From Candidatus Woesearchaeota archaeon (lineage in GTDB: Archaea > Nanobdellota > Nanobdellia > Woesearchaeales > GW2011-AR4): a stretch of DNA of 32,047 nucleotides. Below, one piece after another: positions 1 to 32,047 of the stretch. Every line of letters starts with the position of its first letter. The first letter of the stretch is position 1. The position numbers and the translations under genes are program-made. The notes beneath the pieces were generated by a model. The model saw only the letters and a list, made by a program, of their open reading frames with translations. It was not told the DNA's origin and ran no database searches. Location: positions 1 to 32,047 of the forward strand of contig JACPMT010000040.1 of NCBI GenBank assembly GCA_016185815.1, given 5' to 3'.

Positions 1-1726
1 ATAACATTGCCGCCTTTCTCAACATACTCTTCAATGTCCTCAAATGTTCCAGGCACAATTCCATCCCTTTTATTCACATTATTTATTTTGTAAACTATGA
101 TTACATCATGCTTATAGGGCTCTATCCTTTGTTTTTTTGTGTTTATTGTAACAATCTTCCCTGTTTTGTGGTTGAAGTCCTTTATATCCTCTGTCCCAAT
201 CATGAAATTTATTAATGAGCTCCAGAAAATCGGATAGCCCGGCAGCGTCTTGAAGTCGCTTGTATCATCAAGAATCCCGTAGTAGGCAATCTTACCCTTT
301 TTCCTTTCGCCGTAAACTATCAGCGGAGTTTTGTCGTCAGCTGACGCAAATGTCACAGTTCCCTTTTTTGCATCAGCCCCAAAGTAAGAGGCTGTTGTCG
401 TGAAGCACCTCTCCTTCTCAAACTGCTTTGTTATCTGGTTTATCGTGTCAACGCAGACCTTGGTTGGCTTGCTTATCTTGTTCTTTAATTCAACTCCAAG
501 CAACTCTCTTGTATTGATTTCCTTTGAGTCGTCCTGCACAGCTATTATGGCATTGCCCCCTTTTTCAACATAATCCTCGATATCCTCAAATGTCCCCGGC
601 ACAATGCCGTCCCTTTTGTTCACATTGTTTATCCTGTAAACTATTATTATGTCATGCTTGTAAGGATCTATCTTCTGCTTTTCCCTGTTTATGGTAAGGA
701 CAGGAGGATTGACAACATCCAGCTCAATGTCCTTTGCTGCTTCAAGCGCCAGCTCAAGATTGCTTGATTTTTCATTTGTTATCAGCAAAACAGAATTCTT
801 TATTTTTGGGGGCGTTGCAATAAAGGCAGCGTCGTCAACTTCCAGATCGTCTTTAGGCTCAAGCTCCACTTTTGAAATTCCCGCAGGCGTGTCAAAAACA
901 AAGTTTTCAACGGAATTGGCGGCGATAGCCACTTTTGTTTGCGTTATCTCCTTGTTGTCCTTTACAATCTTTATTGTTATCTGTTTTGCCTCGCTGTTGA
1001 AGTTTTTTATATAGACTTTTGTGTTGTATTTTGCCACCTCAAGCTTTATAATGCCGACATTTTTTGCATTGTTTGAAACATCAATAAAGTCAACCAGCTT
1101 GTCTTCCGAAGACAATGTTGCTCTTACAACCTCTATGTCAGGCCCCTCTGTGGCAAGAAAATCGCTTATTACAACAATTCTGCCGGGCTTGTCCCTCAGG
1201 ATGTCCTTGGCAAGAAGCAAAGCGTCCCCAAGATTTGTTGTTGTCGCCCTTGGCTTTATTTTTGAAAGCACATCAAAAGCTATTTTGGAGTTTTCGTTTT
1301 CCAGCACGATTAGCGGCACGTTTTCAGCCATGATTATGCTGTTCCTCCCGCTTAATGCCTTTTTTGCCTGCTCCAAAGCCTTGTCAAACCTTGAAACTCC
1401 CTTTTCCTTCGCCTGCATCGAGGCGCTCACATCCAGAATAATCACAGTGTTTTCCAATGTCACGTCATATTTTAATTTTACAAACGGCGCGGCTGCAACA
1501 ACGGAAAGGCCCAAAATTGACAATAACTGCAGTAAAAACAGCAAATTTGTCATTAATTTCTGGAAGAATGAGTACTGCCTTGACCTTTTCTTGTCTTGCA
1601 GGACAAACATCAATGAAGGGATTATTTTTTCCTGGGGCTTTGGCCTTCTTAGGTAGAGAACGACAAAAACAGCGACTGCTATCAGCGCCCACAATCCCAG
1701 AGGCCTTTGAAACGGCAAAGTCACCA
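1..1726 (-). CDS. VWA-domain (BatA-like) membrane protein; C-terminal part runs off the window start
   Basis: Minus-strand frame is open from ATG at 1726 (MVTLPFQRPLGLWALIAVAVFVVLYL.., BatA-type N-terminal TM) to position 1. It contains a MIDAS-like DxSxS motif (ILDVSASM). It is absent from the ORF track because no stop lies in the window. The + strand ORFs at 691-1780 are its antisense shadows. Confidence 0.6.
5..673 (-). repeat. Intragenic tandem domain duplication with a 546-nt period
   Basis: Segments ~5-127 and ~551-673 align base for base at roughly 80% identity. Both encode ..PYKHD(V/I)IIVY(K/R)INNVNKRDGIVPGTFEDIE(E/D)YVEKGGN. Confidence 0.6.
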
Positions 1727-1805
1727 TTTTATTTTGATATTTATGAATTGTTGTTTTTATTAACTATACATTTGCTTTAATGGGCTTATGTTTCTTATTC
1801 TGCTC

Positions 1806-1913
1806 TTATTCAATTTCGTTCAAATCCAATTCAATCACGTCATTATTTTTCAAGATATGCTCCACTTCTTCCCTTGTCTTCCCCATCAGCCTGGCCAAAT
1901 CGTCTATTTTCAT
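1806..1913 (-). CDS. 35-aa ORF (MKIDDLARLMGKTREEVEHILKNNDVIELDLNEIE), possible small HTH protein
   Basis: ATG at 1913 lies 5 nt after the stop of the upstream AbrB-like gene; stop at 1806-1808. Too short for a confident call. Confidence 0.2.
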   Translation of the reverse strand: MKIDDLARLMGKTREEVEHILKNNDVIELDLNEIE

Positions 1914-1917
1914 TGCC

Positions 1918-2121
1918 TCACCTTTTTTTCTTCTTGTTAAGTACAAGATTGATTATTTCCTTCGGATTAACAATGTCCTTGACAAGCACGAGAATATCGT
2001 TGAACTCGTACCAGTAAACCTCGGACTTTGAGCCTATCTTCAAGTCCTGCCTTGCCTCCTGCGGCAGGGTCAATTGCCCCTGCTTCGTCAATTTCACCTT
2101 GCCTATGAATTTCGCTTCCAT
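1918..2121 (-). CDS. AbrB/SpoVT (MazE-like) family DNA-binding protein
   Basis: From the internal ATG at 2121 the product reads MEAKFIGKVKLTKQGQLTLPQEARQDLKIG.., which matches the swapped-hairpin SpoVT/AbrB signature. The upstream 31 codons of the tracked ORF are AT-rich promoter sequence. Confidence 0.55.
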   Translation of the reverse strand: MEAKFIGKVKLTKQGQLTLPQEARQDLKIGSKSEVYWYEFNDILVLVKDIVNPKEIINLVLNKKKKR

Positions 2122-2220
2122 TATCCTGTTATTAATTTTAATATTTTTAATAAAAATACCGCTATTTTTAAATTTATTAAAAGTAATATTTCTAAAGTTT
2201 TCGGTTTTGCGCAAAGTAGA

Positions 2221-2234
2221 AAGATTTAAATAGT
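2221..2234 (+). promoter_or_regulatory. Archaeal BRE/TATA promoter, AAGATTTAAATAGT
   Basis: The identical 14-mer recurs at 17965-17978 and 19041-19054. The TATA box TTTAAATA ends 24 nt before ATG 2256. Confidence 0.55.
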
Positions 2235-2255
2235 GGTTTTATATTTGCTTTAATT

Positions 2256-2336
2256 ATGGCAAATATTGTTTTATTGTTATTGGACATAATTTTCAATACA
2301 ACTTCAACTACTTCTACAACTACAACAACAGCCTAA
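2256..2336 (+). CDS. Candidate leaderless Thr-rich leader peptide (26 aa, MANIVLLLLDIIFNTTSTTSTTTTTA) upstream of thrS
   Basis: The ATG sits at the promoter spacing used by other genes in the window. Of the last 12 codons, 9 are Thr and 2 are Ser. Stop at 2334-2336. Confidence 0.4.
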   Translation: MANIVLLLLDIIFNTTSTTSTTTTTA

Positions 2337-2436
2337 AGGCTGCTCATTGTCTAAAATTCAGTTTTTCTTTGTTTTAACCAGTTCAATAAAATATATAAAT
2401 CGGACAAAAACTTCAAAAAATAAGACAAAAACTAAA

Positions 2437-4362
2437 ATGCCAAAAATCAAGATAACATTGCCGGATGGGAGCGTAAAGGAATACCATAAAGGGATTACTG
2501 CAGGCGAAATTGCCTTTGGCATAGGCAAAAGGCTTGGGGAAGACGCATTAATTGCAAAAATAAACGGCAAGCTAAAAGATTTATTTGTTCCGATAAATGA
2601 AGATTCAACCCTGCAGATTATAACTTACAAAGACAAAGAAGGATTGGAGGCTTTCAGGCACAGCACAGCGCATTTGCTTGCCCATGCAGTTGTTGAGATG
2701 TTTCCAGATGCAAAGCCCACAATAGGGCCTGTTGTTGAAGAGGGCTTCTATTATGATTTTGGCATTGAGCACCATTTCGTTCCTGAAGACTTGGTCAAGA
2801 TAGAGCAGAGAATGCATGAAATTGTCAAAAAGGAATACAAAGTTGAGAGAATTGAGTTAAGCGAGGGCGAAGCAAAAAAACTTTTCAAAAATAACCCGTT
2901 TAAAATAGAGTTAATCCAGGAATTCCATGAGGAAAAACAGCCAATTAGCGCCTATAAACAAGGCGATTTTATCGACTTGTGCAGGGGCCCCCACATCCCA
3001 CACACCGGAAAAATAAAAGCGTTCAAGCTGACGAAAATCGCATCAGCTTACTGGAGAGGCGACCCAAAAAATCAGCAACTGCAGAGAATTTATGGGGTAA
3101 GCTTTTCTGAAAAAAGCATGCTTGATGCTCACTTAAAGCAGGTTGAAGAAGCAGAGAAAAGAGACCACAGGAAAATAGGCAAGGAGCTTGAATGGTTTAA
3201 TTTCTTTGAGGAAAGCCCTGGCTCGCCGTTTTTTTATCCAAAAGGGACAATAATCTACAACCTGCTGCTGGAATTCATCAGGAATGAATACAAAAAAAGA
3301 GGCTATCAGGAAGTTATAACTCCACTTCTTTATGAAAAATCCTTGTGGGTTACCTCAGGCCATTGGGAGCATTTCAAGGAAAGCATGTTTGTTTTGGAAT
3401 CAGAAGGAAAAGAGTTTGCCCTAAAGCCGATGAACTGCCCTTCGCATGTTTTGGTTTACAAGTCAAAATCAAGAAGCTACAAGGACTTGCCTTTGAGGAT
3501 TGCTGATTTTGCTCCTTTGCACAGGAATGAATTGTCTGGAGTTTTGGCTGGCTTGACAAGGGTAAGAAAAATGTCTCAGGATGATGCACACATTTTCATT
3601 GCCCCTGAGCAGATTGAAGAGGAGATTTTCAGAGTGCTTGATTTTACAAATTTCATTTACAGGGAAGTGTTTGATTTTGACTACAAGGTTGAATTAAGCA
3701 CGAAGCCGGAAAAGTTTATGGGCAATGCTGAAGGCTGGAGCAAGGCAGAGGAAGCACTGAAAAAAGCGCTTGAAAAAAAGAAAATTGCGTATGAAATCAA
3801 ATCCGGGGAAGGGGCTTTTTACGGGCCTAAAATTGACTTTCACATTAAAGACGCTTTGGGAAGGGACTGGCAGCTTGCCACCATACAGCTTGACTTCCAA
3901 TTGCCTGAAAGATTTGAAGCAACTTATGTCGGAGCGGACAATGCAAAGCACCCTGTTGTGATGATTCACCGGGCATTGTTCGGCTCAATTGAACGGTTCA
4001 TTGGAATTTTGGTTGAGCACTATGCAGGCAAGCTTCCATTGTGGCTGGCGCCTGTTCAGGTTAGAATCTTGACAGTTGCTGACAGGTTTGAAAAATATGC
4101 AAACAAAATAAATGAAGAGCTTGAAAAGCATAACGTTAGGGTTGAAGCAGACTCAAGAGCTGAAAGCGTTGGGTATAAAGTTAGGGAAGCGCAGCACCAG
4201 AAAATTCCATTGATTTTGACAGTAGGCGAAAAAGAAGAAAGCAAGGGCACGGTTGCAGTAAGGACGATTGATAATAAGGTTTATTTTGACGTTAAGGTTG
4301 ATGATTTATTAAGCAAAATTTTAAAAAATATTAAAGAGAAAAAGGTTAAGGTCGAGTTCTAA
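2437..4362 (+). CDS. thrS: Threonyl-tRNA synthetase
   Basis: TGS domain (MPKIKITLPDGSVKEY), editing-domain HxxxH (HSTAHLLAHAV), class II motifs (FRNE-like LHRNELSG, GAFYGPKIDF) and an anticodon-binding C-terminus. Start moved to ATG 2437; the TTG-initiated extension from 2347 is low complexity. Confidence 0.95.
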   Translation: MPKIKITLPDGSVKEYHKGITAGEIAFGIGKRLGEDALIAKINGKLKDLFVPINEDSTLQIITYKDKEGLEAFRHSTAHLLAHAVVEMFPDAKPTIGPVVEEGFYYDFGIEHHFVPEDLVKIEQRMHEIVKKEYKVERIELSEGEAKKLFKNNPFKIELIQEFHEEKQPISAYKQGDFIDLCRGPHIPHTGKIKAFKLTKIASAYWRGDPKNQQLQRIYGVSFSEKSMLDAHLKQVEEAEKRDHRKIGKELEWFNFFEESPGSPFFYPKGTIIYNLLLEFIRNEYKKRGYQEVITPLLYEKSLWVTSGHWEHFKESMFVLESEGKEFALKPMNCPSHVLVYKSKSRSYKDLPLRIADFAPLHRNELSGVLAGLTRVRKMSQDDAHIFIAPEQIEEEIFRVLDFTNFIYREVFDFDYKVELSTKPEKFMGNAEGWSKAEEALKKALEKKKIAYEIKSGEGAFYGPKIDFHIKDALGRDWQLATIQLDFQLPERFEATYVGADNAKHPVVMIHRALFGSIERFIGILVEHYAGKLPLWLAPVQVRILTVADRFEKYANKINEELEKHNVRVEADSRAESVGYKVREAQHQKIPLILTVGEKEESKGTVAVRTIDNKVYFDVKVDDLLSKILKNIKEKKVKVEF

Positions 4363-4368
4363 AATTTG

Positions 4369-5277
4369 TTATCTCTTTTTGCTGTCCCCTCTTCTTCTAA
4401 AGAACCTTACAGCAGCCCATAACACCAATGCTGCAACTGCGTATGGAAGTGCTGCAAAAATCAATTTAAGCAGATTGTTTATGCTTGTTACTAACCTTCT
4501 CACCAATTCTGAAAATTTCACAAACACTATGTTAGCGTACTGCGGCTGCTTTTCGCTTAATGTTACGTATATTGCTGAATAGTCAACACGCTGGTCGATG
4601 TTTTTCAGCGAATCTTCCAAGTACTTTATGGTTCTCTCCTGCTCGAATATTCTATCGCTCAGCTGTATTTTGTCTGCAGTCAAAGTCGCTTCCTCGTACA
4701 TTTTATTGTACCTCAAAAGCCTTTGCTTTTCAGCATTAATCTCAATCTCGAGGTTTTTGTAAGAGCCGGTGACATCCTCTGCATTTTCATTGAAGGACTT
4801 GACTTCGCCTATATTTTTTAATTGCGTTATTATGTCATTATATTTCCTGCTGTCAACCTTTAGCTGGTAAGCGCCGCTGTAATAGGATTTCCAGCCTGAG
4901 TCGTATTTGTTGACGTTTTCATTCAGGAGATAGGAGTTGGTTGCCCTTACTATTGACTTGAGCTTTGACTCTGCATCAGCAAATTGCCCTGTTTCAACTT
5001 CTGTTGAAAGGCTTGATGATCTGGTTATCTTGCGTTCTGCAACATCAGGCGCAAAATCGCCGTACACAGGCACAGGAGGTATGATTCCGCTGCTTCTGAA
5101 GTATGCAGCTTCCGAAACTGCCATTTCCCCGCCAATGCCTTTTGTAAGTGAGGGCACATTGGCTATACTTCCTATGCTACCTACATTCAAAAAGATAAGC
5201 ACGGCTAAGGATATAACAATAAGCAGCCAGTTTTCCTTCAACTTGTTTAATTGCTCTGTTATCGCCATTTTAATCAA
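4369..5277 (-). CDS. DUF4349-like membrane-anchored coiled-coil protein
   Basis: N- and C-terminal TM helices. The central region has the pattern ERKITRSSSLSTEVE..KNLEIEINAEKQRLLRY..RVDYSAIYVTL, typical of DUF4349 as I recall it. Confidence 0.55.
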   Translation of the reverse strand: MIKMAITEQLNKLKENWLLIVISLAVLIFLNVGSIGSIANVPSLTKGIGGEMAVSEAAYFRSSGIIPPVPVYGDFAPDVAERKITRSSSLSTEVETGQFADAESKLKSIVRATNSYLLNENVNKYDSGWKSYYSGAYQLKVDSRKYNDIITQLKNIGEVKSFNENAEDVTGSYKNLEIEINAEKQRLLRYNKMYEEATLTADKIQLSDRIFEQERTIKYLEDSLKNIDQRVDYSAIYVTLSEKQPQYANIVFVKFSELVRRLVTSINNLLKLIFAALPYAVAALVLWAAVRFFRRRGDSKKR

Positions 5278-5407
5278 TAATTTTATAGTAAGCAGCTTGT
5301 ATATAAATATTCTTTTATAGCTTCAAATTGGCTTGAAGTTATAGCTCCTTTCAAAAATGTAAATATAAATAAATATCTTTATAAACTATTTTTAATAGCC
5401 CTAGAAT

Positions 5408-6811
5408 ATGGTCCTCGAAAACCTCAGCAATGCATTGAAAAACACATTGCAAAAAATAGCAAAATCCCTTTTTGTAGATGAAAAGCTGATTAATGAATTA
5501 ATAAAGGACATCCAAAGGGCTTTATTGCAGGCAGATGTAAATGTAAAATTGGTTTTTGACCTGACGGAAAAAATAAAGCAAAGGGCATTGAATGAGGAAT
5601 CCCCAAAAGGGCTTACAAAAAAGGAGCAGATAATAAATATAGTGTATGAGGAATTGGTTAATTTTCTCGGCAAGGAGCAGCACAAAATAGAGCTAAATCA
5701 AAAGCCATTTAAGATAATGCTTGTCGGCTTGTTCGGCTCCGGAAAAACAACCACGGCAGGAAAGCTTGCAAAATTTTACACGAAAAGAGGCCACAAGGTT
5801 GCATTGGTCGGCTTGGATATTCATCGTCCTGCTGCAATGGAGCAGATTGAGCAGGTTGGAAGGCACGCAAACGTTACTGTGTTTTTAGACAAAACCCACG
5901 AAAATCAAAGATTTTCGGGGCCCAGAAAATTCGGTGAATTGTCTCGGGAAATAAAAGACCCGATAGAAATATGGAAAAAACACATTGACGACTATAAAAA
6001 TTTTGACATTTTGATAATAGACACTGCCGGAAGAGACGCGCTTTCCCACGATTTAATCAATGAAATTGAAGAAGTAAACGAAAAAATCCAGCCGAATGAA
6101 AATTTATTGATTATCTCTGCGGACATAGGGCAAGCTGCCCAAAAGCAGGCGGAGCAGTTCCACAAAAGCTGCGGCATAACTGGCATAGTTGTTTCAAAAA
6201 TGGACGGCACTGCAAAGGGCGGAGGGGCTTTGACAGCCTGCGCAGTTTCAGGCGCGCCAATCAAATTTATCGGAATCGGGGAAAAAATAGACGATTTGGA
6301 GCAGTTTAACCCTCAAGGCTTTGTCGGAAGAATTTTAGGCATGGGTGACTTGGAAGCATTGCTGGAAAAAGCAAAGGAAGTGATAAAAACAGAGGATGCA
6401 GAAGACCTTGGCAAGAGGTTTCTTAAAGGAGAATTCAATTTGATTGACTTGTACGAGCAGATGGAAGCAATGTCAAAAATGGGGCCTTTAAGCAGCATTG
6501 TTGAAATGATACCTGGGTTTTCTTCCTTAAAATTGCCCAAGGAAATGCTACAGGTCCAGGAGGGCAAGCTAAAGAAATGGAAAATTGCAATGAACTCCAT
6601 GACAAAGTCAGAGCTTGAAGAGCCCGACATAATCGACAGCCCGAGGGTTGAAAGAATTGCAAAAGGCTCTGGGATTCAAACAAGCGAGATTAGAGAATTG
6701 CTAAAACAATACAAGCAAAGCAAGAAAATGGTCAAGATGTTCAAGGGCAGCAAGGGAGACATTTCAAAAATGATGAAGAAGTTTGGCGGAAAACTGCCGA
6801 TGGGCGTATAG
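5408..6811 (+). CDS. srp54: Signal recognition particle protein SRP54
   Basis: N domain, then G domain with GLFGSGKTTTAGKLA, DTAGR and SKMDGTAKGG, then a Met-rich M domain. Ends at TAG 6809-6811. Confidence 0.95.
   Translation: MVLENLSNALKNTLQKIAKSLFVDEKLINELIKDIQRALLQADVNVKLVFDLTEKIKQRALNEESPKGLTKKEQIINIVYEELVNFLGKEQHKIELNQKPFKIMLVGLFGSGKTTTAGKLAKFYTKRGHKVALVGLDIHRPAAMEQIEQVGRHANVTVFLDKTHENQRFSGPRKFGELSREIKDPIEIWKKHIDDYKNFDILIIDTAGRDALSHDLINEIEEVNEKIQPNENLLIISADIGQAAQKQAEQFHKSCGITGIVVSKMDGTAKGGGALTACAVSGAPIKFIGIGEKIDDLEQFNPQGFVGRILGMGDLEALLEKAKEVIKTEDAEDLGKRFLKGEFNLIDLYEQMEAMSKMGPLSSIVEMIPGFSSLKLPKEMLQVQEGKLKKWKIAMNSMTKSELEEPDIIDSPRVERIAKGSGIQTSEIRELLKQYKQSKKMVKMFKGSKGDISKMMKKFGGKLPMGV
5893..5946 (+). 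other. 54-nt in-frame palindromic insert in srp54; candidate BHB intron
   Basis: Two tandem imperfect hairpins (5895-5920 and 5921-5948). AGAC 5887-5890 pairs with GUCU 5941-5944, with 3-nt bulges AAA and CGG. See findings. Confidence 0.3.
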
Positions 6812-6878
6812 ATTTTGCTGAAAGTTATCTTCAAGAAACTGAAGGATTGAGGATAAATCTTTTGAGGATTTGAATAAA

Positions 6879-7037
6879 ATGAAGAAAGTTTTGAAGTTAT
6901 TAAAAGAACACAAAGTAACAATAAGAAAAGCTGCTAAACTTGCAGATGTTTCTTATTTAGAAATGCTAGGTTTGGTCTCCAGACTAGATATATGTATAGG
7001 ATATTCTTTAAAAGAATTAAGAAAAGACACAAGATAA
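6879..7037 (+). CDS. UPF0175-like small protein (52 aa), possibly an orphan antitoxin
   Basis: MKKVLKLLKEHKVTIRKAAKLADVSYLEMLGLVSRLDICIGYSLKELRKDTR resembles the UPF0175 pattern (HTH-like ..AA.LAG.S..EF..LL...GI....S.EEL). Below the ORF-track size cut-off. Confidence 0.35.
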   Translation: MKKVLKLLKEHKVTIRKAAKLADVSYLEMLGLVSRLDICIGYSLKELRKDTR

Positions 7038-7059
7038 AACGATTTATAATATTAATTTT

Positions 7060-7725
7060 TCACTCCAAAAACCTAGGATTAAACTTGTCATACCATTCCC
7101 TTTTCTCGATCTCGTCAAGAATGTTTGAAAATCCAAAAGTCGAGGCACCACCATGGATTTCAATCTTTTTGTCAAAGCCGTTTTTCAGCGCGTAAAACGC
7201 GCATATCTTGAAGCCGGCAGAATTCTCGTTCATCATTTCAACAGGGTTGTAAATAATTTCAATCATTCTTTCGCTTCTGTTAAAAACAGCGGCAATCGTG
7301 CTTGTGCCAGTTTCAGGGTCGATATATGAAATGCAGATTTTATCCAGCAAAGAGTCGAGAAATCTGGCAAATTTGTCAATGTCGCTGGCATCAATTTGGT
7401 TGAAATTTGCCCTTCCGACTGACTTTAAGCCAGGAATTTTCGATGCTGTCTCGGCAAAGAATTCCTTTACATCCTTAACCTTGATGAAAACGCTTACTTT
7501 GAAATGCTCTATTGTCTTTTTTGTCTTGATTTTTATTCCTTTGTACTTTCTGTTGAACTGCTCTGCAAGTTTTTCGAATTTAGGAATTAAAGTATCCAAA
7601 TCATGCTGCGCCTCGCCGTAGTACCTGTCGATTTCAGCTCCTACCTTAATCATTTGAGTAAAGTCTTTTTTGAAATTATTGATATCACTGGAGCTGAATT
7701 CCGACAGAATGTCGTTGTTTACCAT
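7060..7725 (-). CDS. Hypothetical protein (221 aa)
   Basis: Clean ORF with ATG start and a divergent promoter region at 7726-7801. I recognise no motif. Confidence 0.5.
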   Translation of the reverse strand: MVNNDILSEFSSSDINNFKKDFTQMIKVGAEIDRYYGEAQHDLDTLIPKFEKLAEQFNRKYKGIKIKTKKTIEHFKVSVFIKVKDVKEFFAETASKIPGLKSVGRANFNQIDASDIDKFARFLDSLLDKICISYIDPETGTSTIAAVFNRSERMIEIIYNPVEMMNENSAGFKICAFYALKNGFDKKIEIHGGASTFGFSNILDEIEKREWYDKFNPRFLE

Positions 7726-7801
7726 GATTGAATTTATTTTAATGGGATTATTTAAATGTTATGAAAAAAGGTTTTTAAATTAGAGTATATTATTTGCATT
7801 A

Positions 7802-8470
7802 ATGAAAGAAACTCTTAAGGATGTATACTTAATAATCAAATCCTTACAAAGATCTGCTGTAAAGAATGGGGGAAGGTTCTACTGGGATGTTGCTAATAGT
7901 GATAATTTAGCTAACTTAGTCAACCGATTATCAAATCCCAATAACAGGGAAAGGCAAGTCATAAGAGAATTATTGCAGAGAGAACATCCATTTACTTTAT
8001 TAGACGCAGGTTGTGGTGTTGCAACAGAATTATCAAGTTATAGAATAGGAAATATAAAAGTAAACTATGTTGGATTAGATAAAAGCAGTTACATGATAGC
8101 TAAGGCAAAAAAAGGTTATCCAGGGGCAAAATTTGTCAGAGGTGAAGTAGAATCACTTCCTTTTCCTGATGATAGTTTTGATGTTGTAGTGCTAAGACAT
8201 GTTTTAGAACATTTGGAGAATTATAAGACTGCAGTAAAAGAAGCACTAAGGGTCTCAAGAGAAATTATAATTATAGATTTTTTTCATAGATTATTACCTT
8301 TCGGCTTGAGCTGGAAAATTTGGGATAAAGATGGCTATTGGAACAATTGGTATAGTAAAACCGAATTTGTAAGATTTTTACAATCGCTGAATATTTCTTA
8401 TAAGGTGACTACCACAAAAGGAAATTCAGGACAAACTGCTGAGATTTATATTTTGGAAAAAAGAGTATAA
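7802..8470 (+). CDS. Class I SAM-dependent methyltransferase
   Basis: Motif I LLDAGCGVATEL. Post-I and motif II/III region (VGLDKS, FDVVVLRHVLEHLEN) typical of the Methyltransf_11 type. Confidence 0.8.
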   Translation: MKETLKDVYLIIKSLQRSAVKNGGRFYWDVANSDNLANLVNRLSNPNNRERQVIRELLQREHPFTLLDAGCGVATELSSYRIGNIKVNYVGLDKSSYMIAKAKKGYPGAKFVRGEVESLPFPDDSFDVVVLRHVLEHLENYKTAVKEALRVSREIIIIDFFHRLLPFGLSWKIWDKDGYWNNWYSKTEFVRFLQSLNISYKVTTTKGNSGQTAEIYILEKRV

Positions 8471-8514
8471 AGTAACATGAAAACTTTATATAACCTAATC
8501 TATCTCTAGACCTT

Positions 8515-10923
8515 ATGAAACTAATCGCGGACCTGCAGATTCATTCACGCTTTTCAAGAGCTACAAGCTCAAGCTTGAATCTCCCAAATCTTGAAAAATA
8601 TGCGAAGCTAAAGGGGCTTAATCTTCTCGGAACAGGCGACTTTACCCATCCAAAATGGCTTGCTGAATTAAAAAATGAATTAAAAGAAGATGGCTCCGGG
8701 ATTTTGGCATCAAAATCCGGATTTCATTTTGTCTTGCAGGGGGAAATATCCAACATTTACACACAGGATGGAAAAGGAAGAAGAATTCATAACTTATTAC
8801 TTGCAAGAAATTTTGAGGTTGTTGAGCAGATAAATTCCGCATTGCTGAAAAAAGGCAGGCTTGATTATGACGGCAGGCCCATTTTCGGCTTTTCATGCAT
8901 TGAGTTAGTGGAAATGATGAAGGAAATTGACGATGAAATTGAAATCATTCCGGCGCATTGTCTACTACCTGGAACCATTATTCATTCTAATCCTAAACTT
9001 ATGCCTATAGAACACTTAAAAAATGGTGATAAAGTTCTTACTCATAAAAGTAAATATAGAAAAGTAAAGGCTATTCATAATAGGCACTACAAGGGTGATA
9101 TTTACCATATAAAACCTAGGTATTTTAGTTTAGGCTTAAACACAACTGAAGAACATCCTTTTTTTGCTATAAAAACTTTAAAAGATTGTTCGTGGACAAG
9201 CGGAATATGTAAGCCTACATATCCCCATATCAAACGTTGTGTTACAAATGCATATCAAAAATATGAACCAAGATGGATTCAAGCTAAAAATCTAGAAGTA
9301 GGTGATGTTTTACTTTACCCAAGACTAACATCTACTAAAGATGTAAAATATGTAAAGATTGGTAATGATAATGTTAGAGTTGATGAAAAATTCTGTAGAT
9401 TAATTGGTTACTACTTGGCTGAAGGATACACCAATGGACGCGACTGCATAGGATTTAGCTTTAATAAGGAAGAGACTCAATTTTTAAATGACGTCAGATA
9501 TTTAATTTCAGAGGTATTAAAATATAAATCAAAAGAAGGAAAAACCTTTGGCGATATATTAGTATACTCGAATAGGATACGTTTATTCTTTGAGGAAAAC
9601 TTTTATTGTGATAATCAAAAGAGAGCAAGTTCAAAATCCATGCCTTATTGGATGTTGAAGCTACCACTGAAAAAACAAGTTGAAATCTTAAAGGGTTGGT
9701 GGTATGGTGACAGGGGTAGCACATCTTCAAGAACATTAATGAACCAATTTAAGATTATCTGTTTAAGGCTTGGAGTTGTACCATCTATAAGAGTGGATAC
9801 TAAAGATTCACATATATTACGTGGAAAACATATACTTAAAAATAGAATAATAACAGCACAAAGTGATAATTATATTTTAGATAGACTAACTTTCTTTGAG
9901 GATAAATTCAATTTATTAAAAAATGAATATTTTAGAATATGCAAGCCTAAAAAAGAAATGAAATATGGTTGGATTGATAACAAGTATGTATATCTTCCAA
10001 TATTTAAAATAATCAAAAAGCATTATGAAGGTTATGTTTATAATCTCGAAGTGGAAGAGGACAACTCCTATGTTGCAGAATTTGCTGCTATCCATAATTG
10101 CTGGACGCCTTGGTACGGAATTTTCGGCAGCATGTCAGGATTTGACAGTGTTGAGGAATGCTTTAAGGAAAAGTCAAAGCATATTTACGCAATTGAAACC
10201 GGCTTAAGCTCCGACCCTGCAATGAACTGGCGCCTTTCAAAGCTCGACAAATATACTTTGCTGAGCAGCTCTGACGCCCATTCATTCTGGCCATGGCGCC
10301 TGGGAAGGGAAGCAAATGTTTTTGACATGGATTGGAGCTACGATGATTTACTGCAAGCAATAAGGAAGAGAAAAGGATTTGTCGAGACAATTGAGATGTG
10401 GCCTCATGAAGGAAAATACCATTACACAGGGCACAGGAACTGCAATGTCTGTTTAAGCCCGAAAGAATCCATTGAATTAAAAAATATATGCCCAAAGTGC
10501 AGAACCCCCCTTACTGTTGGGGTTGCCCAAAGGGTTGAAATGCTTGCAGACAGGGAAGAGGGATTTGTCCCTGAAAATGCAGTTCCATTCAAGAATTTAA
10601 TACCTTTGTCCGAGGTTATTGCAGGCACAACAGGGCATGCAGTAAGCTCAAAGCAAGTTTGGGAAGAATATTACAAATTAATCAATGAATTTGGAAATGA
10701 ATTTAACATTTTGTTGGAAGCAGAAGAAACAAACTTGAAAAAAATAACTTCTGAGAAGATTGCAAATAACATTATAAAAAACAGAAACCAGAAAATTCCA
10801 TTCAAGCCGGGATATGACGGGGTTTATGGGGTGCCGATTTTTAATGATAAATACGCGATAAAAATTAAAGAACAAAATAATGAATTAAAAATCAAACAAA
10901 AAGGGCTGGACGAGTTTATGTAA
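8515..10923 (+). CDS. PHP-domain endonuclease-Q-like protein (TIGR00375-type) interrupted by an intein
   Basis: N-terminal PHP motif DLQIHSRFSRATS..GTGDFTHP. Extein junction IIPAH|CWTPW. C-terminal Cys cluster CNVC..CPKC. The extein is 422 aa after removing 380 aa. Confidence 0.7.
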   Translation: MKLIADLQIHSRFSRATSSSLNLPNLEKYAKLKGLNLLGTGDFTHPKWLAELKNELKEDGSGILASKSGFHFVLQGEISNIYTQDGKGRRIHNLLLARNFEVVEQINSALLKKGRLDYDGRPIFGFSCIELVEMMKEIDDEIEIIPAHCLLPGTIIHSNPKLMPIEHLKNGDKVLTHKSKYRKVKAIHNRHYKGDIYHIKPRYFSLGLNTTEEHPFFAIKTLKDCSWTSGICKPTYPHIKRCVTNAYQKYEPRWIQAKNLEVGDVLLYPRLTSTKDVKYVKIGNDNVRVDEKFCRLIGYYLAEGYTNGRDCIGFSFNKEETQFLNDVRYLISEVLKYKSKEGKTFGDILVYSNRIRLFFEENFYCDNQKRASSKSMPYWMLKLPLKKQVEILKGWWYGDRGSTSSRTLMNQFKIICLRLGVVPSIRVDTKDSHILRGKHILKNRIITAQSDNYILDRLTFFEDKFNLLKNEYFRICKPKKEMKYGWIDNKYVYLPIFKIIKKHYEGYVYNLEVEEDNSYVAEFAAIHNCWTPWYGIFGSMSGFDSVEECFKEKSKHIYAIETGLSSDPAMNWRLSKLDKYTLLSSSDAHSFWPWRLGREANVFDMDWSYDDLLQAIRKRKGFVETIEMWPHEGKYHYTGHRNCNVCLSPKESIELKNICPKCRTPLTVGVAQRVEMLADREEGFVPENAVPFKNLIPLSEVIAGTTGHAVSSKQVWEEYYKLINEFGNEFNILLEAEETNLKKITSEKIANNIIKNRNQKIPFKPGYDGVYGVPIFNDKYAIKIKEQNNELKIKQKGLDEFM
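8959..10098 (+). mobile_element. Intein (380 aa) with a LAGLIDADG homing-endonuclease domain
   Basis: Block A is CLLPGT (Cys1 at 8959) and block B is NTTEEHPFF. There are two LAGLIDADG motifs (LIGYYLAEGYTNG and ILKGWWYGDRGS). Blocks F/G are VYNLEVEEDNSYVAEFAAIHN, followed by the +1 Cys (10099). Confidence 0.85.
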
Positions 10924-10963
10924 TATATCCCCGCGGCCGGATTTGAACCAGCGACCTCCCGGG

Positions 10964-11040
10964 AACGACTGATTCTAGTTCATCCCTAGCTTATTGCTTA
11001 TGGTCTTAGAACGCATCTATGGCCAAACTTCTATTAAGTT
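10964..11040 (-). other. tRNA intron 2 (~77 nt) at or near the canonical 37/38 position
   Basis: Boundaries are inferred from the requirement for a 7-nt anticodon loop and the CUCGG/CCGGG stem. I could draw only a relaxed BHB (CUGU vs GUCG), so the exact ends are uncertain. Confidence 0.45.
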
Positions 11041-11059
11041 TCACAGCCGAGCGCTCCAT

Positions 11060-11093
11060 TCCCTAGCGAGCCAATTTTTTAAAATTGGCAGCT
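11060..11093 (-). other. tRNA intron 1 (34 nt) in the D-loop with a complete hBHBh' motif
   Basis: Central helix CCUG (11099-11096) pairs with UAGG (11065-11062). Both 3-nt bulges read GA|A. Inner helix is GC:GC plus the 9-bp hairpin GCCAAUUUU/AAAAUUGGC. The outer helix is the D-stem. Confidence 0.6.
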
Positions 11094-11165
11094 TCCAGGT
11101 TGAGCTACGCGGGGAATATAAGACTAAATTAAATCTTGATTTATAAATATTGTGCAAAATAAATA

Positions 11166-11270
11166 GGCGGGCCTGAGCGATGTGGAAAAACAGCAGTGAC
11201 ATAAGCGAGCGAAAGCGAGCTTTCGCAGGTCACTCGAGTGCTAACGTTGCAAAGCAGATTGAACAATTAA
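11166..11270. ncRNA. GC-rich structured intergenic element E1 (candidate small RNA or 3'-end element)
   Basis: Roughly 55% GC island in AT-rich spacer. Nested helices AGCA/UGCU, GUGAC (11196-11200)/GUCAC (11229-11233) and GCGAAAGC (11209-11216)/GCUUUCGC (11219-11226). The 3' part is ~80% identical to 16689-16728. The palindromic TATA TTTATAAA at 11140-11147 could drive it on the + strand. Confidence 0.3.
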
Positions 11271-11324
11271 AAATTTAATTATAAAATTTTATCCAAATAT
11301 CAACCAAGAAATGAAAAATATCCT

Positions 11325-11606
11325 TTACCTGTTTTTGCTTAATGTTATCTCGATTGTTGAAACCCTTATGTCCCTTCCCTCATCGCTCCTGAAGCCTTCC
11401 GAGTCAATCCTTATGCCTTTGACAGCAACCGCATTGTCCAGAAATCTTTTTGCAGCCACCTCGGCAACATCCACAGCCCTTGATATGAACTTGCCCCTTG
11501 CCTTTATTATGACGTCGTCTGCATTCTTGGTTGTGAACTGCATAACAACTCCTGTAACATAGTTCATGAACGGCTTTCCGCCTATGAAAATGCTGTTGTC
11601 GTTCAT
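11325..11606 (-). CDS. albA: Alba chromatin / RNA-binding protein
   Basis: IFIGGKPFMNYVTGVVMQF..IIKARGKFISRAVDVAEV..RVSTIEITLSK is a clear Alba signature. Start placed at ATG 11606, preceded by GGAGG. ATG 11645 or TTG 11666 remain possible. Confidence 0.9.
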   Translation of the reverse strand: MNDNSIFIGGKPFMNYVTGVVMQFTTKNADDVIIKARGKFISRAVDVAEVAAKRFLDNAVAVKGIRIDSEGFRSDEGRDIRVSTIEITLSKNR

Positions 11607-11819
11607 TTTTCTGCCTCCCTCGCTATACTCTGTTATTGTAGACATTGAATAATCACTTGCCCCCAAATATAAACAATCTTGGCATAGATGTATTTAAATG
11701 TTTTGGAATTATAGCTCAAGAATTTCAGGTTTGATTCTATCAATGATAGGCTTTACTTTTTTTATCATATCTTTGGTAATTTCTGGGAATACCTTATAAA
11801 TAGGGACGAATTCATTATT

Positions 11820-13055
11820 TCATCCTTTAACAATCCTCGCCAGTATAACTTTCTTGCCCTGGACATCCTCCATTGTTGTCTTGTAGCCTTGGTGCTCTAT
11901 GACATCGCCGACCTTAGGCGCCCTTCCGAGCGTTGCAAGTATAAAGCTGTCCAAGTCGACAAAATCCGCCTCTTTCACAGACATGCCTGTCTTGTGGTTT
12001 AAGTCGCTTATTTCAGTTGAACCTTTTACAAGCCACTCGTTTTTTGAAACTTGCGCAATGTTCGGGTTTATCCTGTCGCTTTCGTCAATAATCTCTCCTA
12101 CAATCTCTTCCAGAATGTTTTCTATCGTGACAAGCCCGACAATATGGGCTTTTTCGTCAATCACAATTGCCATGTGCTCCTTCCTGCCCTGGAAAAGGCG
12201 GAGCATTGTGTCCATTTTCTTGCTTGCAAAGACAAAAAACGGCTTCCTCATGATTTGCCTTGCTTCCACGTCATATTTCCCGTCTTTCAGAAACTTGAGG
12301 GTGTCTTTCAGGTGCAAAATTCCCACAATATTCTCCTTATTTTTTTCATAAACAGGAATCCTCGAGTACATCTTTGCTGTTGGAAGCCGCAGCACATCCT
12401 TAATCTTCATGTCAGAGCTTACCATCACCATGCTTTTCTTTCTGGTCATCACATCGCCAACTGTCGTGTTCTCAAAGTCGAATATCCGGTTCACAAGCTT
12501 TTTCTCAATCTCTTTTAATGCGCCTTCCTCCTCGCTTGCCTTTACTATGCTTTTGAGCTCCTCCCTTGTTATTATTGGTATTTTTTTGGCGCCTATGATT
12601 TTATTCACAGCCTTGAGGAAATAATCGAGAAATTTTATGATGGGATAGATGGCTATGTTAAGGTTCCATATTACAGGAGCAACTATAGGCGCTAAAATCT
12701 CGTTGTTGTTTGTTCCGATTGACTTGGGCAATATATCCCCAAAAATCAGTATGAAGAATGTTGCAACTCCTGTCGCTATGCCTATAGCATTGTCATGGAA
12801 AACTTCTATTGCGATTGATGTGGCAAGCGCCGCCGCCGCTGTGTTCACCAGATTGTTCCCGATAAGAATCGTTGACAAAAGCACCTCGGGGTTGTCTTTC
12901 AGTTTTTTTACATACGCTGAGCCAAGCCTTTTCTTTTCAGCCCAGTGCCTTGCCTTGAATTTGCTTAATGATACTAATGCAGTTTCCGACATGGCAAAGA
13001 AAGCTGACAGTACTATCATGATAAAAAACAATATTGCTCTTGTGTGGAATGACAT
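11820..13055 (-). CDS. CNNM/CorC-HlyC family transporter (DUF21 + CBS pair + CorC_HlyC domain)
   Basis: N-terminal multi-TM DUF21 (..FAMSETALVSLS..GNNLVN..). Tandem CBS region (VGDVMTRKKSMVMV..IPVYEKNKENIVGILHLKD..MAIVIDEKAHIVGLVTIENILEEIVGEI). C-terminal transporter-associated domain. Confidence 0.85.
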   Translation of the reverse strand: MSFHTRAILFFIMIVLSAFFAMSETALVSLSKFKARHWAEKKRLGSAYVKKLKDNPEVLLSTILIGNNLVNTAAAALATSIAIEVFHDNAIGIATGVATFFILIFGDILPKSIGTNNNEILAPIVAPVIWNLNIAIYPIIKFLDYFLKAVNKIIGAKKIPIITREELKSIVKASEEEGALKEIEKKLVNRIFDFENTTVGDVMTRKKSMVMVSSDMKIKDVLRLPTAKMYSRIPVYEKNKENIVGILHLKDTLKFLKDGKYDVEARQIMRKPFFVFASKKMDTMLRLFQGRKEHMAIVIDEKAHIVGLVTIENILEEIVGEIIDESDRINPNIAQVSKNEWLVKGSTEISDLNHKTGMSVKEADFVDLDSFILATLGRAPKVGDVIEHQGYKTTMEDVQGKKVILARIVKG

Positions 13056-13085
13056 TTTATTTTTTAGGTTTTTTATTGCCGGCTC

Positions 13086-14747
13086 TTACATCCTCTCCAA
13101 AACGCCTATCCCGAGCAAACTTAGCCCGTTCCTTATCACTTGCCTTATAACGCTTATCAGTAATATTCTTGCATCTCTTGTGCTTTTGCCTGCCTTTAGG
13201 ATTTGATGGATGTGGTAGTATTCATTGAACTTCTGCGCCAATGAGTAAATGTGGGCTGCAATTAAGTGCGGCTTTAGCTCATTTGTGGATTTGTTCACAA
13301 TTTCCTGAAAATTTGACAACAAACTGATTAATTCAGCCTCTTCTTTCTCCTTTAACAACCTTAAATCCGCCTTTGGACTTATTTTTTTTGCCTTTTTCAA
13401 TATGCTGCTTATCCTTGCATAAGCGTATTGTATGTAAGGCGATGTTTCTCCTTCAAACGACAATGCCTGCTGCCAGTCAAACACCACATTCTTTTCAGGG
13501 CTCACTTTCAAAATGCCGTATTTCACAGCGCCGTAAGCAATGATTTTTGCAGCTTTATCGTTAATTTTATTGTATCTTTTTTTTAACTCATCTCTTGCTT
13601 TGCTGACTGCTTCCCTCATAAATTCTTCCAACAGCACAAGGTTGCCTTTCCTTGTTGACATCTTGCCATCCTGCAATAAAACAAAAGAGTAGTGGACAAC
13701 CCTTGGCTGCTTCAGCTCAAGCTCCTTGAGCGCTGCATTAATCTGCTCCTGGTACAGTTTTTGGTCCTCGCCTAAAATCACTATGTTCTCCCCTTTCTCG
13801 ATTTTTTCAATGCTGTATGCAATGTCCCTTAAAGGATAAAGCGAGGTTCCGTCATTCCTTGTTAAAACCAGAACAGGCACTTTCATTCCAAGCTCGTACC
13901 CTTTTTGGTCCAGAACCCATCTGTTGAAGCCGTCAATGAACAATTTTCCTGTTTTTTCCAATCGCTTCAGGGTTTCATCAGTTTTTTTGCTCCACAGGTA
14001 TTCTGATTCGTAATCAAAAACGTCGTACTTTATGCCCAGCTCAGAAAGGATTTCTAACTGCCCCTTGACGCAGATTTTTACAATTTTTTCAAATTTGTTT
14101 TTTGTTGTTTTGTCGCCCTTTTCCAGCTTGTTCAGCAATTCCAAAACTTGCTTTTCCAATTCAGGATTTTCCTCAATCTTTTTATTTATTTCAATGTAGA
14201 TTCTCAACAAGTCATCAAATCCAACATTTTTCTTTCCTTCTGCACCAAGAACAAGCATTGCAATCTGCTTGCCGACATCATTTACAAAATAATGCGTCTC
14301 GACTTTGTAGCCCTGAAATTTAAGGATTCTGACAATTGCATCACCAATCAATGCATTTCTTGCCCTGCCGACATGGGGGGATGCGTTTGGGTTTATGCTT
14401 GTGTGCTCAACTAAAACTTTTTTATTTTTCCCTATATTTGATGAGCCGTATTTGTCCTTTTGCTTCAGGATTTGTTTTATTGCGGATTCTGCAATTTTCT
14501 TTTTATTAATAAAAAAATTCAGGTACGGACCGATAACTTTGGCTTCTGCAATCACATTATTCGGCTTAAACTTCCTGCTTAATTCTAGAGCTATTTCATT
14601 TGGCGACTTCTTCCATTCCTTTGCAAGGATAAAACACGGAAACGCATAGTCGCCCATTTCAGGGCTTGGAGGAACTTCTAAATCTATGTTTTCAAGATTT
14701 GTCTCTTTTTTTAGGAAGTTTATGATTGCCTCTTTAAATTCATCCAT
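13086..14747 (-). CDS. argS: Arginyl-tRNA synthetase
   Basis: N-terminal Arg_tRNA_synt_N region. HIGH-type motif SINPNASPHVGRARNA. MSTRKG (KMSKS-type). DALR anticodon-binding C-terminus ending in M. Confidence 0.95.
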   Translation of the reverse strand: MDEFKEAIINFLKKETNLENIDLEVPPSPEMGDYAFPCFILAKEWKKSPNEIALELSRKFKPNNVIAEAKVIGPYLNFFINKKKIAESAIKQILKQKDKYGSSNIGKNKKVLVEHTSINPNASPHVGRARNALIGDAIVRILKFQGYKVETHYFVNDVGKQIAMLVLGAEGKKNVGFDDLLRIYIEINKKIEENPELEKQVLELLNKLEKGDKTTKNKFEKIVKICVKGQLEILSELGIKYDVFDYESEYLWSKKTDETLKRLEKTGKLFIDGFNRWVLDQKGYELGMKVPVLVLTRNDGTSLYPLRDIAYSIEKIEKGENIVILGEDQKLYQEQINAALKELELKQPRVVHYSFVLLQDGKMSTRKGNLVLLEEFMREAVSKARDELKKRYNKINDKAAKIIAYGAVKYGILKVSPEKNVVFDWQQALSFEGETSPYIQYAYARISSILKKAKKISPKADLRLLKEKEEAELISLLSNFQEIVNKSTNELKPHLIAAHIYSLAQKFNEYYHIHQILKAGKSTRDARILLISVIRQVIRNGLSLLGIGVLERM

Positions 14748-14788
14748 AAAAATTCATTAGAAATGGTATGATTTAAAGGTTTTGGTGG

Positions 14789-15850
14789 TTAAAGCGATGC
14801 AAGTGCCTTGGTTGATATGCCAGCTACTTTCCTTTTGACAAGTTCTACTTGATTTCCAGATGTTGCGTGCTTTAATATGTAAGATTCCGTTGCGCTTGCA
14901 AATTCCCCGAGAATCTCTTCCACGTATTGCCGGTTTTTACTTGCCAGCACTGCAATAGCCTCTTTTAGCAGCATTTCCTTGCGCTCTTCTGTCACATCAA
15001 AAATCTTGCTTTTTGCGTATTCAAGTCCTTTACCTTTTAAATCAGCAGATAAAAAAGCAAGGTATGTCAAAAGCTGAACCTGTCTTGGAACAAAAGTGAC
15101 ATACCCATTGCGTGAAAATTTAGCGAATAACCGTTCCATAGGACCTTGTTTCCTTGGTTTTACGCCAAGAGAATAGTAACCAAGCATTGCTGACAAAGGA
15201 CATTCCCCATCTTTTTCTCTAACGAGACTGGGAAATTTGGCAAACATATGGGATAATTCAAGGTGCTCATTTGCATATGGTATGAATTCGTCGCTTCCGA
15301 AACAGGAATGCCCGAGGTCGTGGACAAGTATCCTTAATGCTTCGGCAGGTTTGCTGTCCGCATCAATATAAACCCTGTTTGCATTTCCCAAATCATTCTC
15401 ATTATGGTATGCGCCATCCATGCCCATTTTGCTAAGCCCTTTTATTACTGCTACCTCCAAAGGCTTTTTTGATCCATAAGATTTTCTCATGTGTTCCGGG
15501 TAGCTCATTCCACAGAGCAAATGATGCACATAATTTGCAATATCAACAAAGGCAGGGACATAAGCAGCTGTTCCTGCTGGTGCACCGGATTTAAGGGCAT
15601 CCACCAGTTGCCCTATATCAACAGGCCTGACAGAATAAGGCACGGCATGCACCTGCAAAATCTCATTGTTTGGGAATATAATATCACCAGAACGTTTCGT
15701 TTCTGCACTAGCCCGACTGGCGAGCAATGCATGCGATGATGCGCCTGCGACTAGCCATAGCAGATCCCTGCGACTAAGTTTGTGTTGGCTTAATCCCATA
15801 AGAGCCCAGAGCAAGTGATGGTGTATATAAAATTTTCTGAGTGTTATCAC
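14789..15850 (-). CDS. Hypothetical secreted protein with a twin-arginine-like signal (..SRRDLLWLVAGASSHALLASRASA)
   Basis: The ORF looks more GC-rich than its neighbours. It has an RR-motif signal peptide and an HDLGH segment. I recognise no family. Confidence 0.5.
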   Translation of the reverse strand: MITLRKFYIHHHLLWALMGLSQHKLSRRDLLWLVAGASSHALLASRASAETKRSGDIIFPNNEILQVHAVPYSVRPVDIGQLVDALKSGAPAGTAAYVPAFVDIANYVHHLLCGMSYPEHMRKSYGSKKPLEVAVIKGLSKMGMDGAYHNENDLGNANRVYIDADSKPAEALRILVHDLGHSCFGSDEFIPYANEHLELSHMFAKFPSLVREKDGECPLSAMLGYYSLGVKPRKQGPMERLFAKFSRNGYVTFVPRQVQLLTYLAFLSADLKGKGLEYAKSKIFDVTEERKEMLLKEAIAVLASKNRQYVEEILGEFASATESYILKHATSGNQVELVKRKVAGISTKALASL

Positions 15851-15867
15851 TATTAAGAACTAAAATA

Positions 15868-16473
15868 CTAATTTCTAATCAAATCAACCAAATCCCTTAT
15901 TTTTATTATCTTCAAATTCCATCTTTTAGCCATTCTTTTCAGTTCAGGCATCTTTGCCATTTTCCCGTTTTCTCCAATAATCTCGCAGATTACGGCAGCT
16001 GGATAAAGCTTGGACAATTTGCATAGTTCAATTGCTGCTTCTGTATGTCCTGGTCTTTTTTTAAGTCCGTTAGTGTCGCGTCTTAATGGGAACACGTGCC
16101 CGGGCCTTGCCAAATCGCTTGGCTTTGTTTTTTTGTTTATCAACGCTTTGATTGTTTTTGCCCTGTCAAAAGCAGAGATGCCTGTTGTTGTGCCTTTTTT
16201 CGCATCAGCAGAAATTGTGAAGGCGCATTTTGTGAATTCTGTGTTTATCTTTGTCATTAATGGCAGCTTTAATTCATCAAGCCTTTTGCCAAGCATAGGA
16301 ATGCAAACTAATCCTCTGGCATTCCTTATCATGAAATTTATTTTTTCCGGAGAAACTTTTTCAGCAGCAAGAACTAAGTCAGCTTCGTTTTCGCGATGCC
16401 TGCCATCAACAACAATCACAAACTTTCCTTTTTTGAAGCCATTGATTGCATCTTTAACTTTGGAGAAAATCAT
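15868..16473 (-). CDS. ribB: 3,4-dihydroxy-2-butanone-4-phosphate synthase
   Basis: From ATG 16473: MIFSKVKDAINGFKKGKFVIVVDGRHRENEADLVLAAEKVSPEKINFMIRNARGLVC..RPGHVFPL..RPGHTEA. The 71-codon TTG-initiated extension in the track has no homology and overlaps structured RNA. Confidence 0.85.
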   Translation of the reverse strand: MIFSKVKDAINGFKKGKFVIVVDGRHRENEADLVLAAEKVSPEKINFMIRNARGLVCIPMLGKRLDELKLPLMTKINTEFTKCAFTISADAKKGTTTGISAFDRAKTIKALINKKTKPSDLARPGHVFPLRRDTNGLKKRPGHTEAAIELCKLSKLYPAAVICEIIGENGKMAKMPELKRMAKRWNLKIIKIRDLVDLIRN

Positions 16474-16805
16474 TTTATTGTGTTTTATTTTGTTGACGAA
16501 TATTTCAATCCGTCGCTTCGCGACAAAATTTACACTCGGCAAAAATTTTTCCTGCCAATAAATTTTTGCCTCGAATTTATTCAATAATATTGAATAAATT
16601 GGCGAGGTTTTGCGATGTGTCGATAAATCCTTTGGATTTTCGATCATGCTCAAAAATCTTTGATTTTTGACATGGCAGGACAGCAAAACCGAGCACTAAA
16701 ATTGCGAAGCGGATTGACAATTAAAAATAAGTTAAAACATATTCATTTTGCCGAAGGCGGATTGAACTTGTATTAAATGACTTAATGCTATGCGTTCCAA
16801 CATTG
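16474..16805 (-). promoter_or_regulatory. Unusually long (332 nt) structured spacer between ribD and ribB
   Basis: Contains a 27-nt perfect palindrome (16574-16600) extended by CCTCG/CGAGG. Carries three copies of the hairpin+GGATTGA motif (16502-16524 on the opposite strand, 16704-16718, 16750-16767). Confidence 0.35.
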
Positions 16806-17876
16806 TTAAATATACGCTTCAACAAGCATGTCCTTGCCTATTCTTCGGCATACTGGATTTTTCAAGTTAATCGCTTTGTCTATTTTGTTGACGCCAAGGT
16901 TTCCAATCGCGCCAAGCCCGTTGCCGATCAGCTTGGGCGCCGTGAATATAAATATCTTGTCAACAACATGTGCTTTTATTGCAGAGCTGTTAAGCTCAGA
17001 GCCGCCTTCAATCATAATGCTTGTTATCTCATGCTTTCCGAGCTGCTTCACAAGATCTCCTATGTCAACCATCCCGTTTTTTGATTTTGTCATTATCACA
17101 TTAATTCCCTTTTGCTGCAGCTTTTTCACTTCATTCTTTTTGGCCTTGCTTGTCGTTGCAATTATGAGCTTTGCAGGGTTTTTCATCAGGCTGCAGCTTT
17201 TCGGGATTTTTAGCTTGCTGTCAACAACAATTTTCATCGGGTCTTTGCCTTTCACCAGTCTTGGAGTCAGCTCCGGATTGTCCCTTAGTACAGTGTTCAA
17301 GCCGACCATCACAGCATCGACTTCGCTTCTCAACTGGTGCACATAAGTCCTTGCTTCTTTGCTTGTTATGTATTTTGAATCGCCTGTTTTGGTTGCTATC
17401 CTTCCGTCCATGCTCATAGCCACTTTTATGACTACAAAAGGCCTTTTTGTTCTCATGTACTTGATGTATGCCTCATTCAGCTTTTTAGCCTCATGCTCCA
17501 GAATCCCGATTTTTGTCTTCAATCCCCTAAACTTCAGCTCTTTAAAGCCGTCAACCAATGGATTCGGGTCGTGCACCCCAATTATAACCTCCCTTACTCC
17601 CGCTTCGACGATTTTTTCCGTGCATGGAGGGGTTCTTCCCCAATGGGAGCATGGCTCGAGATTAACGTACAATGTGGAATTTATTGCTTTTTTGCCTGCA
17701 TCATTCAATGCGAGAACTTCAGCATGCTCTGTGCCTGCCTTTCTGTGAAAGCCTTTTCCAACAATCCTGCCGCGCTTGACAACAATGCAGCCAACCATCG
17801 GATTTGGCGATGTCAAGCCCTTGCCCTTTTCAGCAAGCTTTATGGCCAACTCCATGTATTTCTTGTGAGATATCAA
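16806..17876 (-). CDS. ribD: Bifunctional riboflavin biosynthesis deaminase/reductase
   Basis: CMP/dCMP deaminase zinc motif (HAEVLAL..PCSHWGRTPPC) followed by a RibD_C reductase domain (..MSMDGRIATKTGDSKYITS..IMIEGGSELN). Confidence 0.9.
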   Translation of the reverse strand: MISHKKYMELAIKLAEKGKGLTSPNPMVGCIVVKRGRIVGKGFHRKAGTEHAEVLALNDAGKKAINSTLYVNLEPCSHWGRTPPCTEKIVEAGVREVIIGVHDPNPLVDGFKELKFRGLKTKIGILEHEAKKLNEAYIKYMRTKRPFVVIKVAMSMDGRIATKTGDSKYITSKEARTYVHQLRSEVDAVMVGLNTVLRDNPELTPRLVKGKDPMKIVVDSKLKIPKSCSLMKNPAKLIIATTSKAKKNEVKKLQQKGINVIMTKSKNGMVDIGDLVKQLGKHEITSIMIEGGSELNSSAIKAHVVDKIFIFTAPKLIGNGLGAIGNLGVNKIDKAINLKNPVCRRIGKDMLVEAYI

Positions 17877-17964
17877 CTTTGACCCCCGATTTAAAAAAGA
17901 AATTTTGAATTAATATATAAATTTAAGGTTTTGAAATTGATTATTGAGGAGTGGTGAAAATGAA

Positions 17965-17978
17965 AAGATTTAAATAGT
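17965..17978 (+). promoter_or_regulatory. BRE/TATA promoter AAGATTTAAATAGT
   Basis: Identical 14-mer to those at 2221 and 19041. TATA ends 25 nt before ATG 18001. Confidence 0.55.
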
Positions 17979-18000
17979 GATAATTATTACCAAATCCAAA

Positions 18001-18963
18001 ATGGCAAGTAGATTAGGTTATACAATTGGAACTTTGGCTTTGGTGCCATTATTGTATGCTGGGTGCAAAGGAGATTCTCCAAAATCTGCCGAAACGCCTA
18101 AACCTGCGGTTTCTCAAACATTGGAACAAACAGCAAAAAAAGCTCCAGAGGGGAGAATTTCTGATGATGATTTGCTTAATCTATACACCCAATTTGTGCC
18201 TAAGGCTAGAGTATATCAAAAGGAACTAGAAGGTGCCGTAATAGGATTCTCTGAAAGAAGCAAGATAAGGCCTGATGATGTCACTCAAGATGATTATGAT
18301 TTAATAAGAATTCAGTTAGAAAAAAAGCGAACAGCAGACGACTTATTGAGAGCGGTTGACGGGTTGAAACTTGAAGACAAAACTAGACTTTCTGATTTAT
18401 TAAGTAAATCATTGGATATAAACAAAGTAAGAAGAGAAAAAGGCGATTTTTATGCCAAAGGACAAAGGAGATATGAAGTATTTATGGACCCTGAATTAAC
18501 AATAGTGGCGAAAGAATCGTACACCGATACTGTTTTTGTATCTAATCCAAGAATTTACACAATAGAAGAAAAAATAGAAGCTATTGAGCTGGGAAATGGG
18601 TACTGGGCAAAATTTAGTGATTTTGGACCAAAGCCTGGGCACTATGTAAGAGAGATATTAGGCAAAGAACTAGAAGCGCTAAAAGATGTGCATGTTAAAT
18701 TGGGTAATTTTCTGAAGAAGGCCAAACCTACCAATACAGCCGAGGATTTAGAAAAATTACTTGAAAAAGAGCCTAAAGATGTAAATTCTGCAGTTCTAAC
18801 TGCCTTAGGTTATATGGGAGAGGGTAGTTCAGATTTTACCTACACAAGATTAAAGCCTAGAGTAGGAGAAGCTAGGGTTTTTACTTTTGAAGATTTAAGG
18901 CAAGCTGAAAATGATGTGAAGCAAAGCATTGCTGGTCTAAGTAAAGTATTAACACTAAAGTAA
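18001..18963 (+). CDS. Hypothetical lipoprotein-like protein
   Basis: MASRLGYTIGTLALVPLLYAGC has a lipobox-like signal (LYAGC). Start moved from GTG 17977, which lies inside the promoter, to ATG 18001. Confidence 0.5.
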   Translation: MASRLGYTIGTLALVPLLYAGCKGDSPKSAETPKPAVSQTLEQTAKKAPEGRISDDDLLNLYTQFVPKARVYQKELEGAVIGFSERSKIRPDDVTQDDYDLIRIQLEKKRTADDLLRAVDGLKLEDKTRLSDLLSKSLDINKVRREKGDFYAKGQRRYEVFMDPELTIVAKESYTDTVFVSNPRIYTIEEKIEAIELGNGYWAKFSDFGPKPGHYVREILGKELEALKDVHVKLGNFLKKAKPTNTAEDLEKLLEKEPKDVNSAVLTALGYMGEGSSDFTYTRLKPRVGEARVFTFEDLRQAENDVKQSIAGLSKVLTLK

Positions 18964-19040
18964 ACTTTATATTCTTAATACCTCAAGTTCTTGATTTCCA
19001 ACTATTCAATTTTTTTCTAGAATTACATACAAAAAACCAA

Positions 19041-19054
19041 AAGATTTAAATAGT
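19041..19054 (+). promoter_or_regulatory. BRE/TATA promoter AAGATTTAAATAGT
   Basis: Third identical copy. TATA ends 24 nt before ATG 19076. Confidence 0.55.
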
Positions 19055-19075
19055 AGTACCATATTAATACATACT

Positions 19076-19366
19076 ATGAAGGCTACGATAGTGCTGGACA
19101 AAGAAGCTGAAAATGAGCTGAACGAGCTTAAAACTTTTGCGAGCGCTTCTAAGAGCGAATTGATTAGGGAAGCCATTAAAGAGCTATACCTCAAAGAAAA
19201 GAGAGCAAGAGAAAATTTATTATTTTTTGTTAACCTTTACAATGAGGGCGTCATAACAAAAGATTTTCTTTTTCTTCTGCTGCCAAGAAAAGATGCAGAA
19301 GCAATCATAATCGGCTCAAAAACAGGCAAAGAGGCGGCAGAAGTTGCCAAAAATTTTAGTAGTTGA
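19076..19366 (+). CDS. Ribbon-helix-helix (CopG-like) antitoxin candidate
   Basis: N-terminus MKATIVLDKEAENELNELKTFASASKSELIREAIKELY fits a beta-strand plus two helices of an RHH fold. Overlaps the downstream PIN-like gene by 23 nt. Confidence 0.5.
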   Translation: MKATIVLDKEAENELNELKTFASASKSELIREAIKELYLKEKRARENLLFFVNLYNEGVITKDFLFLLLPRKDAEAIIIGSKTGKEAAEVAKNFSS

Positions 19367-19838
19367 TTCTTCTACTTTAATTGCTTTGGAAAGAGCTGGT
19401 TTAATTAAATTCATCGACAAAATTGGATATAATGTAATCATACCCAAAGCTGTCAAAGAAGAAATCAAGAATGAAAAAATTCTAAAGTTTTTAAAAATGC
19501 ATGAGCTAACGGGAAGAACTTTAAGGCTTAGCAAAAGTCTAGAACACTTGAATATTGGCAGTGGAGAGGCACAATGCTGCGCTTTGGCAAATAAACTGAA
19601 ATTAGATTTTATAATATGTGATGATAGAAAATTTATAAGGCAAAGATTTTTATCAGATAATAAACACTTGAAAAATATTAAGGTTCTGGGATTCTCATTT
19701 TTTCTTCATATTTTCTACAAAAAAAAATTAATAAAAAATACATGGGAATATTTTGATAAGATTATCAAATCGAATAATTGGGAAAGAAGCGAGGTATTGG
19801 TTGCTAATTATACTTTTCTCAAAAAGATTGGATACTAA
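19344..19838 (+). CDS. PIN-like (DUF3368/COG2405-type) nucleic-acid-binding protein; toxin candidate
   Basis: ILVVDSSTLIALERAGLI..IIPKAVKEE...GSGEAQCCALA..LDFIICDDRKF matches the PIN_3/DUF3368 pattern as I recall it. TTG start. Confidence 0.55.
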   Translation: MPKILVVDSSTLIALERAGLIKFIDKIGYNVIIPKAVKEEIKNEKILKFLKMHELTGRTLRLSKSLEHLNIGSGEAQCCALANKLKLDFIICDDRKFIRQRFLSDNKHLKNIKVLGFSFFLHIFYKKKLIKNTWEYFDKIIKSNNWERSEVLVANYTFLKKIGY

Positions 19839-21424
19839 TACTCCTCCCAACCCTTAATCTCCAAATCCTCCATCTTTTTCTTATAAATTGACTCAATAAA
19901 CAGCTTGGCAATCTGCTCATTTGTTAGCAATGGAATATTGAAATCAACTGCTTTTCTTCTGATTAAATAATCATTTGTTAGCTCTTCCTCTTCCAAGCTT
20001 TTTGGTATGTTAATCACTAAATCAATATTCCTTTCCTGAATGTAAGTCAACACATTTGGCTCTCTCTTGTCAAGGGGCCACCATAAAATTTCAGCATTTA
20101 CCCCATTCTGCTCCAAGAATTTTGCAGTGCCTTCTGTTGCATACAAATTAAATCCAATTTCTTCCAATTTTCTAACGCTTTCAAGCAAATAAGCTTTGCT
20201 TTTTATCGGTCCTGTTGAGAGCAAAACATTAGAATTTGGCATTACAAACCCAACTGAAAGCAATGATTTAAGAAAAGCTTCATTTATGTCATTACCCAAG
20301 CAAGCAACTTCCCCAGTTGATGCCATCTCAACGCTTAAAACAGGGTCAGCGCCGTGCAGCCTTGAGAATGAAAATTGCGGAGCCTTGACTCCAACATAAT
20401 CCAAGTCAAGGGTGTTGTACTTTCCTCTTATGTCAAGCCCAAGCATAGCCTTTGTCGCCATTTCAATGAAATTATATTTTGTGACTTTTGAGACAAAAGG
20501 AAAACTCCTTGAAGCCCTTAAATTGCACTCTATAACTTTTATTTGGTTGTCTTTTGCAATAAACTGAATGTTAAACGGACCTGTTATTTTCAACGCCTTT
20601 GCAATGTTTTTTGTTGTTTCCTTTATCTTCCTAATTGTTTCAAGATAAGTGTATTGGGGCGGCAATGCCATTGTCGCGTCGCCAGAATGCACTCCTGCAT
20701 TTTCTATGTGCTCCGATATTGCATAAATTACAACATCCCCATTTTGGGCAACTGCATCAATCTCAATTTCCTTTGCATTTGTTATGAACTTGCTTATGAC
20801 AACCGGGTGCTCTTTTGAGACATCCGCCGCTTTCTTGAGATATTGCTCAAGTTCTTTATTGCTGGAAGCGATGCTCATCGCAGCCCCGCTCAAAACATAA
20901 GAAGGACGTATCAAGATAGGGTATTCAACCTTTTCTGCAAACTTATGCGCCTCTTCAATAGATTTTGCTTCAGTCCATTCCGGCTGGTCCACATTTAAAG
21001 AGTCAAGCAGCGCAGAAAATTTATGGCGGTTCTCTGCATTGTCTATGCTTAAAGGGTTTGTCCCTAATATTTTTATATTCTGCCTGTGTAACTTCATTGC
21101 AAGGTTATTCGGAATCTGGCCGCCCATTGAAATTATAGTGCCAAGAGGATTCTCTTTTTCATAGATGTCAAGAACTCTCTCAAAGCTTAATTCATCGAAG
21201 TAAAGCCTGTCGCAGACATCATAGTCTGTGCTTACAGTTTCAGGATTATAATTAATCATAATTGTAGAATAACCAAGCTTATTTAAAGTAAAAACAGCAT
21301 TGACACAGCACCAGTCAAATTCAACAGAAGAGCCTATTCGGTAAGCGCCTGAGCCAAGAACAATTGCATTATTTTTGTTATCAAATTTTACATCATCCTC
21401 TTCCCCATTATAAGTTAAGTAAAG
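19835..21424 (-). CDS. carB: Carbamoyl-phosphate synthase large subunit, C-terminal half (second ATP-grasp + MGS-like domain); start unresolved
   Basis: The frame is open from 21424 and reads LYLTYNGEEDDVKFDNKNNAIVLGSGAYRIGSSVEFDWCCV..MINYNPETVSTDYD..IECNLRASRSFPFVSK.. The first canonical start is ATG 21259, which is downstream of the Gly-rich loop. Confidence 0.8.
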   Translation of the reverse strand, partial: LYLTYNGEEDDVKFDNKNNAIVLGSGAYRIGSSVEFDWCCVNAVFTLNKLGYSTIMINYNPETVSTDYDVCDRLYFDELSFERVLDIYEKENPLGTIISMGGQIPNNLAMKLHRQNIKILGTNPLSIDNAENRHKFSALLDSLNVDQPEWTEAKSIEEAHKFAEKVEYPILIRPSYVLSGAAMSIASSNKELEQYLKKAADVSKEHPVVISKFITNAKEIEIDAVAQNGDVVIYAISEHIENAGVHSGDATMALPPQYTYLETIRKIKETTKNIAKALKITGPFNIQFIAKDNQIKVIECNLRASRSFPFVSKVTKYNFIEMATKAMLGLDIRGKYNTLDLDYVGVKAPQFSFSRLHGADPVLSVEMASTGEVACLGNDINEAFLKSLLSVGFVMPNSNVLLSTGPIKSKAYLLESVRKLEEIGFNLYATEGTAKFLEQNGVNAEILWWPLDKREPNVLTYIQERNIDLVINIPKSLEEEELTNDYLIRRKAVDFNIPLLTNEQIAKLFIESIYKKKMEDLEIKGWEEY

Positions 21425-22689
21425 TTAATTAATTCAATTGGAATATTGTCAATATTAAATTTTAATAGCTCTTTCTCTGTCTCGACAACATTTTTTATTT
21501 TATATAGGAACCATTTATCGATTTTTGTCAGCTCATATATTTTATCAATGGGAATTTCCTTTTTGATTGCTTCAACAATAACAAGCAGTCTTTTGTCAGT
21601 TGGCTTTGTCAATTCTTTTTCAATAGTGTCAAATTTTAAATTATTTCCAACTAAGCCATGAAGGTTTATGTTGAGCATCCTTATTGCCTTTTGAACCACT
21701 TCCTCAAACTTTCTTCCTATAGCCATAACCTCGCCGACACTCTTCATCTCGCTGCCGATTTCAAAGCTCACTCTCTTGAATTTCTGCAAGTCCCATCTTG
21801 GCATTTTAACAACAATATAATCCAATGCAGGCTCAAAGCAGCTTTTTGTTGCCTTTGTTATCATGTTTTCAAGCTCTATTAAGGAATAGCCCAAAGCAAG
21901 CTTTGCTGCAATAAATGCTAAAGGATAACCAGTTGCCTTTGATGCAAGCGCAGAGCTTCTTGAAAGCCTTGCATTTACTTCAATAAGCCTGTAATCCTCG
22001 GAATTTGGGTCGAGGGCAAACTGTATATTGCATTCCCCGACAATTCCAAGGTGCCTTATGACTTTAATTGAAATGTCCCTTAACTTGTGGTATTCATTGT
22101 TTGTCAAAGTTTGAGATGGAGCAACGACAATGCTTTCTCCAGTATGAATTCCCATAGGGTCAAAGTTTTCCATGTTGCAGACTGTGATGCAGTTGTCATA
22201 AGCATCTCTTACAACTTCGTATTCAACTTCTTTCCAGCCGCCGAGGTATTTCTCAACAAGAACTTGGGAGGAATAGGCTAATGCCCTTTTTGCATTGTTT
22301 CTTAATTCTTCTTCATTTAAGGCAACGCCAGAGCCTTGTCCGCCTAAGGCATAAGCTACTCTAAGCATAACAGGATATTTTAATTTTTTAGCAACTTCTA
22401 CTGCTTGCTCCACCGTGTTAACAGCTTCGCTTTCAGGCACTTTGAGGCTTATTTTAGTTAATTTGTTTACAAACAATTCCCTGTCCTCTGTGTTCTTGAT
22501 TGCGTCAATCTGGGTGCCTAAAACTTTTATATTGTATTTTTCAAAAACATTATTATTGGATAATGCAACTCCGCAGTTTAAAGCCGTTTGCCCGCCAAAA
22601 GAAAGCATGATTCCGTCTGGATTTTCCTTTTCAATAACTTTTTCTACAAAGTAAGGGGTTACAGGAAGAAAATAAATCTTATCAGCCAT
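21415..22689 (-). CDS. carB: Carbamoyl-phosphate synthase large subunit, N-terminal ATP-grasp section (424 aa)
   Basis: MADKIYFLPVTP..GGQTALN..MLRVAYALGGQGSG..VEYEVVRD..IEVNARLSRSSALASKATGYPLA.. Ends inside the oligomerisation domain. Confidence 0.9.
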   Translation of the reverse strand: MADKIYFLPVTPYFVEKVIEKENPDGIMLSFGGQTALNCGVALSNNNVFEKYNIKVLGTQIDAIKNTEDRELFVNKLTKISLKVPESEAVNTVEQAVEVAKKLKYPVMLRVAYALGGQGSGVALNEEELRNNAKRALAYSSQVLVEKYLGGWKEVEYEVVRDAYDNCITVCNMENFDPMGIHTGESIVVAPSQTLTNNEYHKLRDISIKVIRHLGIVGECNIQFALDPNSEDYRLIEVNARLSRSSALASKATGYPLAFIAAKLALGYSLIELENMITKATKSCFEPALDYIVVKMPRWDLQKFKRVSFEIGSEMKSVGEVMAIGRKFEEVVQKAIRMLNINLHGLVGNNLKFDTIEKELTKPTDKRLLVIVEAIKKEIPIDKIYELTKIDKWFLYKIKNVVETEKELLKFNIDNIPIELINFT

Positions 22690-22695
22690 GCCCTA

Positions 22696-22874
22696 ACTTG
22701 TCTGGATTGTTGCAATGTTTGGATTTACGAGTACTGTTTCTATGCCTTCTTCGCGGAGGGCTTTGAGGCATTGGGAGCCGGAGTAGTCGAATTAGCGCCT
22801 TATAAGGTCTCGCCTGCTTCTCCGATTTTCAATGAACCCGAGCCCAGAACTAACACTTTTTTAGGCTTGTTCAA
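22696..22874 (-). CDS. carB: carB 5' segment (two exons split by a 17-nt element), terminated by an in-frame TAG
   Basis: SD GGAGGTGA (22883-22890), 8-nt spacer, then TTG 22874. Exon 1 reads [22 protein letters not shown] (to 22809). Exon 2 reads [32 protein letters not shown] (22791-22696). TAG follows at 22693-22695. Confidence 0.6.
22792..22808 (-). other. Candidate 17-nt BHB mini-intron in carB mRNA (ACCUUAUAAGGCGCUAA)
   Basis: A non-triplet insert lies exactly between E and F of the conserved EFDYSG motif. A 4-bp helix GGCG/CGCU is flanked by 3-nt bulges AGA and AAU and an inner palindrome CCUUAUAAGG. See findings. Confidence 0.55.
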
Positions 22875-24078
22875 TAGTGATTTCACCTCCGTTTAATTTC
22901 CATAAATATGATCTGTTAGAAGCGACTTTTCCTACTATGGCTACTAAACCCTTATTACTAAGGTGTTTAAGTTTCTTAAGAGCTTTAGTTTTAGATTTTC
23001 CTAAATCAGCAGCTATGTCAGCAGTGGAAGCACATCCTTTTTTTGATAAAAATTCTAAAATTTTGTTATTTAAAATTCTTTCATTTCCTTTGCTATAAAA
23101 TATTTTGCTATTAACTATCTTCTTTAATTTCTCAAATTTTTCCCCACTAGTTAACCCAATTTTATTATAAAAATTAATTAAACTCTGATAATCAGTGATA
23201 TTTATGTACATTACAATATGCAAACCATCTTCTTTTTTGTATTGTCTAGAAATTTTAGGTTTTCCAGAATATATATCCAATTCCTTAAGAATAAAACTTA
23301 TTTGTTCTAATAAGTTGTAAAGAGTTTCTTTTTGGTTTATATGCCTTATTACGTTCATATTTAAACCTTTTGCTCTATAATTATTGCTTAACATGACAGA
23401 ACCATCATCATCAAAAAAAGCTTTTAAGAAAGCAATTCTATATTTTTTAGATTTTAGTATCCATTCTGGAACTAAATTTTCACTATAAATCTTTGGCGCG
23501 ATAGGTGCTCCAAATACTTCCAAAATTTCTCCTGTAATTGCTGGATAGCCTATCCTATTTTGCTTTTCTGTATATGGTAAAATGCCAAATAATTCAGAAA
23601 TTTGAGTTTTAACTTCCTTTATCAAATTAGGATTATTATTGCTGTATTCAAACTGCCTTTTATTTCTACCTATATAACCATCACCAAAAACATGACCAAT
23701 TAACGAAGCGATTTTTTCGTCATGTCTAATGGGAAACTTAATATTCATACTTGTACCCGCACGAGTTCTAATTGACGTGATATTATTTTGTATTTCTTCA
23801 AGAGAAATCTTTGACAAGTTTGATAATTTTAATATAATATCTAATGGAATTGAATACATATTCTTCCTTAAATGAATCACAAAAGGGTATGAAATATCGA
23901 ATAATTTTGCTAATTCTTTTAATTCGATATTACAATTATCAAAAAGCTTTATAGTGAAGTCTTTATTAAGATTTAATCTAACATTGTCGGATAAATTCCA
24001 AAAATTTATTTGAAATTCTTTAATATTCTGTATCATTTTATAGCTAAAATCTTTATTTGATTTTTGTTTATTATTCAT
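22861..24078 (-). CDS. Free-standing double-motif LAGLIDADG protein with N-terminal HTH-like and C-terminal winged-helix domains
   Basis: LAGLIDADG motifs LIGHVFGDGYIG and FLKAFFDDDGSV. C-terminus LEFLSKKGCASTADIAADLGKSKTKALKKLKHLSNKGLV is wHTH-like. Start moved to ATG 24078 (MNNKQKS..); the longer tracked ORF overlaps the upstream gene. No Hint or intein splicing blocks. Confidence 0.7.
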   Translation of the reverse strand: MNNKQKSNKDFSYKMIQNIKEFQINFWNLSDNVRLNLNKDFTIKLFDNCNIELKELAKLFDISYPFVIHLRKNMYSIPLDIILKLSNLSKISLEEIQNNITSIRTRAGTSMNIKFPIRHDEKIASLIGHVFGDGYIGRNKRQFEYSNNNPNLIKEVKTQISELFGILPYTEKQNRIGYPAITGEILEVFGAPIAPKIYSENLVPEWILKSKKYRIAFLKAFFDDDGSVMLSNNYRAKGLNMNVIRHINQKETLYNLLEQISFILKELDIYSGKPKISRQYKKEDGLHIVMYINITDYQSLINFYNKIGLTSGEKFEKLKKIVNSKIFYSKGNERILNNKILEFLSKKGCASTADIAADLGKSKTKALKKLKHLSNKGLVAIVGKVASNRSYLWKLNGGEITIEQA

Positions 24079-24203
24079 AATATAATAACTTGATTTTGGA
24101 ATAATAAACCTTGAAAAATAAAAATAAGGTTTAAATGTATCCAGATGTAAAGTATTCTCCTTTAAATAGTATGCGTCAGCGGATGTCCGGTGTCCAGTGG
24201 TAT

Positions 24204-24521
24204 TTACCTGAGCCATTTTTTCTTAATTTTTCCTATTATTAATCCTATTAAAATTCCTAATAGAGTATAAAATATTGGGGACAAATAAACAGCAATGACC
24301 ACTATACCTTCTGGTGCTAAAGGATCGTTAGGTAAAGCATTTAAAATCCATAATATAGTTGCAAAAGATAAATAAGGCAACGCTATAAGAATAATTAGAA
24401 AAGGCGAATCGTAAAAAGGAGAGAAAGAAAAATAAAAAACTATTAAACCGAATATTAGTCCAATTACTCCACCTTTCTGCCAATATTTCAATTTACCCCA
24501 AAATTGTTTTGTTTTCCTCAT
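24204..24521 (-). CDS. Small membrane protein (105 aa, about 3 TM)
   Basis: ATGA start/stop overlap with carA (24518-24521) suggests translational coupling. Hydrophobic helices throughout. Confidence 0.5.
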   Translation of the reverse strand: MRKTKQFWGKLKYWQKGGVIGLIFGLIVFYFSFSPFYDSPFLIILIALPYLSFATILWILNALPNDPLAPEGIVVIAVYLSPIFYTLLGILIGLIIGKIKKKWLR

Positions 24522-25594
24522 TTCAACATCCTCACAAACTCATCAAACAAAAAATTAGTATCATTCGGACCAGGCCAGGACTCCGGATGGAATTGCGCCG
24601 ACATAAACGGTTTTGTCTTGTGTTTTATTCCTTCATTTGTTCCATCATTCGCATTGACAAAAAATTCCTCCCAGTTTTCATCCAATGATTTCATATCAAC
24701 TGCATAGCCATGGTTTTGTGTTGTAATAAAGCATCTTTTTGTTCCATTTAAAATACAAGGCTGGTTTTGCGAGCGATGCCCGTACTTCAGCTTGTAAGTG
24801 TCGCCGCCTGCTGCAAGGGCAAGGATTTGATTTCCGAGGCATATCCCGAAAATTGGAATGTTGTGCTTCATTGCCCTGCCTATGTTGTAAATTGTTTTAT
24901 CGCACATCTTTGGGTCGCCGGGACCATTGGAAATGAGCAATCCATCAAAGAAATCCGTGAAAAAATCATAATCATACGGAACTCTTATCACTGTAAGGTT
25001 TCTTTCAATTAAATTCCTTATGATGTTATTTTTGACCCCGCAATCGACAACAACAATTTTTTTTTGATTTGGTCTTTCGTTATAGACTATTGGTTCCCTG
25101 ATAGAAACATCTTTCACTATGTCAATACTGCTGGGGTTATAGAAAGGAACATCATCGTCATTGATTATTATTTTTCCGAGCATTGCGCCTTTTTCCCTTA
25201 AAGTCTTTGTCAGCTTTCTTGTGTCAATGCCATAAATTGCCGGAATGCTTTCTTCCTTTAACCATTCTGCAAGGCTTTTCTTTGCATTCCAATGGGAATA
25301 TTCAAAAGAGTAGTCAGAAATAACTAATGCTTGGACTTGGATTTTGTCGGATTCAAAGTTTTTTAATAAATTGTTTTCAACATCTTTCCCCGGGACACCA
25401 TAGTTTCCAATGAGAGGATATGTCAAAACAAGAATTTGGCCTTTATAGCTTGGGTCTGTAAGCGACTCCGGATAGCCAACCATGCCTGTGTTGAATACAA
25501 CCTCTCCAGAAACAGAATGCTCTGCGCCAAAAGAAAAGCCTTTGAACTCATCGCCATTTTCAAGAATAAGCTTGGCTTCTTTAACGTCACCCAT
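24518..25594 (-). CDS. carA: Carbamoyl-phosphate synthase small (glutaminase) subunit
   Basis: CPSase_sm_chain N-domain (GEVVFNTGMVGYPESLTDPSYKGQILVLTYPLIGNYG). GATase triad region (PIFGICLGNQILALAAGG..HGYAV..QFHPE). Confidence 0.95.
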   Translation of the reverse strand: MGDVKEAKLILENGDEFKGFSFGAEHSVSGEVVFNTGMVGYPESLTDPSYKGQILVLTYPLIGNYGVPGKDVENNLLKNFESDKIQVQALVISDYSFEYSHWNAKKSLAEWLKEESIPAIYGIDTRKLTKTLREKGAMLGKIIINDDDVPFYNPSSIDIVKDVSIREPIVYNERPNQKKIVVVDCGVKNNIIRNLIERNLTVIRVPYDYDFFTDFFDGLLISNGPGDPKMCDKTIYNIGRAMKHNIPIFGICLGNQILALAAGGDTYKLKYGHRSQNQPCILNGTKRCFITTQNHGYAVDMKSLDENWEEFFVNANDGTNEGIKHKTKPFMSAQFHPESWPGPNDTNFLFDEFVRMLK

Positions 25595-25628
25595 TAAAAA
25601 AAGTATATAGTTTGAACTGGTTAATAAA

Positions 25629-25640
25629 GGTTTCGAAACC
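25629..25640. promoter_or_regulatory. 12-bp perfect palindrome GGTTTCGAAACC abutting the carA TATA box; candidate operator
   Basis: Lies just upstream (in the BRE position) of the minus-strand TATA TTTATTAA, which is ~26 nt before carA ATG 25594. Overlaps a second dyad, AAACC..GGTTT. Confidence 0.3.
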
Positions 25641-25698
25641 GAAGGTTTTGGAACTTAGAAAATTCAGAAATTTTCTTTAGTTGCGGTCTTAATTTTTT

Positions 25699-26334
25699 CT
25701 ACGCTGGAATAATCACCATTTCATCAAAAGTTCTGGGCATTTCAACCAAGTAAGTTGCTATTCTCTTTTTCCTTGCATCGCTTATGGCTTCTTTTTTATC
25801 CCCATCGAAAAAATGAACCCAATAATTCGAATGAAGCTCATTTTGAGGCACAAAAGCTGAAGAGTCGCAGACATGCAGGTATTTCTCATGTGCAGTCTTG
25901 TCACTTGTTTTTAGGGCTGCGTCTATCGCACCATGCAATCTTTTGTCACGCGTTCTAGCAGCTTGAACAAGTTTTGTCATGTAATGCCTTCCCCTATGCC
26001 CAGGGTGCACTGCAATCTTATCGTAAATCACGAAATCTTCAGGCTTAAACGCCAAAAGAGTGCCGACATATCTCCCAGCCATTAAATCCTCCATTATTAA
26101 TGCGTATTGGAAACTTTCCCACAAGGGCATGGAAAAATATCTACTGTCCAATTTCATGCCCCTCGCCCTAAAAGAGTCATTAATCAATGTTTCAAGCCTT
26201 TCTTCGATTTCTGGAGTAATATCACCCTTATCTGCTATAACATTTATCCTTGTGGTGTATGGCGGCCAAAGGAGAGCAGAATCCCCAACATGCTCAAAAT
26301 CCGGCGGATGTATCCCATTTACTGAATAAGCCAT
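25699..26334 (-). CDS. GNAT-family acetyltransferase-like protein
   Basis: IAVHPGHRGRHYMTKLVQ resembles GNAT motif A (Q/RxxGxG/A). Start moved to ATG 26334. Ends at TAG. Confidence 0.45.
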   Translation of the reverse strand: MAYSVNGIHPPDFEHVGDSALLWPPYTTRINVIADKGDITPEIEERLETLINDSFRARGMKLDSRYFSMPLWESFQYALIMEDLMAGRYVGTLLAFKPEDFVIYDKIAVHPGHRGRHYMTKLVQAARTRDKRLHGAIDAALKTSDKTAHEKYLHVCDSSAFVPQNELHSNYWVHFFDGDKKEAISDARKKRIATYLVEMPRTFDEMVIIPA

Positions 26335-26575
26335 TTTAGAAATATTAATTCGTCTCCATTTATTTGCCCCATTCCCACAATATCGCTTTATTTTTAAACC
26401 TGACGCCCCATTCAAAACAAAAATAAACAAAAATGTCCAAAACAAAACATTTAAGAAGTTGAGAGTAATCTTGTTTTAAAAAATAAAATTGTTGAATATG
26501 CCTTCTTGTCAAAGGCAAACAATCCAAGAACATTAACTAAATTAAACATTAAAAAATAAATCAGCAAAACGTGAA

Positions 26576-27211
26576 ATGTCAAACATAACAAAATTGACTG
26601 AGAACTACATTTTAGAGCACCCTTCAATAAAGGATTGCTTGAAAAATGATTTAATAAACTATTCATCTTTATCGAGGCAAATAGCCTCTGAATTAGATTT
26701 AAACTTAAATAAAAATTTTGATGCAATACTCATTGCCTGCAGAAGGTTCAAAAGAAAGCTGAAGAAAGAAGAAATTCACGAAAATAAAATTTTGGATATA
26801 TTGAAAGGCAGCAAAATAGAGATAAAAAATAAGATAATAGCTGTTGTTCTGGAAAAAGACATTTTTTTTGGCAATCTTCTGAATTTGGAGAGGGAAATCA
26901 AAAAAAGAAAAGAGATTTTCAGGGTGATTGAAGGCATATCTGCAATTACAATAATAACAGCGGAAAATTTTCTGGATTTAATCAAAAAATACTTCAAAAA
27001 CAAAATAATGCTTGAAAACAAAAATCTCGCTGAAATCACGATAAAAAGCCCGAAGGAAATAGAAGCAACGCCGGGCACGTACGCTTACCTATGCTCTTTG
27101 TTTGGAGAAAATAACATAAACATTGTTGAGACGCTGAGCTGCTATACTGATACAATCTTTCTTGTTAAAGAAGATGATGTTGGGAAAGTAATGGGATTGA
27201 TGAGGTTTTGA
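26576..27211 (+). CDS. Hypothetical protein, possibly with a C-terminal ACT-like ligand-binding domain
   Basis: The C-terminal stretch ..TPGTYAYLCSLFGENNINIVETLSCYTDTIFLVKEDDVGKVMGLM resembles ACT-type domains. Weak call made by eye. Confidence 0.35.
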   Translation: MSNITKLTENYILEHPSIKDCLKNDLINYSSLSRQIASELDLNLNKNFDAILIACRRFKRKLKKEEIHENKILDILKGSKIEIKNKIIAVVLEKDIFFGNLLNLEREIKKRKEIFRVIEGISAITIITAENFLDLIKKYFKNKIMLENKNLAEITIKSPKEIEATPGTYAYLCSLFGENNINIVETLSCYTDTIFLVKEDDVGKVMGLMRF

Positions 27212-27212
27212 T

Positions 27213-27818
27213 TTATCTCACAACCCCTTTCCCTTCCAGATAATGCCCAAGCTTTTCTTTTTTTGTTTTAAGGTACCTTTTGTTGATTTTATTTGGCTTT
27301 ATCACAATCGGAACTCTTTCAGCAATCTCCAAGCCATATTTTTCAAGCCCCTCAATTTTTCTTGGGTTGTTTGTCAGCAGCCTTATTGTTGAAAGCCCGA
27401 GGTCGGCAAGTATTTGCGCCCCTATTGTGTAGTCCCTTGCGTCTGCCTTAAAGCCGAGCTTTACGTTTGCCTGCACAGTATCCATGCCGTGATCCTGCAG
27501 GTGATAGGCTGCAATCTTGTTCATCAAGCCAATGCCCCTGCCTTCCTGAGCCATATACAGAAGCACCCCTCCTTTTTTCCCTATTATCCCAAGTGCCTTT
27601 TCAAGCTGAGGGCCGCAGTCGCATCTTAAGGAGCCAAGAGCATCCCCTGTAAGGCATTCCGAATGAACCCTTACAAAGACCTTTTTTTTGCCCTTAACAT
27701 CGCCCTTGACCAGAGCAAGATGCTGCCCTTTGTTATTGTCTTCATAGCATACAACCTTGAAAATGCCATATTTTGTAGGAAGGTTTGCTTCAACTGTCTT
27801 TCTGACTAGTTTCTTCAT
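27213..27818 (-). CDS. ribA: GTP cyclohydrolase II
   Basis: [24 protein letters not shown] (zinc Cys cluster), [23 protein letters not shown]. Confidence 0.9.
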
Positions 27819-27957
27819 GCAAAAAGTGGTTTCAGGTTGTTATTTAAAATTTTCCCAACTTAAAACACCAACATTTAAACAAACTCACTCATTTTACTCG
27901 TTCGTAGTTTAAATTTTATGCAAAAATTTAAATATTAGAATATCATTACAATGTTTG

Positions 27958-28131
27958 ATGGAAATAAACAAAACAATCCTGATAAGCATTTATGCTCTTG
28001 TCGGGCTGTACATACTTTACAAGCTGTTCTTCAGGAAAAGCCCCTATCAGGATGAATATGAGAAATTATACAATGAAATATTGACCTCTGACAAGTACAA
28101 GGTCAAAGGGCAGTTTGACAAGGAAGAGTAA
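27958..28131 (+). CDS. 57-aa single-TM protein
   Basis: ATG lies exactly 24 nt after TATA TTTAAATA (27927-27934). Sequence MEINKTILISIYALVGLYILYKLFF.. Below the ORF-track cut-off. Confidence 0.4.
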   Translation: MEINKTILISIYALVGLYILYKLFFRKSPYQDEYEKLYNEILTSDKYKVKGQFDKEE

Positions 28132-28133
28132 GA

Positions 28134-28385
28134 CTATTTCCAAATTCTAGAACTAAAAAACAGCCATGCTAGAAATAAGACTAAAGAAAGCATTGCCACA
28201 AACCAAACCATGTTTTTGTCGTTGCCAAAGCCAAATGGTATTGGCCCGATAAAGCCTCCAACAGCGACTTTTGCGCCTGAAGCTCCTTGTTTAGCTCCCA
28301 TAAAAACACCAAAAAAGACTATTATAAACCCTATAACTATGAACAATATTCCAAGAGAGATCAGTTGTTCCACCCTTAGCGACAT
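28134..28385 (-). CDS. Small archaeal membrane protein (DUF131/TIGR00304-like)
   Basis: Two TM helices flank GGFIGPIPFGFGNDK, a pattern I associate with DUF131. Start placed at ATG 28385. Confidence 0.45.
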   Translation of the reverse strand: MSLRVEQLISLGILFIVIGFIIVFFGVFMGAKQGASGAKVAVGGFIGPIPFGFGNDKNMVWFVAMLSLVLFLAWLFFSSRIWK

Positions 28386-28466
28386 AGCACTCTGTATATA
28401 AAGCAAGTACTTAAAATTTCCCTATTTTCTTAACATATATTCTCCAGTATGTATTAAAACCGAAAG

Positions 28467-28531
28467 GTATATAAATGGGTAATATACGAAAAGCTATACT
28501 AGTATATCTATATACAAAAAAGATATACTAG
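28467..28531. promoter_or_regulatory. Cluster of six ATATAC/GTATAT half-sites around a TATA box and predicted TSS; candidate operator array
   Basis: GTATAT 28467-72 and ATATAC 28482-87 flank TATATAAA. There is a 12-bp palindrome TATACTAGTATA at 28495-28506. A 10-bp inverted repeat pairs CTAGTATATC 28499-28508 with GATATACTAG 28522-28531. Confidence 0.4.
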
Positions 28532-28673
28532 GGTTCAAAAAGGAGGCAAAGTGCAGTCTCGAACAGTGAACTCGTTTCACTATGTTCAGCTACCTACACC
28601 GCTTGGAAGGCAAAGAAACAATCGCTTTTTAGCCTTTGAAGAAATGCCTCTTTTTTGAGAACTTGAGGTTGAA

Positions 28674-28934
28674 ATGGAGCCTGAACTTGAAACCTTTAGA
28701 GACAATGTGGATTTGTGGATAAAGCAGATTAGGAGGGAATTCACTGAATTCTCTGAGCTGCCCGGAATTGTAAACGAGAATGCAGACAACATCCAGCACA
28801 ATTATGAGTTAATCTACGAGCTTAAAGACGAGATTGAGGAGCTAAAGCAGGAAATCAACGCATTAAAATTAATCCAGATAATTAGCCTTAAGCAGAAGAT
28901 GAACCAGAAGGCGGAAGAGCAGACTCAAGCTTAG
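28674..28934 (+). CDS. Hypothetical coiled-coil protein (86 aa)
   Basis: Heptad-like acidic sequence (..YELIYELKDEIEELKQEINALKL..). No recognised family. Confidence 0.4.
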   Translation: MEPELETFRDNVDLWIKQIRREFTEFSELPGIVNENADNIQHNYELIYELKDEIEELKQEINALKLIQIISLKQKMNQKAEEQTQA

Positions 28935-29239
28935 TCCAGCTCATTGACTATCTTCTTTAAAACATTGTCAACAGCTACAAATAAATTTCTATCAGTTGTT
29001 TCAGAGGCGTAAACCTTGCCGTCGTCAACTATTTTTGCATGCACCTCGTATTTCTCGCTTTTCTCCCTTTCGTGGACTGGCTTAAGCGTGATATGCAGCG
29101 CATTCAGCTTTTTTGTCAGCTCTGCAATCCTCTTTGCGTAATTGCCAATCACTTTCTTGAGAACAACCATGGAGGAGCTGTCAATGTCCCTAAAGCCCGT
29201 CAACTGTATGTTGCCGCCAAGCGCAATGTCATCACCCAT
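28931..29239 (-). CDS. HPF/RaiA (S30AE)-like ribosome-associated protein
   Basis: NIQLTGFR..(helix)..ALHITLKP..YEVHAKIVDDGKVYASETTDRNLFVAVDNVLKKIVNEL. This follows the beta-alpha-beta-beta-beta-alpha order and conserved spots of bacterial hibernation factors (NIxITG..; ..AE....D.Y.AID....KL..QL). Confidence 0.45.
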   Translation of the reverse strand: MGDDIALGGNIQLTGFRDIDSSSMVVLKKVIGNYAKRIAELTKKLNALHITLKPVHEREKSEKYEVHAKIVDDGKVYASETTDRNLFVAVDNVLKKIVNELD

Positions 29240-29338
29240 GCCGCTTGATTATCCATTCAATTATAAAAAGATTTTGATTTAATTGCATATGCTTTATCGG
29301 CAAAAGAAATATAAACACTGTTTTTTAACTATAAAACT

Positions 29339-30736
29339 ATGGCTTTAATGGAATCATTTTCTGGCATAAGGGGCATTTATGACAAAGATTTGACAGACAG
29401 CATTGCAGTGAGGTATGCTCATGCTTACTACTCTTTTTTAAGGAGTAAGACAGGCAAAAGCAAGCCTGCAGTTGTTATTGGAATGGACACAAGGCAGTCT
29501 GGGGTAAAAATAAGCGATGCGGTAATGGGCATTTTGGACTGCGATTTCATAGATGTCGGGATTGCCCCTACGCCAGCAATTGAATTTGCCGTCAGGCATT
29601 TTAATGCAGACGGCGGCATAATTATAACAGCCTCGCATAACGAGCCGTACTGGAACGGGTTCAAGTTTCTAGGAAGTGATGGCGCTGTTTTGGATGAAAA
29701 GGATATGAATTTGGTCATTAATAATTTCAAAATCAAGTCGCTTCCGAACTTCCACAAAATACAGGACAGGAAAATACTTGAGAAAAACAGCGAGATAATA
29801 AAAAAATATTCGGAATTTCTCCAGGAAATTGTCGGCAAAGAAAATATCATAAGAATAAGAAACTCAAAACAAAAAATTGTCCTTGACCCAAATGGGGGAA
29901 CTGGGGCGATTGCAAAAAAGATTCTTGAGCAAATGGATGCTGAAGTTGTTGGTGTAAACATGGCATATGGCGAATTCAACAGGGCAATTGAGCCCACTGA
30001 GGATTCGCTATTCTATCTGAAAAATATAATCGACGAAAAAAATGCGGACTTTGCAGCAGGGTTTGACTGCGATGCCGACAGAGTTGAGATTCTGTTAAAA
30101 AATGGGCAGTTATTGTCTGGCAATTACATCCTTGCGCTGGTTGTTGATGAAGTGTTGTCAAATTTGGGCAATCCCAAAGGCAAAATTGTTGTCGTAAACG
30201 ACGCAACATCCAATGTTGTCAGGGACATTGTTCAAAAATACGGCGCCAAGCTGAGGGAAGTTGAAGCAGGCGAAGCAAATGTTGTTGAGGAAATGCACAG
30301 TTCAAAGGCAATTGCCGGGGGAGAAGGCTCAAGCGGAGGCGCGATAATCCCGCCTTCAAAATGCAGGGACGGAATTTTAACATTGCTGATGATTTTGTCC
30401 ATTGTTGCCAAAAAGGAAAAAAAATTGGCAGACATAATTGACGAGCTGCCGAAATACTATACCCTAAGGAAGAAATTGGAATTTGACAGCTCAAAGCACA
30501 ACCCAATTAAAAAATCCATAAAAAACCATTATTCAAAAAAGGGCTTTGAAGTCAGGGAAAATGCCGGTATGAAAGGAAGCTTGAAAGTCATAACAGGCAA
30601 AAACTCTTTTATATGGTTCAGGGCGTCAAAAACAGAGGCAAATGTTTTCAGAATTATAAGTGATTCAAATAACGAAAAAGAAGCTCAAAAATTGATGGAA
30701 GAGGCAATTAAAATTTTTAACAAGGCAAATGAATAA
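29339..30736 (+). CDS. Alpha-D-phosphohexomutase (phosphoglucosamine/phosphomannomutase family)
   Basis: Active-site loop ITASHNE, metal loop FDCDADR, sugar loop GGEGSSGG, and a four-domain length of 465 aa. Confidence 0.85.
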   Translation: MALMESFSGIRGIYDKDLTDSIAVRYAHAYYSFLRSKTGKSKPAVVIGMDTRQSGVKISDAVMGILDCDFIDVGIAPTPAIEFAVRHFNADGGIIITASHNEPYWNGFKFLGSDGAVLDEKDMNLVINNFKIKSLPNFHKIQDRKILEKNSEIIKKYSEFLQEIVGKENIIRIRNSKQKIVLDPNGGTGAIAKKILEQMDAEVVGVNMAYGEFNRAIEPTEDSLFYLKNIIDEKNADFAAGFDCDADRVEILLKNGQLLSGNYILALVVDEVLSNLGNPKGKIVVVNDATSNVVRDIVQKYGAKLREVEAGEANVVEEMHSSKAIAGGEGSSGGAIIPPSKCRDGILTLLMILSIVAKKEKKLADIIDELPKYYTLRKKLEFDSSKHNPIKKSIKNHYSKKGFEVRENAGMKGSLKVITGKNSFIWFRASKTEANVFRIISDSNNEKEAQKLMEEAIKIFNKANE

Positions 30737-31523
30737 GGCAAAAAAATTCATTGAAAGGCTGGAATTCGATTTATTGTCGGCATTGTTTAGTTATGCTGTT
30801 CCATTTATTAACAGAAAAATAAGAACAAAAACAGCACAAAAAGAACGGCAAAAAATAGGAAATCTTGAAAATATTGTAAACCAAAAACCAAAAATCAGTT
30901 TTGAAAACTTTAAAGAGCTTGAAACGCTGTTATTAAAAAACTTAAATGAAAACGTCAGGATAAATAAGAGAACTGGAATAGGCAAAAATTATGTTTTCTA
31001 CAATCTTGATATAACAAGAAAGAAAAATCAAAATAAAGCAACTAAATACTCAGTTTCCATAAAATACGAGGAAAACCAGCAGGAAGATAAATTAAAAATA
31101 TCTGTAAGGAAAGATGAAAAAGAGATTTATTCTGCCGAAATAGCCGATAAAAAAGATTTGAAAGACAAGGTTATTCCATACAGCATCAAGATTTCCTATG
31201 AAGACAATTACGCCGAAGAAAGGTTAAGCATAACCTACAGGCAGCAGTTAAAAAACTACATGCAGCAGCACATTGAAAGCAAGGAAGACATGACAAACAG
31301 AGTGCCTTTGAAATGGCTGAATATTCTGCCGGAAACTTTAATGGGCGGAGTTCTTGGCTTTACGTATCTTGGGGAGAATTTCATGGGCAGAAGGGCAGAC
31401 TTGACAGGCAAAACAGCAAGGATGGTGGACATACATGAAAGCATACATACTCCTGACGAGTATGAAACAAGAATTCTGACAAGCTGGATAATGGAAAAGG
31501 TTAGGGGAAAGTATATAAAATAA
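30729..31523 (+). CDS. Hypothetical protein with a C-terminal HExxH (IHESIH) motif
   Basis: 8-nt overlap with the upstream gene. Lys-rich middle section. HESIH followed by an acidic DEYE could be a minimal metallopeptidase site. Confidence 0.4.
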   Translation: MNKAKKFIERLEFDLLSALFSYAVPFINRKIRTKTAQKERQKIGNLENIVNQKPKISFENFKELETLLLKNLNENVRINKRTGIGKNYVFYNLDITRKKNQNKATKYSVSIKYEENQQEDKLKISVRKDEKEIYSAEIADKKDLKDKVIPYSIKISYEDNYAEERLSITYRQQLKNYMQQHIESKEDMTNRVPLKWLNILPETLMGGVLGFTYLGENFMGRRADLTGKTARMVDIHESIHTPDEYETRILTSWIMEKVRGKYIK

Positions 31524-31524
31524 T

Positions 31525-31848
31525 TTATCTAGTTTCAGCTTTGAGGTTGTGCTGGATTGCAACCTTTTCCAGCTCACTTAATTCAAGCATTCTCCAGTCG
31601 CTTACATACGGATCGCTCGTACTGCCATAAGCAAAATTGACTTTGCCGTCCTTTACTCTTGCTGTCGGATAGCAAATTACATCTCCTGGATGACCGAATA
31701 AGCCCCTAGTGACTTGGTAATTCCTTAAGTAAGGGCCCCAACTAACCATTGCAGAAACACGTCCTGTGAAATTGGCTATTTCTTCTGGAGACAATAAACT
31801 GTCTGATACAAAATATAAACTTTTATGCCCGTTTTTTGACATTTTCAT
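31525..31848 (-). CDS. Hypothetical protein (107 aa)
   Basis: Clean ORF with a TATA (minus strand TTTTTAAAT around 31871-31879) about 22 nt upstream. No recognised motif. Confidence 0.45.
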   Translation of the reverse strand: MKMSKNGHKSLYFVSDSLLSPEEIANFTGRVSAMVSWGPYLRNYQVTRGLFGHPGDVICYPTARVKDGKVNFAYGSTSDPYVSDWRMLELSELEKVAIQHNLKAETR

Positions 31849-31917
31849 ATATATTATGATTATATGCCCATTTAAAAACCTTTCTATTTTATTAACTTTA
31901 AAGTAATAACTTTTAGT

Positions 31918-32006
31918 GCGAGGGCGCGCAAGAACCCTCGCTGGTTGAGCGTAGCGAAACCAGCAGTGAATTGCGCATAACTATCTGCCCGAGCAAAGTT
32001 ATTATT
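31918..32006. ncRNA. GC-rich pseudoknotted element E2 (candidate ncRNA or 5'-UTR element)
   Basis: Stem GCGAGGG (31918-24)/CCCUCGC (31935-41). Its loop GCGCAA (31926-31) can pair with UUGCGC (31971-76). Hairpin UGGUU (31942-46)/AACCA (31958-62). It shares UGAGCG..GAAA.CAGCAGUGA with E1. An ATG at 32036 follows on the + strand at the window end. Confidence 0.3.
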
Positions 32007-32047
32007 CTGCAATTCTCAAAAAATAAATTGAGCGCATGATGGTTGCG

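Follow-up and report, generated by a model that had tools for sequence, protein, structure and literature searches.

Introduction

Leader-peptide attenuation is a textbook bacterial mechanism, which depends on coupled transcription and translation. In the thr operon leader thrL (Rfam Thr_leader) and in pheM upstream of pheST, a short ORF rich in the cognate codons lies directly upstream of a gene for the synthetase or the biosynthesis of that amino acid. An RNA hairpin and a U-run follow the ORF, and charged tRNA is sensed through the speed of the ribosome. A related arrangement involves the mycobacterial leaderless polycysteine short ORFs (Cys-responsive attenuators; Canestrari et al., bioRxiv 10.1101/834739). 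Here, the short ORF starts at the 5'-end of the transcript, carries a run of cognate codons at its 3'-end and lies upstream of genes for that amino acid, and the stalled ribosome is proposed to block an RNA duplex that involves the codon tract. In E. coli, thrS is controlled by a translational operator, a mimic of the tRNA-Thr anticodon arm that is bound by ThrRS. In Archaea, U-tracts are the termination signal and act with aCPSF1/FttA (PMC8716108, PMC7515710, PMC11616081), and internal, partial termination tunes expression in Methanococcus operons (PMC10450193). Transcription-translation coupling is known in Archaea, but we found no paper describing leader-peptide attenuation or an amino-acid-sensing leader ORF there, and none of the papers we found or read describes a U-tract terminator controlled by translation of an upstream codon-run ORF.

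In this study, we analyzed a 32,047-nucleotide stretch of DNA (the window) from a Woesearchaeota (DPANN) archaeon, in which a short threonine-rich ORF precedes the gene for threonyl-tRNA synthetase (thrS). An initial annotation, which was based on the sequence alone, had proposed that this ORF is a candidate leader-peptide attenuator. Our data indicate that the ORF is kept in at least 32 different relatives and that it is the best candidate so far for a bacterial-style leader-peptide amino-acid sensor in Archaea, although its mode of action is inferred.

Results

To explore whether the proposed elements are present, we inspected the region upstream of thrS on the forward strand. Here, we found that the observation was correct at every coordinate. 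The TATA box TTTAAATA (2225-2232) lies within AAGATTTAAATAGT (2221-2234) and forms, together with a BRE-like AGAAAG, the putative promoter P1 (2217-2232). The ATG at 2256 follows 23 nt after the TATA box and opens a 26-codon ORF (2256-2336), which reads MANIVLLLLDIIFNTTSTTSTTTTTA followed by the stop codon. Of its last 12 codons, nine are Thr and two are Ser, and the Thr/Ser run with its terminal Ala occupies 2298-2333. An inner stem CAGCC/GGCUG (2329-2333 with 2338-2342) carries the stop codon TAA (2334-2336) in its UAAA loop. The T-tract TTTTTCTTTGTTTT is located at 2362-2375 and a second TATA box, ATATATAAAT, at 2391-2400, within the putative promoter P2 (TTCAATAAAATATATAAAT, 2382-2400). 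thrS (2437-4362) starts at ATG 2437 without an upstream Shine-Dalgarno sequence and encodes a protein of 641 amino acids with TGS, tRNA_SAD, tRNA-synt_2b (class II core) and HGTP_anticodon (anticodon-binding) Pfam domains. Its closest relatives are Woesearchaeota ThrRS, in agreement with the archaeal origin assumed in the initial annotation. One correction is required, since the local hairpin is larger than described. ACAA (2322-2325) also pairs with UUGU (2347-2350) around the inner stem and leaves a 3' bulge CUCA, so that a two-tier hairpin extends from 2322 to 2350. This fold has a free energy of -8.1 kcal/mol (z = -2.84), and 0 of 200 shuffled sequences did as well.

To test whether the Thr run might be a chance low-complexity sequence, we scanned both strands and all frames of the window. 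No other 12-codon stretch contained six or more ACN codons and no other 30-mer was as dense in ACA/ACT. Thus, the run is unique in the window and such runs are not common in other spacers. A TATA box followed by 22-24 nt and an ATG is how real genes start in this window (7725, 7802, 8515, 15799, 18001, 19076, 27818, 27958), and P1 shares both sequence and spacing with the genes at 18001, 19076 and 27958. The mini-ORF therefore has the signature of a genuine leaderless gene, although the leaderless start is inferred from sequence only.

Next, we searched for the module in relatives (L-numbers designate individual related loci). Ten of 12 genome relatives showed it within the first 400 nt upstream of thrS and L011 showed it further upstream. 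For the twelfth, L009, only 135 nt of upstream sequence are present. Of 22 metagenome hits to a pattern derived from the conserved block, 21 have the full architecture, and L068, L070 and L077 add three more. This gives 32 distinct Woesearchaeota sequences, in which the module consists of a consensus TATA box, 22-23 nt, an ATG, 12-18 variable codons and then …(L)TTSTTTxTA-stop. The TATA box 22-23 nt before the leader ATG is present in 28 of the first 29 relatives and also in L068, L070 and L077. The upstream neighbour differs between the loci (AbrB-like gene, other genes), but the module stays next to thrS, and linkage to thrS holds in every locus where the downstream gene can be read. In L048, the module heads an operon in which a SKI-kinase::threonine-synthase fusion is followed by thrS, and L051 has a remnant of this fusion gene between the leader and thrS. 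Conservation of the Thr run in relatives and the lack of similar runs in other spacers had been set beforehand as conditions that the proposal might fail, and it passed both. A chance low-complexity run was rejected, since the run is unique in the window and conserved in 32 sequences.

To define whether the ORF is under selection, we compared the reading frames of the variable part. In-frame stops were present in 0/29 sequences, whereas the other two frames had stops in 28/29 and 20/29. The chance of being stop-free given the composition is about 0.28 per sequence, and the sequences form at least 10 clusters. The ORF varies between 21 and 27 codons. Seven lengths occur and all length differences are multiples of 3. 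Nucleotide identity in the variable part was 0.61, which is barely above the shuffled value of 0.57, but second-codon-position conservation marks hydrophobic positions and an Asn (19/28). In 218 kb of related DNA, only three other short ORFs with this leaderless geometry were found, against 33 Thr leaders. In the Thr run (conserved core ACU ACU UCU ACA ACU ACA ACA ACA GCY), codon identity is conserved position by position, while L077 keeps Thr through the synonymous variants ACC and ACT. The last two codons, Thr-Ala, and the stop are invariant, but position -3 accepts T, A, E, G, K, N and V. Synonymous sites in the run are more conserved than coding alone explains. TCT makes up 13% of the Ser codons in thrS but is nearly universal in the leader, and GCA makes up 45% of the Ala codons but is never the last codon.

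The hairpin is also conserved. The equivalent 38-nt segment was more stable than its shuffles in 31/31 sequences (mean z = -2.8). The distance between CAGC and GCUG varies from 4 to 7 nt, which fits an RNA loop and not a fixed DNA operator. The fifth pair is C-G in the window and L065 and U-A in 14 others. Non-synonymous changes at codons -3 and -4 (GCA, GAG, GGG, AAG) all add pairs with the invariant 3' arm GCUGCUC. The 3' flank CTCATTGT (2343-2350, consensus YYCATTGT), which supplies the 3' strand of the outer helix, is invariant or nearly invariant in our alignment of relatives. However, the consensus structure is only the 4-bp invariant stem, and since its four pairs never vary there is no covariation.

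Downstream of the hairpin, we found the T-rich tract and P2 to be conserved. In 24 relatives of the window type, the spacer between hairpin and P2 is 48% T, against 17% T just after P2, and the enrichment is strand-specific. A T-run of 4 or more occurs in 22/24 and of 5 or more in 17/24 of these relatives, and the T columns are positionally conserved in the alignment. The tract of the window (T5-C-T3-G-T4) is a candidate archaeal U-tract terminator for P1 transcripts. P2 is conserved in the window-type relatives and places the thrS ATG at leaderless distance in most relatives. Its TATA box ends 22-26 nt before the thrS ATG in 14 loci, which is the leaderless spacing. In the window the gap is 37 nt, and in the window, L007, L064 and L002 the spacing ranges from 32 to 64 nt.

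To explore whether the leader contains the structures of classical attenuators, we searched for mutually exclusive terminator and antiterminator hairpins. The initial annotation had considered pairing of the U-rich first half of the ORF with the Thr run, but in 22 leaders this pairing was no stronger than in composition-matched shuffles (mean 3.06 observed, 3.78 shuffled). The whole leader of the window folds no better than shuffles (z = -0.22), and no bacterial-type terminator was called on the plus strand in 1900-2600. The hairpin ends at 2350, 11 nt before the T-tract. In seven relatives (L005, L051, L052, L053, L055, L061, L066) UUGUUUU directly follows the hairpin, but the stem has only 4-5 G-C-containing pairs. 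A covariance-model search of 2100-2500 against Rfam 15 at E up to 10 returned only noise and no leader family. A T-box riboswitch is not supported either, since there was no Rfam hit in the window or in the five relatives scanned (L046, L048, L054, L057, L063) and inspection of the 100-nt spacer revealed no UGGN-type bulge. ARAGORN detected no tRNA gene or fragment in the window or in L046, L048, L054, L057, L063 and L011.

Some relatives (L011, L046, L048, L054, L057, L063, L070) add a covarying hairpin of about 95 nt, which ends in the 7-nt loop C[U/C]UGUAA. This loop equals a tRNA-Thr(UGU) anticodon loop. The window lacks this domain, and in the relatives the mimic is located 60-110 nt from the next start codon and does not overlap the ribosome-binding site.

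Discussion

When compared with the thrL/pheM attenuators, our locus shares the cognate-codon ORF, the hairpin and the U-run, but its host is an archaeon with a TATA/BRE promoter and a predicted leaderless mRNA. Mutually exclusive hairpins were not found, the regulatory codons are themselves the 5' arm of the only hairpin with the stop codon in its loop, the U-tract of the window starts 11 nt after the hairpin, the downstream gene has its own promoter and there is no sequence or structure match to any Rfam family. The mycobacterial polycysteine ORFs resemble it in their leaderless start and their location upstream of genes for the cognate amino acid. However, in our case the codon tract pairs with GCUG…UUGU directly after the stop codon and the 3' arm is not a ribosome-binding site, since thrS has no Shine-Dalgarno sequence and lies 100 nt away behind a U-tract and its own promoter, and the domain of life differs. 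The E. coli thrS operator carries its anticodon-like loop next to the ribosome-binding site. The UAAA loop of the window does not resemble an anticodon loop and no ribosome-binding site is nearby, and for the anticodon-like hairpins of the relatives ThrRS binding is only suggested by analogy.

Our best explanation is that the region 2221-2400 is a cis-acting threonine leader. In this view, P1 fires a leaderless transcript whose first base is the A of ATG 2256, and a ribosome translates the ORF, whose last nine codons (T-T-S-T-T-T-T-T-A) also form the 5' arm of the hairpin. The speed at which the ribosome crosses the Thr run would depend on the supply of Thr-tRNA-Thr and would decide whether the hairpin can fold while RNA polymerase is at the U-tract 25-40 nt further on. 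With plentiful Thr-tRNA, the ribosome would reach the stop and leave, the hairpin would fold and most P1 transcripts would end at the U-tract as RNA of roughly 110-120 nt. When Thr-tRNA is scarce, the ribosome would linger on the last Thr codons and cover the 5' arm, the hairpin could then not form, and more polymerases would run through the U-tract and across P2 into thrS, adding to the basal transcription from P2. What our comparison establishes is that the ORF, its promoter spacing and its frame are under selection, that the hairpin, the T-rich tract and P2 are conserved and that the module is linked to thrS and, in one relative, to a threonine-synthase operon. Translation itself, stalling at Thr codons, termination at the U-tract, any effect of the hairpin on termination and the direction of the response are inferred from sequence alone in these uncultivated organisms. 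We assign a probability of about 0.7 to the general claim of a translated Thr-codon sensor acting in cis on thrS, but only about 0.45 to the complete model with this direction, which sequence cannot decide. The preferred direction, which is the classical one, is supported by L048, where there is no P2 and the downstream genes carry Shine-Dalgarno sequences. Expression of Thr biosynthesis must come from P1 read-through there, which makes physiological sense only if starvation increases read-through.

The interpretation put forward in the initial annotation is partly supported. Its caveat that the second TATA box might give thrS its own promoter is borne out, and read-through from the leader is therefore not required for thrS transcription. 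As thrS lacks a Shine-Dalgarno sequence, read-through RNA may be poorly translated. In addition, archaeal intrinsic termination has, to our knowledge, not been shown to need a hairpin, and a ribosome stalled at the first two Thr codons (-9, -8) would not reach it. The codon bias of the run indicates an extra RNA-level constraint, which our model does not fully explain.

Among the alternatives, a sensor working in the opposite direction appears doubtful but is the strongest competitor. With plentiful Thr-tRNA, the ribosome would follow the polymerase up to the stop codon, keep the hairpin open and sit directly behind the polymerase at the U-tract, so that P1 transcription runs through and occludes P2. 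With scarce Thr-tRNA, early stalling would uncouple the polymerase, the hairpin and naked U-rich RNA would favour intrinsic or FttA/aCPSF1 termination, and the freed P2 would make more leaderless thrS mRNA. This scenario fits the conserved P2 at leaderless distance, since only P2 transcripts look well translatable, and it needs no alternative hairpins. The stop-to-U-tract distance of 20-26 nt matches the closest approach of a ribosome to a polymerase in bacterial expressome structures. Steric exclusion between FttA and a coupled ribosome has been proposed for Archaea (PMC11616081). On the other hand, in L048, and probably L063, there is no P2 before the first downstream gene, which has a Shine-Dalgarno sequence, and threonine synthase would be switched off during starvation unless the extra tRNA-like domain inverts the logic. 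The P2-to-ATG spacing of 32-64 nt in four loci implies that initiation on a leadered mRNA without a Shine-Dalgarno sequence must work for thrS anyway, and promoter occlusion in Archaea is not documented in anything we read. An arrest peptide of the TnaC type, in which …TSTTTxTA, perhaps together with free threonine, stalls the ribosome at the stop codon, holds the hairpin open and changes termination or RNA stability without sensing codon supply, is unlikely. The invariant Thr-Ala-stop, the fixed place of the stop codon in the loop and the weak amino acid conservation of the N-terminal part, which is unusual for pure codon-counting leaders, are compatible with it. However, the tail is also explained by the Thr codons and by the hairpin (CA-GC is forced by the stem), position -3 is permissive, no known arrest motif is present and sensing free Thr to raise ThrRS has no obvious logic.

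We also consider it improbable that the module is an independent micro-gene, whose short transcript (seed-like CA-rich stretch, hairpin, U-tail) or 26-residue peptide acts in trans and which neighbours thrS only through inherited synteny. Its own strong promoter, the T-rich terminator-like tract, the separate thrS promoter and the conservation of the G-less stretch UCUACAACU beyond coding needs would agree with this view. In contrast, the linkage to thrS persists despite changing upstream neighbours, the ORF lies in the 5' leader of genes with Shine-Dalgarno sequences in relatives such as L048, L063 and L070, no complementary target of the CA-rich stretch occurs in the window and the peptide body is highly variable. 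A protein-binding operator with an incidental ORF, where CAGC-N-GCTG with CATTGT is bound as RNA by ThrRS (autoregulation, as in E. coli) or as DNA by a transcription factor controlling P2, is similarly unlikely. The invariant stem pairs and the neighbouring anticodon-like hairpin of some relatives, which hints that ThrRS binds this leader region, speak in its favour, but it does not explain why the ORF is kept open, in frame and at leaderless distance from a TATA box in 32 sequences, and a dimeric DNA-binding protein would not tolerate half-site spacings varying from 4 to 7 nt.

If our reading is true, this would be the first ribosome-mediated amino acid sensor in Archaea, in which a leaderless Thr-codon ORF reads Thr-tRNA-Thr supply and gates an aCPSF1/FttA-type U-tract terminator in front of thrS and its second promoter. 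In sister lineages, the ORF would be combined with the tRNA-Thr anticodon-arm mimic to a two-input leader (codon decoding plus tRNA mimicry) controlling a threonine-synthase/thrS operon. We regard this extended reading as slightly more likely than not. Such a conserved example would be a concrete system for testing whether archaeal ribosomes can control U-tract/FttA termination or a downstream promoter, it would show that genome-reduced DPANN archaea still tune an aminoacyl-tRNA synthetase to threonine supply and it would provide a compact part of about 180 nt that can be moved into tractable archaea. The tRNA-like domain may be a second, independent new regulatory RNA.

As to similar leaders for other amino acids, argS (14747, minus strand) has its promoter directly upstream and no leader, and a scan of 218 kb of related loci gave no other codon-run leaderless short ORF, but this is a weak negative since these loci are all thrS neighbourhoods. 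A RiPP-type precursor was considered because of the Ser/Thr-rich tail, but no modification enzymes are nearby and the thrS linkage argues against it. A pseudoknot in relatives between the anticodon-like loop UUGUA and UACAA in UCUACAACU is not supported, since loop position 2 varies (U or C) without a matching change in the leader. An N-terminal extension of thrS from TTG 2347 (ORF 2347-4362) was rejected because it is interrupted by stops in relatives such as L001. Finally, a minus-strand ORF starting at the conserved CAT (2345-2347) was rejected, as it reads MSSL-stop in the window and MSSF-stop in most relatives.

Sequence context of the Thr codon run

To explore whether the elements described in the initial annotation are present in the sequence, we re-examined the region upstream of thrS, and each of them was found where it had been placed. 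The TATA box TTTAAATA is located at 2225-2232 and is followed 23 nt later by the ATG at 2256. The open reading frame 2256-2336 reads MANIVLLLLDIIFNTTSTTSTTTTTA and ends with a stop codon (2334-2336) that sits in the loop of the hairpin CAGCC-UAAA-GGCUG (2329-2342). The T-tract is located at 2362-2375, a second TATA box at 2391-2400 and the thrS ATG at 2437. The thrS gene encodes a 641-aa ThrRS with TGS, SAD, class II core and anticodon-binding domains. To the left lies a divergent AbrB/MazE-like gene (1918-2121, minus strand). From reading the sequence its real ATG is at 2121, and thus 2122-2436 is a divergent intergenic region.

When we searched all frames of both strands of the 32-kb window, no other 12-codon stretch with 6 or more ACN codons was found, and thus the Thr run is unique. 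The combination of a TATA box, 22-24 nt and an ATG is the normal way genes start in this window, and the genes at 7725, 7802, 8515, 15799, 18001, 19076, 27818 and 27958 are examples.

The closest relatives of thrS (66-85% protein identity) are all MAGs labelled Woesearchaeota, with a few mislabelled as 'Methanosarcinales', and the contigs come from groundwater samples of the Rifle, Hainich and Crystal Geyser type. The next relatives, at 38-46% identity, are Poseidoniales (Marine Group II) archaea and Chloroflexota bacteria, plus one Peregrinibacteria MAG. Promoter architecture and leaderless starts are archaeal and the window is therefore from a DPANN archaeon.

Conservation of the leader in Woesearchaeota

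Conservation of the Thr run in relatives had been named beforehand as a test, and it was clearly passed. Ten of 12 genome relatives (loci of relatives are denoted by L numbers) carry the module within 400 nt upstream of thrS. L011 carries it further upstream, and for the twelfth, L009, only 135 nt of upstream sequence were available. A metagenome scan with a pattern derived from the conserved block gave 22 loci, 21 of which have the complete architecture, whereas the remaining one (L047) is a GC-rich chance hit. Inspection of more distant ThrRS loci added L068 (70% identity), L070 (69%) and L077 (65%). In contrast, the module is absent from L072, L074, L076, L078 and L079, which share 62-66% identity, although L011 and L077, at 65-66%, carry it. 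L074 keeps the AbrB-thrS-SRP54 synteny of the window but lacks the leader, and here as well as in L075 (L074 2261-2500, L075 1469-1714) the AbrB-thrS spacer holds instead direct repeats of the form TTTCGAAAATCAAAGATTTTCGAAGCCCA(A)GAAA. These data indicate that the module is confined to one Woesearchaeota sub-clade and was gained or lost within it. In total, 32 distinct leaders were collected (29 in the first comparison, two more in the hairpin analysis, and L077).

All leaders share the same layout, in which the TATA box (TTTAAATA) is followed by 22-23 nt, the ATG, 12-18 variable codons and a conserved tail. The consensus tail is ACU ACU UCU ACA ACU ACA ACA ACA GCY stop, which reads T T S T T T T T A. 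The upstream neighbour differs between loci, so the module travels with thrS.

To test whether the reading frame itself is under selection, we analyzed the variable part of 29 leaders. An in-frame stop was found in 0/29 sequences, whereas the other two frames have stops in 28/29 and 20/29. The chance of being stop-free given composition is about 0.28 per sequence, and the sequences form at least 10 clusters. Seven different lengths occur and all of them are multiples of three. Nucleotide identity in the variable part is barely above that of shuffled controls (0.61 against 0.57). A peptide alignment showed weak amino acid conservation, consisting of hydrophobic positions and an Asn in 19/28 sequences. 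The second codon position is conserved while the first and third vary, which is a coding signature. L077 keeps Thr through synonymous ACC and ACT codons. Short ORFs with leaderless geometry are otherwise rare, since only 3 were found in 218 kb of related DNA, against 33 Thr leaders.

RNA-level constraints

The consensus fold of 22 window-type leaders is only the invariant 4-bp stem CAGC/GCUG, which cannot covary because it never varies. Locally, however, the sequence is predicted to form a two-tier hairpin, in which the inner stem carries the stop codon in its loop and an outer helix pairs ACAA, from the Thr codons, with the UUGU of the conserved YYCAUUGU flank. This 38-nt segment is more stable than shuffles in 31/31 leaders (mean z = -2.8). 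The distance between CAGC and GCUG varies from 4 to 7 nt, which fits an RNA loop and argues against a fixed-spacing DNA operator. The fifth pair is C-G in the window and in L065, U-A in 14 leaders and mismatched in the rest. Non-synonymous substitutions at codons -3 and -4 (GCA, GAG, GGG, AAG) all create extra pairs with the invariant 3' arm GCUGCUC.

Synonymous sites are also constrained. The Ser codon of the leader is nearly always TCT, although TCT makes up 13% of Ser codons in the thrS genes. The last sense codon (2331-2333 in the window and the equivalent codon in 31 leaders) is always Ala but never GCA (0/31; GCT 19, GCC 7, GCG 5), although GCA is 45% of Ala codons in the thrS genes. The run is therefore constrained both as Thr codons and as RNA, but these synonymous-site constraints are not fully explained by the hairpin.

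Next, we looked for the elements of a classical attenuator. The whole window leader folds no better than shuffles (z = -0.22). Pairing between the U-rich first half of the ORF and the Thr run, which the initial annotation had considered conceivable, is not above composition-matched shuffles in 22 leaders (3.06 against 3.78). No bacterial-type terminator was called on the + strand, no Rfam family matched and no tRNA was predicted. The classical three-hairpin attenuator is therefore not present.

T-rich tract and second promoter

In 24 window-type leaders, the ~32-nt spacer between the hairpin and the second promoter is 48% T, whereas the 22 nt after that promoter are 17% T. A T-run of 4 or more occurs in 22/24 spacers and one of 5 or more in 17/24, and the T columns are positionally conserved. 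U-tracts are the archaeal termination signal and act together with aCPSF1/FttA (PMC8716108, PMC7515710). The second promoter (P2, consensus CAATAAAATATATAAA) is conserved. Its TATA box ends 22-26 nt before the thrS ATG in 14 loci, which is the leaderless spacing, but in the window the gap is 37 nt. No Shine-Dalgarno sequence precedes thrS. The caveat of the initial annotation, that the second TATA box could give thrS a promoter of its own, is therefore correct.

Relatives with a longer leader

Seven relatives (L011, L046, L048, L054, L057, L063 and L070), here termed class II, have the same ORF and hairpin, followed directly by an extra domain of about 95 nt (2479-2575 in L011). This domain is predicted to fold as a long three-segment hairpin with compensatory changes (for example UUUCUUAACA/UGUUAAGAAA against UUCCCGACA/UGUUGGGAA). 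Structure counts on six of these sequences (L070 was not included) support the fold, since 88.8% of cells are paired, against 39-59% in slid controls, and nine pairs change on both sides, against 1-4 in slid controls. The apical 7-nt loop is C[U/C]UGUAA, which equals the anticodon loop of tRNA-Thr(UGU). The domain has no Rfam match and is not called as a tRNA, and it may be a ThrRS-binding mimic. L008 keeps a truncated trace, GTTTCTTAACACAA.

After this domain come T-rich sequence and a gene preceded by GGAGG, but the downstream gene order differs by locus. In L048 (4577-8715) the leader heads an operon and the order is leader, domain, orf123, a shikimate-kinase-like (SKI-kinase) domain fused to threonine synthase (606 aa) and then thrS. 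In L063 (1668-1928) and L070 (2168-2440) a homologous protein of 86-90 aa, 47% identical between these two loci and without a Pfam hit, is encoded between the tRNA-like domain and thrS, and in L011 (about 2640-2950) it appears frameshifted. L051, which has a window-type leader, retains between the leader and thrS a 67-aa ORF (949-1152, reverse-complemented), the first 24 residues of which match the kinase::thrC fusion, and this is a decayed remnant. These data suggest an ancestral Thr-biosynthesis/thrS operon under this leader, with thrC, and with it Thr synthesis, lost in most of these lineages. The association with both ThrRS and threonine synthase, and with a tRNA-Thr mimic, makes a threonine-specific regulatory role the natural reading.

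Possible mechanism and comparison with known systems

Taken together, the sequence comparisons establish an ORF of leaderless geometry that is under selection, a Thr run that doubles as the 5' arm of a conserved hairpin, a T-rich tract, P2, and linkage to thrS and thrC, whereas translation of the ORF, ribosome stalling, termination at the U-tract and the direction of the response are our inferences. The observation itself was confirmed. Its interpretation as a leader-peptide attenuator is only partly supported, since the element is real, conserved and linked to Thr, but attenuation and its direction remain unproven and the proposed alternative pairing found no support. We tentatively favor the classical direction, and for the full statement including this direction we estimate a probability of about 0.45. 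In this scenario, plentiful Thr-tRNA would allow the ribosome to finish and leave, the hairpin would fold and transcripts from the first promoter (P1) would end at the U-tract. When Thr-tRNA is scarce, the ribosome would sit on the last Thr codons, block the hairpin and raise read-through into thrS. Our main reason for this preference is L048, which has no P2, so that Thr-biosynthesis expression depends on P1 read-through.

The main alternative, which we consider unlikely, is the reverse direction. Here, a closely coupled ribosome would suppress termination, while stalling would uncouple the polymerase, which would then terminate intrinsically or through FttA, and less read-through would relieve occlusion of P2. 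Steric exclusion between FttA and the ribosome has been proposed for Archaea (PMC11616081). This scenario fits the leaderless P2-thrS design, which lacks a Shine-Dalgarno sequence, but it does not fit L048. A TnaC-like arrest peptide leaves the variable position -3 unexplained, an independent trans-acting micro-gene does not account for the strict linkage to thrS, and a protein-binding operator does not explain why the ORF is maintained, and for these reasons we regard all three as improbable.

In its proposed mode of action, the element resembles bacterial leader peptides (thrL, pheM), and it is closest to the mycobacterial leaderless polycysteine short ORFs, in which a stalled ribosome blocks a duplex involving the codon tract (10.1101/834739). 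However, it is not a member of either family, since alternative hairpins, an abutting intrinsic terminator, Rfam homology and sequestration of a downstream ribosome-binding site were each looked for and not found. Literature searches retrieved no amino-acid-sensing leader ORF described in Archaea. Leader peptides are a known principle, but this element would be the first of its kind in Archaea. The comparative evidence is unusually strong for a short ORF and the proposal is directly testable, although the host is uncultivated and the mechanism is inferred.

Other features of the window and its relatives

The stretch between the divergent AbrB/MazE-like gene and P1 (2160-2215 in the window) is also conserved upstream of P1 in L002, L005, L010, L012, L051, L056 and L068, where that gene is the neighbour (…ATTAAAAGTAATATTTAAAGNTTTCGGTTTT…), and it may be the promoter or operator of that gene. 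In L056 (1425-1475), a normal Thr leader and P2 are followed by a first ORF that begins MSKFHNNLRMKIENNNV and does not look like the usual ThrRS N-terminus (MxKIKITLPDGS), but the contig ends there. Elsewhere in the window, the 802-aa ORF at 8515-10923 carries intein (Hint) and LAGLIDADG signatures. On the minus strand (19835-25594), the carbamoyl-phosphate synthase large chain is encoded as two separate ORFs (21415-22689 and 19835-21259), and a 451-aa LAGLIDADG/HTH protein (22861-24216) lies between them and carA (24518-25594).

Follow-up and report, generated by a model that had tools for sequence, protein, structure and literature searches.

The DNA analyzed here, a 32,047-nt contig (JACPMT010000040.1) from a Candidatus Woesearchaeota archaeon and referred to as the window, contains a gene for SRP54 in which a 54-nt double-hairpin element, designated type A, lies in frame. 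The element, its target and related features of the window are listed in Table 1.

Table 1. Positions of the SRP54 gene, the double-hairpin element and related features of the window.
Feature	Position	Strand	Basis or remark
SRP54 gene, host of the insert	5408..6811	+	467 aa; ORF list, PDB and Pfam matches
BHB-like motif of the initial annotation	5883..5951	+	geometry present; judged fortuitous
AAAA, left half of the A-run target	5891..5894	+	directly 5' of the SRP54 element
Type-A double-hairpin element, 54 nt, in frame in SRP54	5895..5948	+	exact 54-nt gap versus ortholog DNA; 77.7 bits against covariance model R1 (own copy included in the model)
Hairpin 1, CCC-A-CGAAAATC / AAA / GATTTTCG-GGG	5895..5920	+	pairing probability 0.98-1.0
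Hairpin 2, CCCAGAAAATTC / GGT / GAATTGTCT-C-GGG	5921..5948	+	covariance model, fold, family covariation
AAA, right half of the target	5949..5951	+	directly 3' of the SRP54 element
Diverged double-hairpin relative, hairpin-rich spacer upstream of ribB	16619..16674	-	R1 26.5 bits, E = 1.4e-4
Diverged double-hairpin relative, between carA and a GNAT gene	25632..25680	+	R1 28.9 bits, E = 3.8e-5

The SRP54 gene and its insert

The deduced SRP54 protein contained the N, G and M domains (Pfam SRP54_N, SRP54 and SRP_SPB) and matched SRP54 entries of the PDB with E = 1e-127; an exact look-up of the protein gave no record. The extra peptide, THENQRFSGPRKFGELSR, occupies codons 163-180, most of which are encoded by the element. 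The strings and coordinates of the initial annotation were all found to be correct, and its description of a lineage-specific insert of exactly 18 residues was confirmed by comparison with homologs. The insert was absent from the other 119 SRP54 relatives among the matches listed, 16 of which were aligned as protein and four contigs as DNA, and the full-length relatives listed were 447-456 aa, mostly 449 aa, the length expected of the window protein (467 aa) less 18 residues. Exactly these 18 residues were missing in 16 of the 16 relatives aligned as protein, and the SRP54 homologs of the PDB showed a gap at the same place in the alignment.

Comparison with ortholog DNA placed the boundaries of the insert at 5895-5948, coinciding exactly with the two hairpins and differing from the 5893-5946 that follows from the BHB cutting rule. 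The orthologs read unbroken through the target as GAYAAAA^AAATAAAAGAC, and the same comparison revealed no target-site duplication. In an AF2 model of the protein (mean pLDDT 63.5) residues 163-182 formed a coil with pLDDT < 50, situated between strand 157-159 and helix 185-191. The insert would most likely be translated into a disordered loop.

The insert was also located in X1 and X2, two groundwater source metagenomes that were checked as Logan unitigs. Both junctions were present with zero mismatches in independent unitigs of X1 and X2, the left junction in a unitig covering 5840-5921 (depth 49 in X1 and 36 in X2) and the right junction in a unitig starting at 5892 (depth 54 in X1 and 44 in X2). 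Since both junctions were recovered in two runs at a depth equal to that of the unique flank, the results indicate that the insert is not an assembly artifact. Words of hairpin 1 occurred at ~20 times the flank depth in the source samples (~1017 in X1 versus 49 at the left flank), marking this hairpin as the part with the highest copy number, and 36 unitigs of X1 matched the element, many running on into unrelated flanks. Unitigs matched in depth suggest that the genome to which the window belongs may contain further copies.

A multi-copy family of double hairpins

Hairpin 1 of the SRP54 element is composed of 11 bp with a bulged A, and hairpin 2 of 11 bp with one A.G mismatch (5927/5941) and a bulged C. 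Both are GC-clamped with A/U-rich stems, and the ends of the element consist only of CCC...GGG. The 96-nt region around the insert had a folding z of -2.5. The E value of the SRP54 element against R1 was about 1e-16, the model having been built from nine type-A copies with that of the window included by construction.

Other copies of the unit were abundant. Exact-pattern scans identified seven loci in GTDB, chiefly in genomes of Woesearchaeota, and 91 in JGI metagenomes; the covariance model added copies on many contigs. One contig contained two copies. Together with the unitigs of the source metagenomes, these results establish that the SRP54 insert is a member of a multi-copy double-hairpin family, most copies of which are intergenic. 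The assembly holding one of the GTDB loci also encodes an SRP54 ortholog without the insert. A scan of viral contigs returned zero copies. No second copy of hairpin 1 was found in the window at <=3 mismatches, and the covariance model was necessary to detect the two diverged relatives of Table 1. For the relative upstream of ribB, the DHBP_synthase match of the ORF at 15868-16686 starts at residue 79.

The stem sequence of hairpin 1 was identical in all copies retrieved with patterns that themselves required that stem; departures from it were seen only in weaker matches to the covariance model, which were found independently of the patterns. Hairpin 2 varied and covaried across the family. In the family alignment 91.9% of cells paired versus 81.5% in shuffles, slid controls gave 35-67%, and double-sided changes were present at 23 of 23 pairs. 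This covariation was read from a model-based alignment, which replaced one made with MAFFT from 46 copies in which hairpin 2 was wrongly aligned. The double-hairpin module occupies a fixed position in a larger noncoding unit of 180-350 nt, which is rich in hairpins, conserved and present in many genomes. Rfam contained no family matching either the element or this unit at gathering and E-value thresholds; in the case of the unit, the presence of the module inside it may be the reason.

These findings bear on the simplest explanations of the insert, namely an ordinary lineage-specific expansion or local duplication in the SRP54 loop, or a chimeric assembly. SRP54 homologs do vary somewhat in length at this loop. 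However, near-identical 54-nt units were present at about 100 other loci, also inside other genes, and the source reads contained the same sequence with many other flanks, which refutes a loop expansion, while a chimera is refuted by the independent unitigs spanning both junctions in the two runs.

Copies in other genes and the intron reading

In-frame 54-nt copies were identified in genes encoding enolase, an XPD-like helicase, an RFC-like ATPase, an H+-PPase, an LspA-like protein and one unknown protein, the copy in enolase corresponding to an 18-aa gap versus human enolase. The in-gene copies were read in two different frames, AAAA or AAA preceded every type-A copy, and the orientation was that of the host gene in 7 of 7 independent in-gene copies. 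The consensus element is free of stop codons in all three forward frames and therefore leaves the host gene open; with only one reverse frame open, part of the bias toward the host orientation is to be expected.

The XPD genes were particularly informative. Those of L008 and L010, which belong to non-sister lineages and are 77% identical, carry copies of the element identical at 53 of 54 positions in the same codon, the copies being 98% identical where the flanks are only 75-77% identical (p about 2e-5). The XPD genes of L103 and L105, 89% identical to that of L008, lack the element and show no footprint at the empty sites, and comparison with the empty sites showed no target duplication. The presence of the element at the same codon in non-sister lineages, combined with empty sites in closer relatives, indicates precise insertion or excision. 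This conservation of the element, far above that of neutral coding sequence, combined with the stem covariation, indicates selection on the nucleotide structure or its very recent spread.

In an alternative reading the double hairpin itself is functional, as RNA or as DNA, for example as a protein-binding site, a signal for RNA processing or stability, a terminator or a means of non-BHB removal from the transcript, and in-gene copies would be kept for that function rather than merely tolerated. A purely passive translated loop would fail to explain the conservation and the stem covariation of the element. The near-identity of the XPD copies inside diverged genes is consistent with an own function, as are the uniform hairpin-1 stem (with the qualification that the patterns required it), the strong covariation of hairpin 2, the fixed place of the module in the noncoding unit and the common orientation of the in-gene copies. 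Nevertheless, among the matches listed the element was present in 1 of 120 SRP54 and 2 of 120 XPD homologs, a sporadic occurrence, and a gene-specific function is made less likely by the lack of relationship among the host genes. Furthermore, the conservation equally fits recent insertion from conserved master copies, and the orientation bias is in part a consequence of the open frames. Retention for an own function is on balance unlikely.

The initial annotation had favored a BHB intron, in which the tRNA-splicing endonuclease would cut out 5893-5946 and a ligase would join the exons to give a mature SRP54 without the 18 residues. Archaea have BHB introns in tRNA and rRNA and, among mRNAs, in a small number of cases that include cbf5. 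The SRP54 element resembles them in being a short insert in an archaeal gene and in that a 4-bp helix flanked by two 3-nt bulges and, beyond these, two further helices can be drawn for it. The described geometry is literally present. AGAC (5887-5890) pairs with GUCU (5941-5944) to form a 4-bp central helix between opposite-strand 3-nt bulges, AAA (5891-5893) and CGG (5945-5947), the outer helix UUUU/GAAA has 4 bp including one G.U pair, and removal of the 54 nt is in frame, yielding ..FLDKEIKDP... A motif of such quality at the fixed 54-nt spacing occurred at 9 of 31,968 window positions, and with nearby registers and lengths allowed the probability of a chance occurrence is by our estimate roughly p = 0.01-0.02. 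The high nucleotide conservation of the family would also suit a role at the RNA level.

This geometry was not the favored fold of the transcript. The BHB fold had a free energy of -14.1 kcal/mol and the best BHB-constrained fold -16.4 kcal/mol versus -21.5 kcal/mol for the two hairpins, a disadvantage given as 6-8 kcal/mol, and the outer and central helices had pairing probabilities of <=0.001 and 0.02, respectively. The inner helix is only 1 bp, and the motif conforms to a relaxed form but not to the strict hBHBh' form. The central helix relies on GAC from the host codons for the conserved DK and on the G at 5941, a private T>G change that is the source of the A.G mismatch in hairpin 2. A comparable in-register BHB was present in none of the seven other in-gene copies, and a single chance motif among eight copies examined is unsurprising. 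The boundaries obtained by alignment restore the AAA (K) of the nearest ortholog; with the BHB cut the residue is E. In addition, the element is stop-free and in frame, properties for which an intron has no need. The window contains no tRNA genes, so that it offers no local BHB intron for comparison. In L025 a Woesearchaeota EndA gene adjoins a copy of the element. A search for RNA-seq runs containing the SRP54 locus returned none. Taken together, the results render a BHB intron very unlikely. Several copies share another, intrinsic BHB in which AAAA pairs with UUUU between the bulges CCC and CUC and 48 nt would be removed; it was rejected, its outer helix being mostly 2 bp with 6 extra bases left behind. 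The other reading in the initial annotation, an in-frame palindromic insertion similar to the Rickettsia palindromic elements (RPEs), is supported by the multi-copy family and its in-frame occurrence in other housekeeping genes.

The hairpin pair could also signal non-BHB removal from the transcript or ribosome skipping, making the element a new, miniature kind of mobile intervening sequence of archaeal protein genes that would home to the same codon in different lineages, as in XPD, a proposal to which we assign very little probability. Translational bypass was rejected, as landing at 5949-5951 meets TAA directly.

Proposed mobility and relation to known elements

The SRP54 insert is probably a copy of a mobile double-hairpin repeat, selfish and RPE-like, that is translated as a tolerated loop. 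According to this explanation, an element of Woesearchaeota-like DPANN archaea would have landed in the A-run of SRP54 (AAAA^AAA) with no target duplication, at the G-domain loop that connects a beta-strand to the helix following it. The 54-nt stop-free unit would have kept the reading frame open and would be translated as an 18-residue hydrophilic surface loop rich in Gly, Pro, Arg and Lys that the protein presumably tolerates. The element would then behave as selfish DNA with precise insertion and possibly precise excision, perhaps by a hairpin-recognizing single-strand mechanism of the HUH/REP type.

The last suggestion is based on resemblance. IS200/IS605 transposition is a single-strand 'peel and paste' process, and the element shares with IS200/IS605 and REP/BIME-RAYT systems imperfect hairpins with conserved bulges located at the ends, the lack of target-site duplication, precise presence or absence and insertion beside a short conserved target, here AAAA. 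It differs in that the hairpins are at the very ends rather than subterminal and in that copies also lie in genes, whereas REPs are essentially extragenic. A further difference is that no cognate HUH/Y1 gene was linked to the element. A motif screen of 1,701 ORFs (about 650 kb) revealed one IS200 tnpA (L056 11105-11545), identified as Y1_Tnp by Pfam with E = 5e-32, and it was rejected as the mobilizing enzyme on the basis of end hairpins unrelated to the element. No transposase with the same end hairpins was found in the 1,701 ORFs, no transposase was present among the 20 ORFs scanned in the window, and clustering of neighboring genes revealed no recurrent partner gene near the copies. The combination of terminal inverted repeats and target-site duplication that classically defines a MITE was found at neither the SRP54 nor the XPD sites.

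The RPEs (Ogata et al. 2000), as outlined in PMC2229807 and PMC10969869, are 105-150 bp long with one long stem-loop and terminal inverted repeats and lie between genes, in RNA genes or as in-frame fusions within conserved protein genes that are unrelated to one another; translation has been demonstrated for one RPE host, gmk. Like RPEs, the element described here is a multi-copy, hairpin-forming palindrome that is found between genes and in frame within unrelated conserved genes, preserves the ORF and is absent from orthologs. It differs in having 54 nt and two tandem short hairpins and in belonging to a DPANN archaeon rather than an alphaproteobacterium. On this comparison the element is treated as a putative analogue of the RPEs and not as a member, being set apart by size and architecture.

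To our knowledge, most known coding palindromes that are in frame come from Rickettsia and Wolbachia, and a single older report describes them in a methanogen. The latter concerns archaeal palindromic repeats that can likewise lie inside coding sequence, which we take to differ from the DPANN element in size and sequence and which come from a different lineage. The DHEs are similar in that they are very short units of two adjacent stem-loops with spacer locations and a mobility deduced from presence or absence among relatives; structured RNA genes, and now and then coding regions, contain them as well. Unlike the element, which resides in a cellular archaeal genome and whose A/U-rich stems are closed by G/C clamps, DHEs are organellar and rich in G+C. 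The byp elements of Magnusiomyces mitochondria, reportedly the subject of work by Lang et al. in 2014, are said to be untranslated and to need matching take-off and landing codons. They too are tens of nucleotides of mobile hairpin-forming DNA interrupting protein genes, although the copies described here are in frame and stop-free.

DPANN archaea have tiny genomes with much unexplained sequence. The results add to the known coding palindromes a far smaller one, of 54 nt and two hairpins, that is spreading through these archaea and is found within core genes encoding SRP54, enolase, XPD, an RFC-like ATPase and an H+-PPase. Such inserts cause de Bruijn assemblies to fragment at essential genes and add spurious loops to protein families. 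If the hairpins were to leave at the RNA level, they would represent a new class of archaeal intervening sequence. That non-sister lineages carry the element in one and the same codon, with no footprint, points to a precise, hitherto undescribed mechanism of mobilization.

The SRP54 insert and its assignment

The window has a G+C content of 37.7%, and its best protein matches carry names of Woesearchaeota or Nanoarchaeota (DPANN archaea). The strings and coordinates by which the initial annotation described two tandem hairpins within the SRP54 gene (table) were all correct. The 18 residues they encode are lineage-specific, as had been anticipated, being absent from all 119 other SRP54 relatives listed. 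Among those 119, the nearest were 84-87% identical to the query (at most 90% with the insert disregarded), and full-length proteins were 447-456 aa, the majority 449 aa, equal to 467 minus 18. A 17-sequence alignment revealed a clean gap of exactly these 18 residues between DK and (K/N/E)IKDP, and SRP54 structures showed the identical gap at the insert site. At ~80% identity, ortholog DNA from four contigs had GAYAAAA^AAATAAAAGAC, or nearly so, at this point. Deletion of 5895-5948, precisely both hairpins, gave GACAAAAAAATAAAAGAC, encoding the DKKIKD that the nearest ortholog has here and leaving no target duplication by comparison with the ortholog DNA. The cut proposed initially, 5893-5946, indeed stays in frame (..FLDKEIKDP..) and has the correct length of 54 nt; its boundaries yield DKEIKD, a plausibly acceptable product, versus the ortholog-matching DKKIKD obtained with 5895-5948.

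The locus was present in four groundwater metagenome runs, all from one study, and in no RNA run. In X1 and X2, DNA runs from the source aquifer, both insert junctions were spanned with zero mismatches by independent Logan unitigs (left, 5840-5921; right, 5892 to past 5957), and the X1 junction depths of 49 and 54 agreed with the unique flank depth of 57. The insert is not an artefact. No insert-less allele of this SRP54 was found at ≥97% identity among unitigs of the source runs; the same samples also contained insert-less SRP54 genes of other species at ~85% identity. An AlphaFold model from a shallow alignment (mean pLDDT 63.5) placed residues 163-182 in a coil of pLDDT <50 that links strand 157-159 to helix 185-191. 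This low-confidence coil is compatible with, rather than proof of, the structural tolerance that modelling was proposed to assess, and fits a tolerated surface loop.

The initial annotation interpreted the insert as a bulge-helix-bulge (BHB) intron, and the sequence contains each part it named: AGAC/GUCU, the UUUU/GAAA outer helix (4 bp) and both 3-nt bulges, along with an inner helix of 1 bp. A motif of like quality at the fixed 54-nt spacing occurred at 9 of 31,968 window positions, and the probability of chance occurrence was estimated at ~0.01-0.02 with nearby registers and lengths allowed for. Since this probability is not negligible, three predictions of the intron interpretation were tested. 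Folding of 5876-5958 gave -21.5 kcal/mol for the two-hairpin structure (MFE -22.3), compared with -14.1 for the proposed BHB and -16.4 kcal/mol for the best fold constrained to BHB helices; pairing probability was ≤0.001 in the outer BHB helix and 0.02 in the central one. A BHB in comparable register was found in none of seven other in-gene copies. The AGAC comes from the host and includes the codon for D in the conserved DK, and GUCU owes its G to a private T>G change, the source of the sole mismatch in the window's hairpin 2. One BHB-like coincidence among eight examined copies is unremarkable. The disfavoured fold, the unconserved motif and its fortuitous parts leave the intron interpretation unsupported and very unlikely.

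A dispersed family of double hairpins

The element is a repeat. In X1, word depth rose from 49 in the left flank to ~1017 over 5901-5921, 36 unitigs matched the 72-nt stretch, strain-identical unitigs ended exactly at the element edges, and many matching unitigs continued into unrelated sequence on either side. The segment 5892-5925 was common to other contexts at ≥97% identity and depths of 43-60, near that of this genome. The search for further copies recommended initially found them in GTDB genomes, JGI metagenomes and source-sample unitigs; exact-pattern scans returned seven GTDB loci, chiefly from Woesearchaeota, and 91 JGI loci. The copy at locus L010 shares its assembly with an insert-less SRP54 ortholog (L001). 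A covariance model trained on nine 54-nt copies scored the window copy at 77.7 bits, detected two diverged relatives in window spacers (table), and returned 222 matches in ~650 kb of fetched loci (both strands counted), many contigs containing several. Four or five A/T-rich hairpins follow one another in the spacer upstream of ribB (16500-16700), and one pair among them scores as the diverged copy; a Methanobacterium MAG contig contains similar arrays (L011, 500-600 and 4815-4990).

The model alignment takes in both strands and was itself fitted to the model, such that its pairing counts lean towards structure; 91.9% of its cells paired versus 81.5% in shuffles and 35-67% in slid controls, with double-sided changes in 23 of 23 pairs. 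In the raw listing of copies, the stem sequences of hairpin 2 were quite different, yet always paired. Two sub-families were distinguished. Type A reads AAAA, then CCC(A/T)CGAAAATC-nnn-GATTTTCGGGG, then CCCAGAAAAnnC-nnn-GnnTTTTCT(C/T/A)GGG, and is a sharply bounded 54-nt unit (26 + 28 nt) even between genes, with the exception of one 53-nt intergenic copy (L045). Type B, reading ..TTTCCG, hairpin 1, GGGGCCC, hairpin 2, TTGGTTAGGA.., is commoner and nearly always intergenic.

Larger units were also observed. Four different contexts (L027 and L087 on the same 76-kb contig, L088, L102) share an identical ~100-nt unit, TGAGGCAAAAATCCTCAGA + double hairpin + GGTTTTCAT; it contains a CAT, a possible opposite-strand ATG start codon, and may provide or abut gene 5' ends. 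A hairpin-rich conserved noncoding unit of 180-350 nt (table) contains a type-B module at a fixed position and had no Rfam match. It reads 5' AUCAAAAAAACAAGGGGC-ACCACACC-UUAAAA-GGUGYGGU.. to ..GCAGUAAGCUUACGAC..GACAUAA 3', lies 3' of a tRNA (L050, L082) or between rpS11 and rpoD (L064, L068), and in some genomes has additional single hairpins inserted into the first loop. Possible identities are an ncRNA not yet described or a mobile unit of larger size. The L050 unit is bracketed by a 17-nt direct repeat, ATATAGATTTTTATAAT (4300-4316, 4592-4608), which would be a promoter that was duplicated or else a long duplication of the target. A type-B copy (L025, ~4883-4935) directly upstream of a gene read by eye as a candidate tRNA-splicing endonuclease (EndA) is taken as coincidence.

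Locations of the element, its relatives and its in-gene copies. Numerical positions refer to the window unless a fetched locus (L number) is named.
Feature	Location	Strand	Detail
SRP54, 467 aa	5408-6811	+	ORF; N, G and M domains
Hairpin 1	5895-5920		CCCACGAAAATC-AAA-GATTTTCGGGG
Hairpin 2	5921-5948		CCCAGAAAATTC-GGT-GAATTGTCTCGGG
Diverged double-hairpin relative	16619-16674	-	Spacer upstream of ribB; covariance model
Diverged double-hairpin relative	25632-25680		In spacer; covariance model
Copy in enolase	L096		Peptide THENQRFSGPRKSEGFSR
Copy in LspA-like protein	L085		Reading frame as in enolase copy
Copy in H+-pyrophosphatase	L007		Peptide PTKIKDFRGPKNPKDFLG
Copies in XPD/Rad3-like helicase	L008, L010		Peptide PTKIKDFRGPENSKNFLG
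Copy in RFC-large-like ATPase	L009		Peptide PTKIKDFRGPGNAKHFRG, immediately before Walker A motif
Copy in unknown protein	L098		Peptide PTKIEDFRGPENPKDFLG
Conserved noncoding unit	L050 4313-4590; L064 8579-8841; also L022, L039, L070, L097, L014, L095, L078, L089		

In-frame copies and recurrence at one XPD site

Type-A copies sit within other long ORFs, each 54 nt, oriented as the host gene and preceded by AAAA or AAA. An in-frame palindromic insertion element, offered initially as the alternative to an intron, is the reading supported by this multi-copy double hairpin. The enolase insert corresponds to a gap of exactly 18 aa relative to human enolase. Two reading frames are used across hosts; the canonical unit lacks stop codons in every forward frame and in one of the three reverse frames. 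Conservation of the element far exceeds that of its host genes. Since differences between copies keep base pairing but alter amino acids, it is the nucleic acid rather than the peptide that is constrained.

The element peptide was present in 2 of 120 listed XPD homologs (P0121 from L008, P0124 from L010) and in 1 of 120 listed SRP54 proteins. In L008 and L010, from non-sister lineages with 77% DNA identity, the element occupies the identical codon with 53 of 54 bases the same. L103 and L105, 88.6-88.9% identical to L008, have empty sites reading ..AAAC^CTTATGATG and ..AAAA^ATTATGATG. This pattern of filled sites with clean empty sites in closer relatives (L103, L104 and L105 compared) resembles homing or precise excision. 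The adjoining 60-nt flanks are only 67% and 78% identical, indicating that there is no co-converted tract, and given this divergence at most one difference in 54 bases has p ~2e-5. The economical reading is that conserved master copies gave two precise insertions, each independent of the other, with repeated precise excision the alternative; under both, the event is base-exact.

Toxin-antitoxin-like genes (MazE/PemK and PIN-domain) adjoin SRP54 or XPD in several relatives, at L001 (7319-7928) and in the flanks of L003/L004 and L103/L105, a sign that small accessory genes turn over rapidly around core genes that are conserved. Elsewhere in the window (19835-24216, minus strand), the carbamoyl-phosphate synthase large subunit is encoded by two ORFs (19835-21259 and 21415-22689) downstream of a 451-aa LAGLIDADG-domain ORF (22861-24216), suggesting a split or intein-interrupted carB. 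An 802-aa ORF (8515-10923, plus strand) matched just one Pfam family, an intein splicing domain, and fell short of the curated cutoff (32.4 vs 35.8 bits).

Possible mobility and relation to known elements

This 54-nt double hairpin exists in multiple copies with conserved hairpins, enters A-runs without target duplication, shows exact presence or absence when close relatives are compared, and persists in frame inside essential genes, where it would be translated as a loop. Its mobility may be of the hairpin-recognising, single-strand kind known for REP/RAYT or IS200/IS605. No cognate mobilising enzyme was encoded among the 20 window ORFs scanned, no partner gene recurred among neighbours of the copies, and the viral contigs scanned contained zero copies. 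The single IS200-family tnpA found, in L056 (11105-11545), was rejected as the cognate enzyme, its end hairpins being unrelated (CCCCGTGCTCTTGGCACGGGG). The same contig has a dense hairpin cluster with seven weak-to-strong model matches in ~1.6 kb (5795-7357).

Rickettsia palindromic elements (RPE) are found between genes, as in-frame fusions in conserved protein genes, and also inside RNA genes (PMC2229807, PMC10969869); for a methanogen precedent, PMC2229807 cites Suyama et al. 2005. The behaviour of the element agrees with that of RPE. It differs from all the systems compared in size, two-hairpin architecture, lack of TIR and TSD, A-run target and host. The element is outside the RPE, MITE and BHB-intron families, and we file it as a new variant among the 'coding palindromes'.

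Follow-up and report, generated by a model that had tools for sequence, protein, structure and literature searches.

A predicted BHB-type mini-intron in the carB gene of a Woesearchaeota-like archaeon and its possible link to an adjacent LAGLIDADG endonuclease gene

In the literature that we searched, cbf5, which encodes a pseudouridine synthase, is the only gene cited as hosting bulge-helix-bulge (BHB) introns in an archaeal pre-mRNA; these introns occur in Crenarchaeota (Watanabe 2002; Yoshinari 2006; Yokobori 2009, PMC2738675). A literature search for BHB introns in carB or in DPANN mRNAs found nothing, in agreement with the novelty that an initial annotation of the locus studied here had claimed for an intron in carB. 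The predicted carB introns resemble those of cbf5 in being short and devoid of ORF within a protein-coding gene (16-44 bp in cbf5, 17-39 nt in carB), in displaying at their exon-intron boundaries a BHB-type motif, the presumed substrate of the tRNA-splicing endonuclease, and in their patchy gain and loss among relatives. They differ from them in the following ways. First, carB is a metabolic enzyme gene and its introns occur in the DPANN superphylum, whereas those of cbf5 are crenarchaeal. Second, carB has two intron sites within 23 nt. Third, the carB intron is linked to a free-standing LAGLIDADG gene, whereas no endonuclease is known for cbf5, the existence of ORF-bearing ancestors of the cbf5 introns being a speculation of the authors (PMC2738675). 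Fourth, splicing has been experimentally shown for cbf5, whereas it is predicted for carB.

Three other systems are relevant. The relaxed-BHB introns of archaeal tRNAs (HBh' and BHL types, at non-canonical positions), many of which occur in lineages with loop-bearing EndAs (PMC5829648), have the geometry predicted for the carB introns, namely a 4-bp helix with 3-nt bulges, each cut behind its second nucleotide, and an inner helix h' together with a weak or absent exon-side helix. In carB, unlike in tRNA genes, the host RNA is an mRNA, so that codons constrain the exon strand of the helix and splicing must compete with coupled translation. Similarly, the archaeal rRNA introns with LAGLIDADG endonucleases (I-DmoI, I-PorI, I-Tsp061I) combine a BHB intron with a LAGLIDADG protein, and I-Tsp061I is among the best structural matches to the endonuclease of the present locus. 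However, the endonuclease ORF is intronic in rRNA genes, whereas in carB, which encodes a protein, it lies outside the 17-39 nt intron, about 66 nt upstream of it. Finally, in the collaborative (trans) homing of phages, exemplified by F-CphI with the psbA intron of cyanophage S-PM2 and by MobE with nrd introns (PMC2790892, PMC6083498), a free-standing endonuclease gene stands beside a conserved gene with an ORF-less intron, an arrangement also found in the present locus and in about a dozen other lineages. Co-conversion and patchy distribution are expected in both cases, and by analogy the carB intron is proposed to protect its carrier by splitting the endonuclease target. All described cases come from bacteriophages and rely on self-splicing group I introns and on nucleases of the HNH or Endo VII type, whereas carB would combine a protein-spliced BHB intron, a LAGLIDADG nuclease and an archaeal chromosome. 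The carB introns are far too small for a group I ribozyme, and their geometry is that of a BHB.

The window (the whole stretch of DNA that was analysed, 32,047 nt) belongs to an archaeon, its closest CarB and endonuclease homologues originating from MAGs of Woesearchaeota, Nanoarchaeota and Diapherotrites. On its minus strand, the Shine-Dalgarno sequence, the TTG start, exon 1, the 17-nt insert and the shifted downstream frame of carB all lie where the initial annotation had placed them (Table 1). In the related loci L001, L004, L088, L089, L091, L093, L094, L099 and L100, a TTG start (GTG in L094) preceded by GGAGGT stands at the same place. The insert (ACCUUAUAAGGCGCUAA, 22808-22792), which contains an in-frame UAA, falls in carB right at the boundary of the invariant GE and FDYSG codons; the CarB homologues have an uninterrupted ...GEAGEFDYSG... 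sequence.

Table 1. Features of the carAB locus, numbered from the first letter of the window.
Feature	Position	Strand	Details
carA (small subunit), intact	24518..25594	minus	Upstream edge of the locus
105-aa predicted membrane ORF	24204..24521	minus	Between carA and the endonuclease gene; shorter versions in L089, L093, L094
Free-standing LAGLIDADG homing-endonuclease gene	22861..24216	minus	451 aa; two LAGLIDADG motifs; C-terminal winged HTH
carB Shine-Dalgarno, GGAGGTGA	22883..22890	minus	Inside the 3' end of the endonuclease ORF
carB exon 1	22809..22874	minus	TTG start (22874-22872) + 21 codons; 22 residues
Possible outer helix, CGGAG/CUCCG	22779..22824	minus	22824-22820 with 22783-22779, closing the span; present in the RNAfold minimum-energy structure
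Central helix, 5' strand, GGCG	22811..22814	minus	Exon bases (Gly codon GGC + G of GAG); pairs with 22797-22794; covariation
5' bulge, AGA	22808..22810	minus	Predicted cut between 22809 and 22808
Predicted BHB-type mini-intron, A-CCUUAUAAGG-CGCU-AA	22792..22808	minus	17 nt; identical insert in L091/L092 carB
Inner hairpin h', CCUUAUAAGG	22798..22807	minus	About 3 bp + 4-nt loop; shortest form among the variants
Central helix, 3' strand, CGCU	22794..22797	minus	Intron bases; covariation
3' bulge, AAU	22791..22793	minus	Predicted cut between 22792 and 22791
carB exon 2, defective in the contig	19835..22791	minus	Resumes in the shifted frame; CarB homologues match, best 85% identity
In-frame TAG	22693..22695	minus	Stands in place of an invariant Glu codon (relatives: TSEGMADK)
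Junction of an out-of-frame deletion (~181 nt)	21424..21425	minus	~61 conserved residues lost (KSAKQQGFSD...QIDTLAAEYPAKTNY)

We consider it probable, from the sequence comparisons described below, that the 17 nt form a relaxed BHB intron of the carB pre-mRNA in a DPANN archaeon akin to Woesearchaeota and a part of an endonuclease-linked composite element, the carB copy of the window having in addition been inactivated very recently. In the transcript, the exon GGCG would pair with the intron CGCU, generating a 4-bp helix with opposite 3-nt bulges, capped by a small intron hairpin. EndA, the tRNA-splicing endonuclease, would then cleave each bulge behind its second nucleotide, and an RtcB-type ligase would join GGC GAG to UUC GAC, thereby producing ...GEAGE-FDYSG.... 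Applied in silico to the window copy, this cut rule yields the GGC GAG/UUC GAC junction.

The initial annotation described the fold as a textbook BHB. The 4-bp GGCG/CGCU helix, the two 3-nt bulges (AGA and AAU, on opposite strands) and the cut rule are indeed found, but the window copy has no exon-side helix contiguous with the 3' bulge, as a canonical hBHBh' motif would have, so that the motif is a relaxed (HBh'-like) one. As a supported exon-side helix is missing, the 3' cut site stands in a loop-like context, which would require an EndA of relaxed specificity. The window contains no EndA gene; it is worth noting that DPANN EndAs with an L3 loop accompany disrupted tRNA genes (PMC5829648). 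The inner hairpin, annotated from a 10-nt palindrome, fits the available space but comprises only about 3 bp and a 4-nt loop, and the palindrome folded alone reaches 0.0 kcal/mol, i.e., no predicted stability. The annotated outer helix can form, but it is devoid of statistical support: it is paired at 86% across the variants described below, is equalled in 43 of 500 shuffles and displays a single change on both sides. The annotation also invoked a neighbouring tRNA with a BHB intron as a sign of a relaxed endonuclease. That argument is unsupported as it was put. The candidate measures 187 nt and is located about 11.7 kb away. Neither ARAGORN with default settings nor Rfam, whether at the gathering threshold or with E up to 10, finds a tRNA there; relaxed ARAGORN and the brute-force removal of introns obeying the BHB rule return many acceptable solutions for the candidate.

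Taken by itself the local observation is suggestive only. RNAfold returns the motif in the window copy, yet with z = 0.00 versus shuffled sequence, and BHB-like motifs occur by chance about 33 times per kb per strand. The probability of obeying the cut rule in the exact register is about 0.0013 for a random 17-nt insert and about 0.0004 for shuffles of the real one. The weight of the proposal therefore comes from the comparison with relatives. The related carB alleles, to which the initial annotation had pointed as a comparison, include intact genes with inserts at the same junction, as well as the intron-less L005 and L006.

The following lines of evidence argue for an intron. First, 13 distinct inserts occur at exactly GE/FD in DPANN carB genes that are otherwise open over ~1,000 codons, with lengths of 17, 18, 18, 19, 19, 20, 20, 22, 22, 23, 32, 34 and 39 nt. 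All 13 are non-triplet or stop-containing, those with a multiple-of-3 length carrying in-frame stops, and the 17-nt copy of the window is found, identical, in the otherwise intact carB of L091/L092 (two different assemblies). Second, in silico, one geometry and one cut rule fit 13/13 variants, each time restoring GE/FD. Third, the helices covary: 97.1% of the cells are paired, versus 35-52% in slid controls and with none of 500 shuffles reaching it, a statistic that overstates independence since the variants share descent. Both sides have changed in five of the eight helix pairs. In the central helix 96% of the cells are paired, with one compensatory C-G to U-A change, the outermost pair being unpaired in 2/13 variants (G.A in both L069 and L118); in the inner stem h' 98% of the cells are paired and all four basal pairs covary. 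Fourth, the Gly codon that contributes to the helix is GGC in 15/16 intron-bearing alleles, and GGU where its intron partner is A, whereas intron-less alleles use GGC (32), GGA (22), GGT (16) and GGG (11); judged from this codon usage, the synonymous site of the Gly codon is held by helix pairing. Fifth, a second intron site, GSGA/LK, located 23 nt upstream, is occupied in L007, L094 and L116, and the same cut rule restores in silico the GSGA/LK reading frame in these three loci. Sixth, the codon differences in exon 1 among intron-bearing lineages are 509 synonymous versus 146 non-synonymous, the counts being 39/601 and 35/605 when the two other frames are read. By these counts exon 1 is under purifying (coding) selection in its own frame across the intron-bearing lineages, and both carB exons, as read from their codons, are under coding selection in different frames. 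Among the database proteins, a search for a "spliced twin" (an intron-less counterpart of an intron-bearing lineage) found none. Together, the 13 covarying inserts, the second site and the coding selection on both exons support the initial proposal of a BHB-type mini-intron, the predicted excision of which restores G-E-F-D.

The feature of greatest interest is probably the LAGLIDADG gene beside carB. It is encoded neither inside an intron nor inside an intein, but as a free-standing ORF between carA and carB, the stop of which overlaps the carB start; no family match was found for the predicted 105-aa membrane ORF that precedes it. The protein matches the Pfam families LAGLIDADG_3 (E = 2.4e-10) and HTH_24, and contains the motifs GHVFGDGY and FDDDGSV, with G174, G178, D179, G180, F268 and D270 invariant in 41 sequences. 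It has no sequence match in the PDB. The alignment-based AlphaFold model (pLDDT 84), used instead of a single-sequence model (pLDDT 36), was matched by Foldseek to VMA-intein endonuclease domains (E = 1e-8) and to I-Tsp061I (TM 0.62 relative to target). By its motifs and its modelled fold, the 451-aa protein is a predicted LAGLIDADG homing endonuclease. Its homologues with at least 43% identity always occur in the order carA, endonuclease, carB, and the intron is present in every such locus whose junction is on the contig. This co-occurrence extends over about a dozen lineages, with carB identities down to 59%. More distant LAGLIDADG matches (at most 35% identity: L102, L105-L114, L117) stand in other contexts, such as an rpS12 intein, and were set aside as uninformative for the family of the window.

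We tentatively propose, with a confidence that falls somewhat short of even, that tiny ORF-less BHB introns are mobilised and selected for by the adjacent free-standing LAGLIDADG endonuclease, which would cut intron-less carB in its ...FDYSG coding stretch, that the two sites 23 nt apart would split its target, and that repair would spread the gene with the intron, or the intron alone, among DPANN archaea. The composite element would comprise the upstream LAGLIDADG gene, the intron and the accompanying 5' end of carB (Shine-Dalgarno sequence, TTG start and codons 1-22). The endonuclease would cleave intron-less carB alleles in or near the highly conserved 5' stretch, the intron would shield its carrier by splitting the target, and repair of the cut allele would copy the endonuclease gene and the intron together, or the intron alone. 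Such a scheme would be the archaeal BHB-intron counterpart of the collaborative homing of phages. The position of the two intron sites, 23 nt apart in the most conserved stretch, would suit one target measuring some 20-30 bp.

The alternative that survives best, though we regard it as rather unlikely, accepts the intron and denies the partnership: the LAGLIDADG protein would be a chance-linked selfish gene, a domesticated WhiA-like regulator of carAB or a maturase-like splicing helper, and its co-occurrence with the intron would reflect shared descent. The structural matches of the endonuclease model do include the regulator WhiA and the bI3 maturase, and the subtype of the window bears a C-terminal winged HTH; against this alternative, the acidic residues of both LAGLIDADG motifs are kept across the 41 family members, and the low GC content of the gene (27% in 23001-24000, inside it) fits a foreign origin. 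As to shared descent, a single clade of the CarB tree holds most carriers of endonuclease and intron, and some introns occur without the endonuclease gene (L085-87, L007, L069). However, the intron distribution on the tree is patchy, and further carriers of both parts occupy four isolated positions beside intron-less neighbours. The synonymous sites of the junction bear on both readings. Among intron-bearing pairs, 8-38% of the same-amino-acid codons differ over the 39-nt junction, versus 39-60% downstream, a conservation that could result from RNA-structure or EndA-recognition constraints alone. Between intron-bearing loci and their intron-less sisters, 75-92% differ at the junction versus 34-46% downstream (p = 0.0003-0.006), i.e., the junction in intron-less sisters is recoded well above the background rate. 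Lastly, L001 and L004 retain ancestral carB starts ahead of the endonuclease gene and L091 has a deletion footprint of this gene, which together show the insertion and loss of a cassette; P0040 looks like an unoccupied allele. The synonymous-site patterns and the patchy phylogeny point to a mobile cassette composed of the endonuclease gene and the intron.

A rival in which ribosomes pass over the insert, either by frameshifting or by programmed bypassing of the T4 gene 60 type, is very improbable. The locus does have a hairpin close by and a stop soon downstream of the take-off point, two features of gene 60-type bypassing, but there are no matching take-off and landing codons, the insert being preceded by GAG whereas UUC is preceded by UAA, UUA, AUU, CAU or CUA. 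In addition, the 17-39 nt lengths fall in all three residue classes modulo 3, so that no single frameshift works. The covarying helix is formed by exon bases and the 3'-terminal part of the insert in precisely the register of a BHB, each junction bearing a 3-nt bulge, and the same geometry recurs at the second site.

The carB copy of the window has other lesions. The initial annotation, whose quoted frame ends two codons short of the in-frame TAG, had reported neither this TAG (22695-22693) nor the ~181-nt deletion (21425/21424), nor the adjacent LAGLIDADG gene. TAG is an ordinary stop in the window, where it ends 6/25 long ORFs, including carB itself, which rules out its recoding. The missing 61-aa segment, which might have been encoded elsewhere and trans-spliced, has no match in the window. 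A functional two-piece carB is also ruled out, since the first in-frame start of the downstream half, at 21259, lies past the essential Gly-rich loop. An exact-protein database look-up of the 424-aa carB ORF of the window returned no record. With a nonsense TAG and a frameshifting deletion, splicing in this copy would not give a working CarB, and the lesions, as they stand in the contig, are beyond repair by known RNA-level processes, a trait of pseudogenes. Yet none of 430 nearly invariant CarB columns deviates in it, fewer than in any of 119 homologues; as far as these columns tell, the constraint on this carB is not relaxed, and its inactivation is very recent or concerns a minority or assembly variant. 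It follows from this absence of drift that the TAG and the deletion arose recently and have no connection with the insert.

These lesions, together with the chance frequency of BHB-like motifs and the ordinary stability of the fold, are what could suggest that the 17 nt are just one random inactivating lesion of a decaying pseudogene, with a coincidental BHB-like fold. We give this explanation hardly any credence, slightly less even than bypassing, as the identical 17 nt stand in the intact carB of L091/L092, 12 other variants with covarying helices occupy the same junction in intact genes, exon 1 is still under coding selection, the invariant columns show no drift, and the chance of the exact register is about 0.001 for any single insert. 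The probability that the insert is an assembly or sequencing artefact of this metagenome-type contig is practically negligible, since independent assemblies in NCBI, ENA and JGI, made with different assemblers and from different samples, contain the same insert or related ones.

If the predicted splicing of the carB introns is correct, carB would be the second protein-coding gene after cbf5 to host archaeal BHB introns, in a core metabolic gene and in a different superphylum, and endonuclease-mediated mRNA splicing in Archaea would not be a one-gene curiosity. Gene callers truncate the intron-bearing carB genes and NCBI records leave them uncalled, so that metabolic reconstructions of DPANN archaea may wrongly score the synthesis of pyrimidine and arginine precursors as absent. 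The same gene-calling artefact may conceal BHB introns in other genes. With regard to how archaeal introns of tRNAs and mRNAs arise and persist, a homing endonuclease encoded next door, against which the intron protects and with which it is co-converted, offers a concrete and testable route for the gain and retention of ORF-less BHB introns. If true, the proposed homing would be the first mobility mechanism for such introns and the first collaborative homing outside the group I introns of phages.

Minus-strand reading of the window bore out the SD, the TTG start, the 17-nt insert and the frame shift of carB given in the initial annotation, which had interpreted the insert as a bulge-helix-bulge (BHB) mini-intron; the GGCG/CGCU helix, the AGA and AAU bulges and the inner palindrome are likewise present as claimed. 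The carB pieces are recognised by Pfam, and the GEAGEFDYSG motif, split here at the GE/FD junction, is unbroken in 120 CarB homologues. Cutting after bulge nucleotide 2 on both strands restores GGC GAG/UUC GAC, as claimed, and the minimum-energy RNAfold structure is the proposed BHB. As this fold has no extra stability over shuffled sequence (RNAfold, z = 0.00), as random 17-mers fit the cut rule in exact register in about 1 of 800 trials and as BHB-like motifs occur by chance at ~33 per kb per strand, the window's insert, taken alone, is a correct observation only suggestive of a BHB intron.

Features of the window and of homologous loci in other genomes or metagenomes (L-numbers)
Feature	Position or locus	Strand	Remark
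SD GGAGGTGA	22890-22883	minus	8-nt spacer to start
carB start TTG and 22-residue peptide	22874 to 22809	minus	sequence reading
17-nt insert ACCUUAUAAGGCGCUAA	22808-22792	minus	holds in-frame UAA
carB resumes, shifted frame, 30-residue peptide initially quoted	from 22791	minus	sequence reading
Central helix GGCG/CGCU	22814-22811/22797-22794	minus	pairing in RNA
Bulges AGA and AAU, palindrome CCUUAUAAGG in between		minus	RNA geometry
Nonsense TAG	22695-22693	minus	in-frame, two codons past the 30-residue peptide
~181-nt deletion	near 21425/21424	minus	out of frame, flanked by short AATTA repeats
451-aa ORF, predicted endonuclease	24216-22861	minus	directly upstream of carB; stop overlaps carB start
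Leftover carB starts	L001 ~2560-2620; L004 ~3620-3690; L091 3736-3815		
Second BHB-type intron	L007 5979-6007; L094 5362-5395; L116 5370-5398		inside Leu codon of GSGA-L-KIG
GE/FD insert, 17 nt	window; L091/L092		identical
GE/FD insert, 18 nt	L007; L116		
GE/FD insert, 19 nt	L094; L096		
GE/FD insert, 20 nt	L085-87; L088/L100 and L089/L090/L093		
GE/FD insert, 22 nt	L001-3; L118		
GE/FD insert, 23 nt	L004/L099		
GE/FD insert, 32 nt	L069		
GE/FD insert, 34 nt	L098/L104		
GE/FD insert, 39 nt	L115		

Several database homologues had the N-termini expected from gene calls on interrupted 5' ends; their DNA was fetched, and GTDB genomes and JGI metagenomes were scanned. This comparison of carB alleles, a check proposed in the initial annotation, identified 13 distinct inserts exactly at the GE/FD junction of carB genes that are otherwise open over ~1,000 codons. 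All are untranslatable, through a non-triplet length or, where the length is a multiple of three, through in-frame stops. Their presence in NCBI, ENA and JGI data sets, assembled independently from different samples, rules out an assembly artefact.

The comparative evidence strongly supports the reading of the carB insert as a BHB mini-intron. First, a single geometry and a single cut rule suit all 13 variants. Second, in a register-keeping alignment (A4) of the 13 variants (the analysis was also done earlier on 10), the central helix and the first four inner-hairpin pairs are paired at 97.1%, versus 35-52% with partners slid by 1-3 columns; two-sided changes occur in five of the eight pairs, including all four inner-stem pairs, and neither the paired percentage nor the covariation score was reached in any of 500 shuffles. 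Third, the Gly codon preceding the junction has its third base at position three of the central helix; all but one of 16 intron-bearing alleles use GGC here, the exception being L069, which has GGU with an A as intron partner, and the intron-less alleles use GGC (32), GGA (22), GGT (16) or GGG (11). Fourth, across intron-bearing lineages the codon differences in exon 1 (before the insert) are 509 synonymous versus 146 non-synonymous when counted in the carB frame, and 39/601 and 35/605 in the other two. Judged from such sequence comparisons, both exons are translated and, lying in different frames with stops between them, they must be joined. Translational bypass or frameshifting over the insert does not fit, as take-off and landing codons do not match and the insert lengths cover all three classes modulo 3. 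Most likely, the pre-mRNA would fold into a relaxed BHB, to be cleaved by the tRNA-splicing endonuclease EndA at 22809/22808 and 22792/22791, and the exons would be ligated by RtcB. Among DPANN archaea, an association exists between L3-loop EndAs and disrupted tRNA genes (PMC5829648). The motif, initially called textbook, belongs to the relaxed HBh'-like class and not to the canonical hBHBh' class, and the additional outer helix CGGAG/CUCCG is able to form but lacks statistical support across the variants.

A second insert, of 29-34 nt, lies 23 nt upstream of the GE/FD junction in three loci; the cut rule yields GCA C/UC AAA and restores a 12-residue motif. The hairpin sequences of these three introns differ. 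The second insert is absent from the window, and the other 87 carB copies have normal spacing.

The window's carB is broken at three places, not at one as initially annotated. The TAG stands in place of a Glu nearly universal among relatives (TSEGMADK), and TAG is an ordinary stop here, ending 6 of the 25 long ORFs of the window, carB's own terminator among them. The deletion has cost ~61 conserved residues, of which no coding copy was found elsewhere within the window. A functional split gene was rejected, the downstream half having no in-frame start codon before the essential Gly-rich loop. Full CarB cannot come from this copy, whatever the fate of the 17 nt. The reconstructed protein shows no deviation at 430 nearly invariant columns, a lower count than in each of 119 homologues; the inactivation is therefore of very recent date, unless it represents a minority or assembly variant. 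In L085, ~105 extra nt in frame (35 aa; ~5390-5500) occupy the oligomerisation-domain linker, the region of the window's deletion, so that the length of this segment varies among relatives.

The predicted endonuclease combines LAGLIDADG_3 and winged HTH domains (Pfam), and its ORF includes a stretch of 27% GC (23001-24000). Acidic residues are kept in both LAGLIDADG motifs of 41 family members, and the alignment-based AlphaFold model (pLDDT 84) matches the endonuclease domains of inteins and I-Tsp061I, which is encoded by an archaeal intron, and, more weakly, WhiA and the bI3 maturase. The family is small, with ~42 clusters, and does not extend beyond DPANN. Homologues of 43% identity or more invariably show the order carA, endonuclease, carB, and all those with the junction on the contig have the intron; they represent about a dozen lineages, in which carB identity falls as low as 59%. 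The close relatives without the intron (L005, L006, L008) also lack the endonuclease gene. A leftover ancestral carB start (M plus a 12-residue motif) lies between carA and the endonuclease gene in L001 and L004, and L091 retains such a start together with ~40 nt from the very end of an endonuclease gene that has been deleted. The database protein P0040, which shares 96% identity with the L001 protein and has an N-terminus exactly matching the L001 leftover, looks like the product of an unoccupied allele. The inserted unit thus has three parts: the endonuclease gene, the intron and, between these two, a new 5' end for carB (SD, TTG start, codons 1-22). The left edge of this cassette coincides with the second intron site. 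Between carA and the endonuclease gene, the window also encodes a 105-aa predicted membrane ORF without family match (24204-24521, minus); shorter related ORFs take this position in L089, L093 and L094, which have the cassette subtype with a ~450-aa wHTH protein.

We compared same-amino-acid codons in the 39 nt around the junction with those in the 1,200 nt that follow. Among themselves, intron-bearing alleles differ in 8-38% of codons at the junction versus 39-60% downstream. Intron-bearing alleles and their intron-less sisters differ in 75-92% versus 34-46% (for L001 versus L005, 11/13 and 127/378), with Fisher's exact p = 0.0003-0.006. On a CarB neighbour-joining tree the introns are patchy: intron-less lineages are nested inside a mostly intron-bearing clade, and carriers of endonuclease and intron occur in four further places beside intron-less neighbours. 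These sequence patterns agree with the co-conversion of a mobile segment, with selection for recoded alleles that resist the endonuclease, or with both; the low divergence among intron-bearing alleles could in part stem from constraint on RNA structure. We infer that the LAGLIDADG enzyme would cut intron-less carB in its conserved 5' stretch and that the intron would shield its carrier from this putative endonuclease. We hold this putative partnership with moderate confidence.

For archaeal pre-mRNA, the literature consulted cites BHB introns in cbf5 only, beside which a carB intron would be new, as initially suggested. The cbf5 introns (16-44 bp, no known endonuclease; PMC2738675) share size and motif with the carB case, which differs by another gene and another phylum, by two clustered sites and by linkage to a free-standing endonuclease gene. 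The carB system would be a counterpart, with a BHB intron, to the collaborative homing of phages (PMC2790892, PMC6083498). It joins features of canonical BHB introns, intron-encoded endonucleases and group I collaborative homing; the intron is not a canonical hBHBh' intron, the endonuclease is not intron-encoded, and the system does not qualify as group I collaborative homing.

Elsewhere in the window, a TIGR00375-family ORF of 802 aa (8515-10923, plus) carries an intein (Hint/Intein_splicing, intein C-terminal motif) with LAGLIDADG_3, a second LAGLIDADG-type mobile element on this 32-kb contig. In an intergenic candidate multi-intron tRNA gene (10928-11114, minus; 187 nt), the acceptor stem is a perfect 7 bp, the T-arm is good, and a D-stem and an anticodon stem (loop CUGUGA, possibly His) are present; ~110 extra nt are divided between the D-loop region and the part following the anticodon. 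Neither the Rfam tRNA model nor ARAGORN at its defaults detects this candidate, and BHB-rule intron removal gives several acceptable solutions. Four small, partly overlapping ORFs (107, 211, 107 and 83 aa; 691-2031, plus) have no Pfam/NCBIfam match. The window's CarB is 70-75% identical to many bacterial CarB (Bacteroidales, Aminicenantes, Calditrichia, Ignavibacteria; loci L010-L083) and the adjoining ribD, ribA and ribB are of bacterial type, which suggests inter-domain transfer of the carB and riboflavin loci.

In L115, L116 and L118 (NCBI assemblies GCA_043808785.1, GCA_016928835.1, GCA_028818155.1), the ~3.3 kb past the endonuclease gene have no called gene and hold a full carB broken solely by mini-intron(s); in other records, gene callers give N-terminally truncated CarB starting with MADKIYF, MREEGI or a 10-residue peptide. 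Because intron-bearing carB is thus left uncalled or truncated, it may be wrongly scored as missing in metabolic reconstructions of DPANN archaea.
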